Virus record (IMG/VR): IMGVR_UViG_3300010218_000100 | Coordinates: 1 to 37,595 of that record | Reading direction: 5' to 3' (one strand) | DNA from: a virus | Lineage: Duplodnaviria > Caudoviricetes | DNA length: 37,595 bases | Shown: positions 1 to 37,595 of the stretch, one piece after another | How positions within the stretch are numbered: position 1 is the stretch's first letter | Layout of the letters: every line of letters begins with the position of its first letter | Position numbers and translations under genes: made by a program | Notes under the pieces: model-generated | Databases searched by the model: none | What the model saw: the letters and a program-made list of their open reading frames with translations, nothing else | What the model was told of the DNA's origin: nothing

Positions 1-597
1 TTAGCCGGTCCTCAGGGGAAGGCGCTCGAAGGCCGGTTCCCACGTTGCCATCGCCTCGTTCTGAGGCACCCCAGCGGCCTTGCCGGCCACCACCGCCGCC
101 ACCGCCTCCGACAGGAGGCGGACGCCCATCGGCCCCAGCTCACGCCGCCACAGGCTAGTTGGGTCGTCCTCCGGCCTGATATGGCACCAGTCCTGGGCGA
201 TGATCGGGCCGGCGTCCGCGCGGTCCGTAAGCCAGTAGACCGTCCCGCCGGTCACCGACTCGCGCATGTGGATGGCCCACCGCACTGCATCGCGGCCGCG
301 ATGCCGGGGCAGCAGGCTGGGGTGGTATCCGATGGCACCAAGCCGCGCGCGCCGGCGGGCGCCGGTGGTGACGTAGCAGTGAGCGTGAGCAAGCACCATC
401 AGCTCGACGCCCGGCGGCACCCAGCCGGCGACCAGCTGCCGGCCGGGGTCGCCGGTGTAGATCCCGGCATCGGCCGCCGCGAGCGCCAGGCGATCCCCGG
501 CCGGGGCGGCGACAAAGGCCACCTCATGACCAGCGCCGCGGAGCGCACCGAGCACCCGCTCCCCGAGCCATTTTTGCCCCACAAGCATCAGGCGCAT
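1..597 (-). CDS. Formyltransferase-fold protein (Fmt N-terminal / 10-formyl-THF dehydrogenase hydrolase-like), 198 aa
   Basis: YHPSLLPRHRG motif and GGTVYW..D..D.G.I..Q segment with the catalytic Asp; no C-terminal tRNA-binding domain; overlaps the upstream gene end by 10 nt. Confidence 0.88.
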   Translation of the reverse strand: MRLMLVGQKWLGERVLGALRGAGHEVAFVAAPAGDRLALAAADAGIYTGDPGRQLVAGWVPPGVELMVLAHAHCYVTTGARRRARLGAIGYHPSLLPRHRGRDAVRWAIHMRESVTGGTVYWLTDRADAGPIIAQDWCHIRPEDDPTSLWRRELGPMGVRLLSEAVAAVVAGKAAGVPQNEAMATWEPAFERLPLRTG

Positions 598-1733
598 CGG
601 CTGGCTTCTCCCAAGTAGCGGAAGCCCTGGACGGCCCTCATATGGCCGCCGTGGCCACGGCTATTGATGGGCTTCAGCCCGTGCCGGATCGAGCTGGCGC
701 GGATCGACTCGGCCGACTTCGCGCCGTGGCTGCCATGAAAGGCGGCGCTCACCTGTGTCCATCGGCGGTCGCGGCGCAGGGCGCTGGCCAGCCCAGGGTG
801 GCTGGTATGGAACAGGGTGCGGAGCGGTAGCGCGTAGCGATTCTGGCCAAGGCGCCAACGCTCGCACATGGCGTTGAGGAACCGCAGGCCTACGCCGGCG
901 CCTTGCCACTCGGGCATCACCACCAGGCGGCAGGCGCGAGCCTCGACGAGACCAGGTCGAGTAGAGAAGCACACGTGCGCGACGAGCTGGCCGTCAACGG
1001 TGGCGACGTAGTTGGTGCTGCCGATCATCCGGGGCAGCTTCAGATAGTGATGCGGCTCAAATGCTGGCCAATGGCGCCAGTTGGTTTCCCAGATATCGAC
1101 GTCGATCGTTGGGCGGCGTCGAACCGACCCCCGATCGGCACGCTCGAAGGCGCCGGTGGCGGTGTCGAAGATCCAGTCCGGCTGCAGCCAGTCCAGCACG
1201 TCGTAATGGCAGGAGAGCAACACCACGCGGCCCGTGGTTCGCCGCCATGCCTTGCCAAACGCCAGCGCGCCGATCTTGGCGATCTGCCGGTCGATCACGG
1301 AGGTGAACTCATCCACGACCGCGCGCGCCGGGGCCTCGGCCACCAGCCGCGCCAGGCCGGCGCGGAACTGCTCGCCGTTGGACAACACCGGGAACGGACG
1401 AAGCCACGCGGGGACGCTTCCAAGGCCTACCGCAGCGAGGGCGGCGGTTGCCGCGTTGAAGTCACCTGCCGGGGCGATCGCGTCAATGATCGGCGCGTCC
1501 TTAGGCCACTTCGGATGCCACACAGATCGCGGCCCCCAAATGGCGCGGCCGAGGCTGGTTTTTCCCGATCCACTGGGGCCGACGATCACGCCGATCGACC
1601 AGTCGAAGTCGTCAAGCGGAAGGTCCGCCTGGAGCGAAAACGAGGCGCCGCTTTCGCAGTTGAACAGGGACTTCACGCGGGCCGCCCGGTAGCTGTCGAA
1701 GTCGGCGCAAGAGTGATGGATGTCGACCTTCAT
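588..1733 (-). CDS. ABC-type ATPase fused to a Mom-like GNAT acyltransferase, 381 aa
   Basis: Walker A GPSGSGKT, signature LSNGE, Walker B VVDEF, H-loop SCH; C-terminal FEPHHYL and GNAT motif A RLVVMPEWQGAGVG; start re-picked at ATG 1733 (ATGA overlap). Confidence 0.85.
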   Translation of the reverse strand: MKVDIHHSCADFDSYRAARVKSLFNCESGASFSLQADLPLDDFDWSIGVIVGPSGSGKTSLGRAIWGPRSVWHPKWPKDAPIIDAIAPAGDFNAATAALAAVGLGSVPAWLRPFPVLSNGEQFRAGLARLVAEAPARAVVDEFTSVIDRQIAKIGALAFGKAWRRTTGRVVLLSCHYDVLDWLQPDWIFDTATGAFERADRGSVRRRPTIDVDIWETNWRHWPAFEPHHYLKLPRMIGSTNYVATVDGQLVAHVCFSTRPGLVEARACRLVVMPEWQGAGVGLRFLNAMCERWRLGQNRYALPLRTLFHTSHPGLASALRRDRRWTQVSAAFHGSHGAKSAESIRASSIRHGLKPINSRGHGGHMRAVQGFRYLGEASRCA

Positions 1734-1921
1734 ACCGTCACCACCTTCAGCTTCTCGCCGGCGGCGTGCAGGCGTTTGTAAACCTGCTCCTGGTGGGTCT
1801 CGTTCTGGCAAATCACGATCACGCCGAAGCGCTCGCGATACTTGAATCCGTTGGCTCCTGGAGCCTTCGTGTTGCCCGCGGTTTGCCCGGCGCCGGGCGC
1901 CGAGGTCTTGCTGCTTTTCAT
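1730..1921 (-). CDS. Small hypothetical protein (63 aa), first gene of the mom-position cassette
   Basis: GGAGA RBS; ATGA coupling to the ABC-GNAT gene; predicted beta-alpha-beta C-terminus FGVIVICQNETHQEQVYKRLHAAGEKLKVVTV. Confidence 0.75.
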   Translation of the reverse strand: MKSSKTSAPGAGQTAGNTKAPGANGFKYRERFGVIVICQNETHQEQVYKRLHAAGEKLKVVTV

Positions 1922-1925
1922 GCTG

Positions 1926-2043
1926 TCTCCACGTATGAGATCGCTTCTACTTAGGCTCCCTCTCGCCGGTACCGGCTAGGGGCCTTGCTCGATCCACGCC
2001 CATCGTGGAAAGGGGTCGCGCTGTTGACGCAGCGCGATGCCCC
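1926..2043 (-). promoter_or_regulatory. Structured leader (three hairpins plus a weak SD-sequestering stem) upstream of the modification cassette
   Basis: Inverted repeats 2016-2023/2030-2037, 1993-1998/2004-2009, 1953-1985 (nested) and 1926-1929/1937-1940. Confidence 0.5.
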
Positions 2044-2050
2044 GAACTTC

Positions 2051-2512
2051 TTAAATTGCGGCTGCAGGCGCCTCCATCGCTGGCTGCAGCATCCATAGGT
2101 CTTGCGGGGTAACGCGGCGCAGGGAATCGGCGCGGAAGAGCGGCGATCCGGCGCGGTCAAACGCGTAAGCCACCAGCTCGCTGCAGAACCAAGAGTCGGC
2201 GTCCTTCCACACGCGATGCAGGCCGAGGCCGAGCACGGCGGTGTAGTCGTAGGGCTTACCGATCTCCAAAACAGCCGCGGCGATCACGACCGCCGGATCG
2301 CGGCAAGGCAGCTGGCTGATAGCCCAGCGCGGGTCTTCCGCCTGTCGCTTCGCAAGCGGCGTGCGCACAACGCCCTTGAGGGCCACGGCCTCGATCACGC
2401 TGTCGCCATCGATCAAGGCGACGTGCGACCAGGTCGACCAGCTGCACGCCCGAATCGCCCAGCTCAGGGGATTGGCCGGGTTGGTACAGAACAGCAGCGA
2501 GACCGCGCCCAT
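2051..2512 (-). CDS. Permuted papain-like NlpC/P60 amidase (YiiX/YebB family)
   Basis: WSHVAL His motif, IEA, G.PYD and WFCSELVA Cys motif in permuted order. Confidence 0.85.
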   Translation of the reverse strand: MGAVSLLFCTNPANPLSWAIRACSWSTWSHVALIDGDSVIEAVALKGVVRTPLAKRQAEDPRWAISQLPCRDPAVVIAAAVLEIGKPYDYTAVLGLGLHRVWKDADSWFCSELVAYAFDRAGSPLFRADSLRRVTPQDLWMLQPAMEAPAAAI

Positions 2513-2513
2513 A

Positions 2514-3095
2514 TCAGAGGCCCGCCGGCACAGCCATCACGTTGGCGATCGCCGCGTCGGCGGCCGCGTGCGCCGCCGCCTCAGTGCCGGCGGCGTTCAC
2601 GTTGGCCTTGCCGAGCAGCCGCGCCGAGCGGATCGCCACCAGCGCGGATTCCCATGCGGCGGCGGTCGCCAGAATGTCATCGCATGCCTGCTGTGCGGTC
2701 CACCCGGAGGCCTGCGCCCAGCAGCTGATCGTCGCGGGCACATCGCCCGCATAGCTCGCGCCAGCGAACGCCACCGCGTCGGCCTTGGCCTGCTGGTACT
2801 CGGCCAGCCGGCCGGGACTCTTCCCACCGATGGCGATGTAGGCAATGTCCGCGTTCGCGTCGATCGTCGCGCAGAGCGTCGCCTTCAACTGGTCAAGCGT
2901 GGGGCCGGCTTCGGCCGGTGCCGTAAATGCCCACGCGCCATCCGCCTGCGTCGCCAGCCAGCCCTGCGCCGGCGGCGGCACGATGTCGGTCACATCGACC
3001 CACACCAACTCGGGCGGAAACATCGTGGTGATATCGCCATCGGTCGAAAGGGTCTCGACCACGGCGCCGTTGCTTACGCGCACGTAATTCTTCAT
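2514..3095 (-). CDS. Tail fibre assembly/chaperone-like protein
   Basis: Directly after the fibre with TGATG overlap; MKNYVRV..G.VVE...F..EL.WVD.T N-terminus typical of Tfa-like proteins. Confidence 0.7.
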   Translation of the reverse strand: MKNYVRVSNGAVVETLSTDGDITTMFPPELVWVDVTDIVPPPAQGWLATQADGAWAFTAPAEAGPTLDQLKATLCATIDANADIAYIAIGGKSPGRLAEYQQAKADAVAFAGASYAGDVPATISCWAQASGWTAQQACDDILATAAAWESALVAIRSARLLGKANVNAAGTEAAAHAAADAAIANVMAVPAGL

Positions 3096-3976
3096 CAGGT
3101 GAACTCCCACACAATGACTTCGCCGGCGGCGCCGTTGCCGCCCTTCTGAGACACGACCACGGTGTTGCCGCATCCGCCGCTGCCGCCCGCGCCTGGGCTC
3201 GTGGCATCGGTGCCGGTCGATCCGTTGCCCGGACCGGTGCTGCCGCCGCCGGATGGTGCGGGACCGCCCTTGCCGCTGATCCCGCCGTCACCGCCGGCGA
3301 GCTTGTTGCCGAGGACGAAGCCGAACAGGCTGGGGCCACCGAGAGCGCTGTACAGATTCGCGCCGGCTACCGTGTCGCCGCCGGCGGTGCGGTAGGACGT
3401 GCCGGTGGTGCTGTTGCTGATGGCCCGGCTCACAGGCCCGCCGTAACCGCCGCTCGCCGAAATCAAAGTGCCGAAACTGCTGGTGCCGCCGTTGCTGCCG
3501 TTCGCCGAGTTGCCTTGGGCCGCGCCGGCGCCGCCGGCGCCGACCGTAATCGTCACGCCGTCGAAGTTGGCGGTGAACTGCCCCACGGCGTAAGCACCGC
3601 CGCCGCCGCCGGCCGCGGCGCTGACAGTAGAGCTGCCGGTGGCGATCGTGGCCGCGCTGCCGCCGCCGCCGCCGATCACTTCGACGATCACCTTTTTCGT
3701 GCCCGCAGTTGCGTTGTAGGTGAAGGCGCCAGCCGCGCTCCACTTGCGCACGTTGAGCAGGCGGCCGGGCAGCAGCTTTATGGCCGCGAGCAGCTGCGTG
3801 ACGTCCGCCTCGTCGGGCACCAGGCCCATGCCGGTGATCGTGTTGATGATCTCGTCGGTAACGTTGTTCGCCCAGCCGGCAGGGTCACGGCTGGCCGGGA
3901 TGCCGGCACCCGGGTTGCCATCGGTGAACTTGCCGCCGACCAGGCCAACGGTGGGGTCGCTCTTGGGGTAATCCAT
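3095..3976 (-). CDS. Tail fibre protein with glycine-rich C-terminal domain
   Basis: [25 protein letters not shown] baseplate-anchor N-terminus; GGGGG-rich C-terminus; follows gp48; start re-picked at 3976 (GAGGA RBS). Confidence 0.85.
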
Positions 3977-3986
3977 CGATCGTTCC

Positions 3987-4562
3987 TCAGGTGTAGATGA
4001 AGTTGACTTGCAGGTCGGCCGGGTTGTGCTGGCGCATGACGCATTCCAGGACGTCGTTCTGCCAGCCCGCGTAGGCCTCGCCATAAGCGGAGTTGCCGAA
4101 GCGCCGGTAATTGACGCTGTTGAGCGGCGCGTGCACCTCCCAAACGAACTGCCAGTCCGTGCCGCCGTAGAAGTCGCCCAGCGCCGCGCGATAACGGCGG
4201 GCGTAGCGCTTCACGATCTGCACCGTGTAGCCCAGCGAGGCGGCAAGCGAGAGCAGGAACGGCAGCGACGGGCCGCTGTTGGCGGTGAGGCGAGCGATCA
4301 GCGCCGCGCGCCGCGCTTCCACGGACTGGCCCGCCGGCGTGCAGTCGTCCGGGAGATCCGCCACGCGCTCCCAATCGGCGAGCAGCTCCAGCGTGCTGTC
4401 GGGCAGCGCTTCCGCGATCAGTGCCGCGCCCCGGCCATCCACCCGCGCCAGCTCCTCGGCCAGCCCGTCCAGCAGCTGGGTGAGGACGCCGTCGCCATCT
4501 TCGAGCGCGCGACCGGGCGGGAGCAGCGACCGAAGATGCTCGCGATACTGGTCTGCGGTCAT
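3987..4562 (-). CDS. Baseplate protein, Mu gp48/YmfQ (DUF2313)-like
   Basis: LLPPGRA...LL..WERV.DLP motif; synteny after gp47; ATGA overlap. Confidence 0.88.
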
Positions 4563-5614
4563 GCCCACGTGGGCGCCCCCAGCGTGGTCATGTTGCCGGT
4601 GGTTTCCACCACATCGGCGGCGGGCGAAATCAGCTGGTGGTCGGTCTCGCCGGCGGCGATGCTGATCGCCTCGTTGATGTGCGAGAGCAGGATCGTGCCG
4701 CCCGGCTGCGCCTCACGCGACAGCAGATCCGCCAGCTCGGCCGTGACCGCGTCGCGCACGGCTTGCGAGTCGGGCGTCAGCCGAATGTCGGGATTGAGCG
4801 GCGAAGCGGTCGGCGCCATCACGTAGACGTCCGGCCGTACCGGGCAGACGGTGTCGATGTGGGCCTGCACCGCGGCGACGGTGGCGGCATCGGGAATCAA
4901 GCCGCCCGGCGCATCGTCGGTGACGAAACGCACGGTGACGGTGCCCAGGCCCAGCTCCTTGGGATAGACCCACACGCGCGTCACGCCGGCCACCTCAAGC
5001 GCCCAGCGCTGGTAGTCGGCGCTGGTGCCGCCCTTGGGCGGCTCCTGGATGCGGGCCACCACGCGCGCGCGCCAGGCTTCGACGTCCTCCAGGTCGGCAC
5101 CGCCGCCGATCCCGGCCGCGTCGACAGTGGCGGTGTTGCCGACGCCGGCGATCGGGGCCACGAACTTGAGGGCGGTGTTGGCCACCGCATCGGCGGCCGC
5201 GCCAGCGCTGACAGCGGTCACTGTCGTGGTCGCGGTGCCGGCTTCGATCGTGGCGTCCGCATCGGTCATGTACTCGCTGCCATCAGCGCGCGTTAGCAAG
5301 GTGCCGGCCGGGACGACGCTGGCATCCTCGCCCGTAAACACCACCGGGCCGGTGGCCGCGCTGGCGGCCTTGCGCGGGACCTTCCAGATGGCCGCATGGC
5401 GCGCCAGCACGTCGCCGTCGCAGCTGTCGGGCAGGATCTGCCGCGCAATCCACTCCTGGTGGCCGTAGAGGCCGTGCACGGCGCCCGCGAAGGCACGCGC
5501 CAGGATGGTGGTCAAAGCACGGCGCAGGCGCGCCAAGGCGCCCTGCAGCCGCGAGCCGATGTCGCTGTCGATGCGGTCGATCAGCGTGGCGAGCGGGGGT
5601 CGATTCCAAGCCAT
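4559..5614 (-). CDS. Baseplate J/gp47 wedge protein
   Basis: GG.D.E....R.R....PP.GG..DY..WA..V.GV.R motif. Confidence 0.93.
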   Translation of the reverse strand: MAWNRPPLATLIDRIDSDIGSRLQGALARLRRALTTILARAFAGAVHGLYGHQEWIARQILPDSCDGDVLARHAAIWKVPRKAASAATGPVVFTGEDASVVPAGTLLTRADGSEYMTDADATIEAGTATTTVTAVSAGAAADAVANTALKFVAPIAGVGNTATVDAAGIGGGADLEDVEAWRARVVARIQEPPKGGTSADYQRWALEVAGVTRVWVYPKELGLGTVTVRFVTDDAPGGLIPDAATVAAVQAHIDTVCPVRPDVYVMAPTASPLNPDIRLTPDSQAVRDAVTAELADLLSREAQPGGTILLSHINEAISIAAGETDHQLISPAADVVETTGNMTTLGAPTWA

Positions 5615-6058
5615 TTAAAGGGTGCTCCAAACGTATTGGTACTGGCGATTGAAGGGCGGGGTTTGAGGCCGTTGGATGGCGACCGCCAGCGTGCAGCGCC
5701 CCGGCGCCACGAAGGTGGCCCGCACGTCGACCTCTGAGGCAACGCCGTCTTCGACCAGCCATGCCAGCGCCTCGGCGGCATAGGTCTGCGCGCGCTGCGC
5801 CACGCTGGTCATCTGTTTCTCACGGCCCAGCAGCCAAAGCTTCGAGCCGATGCGATCGCCGGCAACGGACGCGAACGAGTCACCCCACCAGCCGCGCGGG
5901 TCCTGGTCGATCGACACGCCATCATCAGCATCGGCCCGCCGATCGAGGAACAGGCTGAGCAACACCGCCGTTTCAAGACCCTCGTCCGCCACCAGATCGG
6001 CCTCGCCCATCGCCACGTCGCCGTGGTCGAAATCCCACTGCAGGGCAATGTCGGTCAT
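5615..6058 (-). CDS. Mu gp46-like baseplate wedge protein
   Basis: L.TAV..SLF.D.RA...RGWWGD...IGS.LWLL.R.K motif. Confidence 0.93.
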   Translation of the reverse strand: MTDIALQWDFDHGDVAMGEADLVADEGLETAVLLSLFLDRRADADDGVSIDQDPRGWWGDSFASVAGDRIGSKLWLLGREKQMTSVAQRAQTYAAEALAWLVEDGVASEVDVRATFVAPGRCTLAVAIQRPQTPPFNRQYQYVWSTL

Positions 6059-6597
6059 GCGCTCGCCCTCGATGTCAGCGTGATGCCGTTGGCCGTGACC
6101 TCGGTGTCCGCGGTGACGTTGTTTGCCGTGATATCGCCCACGACCTTGAGGTTTTGCGTTACCTCCACTTCGGGCGCATCGAGCGTGATCTTGGCGGTGG
6201 CCGTGACGGTCACCTGCGGCGCGGTCACCTTCACCGTTCCGCCGGAGACGATCTCGATCACCTTGCCGCGCTTGAACTGGATGACGTCGCCCTCGTCGGT
6301 GTAGAGCGCCACCTCGCCCTTCTGCAGGCTCTTCAGGCGATAGCGGCCGTCATCCACGGCGATCGCCACCAGGTGGGATCGCACGCCGGCGAGGGCCGCG
6401 ACCACGGCTTCGGCGCCGGGCAGCGGCACGCTGGTGAAGCCGTATTCCTGGAAGCGCTGCACCTGGGCGACCTCGCCCGACAGGACAGTGATCTGCAGGC
6501 CCTGCACCTTGAGGGCGTCGTTGACCATCGTGACCACGCTGCGCGCGAGCAGCATGCGCACGCGGCGGGCCAGGGTGCGCAGAGCAGCGGCGCTCAA
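6055..6597 (-). CDS. Baseplate spike, Mu gp45-like
   Basis: QEYGFTSVPLPGAE and GEVALY motifs; beta-helix-like C-terminus; TTG start overlapping the upstream stop. Confidence 0.9.
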   Translation of the reverse strand: MSAAALRTLARRVRMLLARSVVTMVNDALKVQGLQITVLSGEVAQVQRFQEYGFTSVPLPGAEAVVAALAGVRSHLVAIAVDDGRYRLKSLQKGEVALYTDEGDVIQFKRGKVIEIVSGGTVKVTAPQVTVTATAKITLDAPEVEVTQNLKVVGDITANNVTADTEVTANGITLTSRASA

Positions 6598-7634
6598 AAC
6601 ATGCCTCCATCGGGCTCGGGCTCGGGCAGCTTGATCGGGTCATAGGCATGGCGGCCGACCACCGTCAGCTCGGTGCGCTCGCCCTGTTCGTCCAGGGTGA
6701 AGTCCACCTGCGAGATCAGGCGCTCTTCGTCGATGTCCAGGAAGCGATCGCGCACGGGCACCACCGCGTTGGGCTGCCACAGCTTGCCGTTCGCCCGCCA
6801 GCCCGCCACGGTGTAGACCACCTGGCTGCCGCGCGCCGCGGCGACGGTGCGCTGCCACTGCGCGCGAGTCTTGCAGCTGCCGGCGTTCGCCTGGTCCTCG
6901 GCGATGATGATGGTGGGGCGATAGCGGCCGATCGCGGCGTCCAGCGCGCTGGCCGAGGGGCCGGCGGCGGCGTCGCCGAACAGCAGGTCTGTGCCCGCCT
7001 GTTGCGCCTTGACGATGTACTCGGCGAAGCGCTGCTGCAGGCTGGAATGGCCGCTCGCCTTCAGGATGTTCTTGCCCAGCTCGAGCGCGGCCGGCGCTTT
7101 CAATTCGCCCGGCTGCGTGATGACCAGGTTGCCCTGCCCATCGGACATCAGCAGCACGCCCCGGTAGCGGGCGGCGCGCTCCAGGTTCTCCATGACGGTT
7201 TCGCCTGGCTCGATGCGCCACTCGGCAAACGGCGCGCCGACATCGGTGCGAACGATTACCGGCACCTTGAACGGCGCCGCGAGGTCCTGGGCGATCTGCG
7301 CCAGCGTGCGGTTCTGATACGTGCCCGCGTTGCAGATGGCGGCGCAGTCGACCAGGTCGCCGGTGGCGTCGCGGCCGCTCACGCCGAGCGTGTGATTTTG
7401 GTCGTCGTAGTCCGGGGCGACCACATCGATCCAACCCTGGATGATGCGCTCGCTGTCGATCGACACTGCGCTCTTTTGCCCTTGCCGGATGGGCCGCGGC
7501 TTGGAGAGTCCGTCGAAGCGATCCGTGACGATCAGCTCGAAGCCGCCCGCCACCTGTTCCACGCCGCGGCTGATCCGCAGCCGCTGCCAGCCGGCGTAGC
7601 GGGCGCCATCCACCGTCAGCAGCAGATCACTCAC
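6594..7634 (-). CDS. Baseplate hub, Mu gp44 (P)-like
   Basis: Y.GW....I.R..E...G.F and GRD.TGDLVDC motifs; synteny. Confidence 0.92.
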   Translation of the reverse strand: MSDLLLTVDGARYAGWQRLRISRGVEQVAGGFELIVTDRFDGLSKPRPIRQGQKSAVSIDSERIIQGWIDVVAPDYDDQNHTLGVSGRDATGDLVDCAAICNAGTYQNRTLAQIAQDLAAPFKVPVIVRTDVGAPFAEWRIEPGETVMENLERAARYRGVLLMSDGQGNLVITQPGELKAPAALELGKNILKASGHSSLQQRFAEYIVKAQQAGTDLLFGDAAAGPSASALDAAIGRYRPTIIIAEDQANAGSCKTRAQWQRTVAAARGSQVVYTVAGWRANGKLWQPNAVVPVRDRFLDIDEERLISQVDFTLDEQGERTELTVVGRHAYDPIKLPEPEPDGGMF

Positions 7635-8886
7635 CGAGCACCTCCAGTGCCTGGCCGCCGGTGACGAAGCCGGGATAGCGCAGATCGTTGCGGTCCACGA
7701 TCTCCTGCTCGCGGCCAGCGTCGGCGTACAGGCGATACGCCACCACCAGCGCCGGCAACGTGGTGCCCGGGGTGAAAGTGATCAGGTCCGGCAGACCGGC
7801 GACGCGGGCGTTGATGTCGCGCACTACGGCCGCGCGAAGATCCAGCAGCTGCGGATAGAGGTCGTCGTCGGCGGTCAGCGCTTGATCGTCGATTGCATCG
7901 GTGAGCGCGTCACGCACAGCAATGGCGTCGTCGGCCGTACCGTAGCCGGTGGTGGCCGGCGTGCTCGGGTCGCTGGCCAACTGCACGTCCGTCGCCGGCA
8001 GGGTTTGCGCCGGTACCTTGGAGGCTGCCCCGGCAGCCTGCGCGATCGCGGCACCCCGCACCAGCCCTTGCAGTGCCGAACGATTGGCCGCCTGCTGCTG
8101 ACGCGCCGGCGTGCTGCCCGTGACGGCGGGCTGGTCCGCGCCGAAGTCCAGCAGGTTGCGATAGAGCCCCAAGGCCTCCAGCGGCTGGCGGGCGATGGTG
8201 CCCAGGCCAAGCACCAGGTCGATCACGCCGGCGCCGAGGTTGAACGGCGTGCGGATCAGGCTGGACAGCCCGTTGGAGAACGCCTGCAGCTGGGCGTTGA
8301 ACGCGGTGACCGAATCCGGAAGCCCGGGGATGCTATCGCGCAGCGCCTGCAGCTGGTCGGTGAGGCCGGTCAGGTCGCTGGTGCCTGCATCGCTGACCCA
8401 CTGCGGCGTTCCCTCGACGCTCCATTTGCTGGCAAAGCTGTTGGCCAGCACCGTGCCGGTCGCCGAGGCCTGGTCTTGCACCTTGGCCGCGGTGTCGGTG
8501 GTGGCCTCAGGCTCCAGCTTCTCGCCGGCTTCGACAAACGGGATGCGGAAGCGCGCCAGGCCACCCTCCCGGGTGCTTTCATTCACGCTCGCCGGCTGCG
8601 GCACCACCACGCGGCGCGTGCCGTAGTAGGGGTGAACGAGGGTGCCGGCGCCGGGCGCTTCCAGCGCAGCGATCAGGCGATCGCGCGCGGCCATGTAATC
8701 CGGCCCCAGCACCAGGCACTCGATCGAGAACTGGCGCGCGCGGCGGCCAAGGTCCTCGCCATAGGGCGTATTGCGCAGCGGATATTCATGCAACGCGACG
8801 CGCCGGCCGAACTCGGCCGACGAACCGTCAATCAGGAAAGGCACGCCCCGGAAAGAGCCGGGCTGCAATTCGTCACGCCAGGCCAT
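7627..8886 (-). CDS. DNA circularization protein, Mu gp43 (N)-like
   Basis: W...L...SFRGVPF......FGRR...HEYP.R.....EDLG N-terminus; PALV.AY.LY C-terminus. Confidence 0.93.
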   Translation of the reverse strand: MAWRDELQPGSFRGVPFLIDGSSAEFGRRVALHEYPLRNTPYGEDLGRRARQFSIECLVLGPDYMAARDRLIAALEAPGAGTLVHPYYGTRRVVVPQPASVNESTREGGLARFRIPFVEAGEKLEPEATTDTAAKVQDQASATGTVLANSFASKWSVEGTPQWVSDAGTSDLTGLTDQLQALRDSIPGLPDSVTAFNAQLQAFSNGLSSLIRTPFNLGAGVIDLVLGLGTIARQPLEALGLYRNLLDFGADQPAVTGSTPARQQQAANRSALQGLVRGAAIAQAAGAASKVPAQTLPATDVQLASDPSTPATTGYGTADDAIAVRDALTDAIDDQALTADDDLYPQLLDLRAAVVRDINARVAGLPDLITFTPGTTLPALVVAYRLYADAGREQEIVDRNDLRYPGFVTGGQALEVLGE

Positions 8887-8926
8887 TTGCTAAGCTCCCG
8901 GCGCAAACCACGGAAAGGGGACCACC

Positions 8927-9352
8927 ATGAAGCGCCCGGCTGCACTGGCAATGACGTTTGTTTTCGGCGTAGCTCTTGTCGGCCTTTACCTGTGGCTCAC
9001 GGACGAAAAACCCGTGGAGGTAGTGCAAGCCGCCGACCAATCCGACGAGCTGGACGCCGAAGGGCTGATCGCCATAGACGGCAAGGCCATGACCATGCCC
9101 GGCCACATGGTGGCGGGCGCCTTCGGATGTCAGTCGCGCGATACGTTCGATCGAATTACCCATCAGCTTCGCGAAGAAAATCGCGCGGCCGCGTCCGAGC
9201 TGCTTAAGGATGGAGTCAATTCGGGCGAATGCGCCCTTTTCAAGAAGGGCCAGCGCGTCGAAGTGGCGACGACCAAAGTCGGCCTTGCCAAGGTTCACCG
9301 GCAAGGCGATTCCTCGGAGTACTGGACGCTGAGCGAAGCAGTCTCCCTTTAG
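8927..9352 (+). CDS. Moron-like membrane-anchored hypothetical protein, antisense within the tail operon
   Basis: GAAAGGGG RBS; N-terminal TM helix; two Cys; fills the gap between tape measure and gp43; visibly lower GC than neighbours. Confidence 0.75.
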   Translation: MKRPAALAMTFVFGVALVGLYLWLTDEKPVEVVQAADQSDELDAEGLIAIDGKAMTMPGHMVAGAFGCQSRDTFDRITHQLREENRAAASELLKDGVNSGECALFKKGQRVEVATTKVGLAKVHRQGDSSEYWTLSEAVSL

Positions 9353-9354
9353 CA

Positions 9355-11274
9355 TCACGGCAGCATCATCATCATGCCGACATCGAGCGGCACACGCGGG
9401 TTGTCGCTCTTGACTTGCTTGACCTTTGCGCGCCCCTCCTGGTCGATTTGAATTTTGATGGTGCCGCCCACCTGGGTCTGCGCCGCGAGGCCGCGATAGC
9501 TCGCCTGGCTCTCGGGCGTGCCCATCAGTTCCTTCACCCGCTTGTCGATTTCCGCGGCATTGGCCGAGCCACCGCGCCACCAGTGATCCAGCTGCATATG
9601 CGCCAGCTTCATCGCCGCGCCGCGATCGCCACCGGCCGCCGCCCCTTGGAGCTCCCGCGCGCTACGCGCATCGCTGCCCTCGGCCGAGGTCTGCGACAGG
9701 GCGCCCAGCACGGGCGTGAGGCGCGCCAGCCAGGGCATGGCATACGTGAACCACTTGGCGCCGCCGCGCTTGGCCGCGGCCTTTTCCGCTGCCTTCTCCG
9801 CTGTGGTCCCCGTCCCGGGCAGGCCGGCAATGCCACCGGCCGGAAAGTTGGTGACGAACACCGGCACCACACCGGTCGCAGCCTCGACGGCCTTGCCCTC
9901 GGCGATGCCCGCAGCTACACCACCGCCCCGCTTGAGCAGGTTCTTGAACAGGCGCCCGCCAGGACCGGCGGCGCGCGCCAGGCGGTAGATGCCATACGCA
10001 CCGGCTGCACCTACGGCGGTGGCGCTGCCGTAGGACACGCCCTTTGCCAGCCCAGGGTGGTCGGTTGCTAGCTTGCCGAGTGCTCCGCTCAGTTGGTTGG
10101 TCTTCTCGATCGCAATAGAGAGATCCGAAAGCAACGGGTCGAACAGGGTTGCCAGCGTGGTCTCGTTCGTCGAAGACAGCATTTGCGACTTCGCGATCAG
10201 TCCCTTTTCCCAGGTGTTTTGCTGCTGCTCCAGGCCGGCCTGCTGGCCGTAAGAATCCTTGATTTCCCAATAGCTCTTGACGCCCGGCATGCTGGGCGCG
10301 ATCAACTGCGTCACGGCTTTGCCGCCGGTTTGACCGAAGAGCAGGCCCAGCATCTTGTTGCGCTGTTCCTGCGTCATGTGCTCGGTGCGCTTCTGGATCA
10401 GGCGGATGGACTCGTCCAAGCCGATGAAGGCGCCCTTCTTGTCGTAGAAGTCGAAGCCCGATTCCTTCATCCACTTGCGGCCGCGATAGCTGCCGCCGGT
10501 GATACGCGAAAGGAACTCGCCAAGGTCCGAGCCCGCCTCCTCTCCCAGCGGCGCCAGCGCCTTGAGCGCGATCGCCGTGGACTTCAGGTCCATGTTGCCG
10601 AACATGTGCGCGCGGCTGCCCACCTGGTCCAGGTTGTGGAACAGCTGGGTGAGGCTGCCGGAACTGGTAACGCTGGCCCGGGCGATGATGTCCGCGGCGT
10701 CGCCGTACTGGTCCGGCCGCAGCTGGAAGCTATGGCCCAGGTTGGCGATGTCCATCGCCACCGTGGCCGGGTCCATCTTCTTGGTTTCGGCCAGCACCTC
10801 GGTCATGTAGGCCGCGCCGTGGCGCACCAGATGACCCTTGCTGTCGTATTTCTCCAGGATCGCCTCAAGCGGCACGCCACCCTGGTAAAGCTCGCGGGTC
10901 ACATCGGTGACTGCCGTCGCGCTGTACTTCATGTGGCTGGCCACGTCGATCGAGTTGGCACGCACGCGCGCCATCTGATCGGCCAGCAGCTTTGCATTTG
11001 GGTGGGCGCCCTGCAGGATGCCTTCCACGCTCAGCAGCGATTCCTGCAGCTCAGCCGCGTCGCGCACTGCAGGCTTGAGCTTGTCGTAGCCGTAGCTGGC
11101 CACCGCGAGCGACTTCAGTCCGGCACCCGTGTGCCGGATCATCTCGTCGTAGTCGCGTTGCATGGCCTTGGCTTGCGCGCCGGCGCCGCCGATCTCCGAG
11201 CGGAAGCGCCGCAGCACTCCGCTGAAGAGGTCGACGGCGCTGATACGCATGGCTAGCTTCAGGGTGTCGCTCAT
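9355..11274 (-). CDS. Tail tape measure protein, 639 aa
   Basis: Position after the chaperone; ..AVD.FSG.LR N-terminus; helical Ala/Gly-rich core; V.PVFVTN motif. Confidence 0.9.
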   Translation of the reverse strand: MSDTLKLAMRISAVDLFSGVLRRFRSEIGGAGAQAKAMQRDYDEMIRHTGAGLKSLAVASYGYDKLKPAVRDAAELQESLLSVEGILQGAHPNAKLLADQMARVRANSIDVASHMKYSATAVTDVTRELYQGGVPLEAILEKYDSKGHLVRHGAAYMTEVLAETKKMDPATVAMDIANLGHSFQLRPDQYGDAADIIARASVTSSGSLTQLFHNLDQVGSRAHMFGNMDLKSTAIALKALAPLGEEAGSDLGEFLSRITGGSYRGRKWMKESGFDFYDKKGAFIGLDESIRLIQKRTEHMTQEQRNKMLGLLFGQTGGKAVTQLIAPSMPGVKSYWEIKDSYGQQAGLEQQQNTWEKGLIAKSQMLSSTNETTLATLFDPLLSDLSIAIEKTNQLSGALGKLATDHPGLAKGVSYGSATAVGAAGAYGIYRLARAAGPGGRLFKNLLKRGGGVAAGIAEGKAVEAATGVVPVFVTNFPAGGIAGLPGTGTTAEKAAEKAAAKRGGAKWFTYAMPWLARLTPVLGALSQTSAEGSDARSARELQGAAAGGDRGAAMKLAHMQLDHWWRGGSANAAEIDKRVKELMGTPESQASYRGLAAQTQVGGTIKIQIDQEGRAKVKQVKSDNPRVPLDVGMMMMLP

Positions 11275-11278
11275 CGCC

Positions 11279-11434
11279 TCAGTCGTCGGTGTCGGTTTTA
11301 GTCATGGTTCGTACGAAGAGGTCGAACACGCTGCGCGGCAGTTCGGTGATTTCCCGGTAGCTCCACCCCGTGCGGGTGCCCAGCATCAGCACCTGGAGGT
11401 GGTGCGCCTTTAGCTGCCGGGTTCCTCTTTTCCC
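11279..11434 (-). CDS. -1 frameshift extension of the tail assembly chaperone (GT / E+E'-like)
   Basis: Slippery G GGA AAA at 11434-11428; the -1 frame is open to TGA 11279 and encodes ...TGWSYREITELPRSVFDLF..., ending 4 nt before the tape measure start. Confidence 0.8.
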   Translation of the reverse strand, partial: GKRGTRQLKAHHLQVLMLGTRTGWSYREITELPRSVFDLFVRTMTKTDTDD

Positions 11435-11709
11435 TGCTGGTCTGCCTTGTCCATCTCCTCGCAGAGCTGGTCAAAGTCGGCCGGGTGGAGCTTGCGGATC
11501 AGCTTCAGGTCGATCGGGCCGGACAGCTCGCCCAGCCGGACCAGCTGACGGCCAAGCAGAGCGCCCTTGAACGCCAGGCGCCTGCTGACCGGCGCCTGTT
11601 CCTCGGCGTCGAACAGATCGGCCGTGGTGGCCTCGCGGATCTCGTAGTCCTTGTAGGTGGCCTCGCCGACCTTGAGGCCATGCTTGAGGGAGCCCGTGAT
11701 GTTGCTCAT
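11410..11709 (-). CDS. Tail assembly chaperone, Mu gp41-like
   Basis: L.HGL......K...IRE.T..DL..AE...L...DF..L motif; lies between tube and tape measure; ATGA overlap. Confidence 0.88.
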   Translation of the reverse strand: MSNITGSLKHGLKVGEATYKDYEIREATTADLFDAEEQAPVSRRLAFKGALLGRQLVRLGELSGPIDLKLIRKLHPADFDQLCEEMDKADQQGKEEPGS

Positions 11710-12068
11710 GCCACGCGCTCCGCTTTCGCCGCGCAGAACTTCAGCGTGGTCTTGCCACCGTTGGTGGCGGCGCCTGCCTCGACCGGGGTCGCGTTCCAGG
11801 CATGCGGCAGCACGTAGCACTGGCCGCTGTCGCACTGGAAGGTGATCGTGGCGTCGCTGATGCTGTTGAGCGCGTCCAGATCGGTGTCGGCGCCGATGAA
11901 CACGCTGACGTCCACCGTCGCCTCCATCGTTTCCTCGGCGAAGCCGTAGACCTCGGTGCCCTTGACCGTGTTGCGGTTCACGCCGCCCAGGTTGAGCTTG
12001 CTGGAGTCGTCCACCAGCAAGCGGCGCCCGTCGACCGCCACCTCCGCTTTACCGAACATCTTTGCCAT
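11706..12068 (-). CDS. Tail tube protein (Mu gpM-like)
   Basis: 120 aa after the sheath; LNLGG..R..V.G..V.GF.E motif. Confidence 0.9.
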   Translation of the reverse strand: MAKMFGKAEVAVDGRRLLVDDSSKLNLGGVNRNTVKGTEVYGFAEETMEATVDVSVFIGADTDLDALNSISDATITFQCDSGQCYVLPHAWNATPVEAGAATNGGKTTLKFCAAKAERVA

Positions 12069-12083
12069 TAGGTGTTACCTCTC

Positions 12084-13556
12084 TCAGACGATGAACTGGA
12101 TCTGCTCGGCGAAGATCCGCAGCTGGTTGATCAGGTTCGGGCTCGACAGCACGTTCGCCCGGTTCGGATCATTGGGATCGATCTGCACCACCAGATCGCG
12201 CTTGAACTGCTCCAGGTCCTCGATCAACCCGGCGTCCACCAGGTCGCCTGCCAGCGCGATCAGCTCGCCGCGCAGGATGGTGGGCGTAACGATCGCCTGG
12301 CCCGGCGCCGGCTTGACCGTGTCGCCGGCGAGCTTGTGGCGGGGGAACTTGCTGGTGATCCGCGCGCGGGTGGCGAAGCGGATGTAGCTCAGCGTCGCGA
12401 TCGTCTCGACGTCCAGGTAGCTGGTATCGGGGAGGTCGAAGGCGTTCTTCTGGAACATCGTCACCTGGCGCTCGATCAGCACGTTGCCGCCCGCGTCCAC
12501 CTTGTGGGTCGCGATGCCGCTGTGCAGCTGCAGGTTGCGCTCCTCGAAGATGAAGCGATCGCCTTGGGCCGGCGGCAGGATGCCGGGCAGTGCCAGCGTC
12601 TGCAGCGGCCGCGCCGGATCGATCGCCAGCGAGGCCGCGGCCACCGCCGCGTTCACAGCCGCCCACAGGTAGGGCGGCTGCGGCGCTTTCGCCGTGCCCA
12701 TGCAGGTCACCAGGTGCGAGTTGCGGCCGAGTCCGAAGCTGTCCGTCTCCGAGGCGGTGCCGCGGAACGCAATGTAGGCCACGCCATCGATCTGCCGCAC
12801 GCCACCGAAACGGCTGGCCAGCTCGGTCTCCAGCGCGGTCAGGTTGCCCGCGTCGGTGTAGGGCATGACGATGGATTGATACCAGTCGTCGCCCATCGCG
12901 GCGATCGCGTCGGCAACGTCCGGGTTGGTGGTGCCGCCGTTCATGGCCGTGATGGTCACTTGCAGGCCCGCGGGGGTCAGCTCGCCCGCGTAGTAGTTGA
13001 GGCGCAGGTCCAGGTCGTTGGCGACCAGGCCCTTGTGGCGCGCGGTGAGGTCCACCTGGCCGGCGGTCACGCCGTTCACGGCCGCGGTCACCGGCAGCGC
13101 GGTATTGGCCTGGATGGCGGCGACCGTTGCGGCGGCCACGGCCGCCGGGTCGTCGCCGGCGGCCACGCCGACCGCTACCTTGGTGCCGGCCACGTAGAGG
13201 TTCAGCGTGCCGTTCTGCGTCGCGGCCCCGGCGAACACGACCTTGCCGGTGGCGGCGGCGCCGGCGCCGTCATCGTCCAGCGCGATCGCCACCATGCGGG
13301 TGTAGCTGTTGGCCTTCTTCATGGCCGCGAGCATCGAGGCGAGCATCGAGCCGCGGCCGAAGCACTGCTCGGCCTGGTCGGCGCCGAGGATTTCGGTCGG
13401 CACGCCCGCCTGCACGGTGCCGGTCGCCAGGCGCTGGCCAAGCACCAGGATGGTGTAGCCGTCGCTGGCCAGCCCGGCCTGCGCGCGCGAGTTGTTGAAC
13501 TCGACGTAGGCGAGCGGGACGCGGACGTCGCTGGGGATGGTGTCGAAGCTGATCAT
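12084..13556 (-). CDS. Tail sheath protein (Mu gpL-like)
   Basis: ISFD.IP...RVPL.Y.EF, FG.GS.L..M and DPARPLQTL motifs. Confidence 0.95.
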   Translation of the reverse strand: MISFDTIPSDVRVPLAYVEFNNSRAQAGLASDGYTILVLGQRLATGTVQAGVPTEILGADQAEQCFGRGSMLASMLAAMKKANSYTRMVAIALDDDGAGAAATGKVVFAGAATQNGTLNLYVAGTKVAVGVAAGDDPAAVAAATVAAIQANTALPVTAAVNGVTAGQVDLTARHKGLVANDLDLRLNYYAGELTPAGLQVTITAMNGGTTNPDVADAIAAMGDDWYQSIVMPYTDAGNLTALETELASRFGGVRQIDGVAYIAFRGTASETDSFGLGRNSHLVTCMGTAKAPQPPYLWAAVNAAVAAASLAIDPARPLQTLALPGILPPAQGDRFIFEERNLQLHSGIATHKVDAGGNVLIERQVTMFQKNAFDLPDTSYLDVETIATLSYIRFATRARITSKFPRHKLAGDTVKPAPGQAIVTPTILRGELIALAGDLVDAGLIEDLEQFKRDLVVQIDPNDPNRANVLSSPNLINQLRIFAEQIQFIV

Positions 13557-13756
13557 TTGGCCTCACCTTTGTTGGCGGTTGCCGCCTTCGCGGCCTGGGG
13601 AGCCTTGCCCTCGCTTACGTCGCCGTCGCGGCGGCGGCGCAGCCAGTACGGCGAACGCGGCTTGTTGGCGCCCGCTTCCGGCAGCGGTTTGCCGGTAGCC
13701 GGGTCGCGCACGGTCACGCCGGCTTTGGGAATCAGGTAGAAATCGGGAAGAGGCAT
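13553..13756 (-). CDS. Mu gp38 (DUF2635)-like protein
   Basis: P..G..VRDP.TG..LP..G......YW.RR..DGDV motif. Confidence 0.88.
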   Translation of the reverse strand: MPLPDFYLIPKAGVTVRDPATGKPLPEAGANKPRSPYWLRRRRDGDVSEGKAPQAAKAATANKGEAK

Positions 13757-13767
13757 CGCGCTCGCTC

Positions 13768-14316
13768 CTACTGCGGCAGGGTGTCGGTTTCGGTGATATC
13801 GATCTGGCCGTCAGCCGGCGCCACATCGATGTCCTGGTGGAAGGTGGCGAACACGCCGAGCGTGTCGAGCGTGGCCTGATCCACCGCTGGGCTGCTGTCC
13901 ACCTGGTCGAACGTGACGGCCCACAGCGCCACGCCGAGCTTGTCGATCTGGCCCGCGTACAGGTTGCGGGCGTCGATGTCCGTGGGAGCCGAGAGGCTGT
14001 CGAGGCCCCATGTGTTTTCTTCGATCCGGCGCTCGATCGTTTCGGCCAGCGCCAGCGCGCCAGCGTCGCGCTCGAGCTTGGGCGCATCCTTAGTGATCAC
14101 GAACACCACCCAGCGCCCGCGCAGCTGCACCATGCCGCCGCCCGGGCTCACCGGCTTGAAGCCCACGCAGGCCACCAGCACCTGCGGCGCCTTCAGGGCG
14201 AAGCGCTGGATCTCGGCGGCGTTGTCGAACCGACCGCGATGCGAGGTGACGGTCACGCCCGGCAGGGCGGCCTTCAGGTCATCCACGATCGCCTGGCGCT
14301 GGGCAAGCATGCTCAT
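13768..14316 (-). CDS. Tail terminator, Mu gp37 (DUF1834)-like
   Basis: Synteny before gp38 and sheath; V..H.G.F and NLY.......G..L.AV.F motifs. Confidence 0.75.
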   Translation of the reverse strand: MSMLAQRQAIVDDLKAALPGVTVTSHRGRFDNAAEIQRFALKAPQVLVACVGFKPVSPGGGMVQLRGRWVVFVITKDAPKLERDAGALALAETIERRIEENTWGLDSLSAPTDIDARNLYAGQIDKLGVALWAVTFDQVDSSPAVDQATLDTLGVFATFHQDIDVAPADGQIDITETDTLPQ

Positions 14317-14780
14317 GCCGCGCGCCCCTGCAGGTGCTGATCGAGCCAGTCGCTGGCCACCATCGCCAGATCCATGCGGTTCTCCTCGGACAGGCCGAGG
14401 AACTCACGCGCGGGCAGCCCGGGCTTGCCGACCTCGGCGCCGCCGAAGTTTTGGATGGCCGCGTAGACCAGGTTGGAGCCCACGTCCACGTCCTTGCCCG
14501 TCAACTCGACCAGGTGCGTCATGCTCTGCAGTAGGTGGTTCTCCGACTGCAGCAGGCTGTGCCCGGCATGGCGGGTCGCGGCATAGGCCTCCGACCAGGA
14601 TGGCCATGCGACACCGTCCGGCGAGGTCTTCTCGTCGGAAATGCGGCGCTGGATCTGCGTGACCGCCTCCGCGCCAAGGCTGTCCATCAGCTCGCGTTTG
14701 TCCATGTCGATCACCGCGCTAACGCGACGCTGCACGTCAGCGAAGTGATCCAGCGACCATTGGAGGCCGACGCCGCTCAC
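14313..14780 (-). CDS. Virion morphogenesis / tail completion protein (Mu gpG, P2 gpS family)
   Basis: SPDG..W, VGSNLVYAAI.NFGG and PAREFLGLS motifs. Confidence 0.92.
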   Translation of the reverse strand: MSGVGLQWSLDHFADVQRRVSAVIDMDKRELMDSLGAEAVTQIQRRISDEKTSPDGVAWPSWSEAYAATRHAGHSLLQSENHLLQSMTHLVELTGKDVDVGSNLVYAAIQNFGGAEVGKPGLPAREFLGLSEENRMDLAMVASDWLDQHLQGRAA

Positions 14781-15187
14781 CAGGTCCGCGCCTTGTTGCG
14801 GCCGAACATGCGCTCCGGCCCGACGAACACGGCCTGCTGGCCGGTGGTCGCCGGCGGCGTGGGCAGGCCCAGCTGCAGCACGCCGGTGGCGATGCTCTTC
14901 AGCAGCTTGAGCGCATCGTCATAGCGCTTGCGCTGCTCCTCGGTCGGCAGGGAGGCCAGCTTGTAAACCGCCACGTCGACCGCGATCGCCACCAGCAGGT
15001 CCGGCACGGTGGCCAGCGGCAGCTGGTAGCGCTCCACCAGGTGGGCGTCGACCAGCTGGTCCGCATCGCTCAGCGCCAGCGCCACCGCGTCGGCATCGAC
15101 CACACCGTCACCATCGCGGTCGGCGATGGTGAGCAGCAGCTCGCCGCCATAGCGGTTATCGATGTCGGCCTGGACGGCGTAGCTCAT
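14777..15187 (-). CDS. Head-tail connector, Mu gp36 (DUF1320)-like
   Basis: Y....D...RYG, RY.LPL..VP..L and RY.DA...L..IA.G...LG motifs. Confidence 0.92.
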   Translation of the reverse strand: MSYAVQADIDNRYGGELLLTIADRDGDGVVDADAVALALSDADQLVDAHLVERYQLPLATVPDLLVAIAVDVAVYKLASLPTEEQRKRYDDALKLLKSIATGVLQLGLPTPPATTGQQAVFVGPERMFGRNKARTW

Positions 15188-15196
15188 GGCGGCGGC

Positions 15197-15523
15197 TTAC
15201 TCGTCGGTCCCGGCGGTCGCGGTGGCGTCAGCCACCGGCACCAGCACCAGCGCCTCGGGCGCGCCCTCGGTCAGCGCCACCGCGATCTTGGCGCCGATGA
15301 TGCGCAGGGACGATTCGTCCTTCAGCACCTGCAGCTGCTCTTTGCTGAGCGCGTCCGGGTTGAGGTAGGTCGGATGCTCCTGGGTGAAAGCCACGCCCAG
15401 GCGGCGGAAGCTCTTGCCGACCGAGCGCACTTCCAGAACGCCGACTTCGCGGATCTCGACCTTGGGTGCCGGCGGCGTCGTCTGGTCGTTCTTGGCGCCG
15501 GCGTTGCTCGCGTTCTTGCCCAT
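15197..15523 (-). CDS. Mu gp35/HI1506-like head-associated protein
   Basis: FRRLG.AFT......L..EQL..L..E..L motif; AAGAGG RBS; position after the capsid gene. Confidence 0.65.
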   Translation of the reverse strand: MGKNASNAGAKNDQTTPPAPKVEIREVGVLEVRSVGKSFRRLGVAFTQEHPTYLNPDALSKEQLQVLKDESSLRIIGAKIAVALTEGAPEALVLVPVADATATAGTDE

Positions 15524-15554
15524 GTTGCGGTGTCCTCTTGGCTGTCGAATGGCG

Positions 15555-15640
15555 CGGCGCCCGGGCTCACCCGGGCGCCGGCCTACTGCTCAGGCCTCGC
15601 GGCCTCTCGGAGTGCCCCAGCAAGGGGCGTTGCATCCGTG
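15555..15640 (-). other. Multi-hairpin element downstream of the major capsid gene
   Basis: On the - strand: GCCCC-TTGCT-GGGGC within CGGA/TCCG, AGGCC-GCGA-GGCCT (GNRA loop), and an 11-bp CGGCGCCCGGG-TGAG-CCCGGGCGCCG hairpin. Confidence 0.55.
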
Positions 15641-15647
15641 GGTGCTA

Positions 15648-16568
15648 TCAGCCGGCGCCGGTCGAGCCGTAGCTCATCTGCCAGAAGCTGTAGCCACCAG
15701 CCGCGCGGGCCTCGGCGCCGTACTTGTATTCGCCGCGGCTGAACACGTCGTCGGAGTCCGTGTTGATCTGCTGCACGAACACCGGCGCCTTGCGCTGCTG
15801 GTAGATGAAGGGCTTCACCGGCCGGCTGGTGCAATGCAAGAACCACGCGGTGGCACTGGTCAGGCGCGGGTTCACGATGACCTTGGCGGTGCCCTTGTAC
15901 GGGTTCGGGGTCTTGTCGCCGAGGAACTCGTTATTGCAGATGACGTTGGCCACCGCTTCGAGCGCCGGCGGCACTTCCAGCACATCAGGCACCAGGCCCA
16001 GCGCGCGGCCCTCGTTGTCCTTCATGGTCATGATGGCGGTGCGGGCGGCGCCGTAGCTGCCCTGGACGTCTGCCAGCGTGGCGTAGGAGAGCACCGCGGT
16101 GCCCTTGTTGCTGACGCTCGACACGTTGCCCTGGCCGTCCTCGACCGGGTGATCGGTGTCGTAGAAGTACTGGCCGTCGTAGCACTTGTTCACGAAGGCG
16201 TTGTTCTTCAGGTCGGCAACGATCTCGTCGGGCAGCGTCTTGGCGCTGTAGCCGGCGTCCTGCGCCATCGGGGCGTAAATGCCCAGGTTGTCGTCCTCGA
16301 TGTCGTTGCGCCGCACGGACACGGTCGCCTCGAAGTCGTCGTTGACCACCGCGTAGGTGTTGGCCTTCAGGGCCTTGACCGCCTTCTCGCCGATCCACTT
16401 GCGCATCTTCGGGAAGCGATCGAGCCAGTCGTAGTTGTTCTGGCTGCTGCCCGAGGGGACCAGCATCGCGGTCTGCGACCACTGCGAAGGCGCCGCCTCG
16501 AACGCCTTGTTGAAGGTGGTCTTGAGGTTGAGGAAAACCCCGACCAGGTTCTCTTTGTTGATCAGCAT
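15648..16568 (-). CDS. Major capsid protein, Mu gpT family
   Basis: Y.WL..FP.MR.WIG, N..FE.TV.V.R..IEDD..G.Y and CYDGQ.F.DTDHP motifs; AAGGAG RBS; start re-picked at 16568. Confidence 0.96.
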   Translation of the reverse strand: MLINKENLVGVFLNLKTTFNKAFEAAPSQWSQTAMLVPSGSSQNNYDWLDRFPKMRKWIGEKAVKALKANTYAVVNDDFEATVSVRRNDIEDDNLGIYAPMAQDAGYSAKTLPDEIVADLKNNAFVNKCYDGQYFYDTDHPVEDGQGNVSSVSNKGTAVLSYATLADVQGSYGAARTAIMTMKDNEGRALGLVPDVLEVPPALEAVANVICNNEFLGDKTPNPYKGTAKVIVNPRLTSATAWFLHCTSRPVKPFIYQQRKAPVFVQQINTDSDDVFSRGEYKYGAEARAAGGYSFWQMSYGSTGAG

Positions 16569-16579
16569 CGGTGCGCTCC

Positions 16580-16981
16580 TTAGACGATCCAGACGCCGCT
16601 GGCATCGACACCGATGACGATGCCGGCCGCGGATTGGGTGTTGCCGCCGGCGTTGGTCTTCGAGACGGTTTCGTCGTCGACGATCCAGGCGGTCTTGCCC
16701 AGGCTTGCCTGGGTGACGGGGTCGGTGCCGGAGTTTTTCCACAGGAACGCCTGGCCACGGCGCACCAGGATCTGGACGTCACCGTCCGCGCCGTTGGTGT
16801 TGTCGGCGAACTCTTCGGCCCGCCCGAGGTAGATCAGGGTCGCGGCGGTGGAACCACGCGCAGCGAAGCCGGTGGCGTTGGCCACCACCAGGGCGCCGGC
16901 GAAGATCTTGGCGCCGGCGGCGACCGGCACGGCGATGACCTTGCCGTCCTTGCTCGGGGTGTTGCGATCGGCGTTGAGCAT
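16580..16981 (-). CDS. Probable capsid cement/decoration protein
   Basis: PVAA...IF.GALV...G.A...DD.TV......AG......GVWI pattern; lies between protease and capsid genes. Confidence 0.7.
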   Translation of the reverse strand: MLNADRNTPSKDGKVIAVPVAAGAKIFAGALVVANATGFAARGSTAATLIYLGRAEEFADNTNGADGDVQILVRRGQAFLWKNSGTDPVTQASLGKTAWIVDDETVSKTNAGGNTQSAAGIVIGVDASGVWIV

Positions 16982-17457
16982 CACGCGTTCTCCTTGCCGT
17001 ACTTGGCGATGTCTTCGGCGCTGTTGCCGAACATCTCGCCGATGGACTTGGTGGCGGCGTTGAGGGCCTTGGGATCGGCGCCCTGCGGCGTCTTGCCGGC
17101 CAGGTTGGAATCGCCGGCCACCTCAGGGGCGACCTGCACGAACGCACGGAAGCGTTCCAGGCCGCCCTCGGTCGCGCACTGCGCCTTGTGGTAGTCGACC
17201 GTCGCCGGGGTGATCTTTCCGGCCTTGAGCGCGGCCTCCACCTCGGTGTCGATCGCTGCCTGCAGCTGCGACTTGGCCTGCTCGGCGAGCTTGTTCTCGG
17301 CGGTCTGCGCGCGGTTGATGGCCGTGTCGTAGTCGGCCCGCGGGACGTACTTGTCTAGCGCCGGCGCCGCGGTGCGCAGCGAATTGATGGCGGTCACCGC
17401 CTGGTCGGGCGTGGCCTGCTCGGGCAAGCCGAGGGCCTTGCGGATGTTTTCATCCAC
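16981..17457 (-). CDS. Putative nested in-frame scaffold protein (Mu gpZ-like)
   Basis: AGGAG 10 nt before an in-frame GTG at 17457, at the protease/scaffold boundary (..LALNRASDQETPP|VDENIRKALGL); Mu I/Z precedent. Confidence 0.5.
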   Translation of the reverse strand: MDENIRKALGLPEQATPDQAVTAINSLRTAAPALDKYVPRADYDTAINRAQTAENKLAEQAKSQLQAAIDTEVEAALKAGKITPATVDYHKAQCATEGGLERFRAFVQVAPEVAGDSNLAGKTPQGADPKALNAATKSIGEMFGNSAEDIAKYGKENA

Positions 17458-17982
17458 GGGGGGAGTCTCCTGGTCGGAGGCGCGATTGAGCGCCAGGGGG
17501 AAGTTGGGATCGTTGACCAGCGCGACGCTGGTCAAGCGGTGGATCTGCCGGGTGTCCGGGTCGAACTTGAACACCGGCGACAGAAAGCGGTACTTGCGGC
17601 CGGCCACGGCCTGGCGCCCGTCGTCATTCCAGGCGATGCGCCCCCATACGGCTCCGTTGCGGGCCTCCAATGCGTCAACCCAGCCTTGCGCCGGGGCTTC
17701 CTCACCCTTGGTGGCCTTCAGCTCGCTCGCGTGGTTGATGTCCACCGCGAGATCGAGGTCGAACTGGTCGGCGACGGCCTGGGCGTCAGGCATCCGCCAC
17801 CAGCGACCGTCGCGCCCCTGCACCAAGCCGTTGGCGCCTGGCGCGGGGATCAGCTCGCGCCATTGCGGCGCGGCAAGGTCGGCGGCCTCGGTGTCGCCCA
17901 GCGCGAAGCAAAGGGCAGCATGCTCGGCTACGTCGAGAGCCGCGCAGAGCGCGGTAGCTAGGGGGGATTGGGCGGCGAACAT
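16981..17982 (-). CDS. Prohead protease/scaffold, Mu gpI family
   Basis: GRDGR.W, D..H, APA.GW, Y..LSPVF and ALVN.P motifs. Confidence 0.93.
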   Translation of the reverse strand: MFAAQSPLATALCAALDVAEHAALCFALGDTEAADLAAPQWRELIPAPGANGLVQGRDGRWWRMPDAQAVADQFDLDLAVDINHASELKATKGEEAPAQGWVDALEARNGAVWGRIAWNDDGRQAVAGRKYRFLSPVFKFDPDTRQIHRLTSVALVNDPNFPLALNRASDQETPPVDENIRKALGLPEQATPDQAVTAINSLRTAAPALDKYVPRADYDTAINRAQTAENKLAEQAKSQLQAAIDTEVEAALKAGKITPATVDYHKAQCATEGGLERFRAFVQVAPEVAGDSNLAGKTPQGADPKALNAATKSIGEMFGNSAEDIAKYGKENA

Positions 17983-17988
17983 GGGGCC

Positions 17989-18033
17989 ATGCTGCCGATC
18001 GCCGGGCGGAGCCGGCAGGCTGAAGCGCTTCAG
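17989..18033 (-). promoter_or_regulatory. Late promoter for the head operon (PI-like) with activator box
   Basis: CTGAAGCGCTTCAGCCTG, 21 nt spacer, CAGCAT -10; 17/18 identical to the box at 26659-26676 with the same spacing. Confidence 0.7.
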
Positions 18034-18110
18034 TCAGACGACTGTGGCTTCGAGCGGGTGGCCAGCATGCCGCCGGGGCGGTCCGCTGGCAAGTCCGGCC
18101 GTGCAGAGGG

Positions 18111-18240
18111 GCGTGAATACCCTGTGAAGGCGTTTAAACGCGTTTGAAAGCGCCGTGAGGGGTGGGGGCCGCTAGACCGGGCCGCGTGAGGGGCCTGCAC
18201 GGGCCTCTGAGGGCCGTTCTGCCGAGGTCGCCTTCTGCGG
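18111..18240. other. Candidate strong gyrase site (SGS)-like element
   Basis: Non-coding, near the genome centre, upstream of gene I; 10-bp phased units cctgtgaagg/cgtttaaacg/cgtttgaaag. Confidence 0.4.
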
Positions 18241-18270
18241 CGTCCACCGCCCGGGGGTATACTCGGTCCC

Positions 18271-18375
18271 GCTGTAGCCGCGAAGACTGGAAAATCGCCG
18301 GGCCAGTGGTTGCTTCCGAGCTTCCATGTGGGGGTGCCAGGTTCGACCTGGAAGGCGTCCCACCACGGCTACAGT
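18271..18375 (+). ncRNA. Candidate cloverleaf-like small RNA, antisense to the MuF 3' end
   Basis: TATACT at 18258-18263, 7 nt upstream; 10-bp closing stem 18271-18280/18366-18375 enclosing three arms, the last capped by CCAGG-TTCGA-CCTGG. Confidence 0.5.
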
Positions 18376-19742
18376 GCATCACCCTCATCCAAGCGCACCA
18401 TGCCGGGCTGTTCCAGATTCGCCCGTGCCACGATCGCGCCGCTGCGGATCGCGTTGATCGCCCCGCCATCCTTTGCAAAGTCGATTCGCACCGCCAGGCG
18501 TCCGTGCTGGCCTTCCTCGCGTAGCCACGGCTCGAACACGTACAGCAACGCCGGCTGCCGCCCGGCGCCGTCCCAGATCACGGCGCGGGGGTTGGCCAGG
18601 TGGCGCACCAGGTTGCGCACATCGGCAACCGACATTGCCTTGTGACCCTTGCGCGCCTCGGCCATCAGGTGGGTGATCTCGCGCTGCTCGATCGTCAGGC
18701 CCGCCGTCGCCGGCGTCACGCCCACCTTGCGCTTGAGCGCATCGACGAGCTGCGGACTCAGCGCGCCGATCGTGCGCCGCCCGCCCGCTCCCTGCAGCTC
18801 GCCGGCCTTGATGGCATCCACCCACTCGCGGAACGCACCCTCCAGGTCGTCCTGGATCACCGGCAGCGTCTGCGCCATCGCTCGTGCACCGGCTGCGGCG
18901 GGGGCGCGGTTGACCGACTGCATGAACTCCTGCGCCACCTGCCGGCGTCGCGCCACCTGGCCGGGGTTGGTATCCCAGCCCGGATCGATGCCATCGGGCA
19001 CGCGCTCGATCTCGCCCGTGCGCTTGTTCACCCACTGGCGGAACTCCAGCCGGGGCGTTTCCAGCTTCACCGGCAGCAGCTGCTGCACACGCCGGCCGGT
19101 CGGCAGGCCGGTGTCCTGGTGCAGCTCGGCCGGCGCCAGCGGGTCCTGGTAGCCGCGATCGCGCAGGCGGCCGTATTCCACCCGGCTGACCTGGCGCACC
19201 CAGCATTTGCAGCCCCAGCCGTTGGGCGGCAGGGCGTAGCGCCAGAACTCATCCTCGATTGGCAGCATCGTGCCCGCCCAGGCGACGTGCTGCGGGCGAT
19301 GGCGGGCGCTGGGGCCGAGCAGGTAGATCAGGTAGGGGTGCGTGCGCGCCGTGCGCTGGATGCGCTCCCACTGGCCTGCCGACCGCGCGGTGCGCAGGTT
19401 GGCGTTGTAGATCGTCCGAAGGCGCCGCGGGGAGCCCAGCTGGACCTGTCCCACCTGGCCGGTCAACGGGTCCACCGCCTGCTGCGCGCCCCACCAGCCG
19501 CGCTTCTGCAGCTCGGGCGTCACCTGCTTGGCCCATTCGCGCAGCGTGGTGCCGTTCTTGAGCGCCCCGGCCAGCGAGTCGCGCATGTCGCTCAGCATGT
19601 CCAGCTGGGTCATCTTGGCGACCGTAAACGCGCCGGCGTGCTCCTCGCGCCACACGTCGCGGTAGTCGAAGCCCACCTTGAGCTTCTTGCCCTGCAGGTA
19701 ATCCAGCGCCTCCTGCGGCACCGGCCCGGCGGTGAAGTCCAT
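18369..19742 (-). CDS. MuF (gp30) minor head protein with C-terminal extension (candidate BECR-type nuclease)
   Basis: AFTVAK, RL.TIY..N, R..H..W.G and PPNGWGCKC MuF motifs; G.DPGW..NPG linker; ~150-aa extra domain with ITHL...R and NP..VIWD....LLYV. Confidence 0.88.
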   Translation of the reverse strand: MDFTAGPVPQEALDYLQGKKLKVGFDYRDVWREEHAGAFTVAKMTQLDMLSDMRDSLAGALKNGTTLREWAKQVTPELQKRGWWGAQQAVDPLTGQVGQVQLGSPRRLRTIYNANLRTARSAGQWERIQRTARTHPYLIYLLGPSARHRPQHVAWAGTMLPIEDEFWRYALPPNGWGCKCWVRQVSRVEYGRLRDRGYQDPLAPAELHQDTGLPTGRRVQQLLPVKLETPRLEFRQWVNKRTGEIERVPDGIDPGWDTNPGQVARRRQVAQEFMQSVNRAPAAAGARAMAQTLPVIQDDLEGAFREWVDAIKAGELQGAGGRRTIGALSPQLVDALKRKVGVTPATAGLTIEQREITHLMAEARKGHKAMSVADVRNLVRHLANPRAVIWDGAGRQPALLYVFEPWLREEGQHGRLAVRIDFAKDGGAINAIRSGAIVARANLEQPGMVRLDEGDAL

Positions 19743-19744
19743 GC

Positions 19745-21331
19745 TCAGCCCGCCGGGTCGTCGGTGGCGTCACCCAGGGCGCGGGCCTTGAACGCCTGCG
19801 TGGCGAGGGAGCGCACCAGCTCGGCCGGGTCTTCGGTTCGCATCAGCTCGCCCAGGCCCGCGAGGAACTCGGCCTCGTTCTCCGATTGCAGCGCCAGTGC
19901 GCGGATCGGATCGACCAGCGGATCGACCAGCGGCATCCAGTCACCCAGCGGCCCGGACGCCAGCTCGTCGATCGCGTCGTCGCCGGCCGGGTCTTCGCTG
20001 CCGGCCAGGTTGCGCGCCCGCCGCTGCGGCGCGGCGGGCGGTGCGGCGGCCGGCGCCGCCGGTGACGCGGCGGGCGGCGTGAGTACTTCCTCGTCCTTGC
20101 CTGGATCGGGAATGCCGAGCTTGTCCCGCACGACCGACTGACCGACGCGCAAGCCCAAGGGCACCAGCTTGGCCAGTGCCTCGGACAACGCGCTCAGATC
20201 CTCCGGCTCGATTACTTCCAGGCCGATCCGCGGGTAGCGCTTCTGCGGGCCGTAGTTGAGGTCGATGTACGGGCGCACCAGGTCGCGGTTGAGCGTGTTG
20301 CCCAGCTGGCGCGCGTCGGAGGTCTGGATATCGCCGCGCACGTCGTTGTGCACGTTCGCGGTATTGGAGCCGAGGCCCGTGGGCTGTGCGTCGGTGGTCG
20401 CGGTCTGCCCCAGCACCGCCTTGCTCACTTGGCGATCGAGCCAGTCGGCCAGGCCCATGAAGACCTTGTCGCCGCCGTCGCTGGTGCGCGCCAGCTGCTC
20501 GAACTGGATCTCCATCGACTTAGGGAGGATGGCCGCCGCGTCGGTGCCGATGTTGGCGACCGCCGTGATCAGGGTGTTGATGTCCGACTGCGTCGCGCCG
20601 GGCGAATAGCGGCCGATGCGCAGCGGCATGCCGAACACCTCGGCAAACGCCATCCAGTCGGTGAGCGTGAAGCTCTTGCACATGTAGGCTGCCGCCGCGA
20701 TGCGCGCCAGGCCGCCGCGGATCGACAGGCCCGACTTCAGCCGCGGGCGATGCACGATGAACTTAAACGCCGGCAGCGGCGTGCCCATGATGTGCTGGTC
20801 ATCCAGCAGCATCAGCTGCGTCTGCGTTTCGTAGTCGAAGCGGAAGAATCGCGGGTCGCGCCACTCATACCGGGCCGGTTGCCAGGTCTTGCCGCTGCGG
20901 TCCCACACGATCTCCACCGCGCTGTAGCCCTTGCCCAGCGCATCCAGGCAGTCGTCGGCCAGGTCGCCGAACTCCGGCGCACGCACCAGCTCGCGCACGG
21001 CATCGGCCAGCTTCACGTCCTGGGCGTCGTCCGACGCCGACTCCACCGTCACCGGCAGGCCGGACACCGCGCGCTTGCGGGTGCCGAGGACGCTGGTGTA
21101 GTGCCAGTCGCGCTCTTCCATTTCCTCGGCCAGCGTCAGGTACTCGCGCGCGTCGTTCTCGGTCGCGTCGATCAGGATCTGCGCGAGGCGCGTTGGGCTC
21201 AGGCCACCGGCGACCGGGGCGAATCCCCACGTCGAGCGGATGCCGGTGGTGGTCGGGCGGGCGATCTCCTCCTGGAGCGTGCCCAACTCGATCGGTTGGC
21301 CATCAGGGCCAAGGATGCGCGAAAGCGCCAT
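19745..21331 (-). CDS. Portal protein, Mu gp29 (DUF935)
   Basis: EMEERD.H...L..RK, DALGKG.S..EI.W, F.E.FGMP.R.G.Y and SKAVLGQT motifs. Confidence 0.95.
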   Translation of the reverse strand: MALSRILGPDGQPIELGTLQEEIARPTTTGIRSTWGFAPVAGGLSPTRLAQILIDATENDAREYLTLAEEMEERDWHYTSVLGTRKRAVSGLPVTVESASDDAQDVKLADAVRELVRAPEFGDLADDCLDALGKGYSAVEIVWDRSGKTWQPARYEWRDPRFFRFDYETQTQLMLLDDQHIMGTPLPAFKFIVHRPRLKSGLSIRGGLARIAAAAYMCKSFTLTDWMAFAEVFGMPLRIGRYSPGATQSDINTLITAVANIGTDAAAILPKSMEIQFEQLARTSDGGDKVFMGLADWLDRQVSKAVLGQTATTDAQPTGLGSNTANVHNDVRGDIQTSDARQLGNTLNRDLVRPYIDLNYGPQKRYPRIGLEVIEPEDLSALSEALAKLVPLGLRVGQSVVRDKLGIPDPGKDEEVLTPPAASPAAPAAAPPAAPQRRARNLAGSEDPAGDDAIDELASGPLGDWMPLVDPLVDPIRALALQSENEAEFLAGLGELMRTEDPAELVRSLATQAFKARALGDATDDPAG

Positions 21332-22935
21332 TAGAGAACCCTCTTAGACGTCTTGAAGCCGGCGGTGATCGACACCGGCCGGTCGATCCGATCGGCATCG
21401 CGGCCGGCGCGGGTGGGCACCGCCTGGTAGGCGAAGATCTCCACCTCTTGGCGGCTGGCGTAGTGCATGAGCGCGATCGAGATCGCGGCGTCGCCGTGGC
21501 GCTGGCCACCGTCTTTGCCGGTCGATCGCTGGTCCGGCACGCGCGCCACGCCGTGGATCAGCTTGACCATGCGCAGGTCGGTGGCCACGTCCTTGTCGCG
21601 CGGCACCAGGATGGTGCCGTCCTCGAACGCGGCCTTGAGCGGCGGCATCTGCTCGCGATACCAGGTCTCGGAGAACTTGATCAGCTCGACGCGGTGGTAG
21701 CCGTAGCGCTGGGCGAGGAACTCAGCCACGGCACTGCCGTTGCCGCCGGCGTCGACCGCGGCCTTGATGAAGTTGGGCAGGCGATCGCAGATGAAGTTGA
21801 GGATCTGCTCCTGCTGGCGGTGCGGCATGTTCCGCAGCTCCAGCATGAAGGGAATGCGGCGGGTGAGGTCCTGCTCGATCTGCGCCGGCGTGATTACCGT
21901 GAGGTCACCGCTGCGCGCGAAGTCCTCGCCAAGCACGCTCTGCAGGCGCGGGTCGAGCCCGGCCAGCAGGGGCGCCACCTCGAAGTCCAGCCATTGCTGG
22001 ATGACCTGGTACCGGGCGACGTCAGGCTCCTTCTCGAAGCCCGCCGGGCAGGTGTAGCGCAGCACCGGCGCCACGTGCATGCGCGCCTCGACCAGTACGC
22101 CCGAAAGCCAGGCGCCCGAGCCCTGAGCGGGGACCACGTCCAGCTCTTCGCTTGCCGCATCGCCATACGTCTTGCGGATGGTCTCCTTCCACGTTTTCTC
22201 CGCCGCCTGCGACCATTCCTTGCCCTGGCGAAGGCAGACGCGCTGGTAGAGGCCCTCGGCGCAGGCTTCCTCGAACGAGATACGGTGCACGCGGCCGTTG
22301 CGCTTGCCGGCGCGGATGTCTTCGACCAGCTGGTTGAACGGGTTGTCGACGCCGTCGTGGGTGCTGATGATCCGCACCTTGCCGCCCCACATCAGCAGCG
22401 CGATGGCGGCCTTGAGCAGCTCGTCCAGCTGGCCGTGGAACGCGGCCTCGTCGATCACCACGACGCCCTGCTTGCCTCGCAGGTTCGCCGGGCGGCTGGA
22501 CAGTGCCACGATGCGGAAGCCCGAGGCGAAGCGGATGGTGTAAGTCTTGATCGCCCGGTCGGCGTTGCCCTCGTCGAACAGGTCCTCGCCCTCCTCGATC
22601 GCCTCGGCGGCCTGCCCGAAGATCCGCGCCCACATGGCGCAGGCCTCGATGTACTCGATGGCCATGTCCATGTTGTAGCCGATGTAATAGACGTTCATGC
22701 CGCCGGCGTCGCGGGCGCGACCAGCGATCAACACGTCGTCTCCGGCCTCCGCCCAGGTCAGGCCCGTGCGGCGGCTCTTCTCGGCGACCTTGAGGTCGCT
22801 TTGATCGGCCACCCAGCGCGCCTGGTAGGGCAGGAAAGCCGCCGGCACATCGCTGCCCGTGGTGCTGGGAAGGTCGGCGCGCAGCTGCTCGTGCAGGGCG
22901 CTTGTGATTGGGCGCTGGGCGAGTACTTCACTCAT
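21331..22935 (-). CDS. Terminase large subunit, Mu gp28-like
   Basis: LPYQ..W, EKSRRTGLTW, LRG.QG...IDEAAF, G.DFAR..D and HGD motifs. Confidence 0.96.
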   Translation of the reverse strand: MSEVLAQRPITSALHEQLRADLPSTTGSDVPAAFLPYQARWVADQSDLKVAEKSRRTGLTWAEAGDDVLIAGRARDAGGMNVYYIGYNMDMAIEYIEACAMWARIFGQAAEAIEEGEDLFDEGNADRAIKTYTIRFASGFRIVALSSRPANLRGKQGVVVIDEAAFHGQLDELLKAAIALLMWGGKVRIISTHDGVDNPFNQLVEDIRAGKRNGRVHRISFEEACAEGLYQRVCLRQGKEWSQAAEKTWKETIRKTYGDAASEELDVVPAQGSGAWLSGVLVEARMHVAPVLRYTCPAGFEKEPDVARYQVIQQWLDFEVAPLLAGLDPRLQSVLGEDFARSGDLTVITPAQIEQDLTRRIPFMLELRNMPHRQQEQILNFICDRLPNFIKAAVDAGGNGSAVAEFLAQRYGYHRVELIKFSETWYREQMPPLKAAFEDGTILVPRDKDVATDLRMVKLIHGVARVPDQRSTGKDGGQRHGDAAISIALMHYASRQEVEIFAYQAVPTRAGRDADRIDRPVSITAGFKTSKRVL

Positions 22936-23486
22936 GCGGGGATGCCGAGGATCTGCTTGCGGATGGTCTCGGCGGTCGCGGCGGTCATGCCGCCGGCCTT
23001 CACCACGCTCTTGAGCGCCTCGGCCTGCTCGGCCTGCAGCTGCTCGCGGGCGATCTTCGCGATCTCCTGCCGCTCCGACATGCTCATCTTGCGGGCCTGC
23101 AGCACCGCGCGGGCGCCGCGGGCCAACTCGCCCACCTCCTTGATGGAGACCTTTTTATCGGCATCGGTCGCGGTCAGCGCTGCATGCGTGGCAAGCGTGG
23201 TCACCGCCTGCACCAGGAGCTGCCCGCCGCGATCGTTGGGGTCCTCGCCCAGCTCGGTCACCAGTGCGGTGCCCGCCGCCTGGATGTCGCGCATCCGGCC
23301 GGCCAGCTCGGTCACCTGCTGGCTGTAGCGGCCCAGCGCGCTGCGGCTGGGCGCCTGCCCCTCGGGGAAGCGATCGCGCACCTTGGTGAGGATCTCGTCC
23401 AGGGTGTAGCGGTCCTCGCGCAGCAGCTTCTCCAGGAAGCGGCGCTGCTCGGCCGGTAGACGCTTGATGCTCGACTGGCGCGGCAT
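22932..23486 (-). CDS. Terminase small subunit, Mu gp27 (DUF3486)
   Basis: R.SSI..LP and SRSALGRY motifs; ends I...ILGI. Confidence 0.9.
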   Translation of the reverse strand: MPRQSSIKRLPAEQRRFLEKLLREDRYTLDEILTKVRDRFPEGQAPSRSALGRYSQQVTELAGRMRDIQAAGTALVTELGEDPNDRGGQLLVQAVTTLATHAALTATDADKKVSIKEVGELARGARAVLQARKMSMSERQEIAKIAREQLQAEQAEALKSVVKAGGMTAATAETIRKQILGIPA

Positions 23487-23489
23487 GGC

Positions 23490-23795
23490 TTACTTCGGGC
23501 TCGGGTGGCTGATGCCGGGCACGCGGGCGTGCCCCTCGGCCACGTCGCCGCCGCGGCTGGTTAGCGTGCACAGGTACAGGCCGGAGACCTCGGGCACCGT
23601 CTCCAGCACCACCATGCCCTGGTCCTTGAGCCAGTGCGCATCGGTCAGCACGTCATCGCGCGTGGCGACCACGCCCAGGTGGTGCAGGCCGGCGTGCAGG
23701 TTCGAGGTGTTGAGCCGGAAGCCCGGCTGTTCGGACAGGATGCGCAGGATCACCAGGCGGCGATCCTCGCGCAGGCGTTCGGCAAAGCTCTTCAT
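23490..23795 (-). CDS. Mu gp26-like winged-helix protein
   Basis: EDRRL.ILR.L, WL..QG.V, LT.RG.DVA.G...PGI..P motifs; start re-picked at 23795. Confidence 0.85.
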   Translation of the reverse strand: MKSFAERLREDRRLVILRILSEQPGFRLNTSNLHAGLHHLGVVATRDDVLTDAHWLKDQGMVVLETVPEVSGLYLCTLTSRGGDVAEGHARVPGISHPSPK

Positions 23796-24085
23796 CGGTC
23801 GTTCTCCAGCAGATGCTCCTGGATGGTTCGCAGCATTCCGGCGATCGCCGTGGTTTGGCCGCCGATCTCTGCGACCTTCTCCTGCACATCGGTCACGCCG
23901 GTGCGCAGCTCGGTGAGGTCGCGGTGGGTGGGCAGGACGTCGACGCGCGCCTCCAGCTTCGTGAGGCGTTGATCGAGCGACCGGGCATCGGTGGATTGGC
24001 CGCTGACGCGCAGCCCGACCACCAGGAGGCCGATCAGGTTGACCACCAGCAGGGCGATGATCACGGCGCCGATCGCTTCGATCAT
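23792..24085 (-). CDS. Mu gp25 (DUF2730)-like membrane protein
   Basis: N-terminal TM helix; RL..LE.....LP...D motif; ends LLE. Confidence 0.8.
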   Translation of the reverse strand: MIEAIGAVIIALLVVNLIGLLVVGLRVSGQSTDARSLDQRLTKLEARVDVLPTHRDLTELRTGVTDVQEKVAEIGGQTTAIAGMLRTIQEHLLENDR

Positions 24086-24321
24086 CGCTGGCCTCCGTGT
24101 ACCTGGTGCTCATGCTTCTGCGCGCAGACCGCGCAACGGCTGGTCTTGCCGGCGAGCACCTGCAGGCGCTTGGCCTCGATCGCCTTGTTGCAGTCGATGC
24201 AGAAGCCCTCCACGCCATCGGCTCGCGGCCGAAAGCTCTCCGCGATCCGCTCCCGCGTTCGCTCCAGCGCCTGGTCTCGCTCGAACTGTTCGAGCTCCTG
24301 CAGGCGATCCATCTCATCCAT
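24082..24321 (-). CDS. TraR/DksA C4-type zinc finger protein
   Basis: MD.MD..QE.E N-terminus; C..C...I...RL.......RC..C. Confidence 0.88.
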   Translation of the reverse strand: MDEMDRLQELEQFERDQALERTRERIAESFRPRADGVEGFCIDCNKAIEAKRLQVLAGKTSRCAVCAQKHEHQVHGGQR

Positions 24322-24339
24322 CAGGTCAGCGCTCCTGGA

Positions 24340-24603
24340 TCAGCCGCGCTTCATGCGCGTGGCTCGGCGACGCTGGCGCGCCGGCTTGGCATGGCGGCAA
24401 GCCTTGCCGTGGTGCTTCTGCGCCTGACCCTTCTTGCCGGGCAGCGCGGCGCCCATGCGGGCGAGCGCGCGGCGTGGCGTCTTAGCTCGGCGAGTGACGC
24501 CCTGGTCCCACGCCGGCTTGTTGACGATGTTCACGGTCGGCTGAGCCATGAAGCCAAGGCCGGCGAGGAGGCCAACCGCCAAGGCAAGAGAACGTCGGTA
24601 CAT
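24340..24603 (-). CDS. Small basic protein with N-terminal hydrophobic segment
   Basis: AGGAG RBS before ATG 24603; fills the gap after the o-spanin; Arg/Lys-rich tail. Confidence 0.55.
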   Translation of the reverse strand: MYRRSLALAVGLLAGLGFMAQPTVNIVNKPAWDQGVTRRAKTPRRALARMGAALPGKKGQAQKHHGKACRHAKPARQRRRATRMKRG

Positions 24604-24605
24604 GG

Positions 24606-24956
24606 CTACTCCTGGAGAGCCGGCACGGCCGGCGGTTGGGGTTGAGGTCCGGCGCTCACCTTGGCGGCGGTAGCTCGGTCGACGTTCGCGGCACGCAACT
24701 TGCCGCGCCATTGCTCGATCCACACCAGTGCATCGAGCGCGCACCAGGCGGGCTTGCCCTTGAAGGCGCAGTTCTGCGGTGGCGGTGCGGGTTCGGCGAT
24801 CGGGGTGGTCAGGGTGCGATCCAACGGCCGGTAGGCCGGGACCGGCACCTCAACCACCGCCGCCGGCCGGGTAGGCCGGTGCAATGCCGAACAGCTTGTC
24901 AGCCACGGCAGGACACACAGGCAACCGAGCCAGATCGGCACAGTCAGGGATTTCAC
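24606..24956 (-). CDS. o-spanin (Rz1-like) lipoprotein
   Basis: Lipobox LTSC, Pro-rich, ends ..L..AN.D.A; overlaps the i-spanin 3' end by 107 nt. Confidence 0.78.
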   Translation of the reverse strand: MKSLTVPIWLGCLCVLPWLTSCSALHRPTRPAAVVEVPVPAYRPLDRTLTTPIAEPAPPPQNCAFKGKPAWCALDALVWIEQWRGKLRAANVDRATAAKVSAGPQPQPPAVPALQE

Positions 24957-25293
24957 GGGCGGCTTTCCTCAGCGCGGTTTCCCGCTGGGTGGTGAGCTTG
25001 TCGAGCTGCGCCTGCGTCGCGTCGCGAGCGTCCAGCGCGGCCTGGGCGATGAAGCGGGCGACCTGCAGGTCGCGCTTCTGTGCGTCGAGCTTCGCCTGTA
25101 CCTCGGCGAGCGCCTGGCGCGCGGCCCTGGCGTCATCGGCTGAGGTGTTGACCTTGCTCTCGGCCTGCGTGATGCGATCGCGGTCGGTGTCAGCCTGGTG
25201 CTGCGAGCCCCGGCTATAGCCGACGAGCAGAAGCGCGGCAGCGAAAAGCAGGATCACGAGGATCTCTTCGCCCCACTTGGTCAGCCATTTCAT
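24850..25293 (-). CDS. i-spanin (Rz-like)
   Basis: N-terminal TM helix, coiled coil, C-terminal Cys pair; directly after the endolysin (ATGA overlap). Confidence 0.78.
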   Translation of the reverse strand: MKWLTKWGEEILVILLFAAALLLVGYSRGSQHQADTDRDRITQAESKVNTSADDARAARQALAEVQAKLDAQKRDLQVARFIAQAALDARDATQAQLDKLTTQRETALRKAAREIPDCADLARLPVCPAVADKLFGIAPAYPAGGGG

Positions 25294-26057
25294 GCGCACA
25301 CCGCCTGGCCGGCCCAGCCGGCGTCGATGTAGGCGGGCTCCAGCACCGTCAGAATGCGGCGCACGTAGGCGCGGTTCTCGCGCCAGGCGGCGGTCGACCG
25401 CGAGCGCATGTCGGCCACGTTGCCGGCCCAGCGTCGGCGATCGCGCCCGGCCTTGACGGCGAGCGCCTGTTCCCGGCGTAGGTTGCCCTCGCCGCCGTTG
25501 TAGGCCGACAGCGCAAAGGACCAGGTACTGCACTGGCCGGCGCCCGGATTGCGCTGGGCGAGCCAGGCGTCATAGACCGCTGCGGCCAAAGCGGCCTGCT
25601 GCGGGTCCCACGGGTCGAAGCTGCCTAGGCGATCGGGGAACGCCTCGGCCATCCAGCGCGCGGTCGACGGCATGAACTGCGCCAAGCCCTCGGCGCCGAC
25701 CGGGCTGCGTGCGTTCGGGTTCCAGCTCGACTCCTGATGCAGCTGCGCGGCGAGGCGCGCGGGCGAGCCGTCGACGCCCCACTCCTCGGCCACCGCCTGC
25801 TCGATCCAGCGGCGATACATGGCGCTGGCTTCCGGCACCGCCACCGCGCGGGCCGCTGGGGCGGCTTGGTGCGTCTGTGGAACGGCCGCGCGGGCGCTCA
25901 TGGCCAGGACGATCAATCCCGTGAGCAGCAGCAAGAGGCAGAGGCCGTTGGCCAGCCGACGGCGCGCATAGATCCGCCAGGGTGCGGTCGCGTCATAGCC
26001 CCAGCTCAGCCAGACCATGCCGCCAAAGCCCAGGCATGCCAGCAGCGCGCCAATCAC
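25290..26057 (-). CDS. SLT-family lytic transglycosylase endolysin with hydrophobic N-terminus
   Basis: AQLHQES.W.P.A.S.VGA.GLAQFMP.TA, AYNGG.G and ENR.YV..I motifs; GTGA-coupled start at 26057 is inferred. Confidence 0.9.
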   Translation of the reverse strand: MIGALLACLGFGGMVWLSWGYDATAPWRIYARRRLANGLCLLLLLTGLIVLAMSARAAVPQTHQAAPAARAVAVPEASAMYRRWIEQAVAEEWGVDGSPARLAAQLHQESSWNPNARSPVGAEGLAQFMPSTARWMAEAFPDRLGSFDPWDPQQAALAAAVYDAWLAQRNPGAGQCSTWSFALSAYNGGEGNLRREQALAVKAGRDRRRWAGNVADMRSRSTAAWRENRAYVRRILTVLEPAYIDAGWAGQAVCA

Positions 26058-26215
26058 AGCGAGCCCCGCATGACGGGCCAGAACACCAGCGCCGCCAAGA
26101 GGCAAAGCGTGCCGGTCAGGGCGCGGTAAGGGGCGAGGACGTGTCGAGCCTCGGCCTCGGTGCTGGGGATCTTCCACCAGGCGATAAGGACCAGGGCGAC
26201 GAGGATGGCGATCAC
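26054..26215 (-). CDS. Small two-TM membrane protein (53 aa) in the lysis cassette
   Basis: GTGA overlaps at both ends (with holin and endolysin); two hydrophobic segments. Confidence 0.6.
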   Translation of the reverse strand: MIAILVALVLIAWWKIPSTEAEARHVLAPYRALTGTLCLLAALVFWPVMRGSL

Positions 26216-26535
26216 GGCATCAGCCCCGCGGCGATGATCGAGGCGGCCATCAGCGTGGCGCGGCGTGTCTGCGCCATCGCCCGCTCGATGCCGTCCAGCT
26301 GCGAGGGCCTCGCGTCCGGGCTGGCGCCGCGGTCGAAGCCATAGCCCAGCACCGCGGCCAGGCTCAGCTTCGAGACGATCCACAGGTAGCTACCGAACTT
26401 GGCCGGGTTGAACAGCACGGCGATGACGGCCAGCAGCAGCAGCGAGAGCATCGCCCACAGCGCCATGCGGCCGGAGCCATCCAGCACCGCTGCGAAGCGC
26501 GTGTAACCAGCGCTCAAACGTTCCTTGAAGCCCAT
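26212..26535 (-). CDS. Putative holin (2/3-TM family of Mu-like phages)
   Basis: KLSL..VLGY.FDR...P..RP.......RRA....A.I.A motif; GGAGG RBS; first gene of the lysis operon. Confidence 0.82.
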   Translation of the reverse strand: MGFKERLSAGYTRFAAVLDGSGRMALWAMLSLLLLAVIAVLFNPAKFGSYLWIVSKLSLAAVLGYGFDRGASPDARPSQLDGIERAMAQTRRATLMAASIIAAGLMP

Positions 26536-26549
26536 GCGCGCCCTCCGCG

Positions 26550-26595
26550 TAAAAAGGCGCCGGCGGGCTGCGGGGGAATGCGCAGCCCGCCGGCG
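26550..26595 (-). terminator. Intrinsic terminator-like hairpin in the lysis leader
   Basis: Perfect 15-bp stem 26558-26572/26581-26595, 8-nt loop, followed by CC-TTTTT on the - strand. Confidence 0.6.
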
Positions 26596-26631
26596 GGTCA
26601 CGCGCTCGGGGAAGGAAGCGCGCTAGCGGTC

Positions 26632-26676
26632 AGGCTACGGAGAGAGGGGTCTTGCGATCAGGCTGAAACGCTTCAG
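26632..26676 (-). promoter_or_regulatory. Late promoter for the lysis/packaging operon (Plys-like) with activator box
   Basis: CTGAAGCGTTTCAGCCTG, 21 nt spacer, TAGCCT -10; overlaps the activator gene stop codon. Confidence 0.7.
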
Positions 26677-27104
26677 CGGGACTGCTTGAAGAGGTCCGGC
26701 TGGTCCAGCGCGGGAGCGCCGGCGTTGGCTCGGGCAAGGATGTTGAACACTTGCCGCTGCGTGAGGCCGCACTGTAGCGCGATCGTGGCCGTGGATGCAC
26801 CCTCGCGCGCATCGATCACGATCTGTCGATCGCGGGTTGCCCGCAGCGCCGCAGCGGCGCGGTCCAGCTCCAGATACTCGCGGCCGTAGTGCTGCACCAG
26901 GAGCGCGAACGCGCCCGGTCCGATCAGCCGCGCCAGCCAGTGGTCCGGCGGGGCCTGCTCGGGCACGTAGACGCGCGTGCCGCCGCGTGCCTCGACCAGG
27001 CGCAGGGTCGCCGGCAACCCGATGACTTGGGCGAGCGCGGCCAGCCGCGGCGGCAGATCGCCGGCGTCGACCTGGCCGATGGCCGCCAGCTCAGCCGCGG
27101 CCAT
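26673..27104 (-). CDS. Mor/C-family transcription activator
   Basis: L..VIG..A.L.LV...GG...YVP and RD..I......G.S...IA...GLT.RQV..IL motifs; last gene before the lysis cassette. Confidence 0.9.
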   Translation of the reverse strand: MAAAELAAIGQVDAGDLPPRLAALAQVIGLPATLRLVEARGGTRVYVPEQAPPDHWLARLIGPGAFALLVQHYGREYLELDRAAAALRATRDRQIVIDAREGASTATIALQCGLTQRQVFNILARANAGAPALDQPDLFKQSR

Positions 27105-27696
27105 TCCCGACCCCGAAGTCGGCCTTGGCCTTGGCGGTGCGCTCCGCGGCCTTCTCAGGCGAGAGCAGGCCAAGGCGCACGTCCGACTCGATGCCGCGCA
27201 GGGCATCATTCAGCGCCACGAGGTTGGCCCGCGTGGTGGCGTCGACGCTGGCGGGCTCCAGGTGGCGCCCGGCGCGCTTGTTCGCCTCGGTCTGACGCTC
27301 CTGTGTGGCGGCCGCCTGATCGGCGATGCCGTAGACGATGCTGCGCAGGTAGTGGTGGTTCTGCAGCGGCAGGGTCAGGCGCGCGCGCTGCGCGAGCGTC
27401 TGCTCGATGCCGGTGACCCATTGGGCCACGGTGGCCGGCAAACGCACGCTGGTGCGCTCGTCGCGGCAGACGGTGCCCTCACGCACCAGCGCATCGAGCG
27501 CCTCGACCAGTTTCACGGCCTTGGCCAGGCGCAGCTTCTGCTTGGCCGGGTTGAACAGCGGCAGATATTCGATCACCGCGCGGCCGAGCGCCGGCTCCAT
27601 GCCGGCCAGCAGCATGCCGAAGCGCTTGCCGTCCGCTTCGTGGAAGCCGGCTCCGATCGGGAAGGCTTCGCCGCAGGTGGGACAGGTGGCGTGCAT
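27091..27696 (-). CDS. Conserved Mu-like hypothetical protein with N-terminal CxxC
   Basis: CPTC, Y..LF.P.K..L and LPL.NH.YL..I motifs; coupled to neighbours. Confidence 0.75.
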   Translation of the reverse strand: MHATCPTCGEAFPIGAGFHEADGKRFGMLLAGMEPALGRAVIEYLPLFNPAKQKLRLAKAVKLVEALDALVREGTVCRDERTSVRLPATVAQWVTGIEQTLAQRARLTLPLQNHHYLRSIVYGIADQAAATQERQTEANKRAGRHLEPASVDATTRANLVALNDALRGIESDVRLGLLSPEKAAERTAKAKADFGVGNGRG

Positions 27697-28079
27697 CAGT
27701 GCAGCCCCTGCTCCGCGCGCTGGTACGGGCGCTCGGCGATCATGGCGCGGTAGGCCGGGAACATCGTCGCGATCCCCGCCGCAATAGCCTCCAGTGTCGC
27801 GCCGGGCATGGGTTGCATCGTGGTCTTAAGCAGGATCAGCGCTGCTTTCGTCGCCTTCTCGCAGTCCTCCCGCGAAGCGACCGGCCAGACCGCGGCAGCT
27901 GCGCCGGCGGCCATTTCCGGAGATAGCTCGCGCGGCATCAGCACCGGGCCTTCCGTCCCGCCTTGAAACGTAGCAAGCGCCGCATCGGCGTGGGCGTAAC
28001 ACTTCTCCCGCATGCCGTGGCCGATCACATCGGCGATCGCTTTAGCTACCGCGGCCCTCAATTCGTCTCGGTTATTCAT
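27696..28079 (-). CDS. Hypothetical protein
   Basis: TGATG coupling on both sides; contains L.PRE...EM and YRAMI segments. Confidence 0.65.
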   Translation of the reverse strand: MNNRDELRAAVAKAIADVIGHGMREKCYAHADAALATFQGGTEGPVLMPRELSPEMAAGAAAAVWPVASREDCEKATKAALILLKTTMQPMPGATLEAIAAGIATMFPAYRAMIAERPYQRAEQGLH

Positions 28080-28273
28080 CAGTCGCAGCCCCCTAGCTGC
28101 GTGGGTTCATGCTTGCGTCGCTCCCAATTGGAGCCCGCGTAAAACGCTGCCTTGAGCAGCTGGTGAATGACGCCCTGGTAAATCGGCCGGATCTTCGCGA
28201 CCTCCGGCAATGCCCGGCGGCGCCAGTGGTCTTGAAACGCGATTGAGCGCTCGGCGGCTTCCTCGGGGTGCAT
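28079..28273 (-). CDS. Hypothetical protein (64 aa)
   Basis: Tiles between neighbours with coupled start and stop. Confidence 0.6.
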   Translation of the reverse strand: MHPEEAAERSIAFQDHWRRRALPEVAKIRPIYQGVIHQLLKAAFYAGSNWERRKHEPTQLGGCD

Positions 28274-28717
28274 TTACTTCCCCCGGTTGGCGCTGATCTG
28301 CAGAGCGGCCACGAGCCGATGCAGTTGGTCGGCACGGAGCCACTCCACGCGCTGCACCTTGAACATGCGCTTCGCCGTGCCGTGGGCGTAATTCCAGCTC
28401 TTGCCCAGCTCGGCCAAGATGGCGCCCACCTTGGCAACCATGCCGGCGATCTCCTCGCGCACGTTCTGCGGTGCGTCGGGCAGGTTCACGGCGTTGCGCA
28501 TCTGCTCCTGACCTTCGCCGGCCAGCCGCCGTAGCTCGTCGAGCACCTTGCCCCGGCCGCGAGCGTCCAGGTCGGCCGAGCTGGTGACACCGGCCACGCG
28601 CTGCAGCAGGGCCACGTAAGTCTCGCGATCCAGACGCAGGCGCTTGCTGGCCAGCACGTGGATGGCCGCCAGCTGGCGCACGCGCGGATCGCCGGCGCGT
28701 TTAACGGTCGTTGACAT
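28274..28717 (-). CDS. gemA: GemA/gp16 (DUF1018) family protein
   Basis: LA.IH......L....Y..LL....G..SS.DL and W.YA...AKRMF.V..VEWL...QL..LVAAL motifs. Confidence 0.88.
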   Translation of the reverse strand: MSTTVKRAGDPRVRQLAAIHVLASKRLRLDRETYVALLQRVAGVTSSADLDARGRGKVLDELRRLAGEGQEQMRNAVNLPDAPQNVREEIAGMVAKVGAILAELGKSWNYAHGTAKRMFKVQRVEWLRADQLHRLVAALQISANRGK

Positions 28718-28910
28718 CGATCGCCTCTGTGGGTTGTGCCGGCGCCAGCGCGGCGCACCAGTCGCGGCGCCACTGTCTTGCCGAGTTGTAGGACAGCCCG
28801 GTCTTGTCCTGGATTGCCGCCACGGTCGGCGGCTTCGGCTGCTTGATTGCCCACAGCGCGAACGCGAAATGGCTGCGCCGCTCCTTCAAGGACCGATTAC
28901 CGATGGTCAT
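28701..28910 (-). CDS. Small HTH-like hypothetical protein
   Basis: PTVAAIQDKTGLSYNSARQWRR helix-turn-helix-like pattern; ATGA overlap at 28910. Confidence 0.6.
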   Translation of the reverse strand: MTIGNRSLKERRSHFAFALWAIKQPKPPTVAAIQDKTGLSYNSARQWRRDWCAALAPAQPTEAIDVNDR

Positions 28911-29332
28911 GCTGCGGCGTCCTGCCCGGCCACCCGAAGCTCGGCCGGCGCCTCGGCGGCTGCCAGCTCGATCGAGGCGTTGTGCTTCTCGAAGTGACGG
29001 CGCAGCACCTGGACAGAGGGCCAGATCGGGCTGTACCAGGTGAACGAGTACTTCGCCTTCATCTTCGCCACCCAGCGCTTGCCGAGGCGCAGATCCGCCT
29101 TGCTGAATCGCAGCGTGCACTCGGTCTTCGGGCGCATGAAGCGCCGCCGCTCCTCGCAGTCGTTGCGCACCCACTCGCCGCGGAACCAGCCGTTGACGTA
29201 GATGGCGATGACCATGCGCATCTTGTCGCGTTGGACCATCAGCGTGACGCGGTACGCGTCGCATTGGAGCGTCGCCCGGGCGCCAGGCCAGGTGAGCTGC
29301 TTTTCCAGCGCCAGCCATTCCTCACGCTTCAT
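28907..29332 (-). CDS. Hypothetical protein
   Basis: Coupled ORF; L.CD.Y..TL...IYVNG..RGEW motif. Confidence 0.7.
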   Translation of the reverse strand: MKREEWLALEKQLTWPGARATLQCDAYRVTLMVQRDKMRMVIAIYVNGWFRGEWVRNDCEERRRFMRPKTECTLRFSKADLRLGKRWVAKMKAKYSFTWYSPIWPSVQVLRRHFEKHNASIELAAAEAPAELRVAGQDAAA

Positions 29333-29720
29333 GGCTGGCCTCGGCTTCGGCAGTCTTCCATGCGCTGGCCTGCGCCGCCCACGCGCGCCAGGCGGGCAGG
29401 TAGATCGTGCGCACGGCGATCTTGCCCGGCCAGCTGTAGATCACTTTCTCACCAAAGACGCCCTCGACCTCGCGGGTCTCGCCGGCGACGGTCACGCTGT
29501 CACGGTAGGTCGGGTCAGTGCGCGGATCTCGCGGCGCCTTACCTTGCAAGCAGGCGCTGCACAAATCCTCCGCGGCCCAACAGCAGCCGCCCGGGCAGGC
29601 TTTCAGTTCGGTGCAGCCGCACACGCGGCACGCCCGCTGCTGATCCCATGCGCCCAGCACCATGCCGCCGTAGCTGCCGTCATTGGCCTCCACGGGCTTG
29701 CGCTTTCGGGCGGCGGTCAT
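29322..29720 (-). CDS. Cys-rich, probably zinc-binding hypothetical protein
   Basis: CRVCGCT...ACPGGCCW....LCSAC; start at ATGA overlap 29720. Confidence 0.7.
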   Translation of the reverse strand: MTAARKRKPVEANDGSYGGMVLGAWDQQRACRVCGCTELKACPGGCCWAAEDLCSACLQGKAPRDPRTDPTYRDSVTVAGETREVEGVFGEKVIYSWPGKIAVRTIYLPAWRAWAAQASAWKTAEAEASHEA

Positions 29721-29887
29721 GGCGACACCTCGCCCGGCTCGCGGGAGCCCTCGATCTGCGCCAGTTCGCGGGCCAGATCCGCGCACTCCTGGTTCAGGCC
29801 AGCGACCTCCTGATGTAACTGGCCAAGGGCTCGCTCGATGTCGGCCTGCCGCGCCTTGATGTGCGCGATGCGTTGCTCGCGATTCAT
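29717..29887 (-). CDS. Small coiled-coil hypothetical protein
   Basis: MNREQRIAHIK... heptad pattern; ATGA overlaps. Confidence 0.6.
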   Translation of the reverse strand: MNREQRIAHIKARQADIERALGQLHQEVAGLNQECADLARELAQIEGSREPGEVSP

Positions 29888-30021
29888 GGCGTCACCCCGC
29901 CCGGCGCGGTGATCCAGAACGTGACGCACGGGACCAGGTTGATGCACAGGCGGCGATTAGCGGGTGACCAGTGCATGCCGATCCACAGGCCGCCCCAGCG
30001 GAGCAAGAGGCCGGCGCTCAC
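29884..30021 (-). CDS. Small hypothetical protein (45 aa)
   Basis: GTGA-coupled; G.L.R.G.LWIG.HWS..NRRLCINL.PC.T.WI motif. Confidence 0.6.
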   Translation of the reverse strand: MSAGLLLRWGGLWIGMHWSPANRRLCINLVPCVTFWITAPGGVTP

Positions 30022-30422
30022 GCTGCGGCCTGCTGCGCCAGCGGCGCCGGGTCCATGACGGGTGCCCAGGCGAAGGCGCCGCCGAGCTTCTCGTCCGCCG
30101 TGCCGCTGATGTAGAACTGGTCCGAGCCGGCCTGCTTGCGGTAGGCCATGTAGGTGACCGGCTCCTCGTCGCCGGGCAAGTAGACGCTGACCATCACGTC
30201 TTCCAGCGGCGCGGGCTGCTCGGCGGTGATCGGCTCCCACGGGCCGAGGTTGTTCGGCAGCCATTCGCGCTTGCCGTCCTCGTGCAGCAGACACCATCTC
30301 GCCGCGTCGCCGAGCACGCCGGCGAACACGCCAAGGGCTCGCAGGATCTCGGGCCGGCGCTCGGGAGCGAACTGCAGCAGGGTCTTCCAGCTGCCGCTGG
30401 TATTGATCTGGAGGGTCATCAT
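30018..30422 (-). CDS. Hypothetical protein
   Basis: LQIN..GSWK....F N-terminus; W.PI....PAP..DV.V C-terminal domain. Confidence 0.65.
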   Translation of the reverse strand: MMTLQINTSGSWKTLLQFAPERRPEILRALGVFAGVLGDAARWCLLHEDGKREWLPNNLGPWEPITAEQPAPLEDVMVSVYLPGDEEPVTYMAYRKQAGSDQFYISGTADEKLGGAFAWAPVMDPAPLAQQAAA

Positions 30423-30425
30423 CGG

Positions 30426-31043
30426 TCAGACCTCCGCGATGTTGAGCGACAGGCCCTTGTACTGGCCGTTGGCTTCGCGCTTGTAGAAGCGCACGTAGCT
30501 CTTGGTGCCCACGACCTGGACCGCCTCAGCGATCGCCGTCATGGCTCGCTGCCAGCGCTCGTCTTGGATGTCCAGGCGGTGCAGCGCCAGCACGGCGCCC
30601 GTGCGGATCTTCCCGGTGGCATCCACTCGGAAGGCGTCCTGCACCAGCAGCGTCACCTCCGGTCGGGCGCCCTCGGTCCATTCGCGCAGACATTCGTCGA
30701 TCAGCTCCTTGGCCGACTGCAGGCGCTCGTCGAAGGTGATCAGCTCGGCCATCGCGCGCAGCACCTTCAGCTCGCCATCGAAGCTGACCAGGTGCACGTT
30801 TCCCTTGTCGCCGCCCAGCTTCACGCCGTACTGCTCAGCCGACAGCTGCACGAACGCGGCGATGTCCTGATGCACGCGGCGCTTGAAGGCGATCATGCGC
30901 CGGTTCAGATCCTCGGCCTCGGCGTACAGCTCGCGCACCAGCTCGTCGCGCGTCTTGTCGATGGGCTTGATCTTGGACTCCGGCACCAGGCGCCCTTGGG
31001 CGTCGCGGCGGTGGCCGGCGGGGATTTCGATCAGTTCGAACAT
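30426..31043 (-). CDS. DUF3164 family protein
   Basis: DA.GRLVP...IKP.D..RD, KGN..L.SFDG, FDERL..AK.LID.C and K.YVRFY.R motifs. Confidence 0.9.
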   Translation of the reverse strand: MFELIEIPAGHRRDAQGRLVPESKIKPIDKTRDELVRELYAEAEDLNRRMIAFKRRVHQDIAAFVQLSAEQYGVKLGGDKGNVHLVSFDGELKVLRAMAELITFDERLQSAKELIDECLREWTEGARPEVTLLVQDAFRVDATGKIRTGAVLALHRLDIQDERWQRAMTAIAEAVQVVGTKSYVRFYKREANGQYKGLSLNIAEV

Positions 31044-31162
31044 GGGTTGCTTTCCTCGTCTTGGCCGCGCTCGAAATCGGCGCGGAAAATGTCAAAGGTG
31101 GTTCGGCGCATGCGCTCGCCCAGCCAGGGCGGCAGCTCGTCGTCGGGGGCGTCGGCCGTCAC
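31031..31162 (-). CDS. Small hypothetical protein (43 aa)
   Basis: GTGA-coupled start; fills the gap before DUF3164. Confidence 0.4.
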   Translation of the reverse strand: MTADAPDDELPPWLGERMRRTTFDIFRADFERGQDEESNPCSN

Positions 31163-31941
31163 GGGCTCGCCCCTTGGGTAAAACCCACCAGGGCGGCCCT
31201 CGCCGAGCGCACGGCTTCGCCCAGCCACCACCAGGTCATCGGATCGACCACGGTCTTGAGGTAGGCGGCCTGCGCTTCCTCGGCGGCCTGCACGGCCTTC
31301 TCGAGCTCGCGGACGGCTGCGGCAGGGCCGGGCTCGGGCTCGGGCGCCGGTGGGGGCGCGGGCGGCGGTGGTGCCGGTGGCGCCAGCGGTTCCTCGTGTG
31401 CGGTGTCAGCCGGCTCGGGCGCATGCGGTGCATGGGCGACCGCCACGGCGATGGCGGTGTCGCTCGCCAGCGCCCATGCCTGGGCGCGTCCCTTGCCGGG
31501 CACCGAGACAAACTCGCCCTTGGTCTTGTACGCGGACAGGCTCGACATGATCTGGCTGAGCGTCAGATCGGGCAGCTGCGCATGCAGCTCGCGCGGCTCC
31601 ATCGGCGCCTGGGCGCCGCGCAGCAGCTCCCGGATGCGCTCGATGTTGGGCCGCGTGTCCGGCTTGCTTTGCTCCGGTCGCAGGGGCGTGACCGTTGCCG
31701 GCGCGGGAGCCGGCGGCGGCGCGGGCGCGGGCGCCGGGGCCAGCATGAGCAGCGAATAGCGCAGGATGCCGTCGCCGTTGTGGTGGCGCTTCACACGCAG
31801 GTGCCGCACCAGGCCGTTGAGGAGCTTGTTGAGCGCGTCGATCTCGCCCTCGGCGTCGACGAGCTTCGCCAGCGCCCGCACGTCGATCGGCTTGTCGACC
31901 GTGGCCAGCGCCCTGAGCACGTCACTTTGCTGGATCGCCAC
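31159..31941 (-). CDS. Hypothetical protein with two wHTH-like segments and Pro/Ala linkers
   Basis: GTG 31941 after a GGAGG RBS; PAPAPAPPPAPAP and PPAPPPPAPPPAPEPEP linkers. Confidence 0.65.
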   Translation of the reverse strand: MAIQQSDVLRALATVDKPIDVRALAKLVDAEGEIDALNKLLNGLVRHLRVKRHHNGDGILRYSLLMLAPAPAPAPPPAPAPATVTPLRPEQSKPDTRPNIERIRELLRGAQAPMEPRELHAQLPDLTLSQIMSSLSAYKTKGEFVSVPGKGRAQAWALASDTAIAVAVAHAPHAPEPADTAHEEPLAPPAPPPPAPPPAPEPEPGPAAAVRELEKAVQAAEEAQAAYLKTVVDPMTWWWLGEAVRSARAALVGFTQGASP

Positions 31942-31943
31942 GC

Positions 31944-32273
31944 TCAGCCCTCCCTCTGCAGCAGCCGGGGCTTCTCGATCACGATCCACTGCACCTGGCA
32001 GCCCATGACCTTGGCCACCATCTGCACCTCGCGGTGGTAGCCGTTCACCCGCGACAGCCGAATCGAGCCCTTGAGCCATTCGCCCGGCTGGTCGATGTCG
32101 ATCACGGTGTAGTCCGGGCGGACGGTCACCGTTTGAACCGTGCTGCCCTGCAGGTGAAGGAACACGATGCACTTGGCGGCCACCTGCACCTGCTCAAGCA
32201 CCTGGGCGCTCTTGCGCTCCAGGCGCTGGTGGATGGCCGTTGCAACGGCCTTCATTTCGGCGGTATCGGTCAT
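31944..32273 (-). CDS. Hypothetical protein
   Basis: GGAG RBS, ATGA overlap; I.ID.P...L and GCQV.W motifs. Confidence 0.7.
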   Translation of the reverse strand: MTDTAEMKAVATAIHQRLERKSAQVLEQVQVAAKCIVFLHLQGSTVQTVTVRPDYTVIDIDQPGEWLKGSIRLSRVNGYHREVQMVAKVMGCQVQWIVIEKPRLLQREG

Positions 32274-32641
32274 TTCACTGACTCCAGCGGCAGCCCGAGC
32301 TGCCCGCGTAGGTCCGGCAGGGCGACGCGCTTCATCGCGCACACCTGGCGGAGGGATGTCATGGCCCGGTCGGTCAGGAAGCCGCAGCTCCGGTCCAGTT
32401 CGTCGTCGGTCGCGGCGAGGTAGTAGCCGTGCGAGGGGTGAGCGCAGATCGGGTGGCCGGCGATGCGAAGCGCCTCGATCACCTGGCGCAGGCGGCGCAG
32501 GTCGGCTTCCGCCTTACGCCCGGTGATCGTGTGCGCCAGCTGCTCGGCGGTGCGCCCATTTCCCTCCCCGACGCAGTGCTGCAGCACCGCCAGCACCGTG
32601 TCGGGCGTGAGGTCTTTGCTACAGAACAGGTCGGGTTGCAT
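32270..32641 (-). CDS. Winged-HTH DNA-binding protein
   Basis: R.LR..IE.LR..GHPICA.P..GYYLA...EL motif; GAGGT RBS. Confidence 0.8.
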   Translation of the reverse strand: MQPDLFCSKDLTPDTVLAVLQHCVGEGNGRTAEQLAHTITGRKAEADLRRLRQVIEALRIAGHPICAHPSHGYYLAATDDELDRSCGFLTDRAMTSLRQVCAMKRVALPDLRGQLGLPLESVK

Positions 32642-32651
32642 GGCGGCTACC

Positions 32652-32933
32652 TCAGAGGCGGCTAGGCGGGTTCACCACGTGCCGGGCGACGTACGCGTCC
32701 GGGTTGGTGGCGGGCGCCTGGTTGGCGGCCTGGTCGGCGGCCAGGTCGATGCTGGCCAGCGCCACGAGCGCGGCCGGATCGAAGACCACCAGCGTCTTCT
32801 GCGCCGGGTCGTAGATGCCCACGCCCGGATCGCGCAGGCACACGATGTTTCGACCCTCATGGCGGCCCACCGTGATCCCGCCGACCAAGGCGGTGTGCGC
32901 GGCAAGGCCGCTCAGGACGCGGTTGCCGGCCAT
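32652..32933 (-). CDS. Hypothetical protein
   Basis: TAATG coupling to the MuB stop; start re-picked at 32933. Confidence 0.55.
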   Translation of the reverse strand: MAGNRVLSGLAAHTALVGGITVGRHEGRNIVCLRDPGVGIYDPAQKTLVVFDPAALVALASIDLAADQAANQAPATNPDAYVARHVVNPPSRL

Positions 32934-33895
32934 TACCTGCCGCCCTCCATCAGCTCGGTGGCGGCGGCGCGCACGTCCTCGCAGCAGACGGCTCGGGCCT
33001 CGCTGGCGGCGTTCATGCTGGCCAGGCGCAGCGTCTTGGTGAGGGTGCGCAAGGCACCGGGGCCACGCGCGATCTGTATCAGGGTGGCGCGGCACTTCTC
33101 GTCGGTAATGCCCCATGCCTGGATCAGCGCGGTGACGTCGCCCTCGGTGCTCTGCTTGAGGTGCAGGCGCTTGCCCACGCGGCTGAACAGGCGGTCCAGC
33201 TGCGCGGCGTTGCGCCCGCCGGCCATGCGCGAGAACACGCCCTCATTGCCGACCAGGGCGATGCCGATGCCGGTCTCGTCATGGATGGCGCGCAGCTGAT
33301 CGAGGGCGGGCACGGTCAGGTGCTGCGCCTCGTCGATGATCAGCAGGCCATGCGTGTCGCGCACGCGCTTGGTGATGCGCTTGACCATCGCGCGGGCGCC
33401 GCCGTTGATGTCCAGGCCGAGCGCGTCCGAAACCTCCTGCAGGCAGGTGACGACGCCCGCGGTGGACGGGTCCATCGTGGCGATCCAGACGTTGGGGCTG
33501 GAATCGCGGTAATGCTTGCAGGCGCTGGTCTTGCTTACGCCCGCGCCGCCGTAGCAGGCGGCAATGTCGCCGGCCATCTGTGCGTAGCCGAGCAGGCCGA
33601 GCACGCGCAGGGAGGTCGGCGTTGCGACGAAACCAGGCGCCACCGGCATGGCGTTGCCCGCCGCGCGGCGCGCGTCGGCGGCTTCCAGCCAAAGGCGGAT
33701 CTTGGCGTCGATCGCTTCGTTGTCGCCGAGGTACTTGCCGCCCAGCCACTGGCTGAAGGTGGTGGCGCTGATGCCGGCCTCTTTGCTGACGATGGCCTGG
33801 CTGAGGCGCTTGTCGCGCGCCATCGCGGCGCGGACGTTTTCGCGCAGGGCTTCGTCGCCCTGATAGATTGCCGGAACGGTAGCGGTGTCACTCAT
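32933..33895 (-). CDS. B: MuB-like AAA+ transposition ATPase with N-terminal HTH
   Basis: Walker A variant GGAGVSKT, Walker B LIIDEAQHL, LR..HD and SRVG; follows the transposase. Confidence 0.95.
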   Translation of the reverse strand: MSDTATVPAIYQGDEALRENVRAAMARDKRLSQAIVSKEAGISATTFSQWLGGKYLGDNEAIDAKIRLWLEAADARRAAGNAMPVAPGFVATPTSLRVLGLLGYAQMAGDIAACYGGAGVSKTSACKHYRDSSPNVWIATMDPSTAGVVTCLQEVSDALGLDINGGARAMVKRITKRVRDTHGLLIIDEAQHLTVPALDQLRAIHDETGIGIALVGNEGVFSRMAGGRNAAQLDRLFSRVGKRLHLKQSTEGDVTALIQAWGITDEKCRATLIQIARGPGALRTLTKTLRLASMNAASEARAVCCEDVRAAATELMEGGR

Positions 33896-33930
33896 TGGTT
33901 GATTCCCCTTGCTGTGGTTGCTGCTGCCTA

Positions 33931-33960
33931 GTCGCGGCGGTGCGTCAACACCGCCGCGGC
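33931..33960. repeat. 12-bp hairpin between A and B with TGCGTCAACA apex
   Basis: gtcgcggcggtg-cgtcaa-caccgccgcggc; the same 10-nt apex occurs inverted at 2022-2031. Confidence 0.7.
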
Positions 33961-33964
33961 GCTT

Positions 33965-35926
33965 TCAAAGCTGTTCTTGTTTCATCCGCCGGGCGCGCTC
34001 GAACATCTGCAGATCAAGCGAGCTGGGGCCATCGGTGCCGGTGGCGGCGAGGCGCTCCGGCTGCGGTTCGGGCTTCTTGCCGTGCAGGCCGAACACCGGC
34101 GCGACGATGGCGGCGGACGGCATCGATGGCGGCGTTACGCCCGGCAGCTGCGCGGCCACCTGGGCCGCGTCCATGAGCCGCTCGGCGGCCAGCATGTCCC
34201 TGGCGGCGCGCTTGTACTGCTTGCGACCGCGCGCATGCTCCCGCGCCGCATTGACGTCCGCGAAGCCGACCGGCGCGTTGCAGTCCGCCGCGCAGATGTA
34301 GGTGCCGTCCAGGGCGTATACGTGCGCCACGCCCTGTAGGTGCCAAGGGTCCACGCGCAGCACCACCTTGCGGCCGGCGTGCTCGGACAGCGCCTCATGC
34401 CAGTAGCGGTTGCCGGCTAGCTTCACGCTGCCATCGACGGCGCTCGCGGTGACCGCCTCAGCGGCCAGCAGCAGCATGCGCAGCTGCTCGTCGCTGACCT
34501 TGCGCACCGTCGCCCGGGCGTAGCCCTCGGCGAACACCTGGTCGAAGCTGCGCCCGGCGCACACGCGGGTGCGCCGGCCCATTCGCGCGTTGTGGGCGTG
34601 GATCTCCTCATTGACCACGCGCTCGAACGTCTCCCACTCGACCACGCGGCTGCCGTAGTTTTCCGGCTTGGCGACCGGGCTGTTGCCCACGTAGGCGCCT
34701 TCAAAGGCCGGGTGCTTGGCGATGCGGTCGCAGAAGTCGCGCCAGGCGCGCTCGATGGGCTTGGCTTGGCCGTGGTACGGCGTGACCCAATGCACGTTGT
34801 CGGCGCCCACCAGCGTGGTGATCACGCCAGTGGGGTCTTCCTCGCGGATCTTGAAGCGGTAGCGGTTGGGCGTGCCGCCGGTCATCCACTTGCTGGCGAA
34901 GGCGCGGCCGTTGTCCAGGTACACGCTGCCCGGCACGCCATAGGCGCGCACCATGTCGCCGAAGCTCAGCCGCACCACGTCGCTCGATTCGTGGTCGCAG
35001 AGGCGCCACGCCAGCATCTTGCCGCTGTAGAGGTCCTGCCAGCCGAGAATCGCGGGCCGGCCTTCGCTGCCGTCCGGGAAGCGCACGCGCAGATCCCAGC
35101 GGTGGCCGTCCGCGTTCACGCCTTCCAGGGCGGCGAGCATGCTGCGATCGCGTTCCTGTGCCGGGTAGGTCTTGAGCAGCGCGTCCTCGCCCTGGCGGGC
35201 CAGCACACGCACCGCGCGCGGCAGCTCGCGCTCCACGCGGCGGGTGAAGGTCTTGAGGCTGGGAAGCGTCCAGCCGCGGGTTGCGGCGATGCGCTGCAGG
35301 CGGTCGTAGCAGCTGCTCGCGGTGGGCTGTTCCAAGCGCAGAAAGTCGGCCTTGAACAGCTCCCACGCTTCCGGCTCGATGTCGGCGGTGGCGGTGCGGC
35401 CGGTGTAGTGCGGCAGCAGCAGCGCCAGCCAGTCCTGCTGGCCCGCGTTGGCCACGTCCTGCTGCCAGCGGGCAATGCTGGCCGCGCTGCCACCGCGCAC
35501 GCCATCGCGCTGCAGCTGCGCCGCGACGGTATCGCGCGCCTGCATCAGCGACATGCCACCGCGTTGCAGGGCCCTGACCGCGTGCAGCGCCTTCAGGCGC
35601 ATGGCGGCCACGTCTTTCATGGGCTGCTTGGCTTTTTCGTAGCGCTGCCAGGCTGAGCGCAGCTGGTCGCCGCTCGGGGTCAGGGCATTGCGCGGCGCGG
35701 CCGGCTGGAGCGGGCGCTCGCGCAGCAGCAGTGCGGCCTGGGTGGCGGGCGGCAGCGCGCTGAACGCGTACTCGCGACCACCGCCGCGGCCAGCGCGGGG
35801 CCGCGCCGTCCAGCCGTCGCGTTCCGCCTTGGCGCGGATGTTGCGGTCGGTGCCCGGGAGGCCGGGAAGACCGACCAGCTCGGCGCCCGTGTACCAGCGT
35901 TCCTGCATGCGCGCGCCATCGGCCAT
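33965..35926 (-). CDS. A: MuA-like DDE transposase
   Basis: Mu-type HTH (WYT..EL.GLPGLP...GGG.EY), NADGH, LDNGRAF, GQAKPIER.W, C-terminal Mu-transposase domain; start at TAATG overlap 35926. Confidence 0.96.
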   Translation of the reverse strand: MADGARMQERWYTGAELVGLPGLPGTDRNIRAKAERDGWTARPRAGRGGGREYAFSALPPATQAALLLRERPLQPAAPRNALTPSGDQLRSAWQRYEKAKQPMKDVAAMRLKALHAVRALQRGGMSLMQARDTVAAQLQRDGVRGGSAASIARWQQDVANAGQQDWLALLLPHYTGRTATADIEPEAWELFKADFLRLEQPTASSCYDRLQRIAATRGWTLPSLKTFTRRVERELPRAVRVLARQGEDALLKTYPAQERDRSMLAALEGVNADGHRWDLRVRFPDGSEGRPAILGWQDLYSGKMLAWRLCDHESSDVVRLSFGDMVRAYGVPGSVYLDNGRAFASKWMTGGTPNRYRFKIREEDPTGVITTLVGADNVHWVTPYHGQAKPIERAWRDFCDRIAKHPAFEGAYVGNSPVAKPENYGSRVVEWETFERVVNEEIHAHNARMGRRTRVCAGRSFDQVFAEGYARATVRKVSDEQLRMLLLAAEAVTASAVDGSVKLAGNRYWHEALSEHAGRKVVLRVDPWHLQGVAHVYALDGTYICAADCNAPVGFADVNAAREHARGRKQYKRAARDMLAAERLMDAAQVAAQLPGVTPPSMPSAAIVAPVFGLHGKKPEPQPERLAATGTDGPSSLDLQMFERARRMKQEQL

Positions 35927-36381
35927 TACTTGACCCTCCGGCGCATTTCCTTCAGGTCCCGCAACATGGCGGCGTTCTGCTCTTGCTCGCGCATGATTCG
36001 CCCGATCTCGGCGTCGAGCGTCTCGGCGCCCAGCAGCAGACGCCCGCCGTGCACGCTGGCCAGCCAAGCGCTGAGGATCGTGCTGGTGCAGACGGTTTCC
36101 AGCACCGGCGAGAGCCAGAGCGGGACGTTGAACTCCTCGCGGCCCGGGGCTGTGTAGCCGTCGAGCATGTTCTTGGTCACGTCCTTGCCGGTCAGGCGGG
36201 AGGCGCGAGCGGCCACCTCGTGGCGGTCGATGCCCGCGCGGCTGGCCTCGGCCAGCATGTTGGAGACCAGCTCACTGACCACCGGGCGGTAGTCCATCGT
36301 GCCGGGCAGCGGCGCCGGCCGCTGCGGGATCTCGAAGAGGTCGCCCGAATAGAGACCCCCACGGCGTCGGGTACCGGCCAT
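35926..36381 (-). CDS. Conserved early protein between ner and A (probably DNA-binding)
   Basis: R.EVAA..S.L.G..V.K.MLD.YT...RE..N.P motif; coupled to A. Confidence 0.75.
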   Translation of the reverse strand: MAGTRRRGGLYSGDLFEIPQRPAPLPGTMDYRPVVSELVSNMLAEASRAGIDRHEVAARASRLTGKDVTKNMLDGYTAPGREEFNVPLWLSPVLETVCTSTILSAWLASVHGGRLLLGAETLDAEIGRIMREQEQNAAMLRDLKEMRRRVK

Positions 36382-36383
36382 AT

Positions 36384-36635
36384 CTAGCCGACCGCCCGGC
36401 GCCGCATATTGCGGTCATTGGCCGCGGTGCTAGGCTCCTCGTCGACCAGTTTCATACCGAGCGCGACGGCGATGTTATGCGCTCGGCCGTAGTGAGCTTT
36501 GTCGCTGCCAGACAGCACGCGGTAGACCGCCCGGATGTCGAAGCCGTTTTCTTCGGCCCATCGGGTGATCGTCGTGCCGCGCTGGCGGAGGCGCTGGCGG
36601 ACCTGGTCGGCGGTGAGGGCTGTTTTGCGCGTCAT
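36384..36635 (-). CDS. Ner-like (BcepMu gp16-type) DNA-binding protein
   Basis: T..QV...L...G.TI..WA.ENGF....VY.VL.G......G.AH.IAV.LG.K motif; first early gene; AAGGGG/GGAG upstream. Confidence 0.88.
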   Translation of the reverse strand: MTRKTALTADQVRQRLRQRGTTITRWAEENGFDIRAVYRVLSGSDKAHYGRAHNIAVALGMKLVDEEPSTAANDRNMRRRAVG

Positions 36636-36682
36636 GGCTCCGTGAAATCCCCTTGTGATTTCTAGGTGATGTCTAGGGGCCA

Positions 36683-36756
36683 AATATACGCCTATAAGCG
36701 GCCTCGTCAAGCAGATAAGCGGCATCCGGGTTCGTGCTGTAACGCTCTTAAGCGGC
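36683..36756. promoter_or_regulatory. Early promoter and operator repeats of the lysis-lysogeny switch
   Basis: - strand TTGACG (36710-36705), 16 nt, TATATT (36688-36683); three TAAGCGGC direct repeats at 36695, 36716 and 36749. Confidence 0.65.
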
Positions 36757-36795
36757 GCGCACTCATTTATCAACTCGTTTCAAAGGCTTGCGCGC

Positions 36796-37260
36796 ATGTC
36801 GGATGACCAAAACCCAACGCGGATGGACCGTCCGAGTTACCTTCCGGAACTCGGACGCCGCCTATCGGCGGTGCTCGATGCAGTCGGAGCGCGCTCAAAG
36901 GCGGCAGAGATCGCCGGCCGGTCCACCGACATGCTCAACAAGTACGAGCGCGCGGCGGCGGAGCCGCCGTTTATGGCGCTGGCAAACCTTTGCTTGGCCG
37001 CGGGCGCCAGCATGGAGTGGCTTGCGACGGGCGAGGGCGAGATGCGCAAGGGCACTGAGACCGCGCCAGATCAGGCTTCGCAGCCCCTGAGACGTGAAGA
37101 TTTGATGATGGCGGTGCAGCTTGCCAGCGAGGCGTTGGGCAACAAGGTGCTGCCGCCTGGCGACCATGCCGAGCTGGTCACACTGCTCTACGAACTCCTG
37201 ATCGAGGGGCTGCCTGAGGCCACGGTGCTGCGCTTTGCGCGCCGCGCCGCCAAGGCCTGA
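36796..37260 (+). CDS. Prophage repressor (XRE-like HTH), no S24 peptidase domain
   Basis: Divergent from ner; AA.IAG.S..ML.KYE....EP....L..L....G.S.EWL.TG.G motif. Confidence 0.85.
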   Translation: MSDDQNPTRMDRPSYLPELGRRLSAVLDAVGARSKAAEIAGRSTDMLNKYERAAAEPPFMALANLCLAAGASMEWLATGEGEMRKGTETAPDQASQPLRREDLMMAVQLASEALGNKVLPPGDHAELVTLLYELLIEGLPEATVLRFARRAAKA

Positions 37261-37283
37261 GCCACACAAAACAGGGGTCACCC

Positions 37284-37595
37284 ATGAATGAAGCACGCGT
37301 CACACGCGTGAGGCGCCTACTGGAGGGCGCCTCCGTGCCCGATATCGCTGACGTCCGCCGGAAACGAGGCCCGCTGGGCCTCACGCGCCGCCGGTTCCTT
37401 ATCCAGGACGCCCGGCTGCTCGCCGCTCGCTACGCGCTCCACGAACACCTCCACGCCTTTGTGTACGCCACCGACCACGTCGACATCACCGGCCTGGACG
37501 TTGACCAGCTCGAACGCCTGGTCGCCCACTTGGAGCAGCTCGGGGCCAGCCTCGACACCGCCTGCGACGCCAAGGGCGCGCCGCCGGCGCGCTGA
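37284..37595 (+). CDS. Hypothetical protein downstream of the repressor
   Basis: AGGGG RBS; 23 nt after the repressor stop; ORF complete at the window edge. Confidence 0.65.
   Translation: MNEARVTRVRRLLEGASVPDIADVRRKRGPLGLTRRRFLIQDARLLAARYALHEHLHAFVYATDHVDITGLDVDQLERLVAHLEQLGASLDTACDAKGAPPAR

Follow-up and report, generated by a model that had tools for sequence, protein, structure and literature searches.

What might a phage do with three coupled genes that join an ABC ATPase to a GNAT-fold acyltransferase and lie at the end of the genome, where Mu keeps com and mom? The genes close a 37.6-kb provirus record (the window, that is, the whole 37,595-nt stretch analysed) with Mu-type gene order on the minus strand, in which 43 ORFs typed by PHROGs run through repressor, transposase, MuB, late activator, lysis, head and contractile tail. 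The original prediction took the three genes for a new system that acylates bases of phage DNA. Here we ask which parts of that proposal are borne out by the family to which the cassette belongs.

Genomic setting and spread of the cassette

A glycine-rich tail fibre gene, a tail-assembly-like gene and a C92 peptidase gene precede the cassette, which consists of three coupled minus-strand ORFs of 63, 381 and 198 aa. The first (positions 1730–1921) encodes a small basic protein with a conserved C-terminal domain of ~45 aa; the second (588–1733) encodes an ABC ATPase fused to an acyl-CoA-type GNAT (ABC-GNAT), as assigned by PHROGs, Pfam and a structure model; and the third (1–597) encodes a stand-alone protein of the FDH (ALDH1L1) hydrolase-domain type, as assigned by phmmer, Foldseek and VIA. 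In gene order the proteins match PHROGs 28816 (phrog_28816), 11143 (E 2e-152) and 9240, while Pfam recognizes ABC_tran and GNAT in the middle protein and Formyl_trans_N in the third. The small gene overlaps the ABC-GNAT gene by 4 nt (ATGA), and the ABC-GNAT gene overlaps the third gene by 10 nt. The overlaps and the terminal place of the unit agree with the original prediction, which had put it after the tail fibre; two genes intervene. With the stop codon of the third gene the record breaks off, leaving the Mu right end and any downstream sequence out of view. A start of the middle gene at the TTG at 1811, giving 407 aa, was rejected, as relatives align from the ATG at 1733.

The three cassette proteins contain no transmembrane segment (maximum 19-residue hydropathy, 1.36), and no permease occurs among the typed recurrent neighbour clusters, in line with the predicted lack of a transmembrane partner. 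A reading of the ATPase as a transporter subunit was discarded on these grounds, as was assignment to a known defence system, the PADLOC matches spanning only the Walker A region.

Searches with ABC-GNAT returned 7059 of 8000 scored proteins at E 1e-10 or better, and its patterns are estimated to occur in 3800 viral stretches and in 1400 from prokaryotic genomes. For neighbourhood analysis, 244 loci were reduced to 185 at under 90% identity. Relatives lie mostly in phages, in support of the original prediction, and cultured carriers of the cassette include Gordonia phage Axumite (host G. terrae) and Pseudomonas phage Komp_PAO1_1 (host PAO1). Even among 63 bacterial-genome loci of at least 8 kb, 33 carry a virion or packaging gene from a 36-protein marker set and 5 more do so by PHROGs; 55 carry a virion or packaging gene, com or ParB, and in the other 8 none of these markers was found. 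Judged by sequence, the cassette is a real and very widespread module and, if its activity is confirmed, would be a variant of GNAT-based base modification.

The three proteins

The structure model of ABC-GNAT (pLDDT 91.5) comprises an ABC domain at residues ~1–205 and a GNAT domain at ~210–376. It matches ABC nucleotide-binding domains with Z values of up to 14.6 and acetyltransferases of generic type with Z 14.5, the best of the latter being small-molecule and protein acetyltransferases, RimI and Naa types among them; Foldseek with the two-domain model gave only ABC proteins among the matches listed, and the GNAT half scores above the Pfam Acetyltransf_1 cut-off. Across 92 diverse relatives, K58 of Walker A, D141 and E142 of Walker B, H176 of the H-loop, Y230, R269, Q277 and G278 are invariant, as are L117-S118-x-G120 (signature LSNGE) and S145, and D148 in the D-loop is kept in 91. 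The ABC motif set, described as complete in the original prediction, does hold Walker A, signature, Walker B, D-loop and H-loop and lacks the Q-loop Gln: no Gln is conserved at residues 70–85 of the 92 relatives, where conservation falls on W76 and D84 instead. Activity of the ATPase is probable, since the Walker A Lys, the signature, the Walker B Asp-Glu and the H-loop His are all invariant.

The two GNAT motifs expected from the sequence, HHYL and QGAGVG, are present at residues 228–231 and 277–282, with H229 kept in 91 of the 92 relatives and G280 in 89. The family consensus around the second, PEWQGxGxG, is a canonical CoA-binding loop. The GNAT half is strongly basic, with a net charge of +8 or more in 90 of 92 relatives; its median is +13, compared with –3 in the ABC half and +18 in Mom proteins taken whole.

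Despite its description as Mom-like, the GNAT is not a member of the Mom family by sequence or profile comparison. ABC-GNAT finds no match to Mom (PF25680) in Pfam or PHROGs at E 0.1, while Mu Mom itself scores E 2e-75; BLASTP against Mu Mom gives E 0.17; and alignment to the Mom profile is non-significant (probability 0.67%, E 0.086). Within this weak alignment the HHY of ABC-GNAT (H229-Y230) falls in register with H58-Y59 of Mom, which are needed for Mom activity (PMC13219725). The Mom PRN(S/T)ES loop with S124, together with D149 and R151, all columns conserved in 115 Mom sequences, is unmatched in ABC-GNAT. From its place just before the CoA loop, R269 may be the counterpart of the essential R111 of Mom. 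Neither Mom (8bv8) nor TmcA is among the best 50 VIA matches, for which the query was the two-domain model rather than the GNAT alone. Mom uses Gly-tRNA for adenine modification and has a loop differing from the CoA type (PMC13219725), which makes an acyl-CoA donor more likely for ABC-GNAT; given the canonical QxxGxG loop, we consider it highly probable that the donor is acyl-CoA rather than aminoacyl-tRNA.

The third protein has a formyltransferase fold, as predicted, and departs from an ordinary amine formyltransferase towards the FDH type, without the catalytic Asn. By phmmer it matches the FDH domain at E 1e-25 versus 4e-11 for ArnA/Fmt, Foldseek ranks 1–5 are all FDH, and VIA gives Z 27.8 for FDH versus 26.5 for Fmt, a small margin of 1.3 Z units. 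The HxSLLPxxxG motif and the catalytic Asp are kept, with H92, P93, S94, L96, P97, G101 and D128 invariant in 85 aligned sequences, and H92-S94-D128 aligns with the His-Ser-Asp triad of FDH. Two residues before the His, where E. coli Fmt and PurN have the catalytic Asn, the protein has Gly90; the Asn occurs in 0 of 140 parsed relatives. FDH itself has Ile104 where Fmt, ArnA and GART have the catalytic Asn (PMC4388273), and most members of the third-gene family carry Gly rather than Ile there. On its own, the FDH domain acts as a hydrolase when a thiol is present (PMC4388273); in FDH the formyl group passes to a pantetheine thiol, a chemistry by which HypX, too, has been proposed to form formyl-CoA (PMC6802093). 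The N-terminal domain of FDH is thus the closest solved relative by sequence and fold, sharing the triad and the absence of Asn with the third protein, whereas the latter stands alone at 198 aa, without a C-terminal subdomain, carrier domain or dehydrogenase. Labels encountered on the way were set aside: 'PurN/auxiliary metabolic gene' for the third gene, since all its NCBIfam scores are below cut-off and the Asn is missing, and 'tRNA-methyltransferase' for gene 3 of the Gordonia phages, which is a formyl-fold homologue.

A formyl-fold gene lies directly downstream of ABC-GNAT in 141 of 167 loci from several bacterial phyla and is absent from the other 26. Its losses and gains are scattered over a tree of 160 rows, which shows 16 changes, no fewer than 8 of them forced, and the gene was found in 0 of 9 viral records tested, 4 of which are at least 90% complete; this scatter and the absence from whole records imply that it is not needed for the core reaction. 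Conversely, wherever a record of the annotated phage set gives a strong formyl-fold match (E below 1e-23; 14 records), ABC-GNAT is there as well.

The small protein is tied to ABC-GNAT more tightly. Using a profile built from the first 84 loci, we found the small domain directly upstream of ABC-GNAT in 175 of 180 non-redundant loci with room for it, and further upstream in four of the remaining five. In 44 of 185 loci a ParB-N protein ends in this domain, and none of these loci has com as well; the domain also lies inside 6 of the 7 single-chain ParB-ABC-GNAT fusions seen among 150 representatives. These arrangements, known from sequence, support a functional partnership between the small domain and ABC-GNAT, which together are the core of the cassette; the small protein is likely an activator or adaptor. 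Examples of the ParB-fused form adjoin terminase genes, as in Gordonia phages. A parallel is offered by phage thymine dioxygenases, whose DNA-modifying activity is switched on by a phage ParB with an essential C-terminal domain (PMC13229309). Both settings place a ParB-N protein with a small C-terminal domain beside the enzyme, and in the dioxygenase system that domain is required for activity; by contrast, the enzyme here is another one, and the window has the C-terminal domain alone. In the ESM Atlas the small protein falls into unnamed clusters only, with a low-confidence model. Records of Porphyromonas phages label the small gene 'acr candidate' from prediction tools only, and candidate anti-CRISPR genes are likewise listed from prediction tools only in PMC10367356.

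The com slot and its leader

A com homologue, encoding a zinc finger, lies within 900 nt upstream of the cassette in 80 of 174 loci with room, and Mu Com scores E 5e-17 against the profile of these homologues. We therefore surveyed what stands behind com, taking the best 80 of 520 confirmed matches, 78 of which have downstream room, and typing cluster representatives of the occupants by Pfam. DNA methylases in four clusters follow com in 71 loci, Mom in 1 and the cassette in 4, and 2 are unresolved; because most of the com genes that seeded the survey came from cassette loci, the 4 of 78 cannot be read as a frequency free of bias, and the mutual exclusivity alone is informative. All 72 of the other resolved occupants are thus DNA-modifying enzymes, again among the best 80 of 520 matches. 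Methylases replacing mom at its own position have been described (PMC3299994). The exchange with mom or DNA methylases anticipated in the original prediction is therefore seen in this survey, where 76 of 78 loci hold a methylase, Mom or the cassette.

The reading of the position as a com-mom slot stands, even though the window itself lacks com. No com was found in 1922–2050 when the region was searched by Pfam and in six frames with stops read as X, and a degenerate com there was rejected on the same searches. Com, Mom, N6/N4 methylases and Dam-type methylases were not found in the record, nor was a cytosine-5 methylase among its 43 ORFs typed by PHROGs; the absence of an own Mom or adenine methylase supports the original prediction. 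Compared with Mu com-mom, the family shares the end-of-genome position, com upstream in 80 of 174 relatives, the GNAT fold, the HY motif and a basic surface. It differs in having no significant sequence or profile match to Mom, in keeping the CoA loop, in its fused ATPase and partners, and, in the window, in the absence of com.

In place of com, the window has a folded 130-nt stretch between the peptidase gene and the small gene (folding z –3.2). A covariance model built from 24 com leaders, the window sequence excluded, finds its best match in the whole window at 1936–2049 on the minus strand, directly 5′ of the small gene and thus on the expected strand and in the expected place, although the match is weak (12.7 bits, E about 0.026). 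The model matches before com in 57 of 61 loci (a few of the 61 lie on the same contig as a training sequence), and it recovers the element in 10 of 13 cassette loci that lack com; covariation is seen in 9 of 13 pairs. Rfam gives no match at the leader.

Of 40 cases tested, 35 show a better fold on the strand opposite the leader than on the sense strand. The opposite strand also bears a TAnnnT hexamer, whose three fixed positions are kept in 58, 67 and 67 of 67 matches, respectively. In the window this –10-like hexamer is TAGGCT at 1952–1957 and is followed by a multi-stem fold of ~90 nt with a GC-rich hairpin at its end. The leader is accordingly predicted to encode an antisense small RNA, with the putative gene at 1952–2050 on the plus strand. 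A sigma-70 consensus scan of 1–2600 passed no promoter, and a –35 element for the antisense promoter is not evident.

A possible DNA-acylation pathway and its alternatives

On balance, we favour ATP-dependent acylation of a DNA base from acyl-CoA as the function of the cassette, with DNA as its probable target. The cassette would be expressed late, as a DNA-modification unit. With the small protein as helper and probably at the expense of ATP, ABC-GNAT would take an acyl group from a CoA thioester and place it on an exocyclic base amine in the phage's own DNA; ATP-driven closure of the ABC dimer might grip or distort the DNA, by analogy with the pairing of ATPase and GNAT in TmcA. The third gene would supply a formyl-thioester donor, formyl-CoA, and a formyl-CoA supplier beside an acyl-CoA GNAT offers, we infer, the simplest joint reading of the two genes. 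That formyl is the group transferred in three-gene versions is a tentative proposal, which we hold with less than even confidence; where the third gene is absent, acetyl-CoA is the likely default donor. Against the favoured reading stand the generic acetyltransferases among the structural matches of the GNAT, the dispensability of the third gene and the instability reported for acyl groups on adenine N6 (PMC13219725), the last of which may hint at cytosine or guanine as the base or else at a mark that is transient. The purpose would be protection against host restriction, and silencing in the lysogen could be exerted by the leader and antisense RNA, in the window without Com. Taken in its entirety, the picture is of phages of many bacterial phyla in which an FDH-type enzyme makes a formyl-thioester and an ABC-ATPase-driven GNAT writes an N-formyl base into double-stranded DNA, turning to acetyl on loss of one gene, with a 45-residue ParB-derived activator domain and, in the window, antisense RNA gating without Com; that every part of it holds is rather doubtful.

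Other readings concern the target and the third gene. The GNAT could acylate protein or RNA (a host defence protein, RNA polymerase or tRNA) in counter-defence or takeover, the com slot then providing tight late control of toxic genes. Such a role would suit the generic acetyltransferases, including RimI and Naa types, among the best structural matches, the phage GNATs described as acting on host proteins (PMC7824862), the tRNA target of TmcA as the precedent for an ATPase joined to a GNAT, and the 'acr candidate' label of the small gene, which comes from prediction tools only in the Porphyromonas phage records. It sits poorly with the com slot, whose other resolved occupants are DNA-modifying in 72 of 72 cases, with a ParB linkage that fits a known phage DNA-modification setting, and with PADLOC matches confined to Walker A, and we regard it as unlikely.

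The third gene could instead have an accessory role in metabolism, with no part in donor supply, its product releasing tetrahydrofolate by hydrolysis of 10-formyl-THF while ABC-GNAT acetylates from acetyl-CoA, a division of labour compatible with a DNA target. The thiol-dependent hydrolase activity of the isolated FDH domain (PMC4388273) and the dispensability of the gene both fit. A mere accessory would hardly be expected to be coupled directly behind ABC-GNAT in 141 of 167 loci from several bacterial phyla, or to be accompanied by ABC-GNAT in 14 of 14 annotated phage records with a strong match (E below 1e-23), and we give this reading a low probability. Lower still is that of a Mom-like two-step reaction, in which the GNAT would place an aminoacyl group from a charged tRNA on the base and the third protein would formylate the free amine. 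Mom does use Gly-tRNA (PMC13219725), the HY motif is in register with Mom in the weak alignment, and the formyltransferase fold normally formylates amines. Two conserved features run counter to it, the canonical CoA loop, with the Mom S124, D149 and R151 region unmatched, on the GNAT side, and the absence of the amine-formyltransferase catalytic Asn in 140 of 140 relatives on the other.

The favoured reading, acylation of a DNA base from acyl-CoA, has a forerunner. Iyer, Zhang, Burroughs and Aravind are reported to have been, in 2013, the source of the prediction that ABC and GNAT domains together acylate bases. An acyl modification of a DNA base, itself uncharacterised, had already been predicted for a GNAT coupled with an ABC ATPase (PMC7824862), so that the claim of a new system in the original prediction was overstated. 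The phage named there as an example, Tenacibaculum phage pT24, is matched by the ABC-GNAT of the window (E 1e-33, 58% coverage), and the two systems share the domain pair, a homologous example phage and the predicted role. They differ in that the passages on the earlier system name no formyl-fold partner, small adaptor domain or com linkage; 'formyl' occurs 0 times in the main text of PMC7824862. Our literature search found no experimental study of the cassette or the ABC-GNAT family, and the main-text passages covered mention no formyl partner; the 2013 DNA-modification survey or a 2020 ABC classification may already describe one.

TmcA is an enzyme with an ATPase domain. It acetylates cytidine N4 in tRNA from acetyl-CoA (PMC13219725) and shares with ABC-GNAT an ATPase joined to an acyl-CoA GNAT and, as proposed here, a poorly nucleophilic base amine as target. 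By contrast, its ATPase is helicase-like whereas that of ABC-GNAT is of the ABC type, the cassette is phage-borne, and TmcA is missing from the best 50 structural matches.

The FDH-type active site of the third protein turns a vague prediction into a specific one, formyl-CoA as donor and a mass shift of +28 versus +42 Da. If this holds, an N-formyl base would count as a DNA mark of enzymatic origin for which the literature search gave no precedent. If DNA is acylated at all, the modification would be among the commonest unexplored base modifications of phages and would bear on restriction and CRISPR evasion and on how phage DNA is sequenced. The family of ABC-GNAT proteins is large, and cultured phages carry the cassette.

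The leader upstream of com and of the small gene

In 57 of 61 com loci, com is preceded by a conserved structured element of ~140 nt, and the methylase genes behind com are thus also downstream of this element. The window, which lacks com, contains a weak covariance-model match at 1936-2049 on the minus strand, and the element recurs elsewhere (L334:2459-2600, L344:2460-2600 and 65 further loci). Its stems covary, and a -10-like hexamer on its antisense strand is conserved across the matches. The element probably encodes a predicted antisense small RNA, the putative gene of which is placed in the window leader at 1952-2050 on the plus strand by the -10-like hexamer and the fold. No match to the element was found in Rfam, and the element was detected neither upstream of com in Mu itself (L088) nor in the one com-mom locus examined (L345).

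The cassette loci L169, L175, L181, L183, L196, L230 and L072, in which the small gene immediately follows the leader without com, form one group on the tree (SH-aLRT 85). This com-less group includes the closest relative (L169, 80% identical).

In the window, the leader is separated from the tail genes by a minus-strand gene (2051-2512) that Pfam identifies as a permuted papain-like C92 peptidase. The PHROG to which this gene belongs is instead labelled enoyl-CoA hydratase-like, and six related loci have a member of that PHROG at the equivalent position.

Bacteroidetes-type cassettes

Bacteroidetes-type cassettes have a long inverted-repeat leader upstream of the small gene (L004:4600-4890; also L071, L076, L238, L243, L245 and L246), which differs from the com-type leader and has no Rfam match in the four examined. 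Their third protein is shorter, with Ile at the FDH-diagnostic position. In two Bacteroidetes loci a reverse transcriptase gene lies upstream of the cassette (L242:2476-3735 and L247:5540-6799), possibly as part of a diversity-generating retroelement.

Fusions and other gene neighbors

ParB-N and ABC-GNAT are joined in a single polypeptide in the representatives P0282, P0290, P0326, P0349, P0359, P0363 and P0373, with the small domain sitting between them in six of these seven. Some longer representatives, P0335, P0356, P0369 and P0384, appear to contain additional ATPase or other domains.

Three related phages (L060, L062 and L079) have no formyl-fold gene downstream of ABC-GNAT; its place is taken by an unannotated gene of 71-72 aa, followed by terminase genes. 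In phage phiE255, an unannotated com homologue (L001:5689-5817; record 21362-21490) is located upstream of gp28-gp30.
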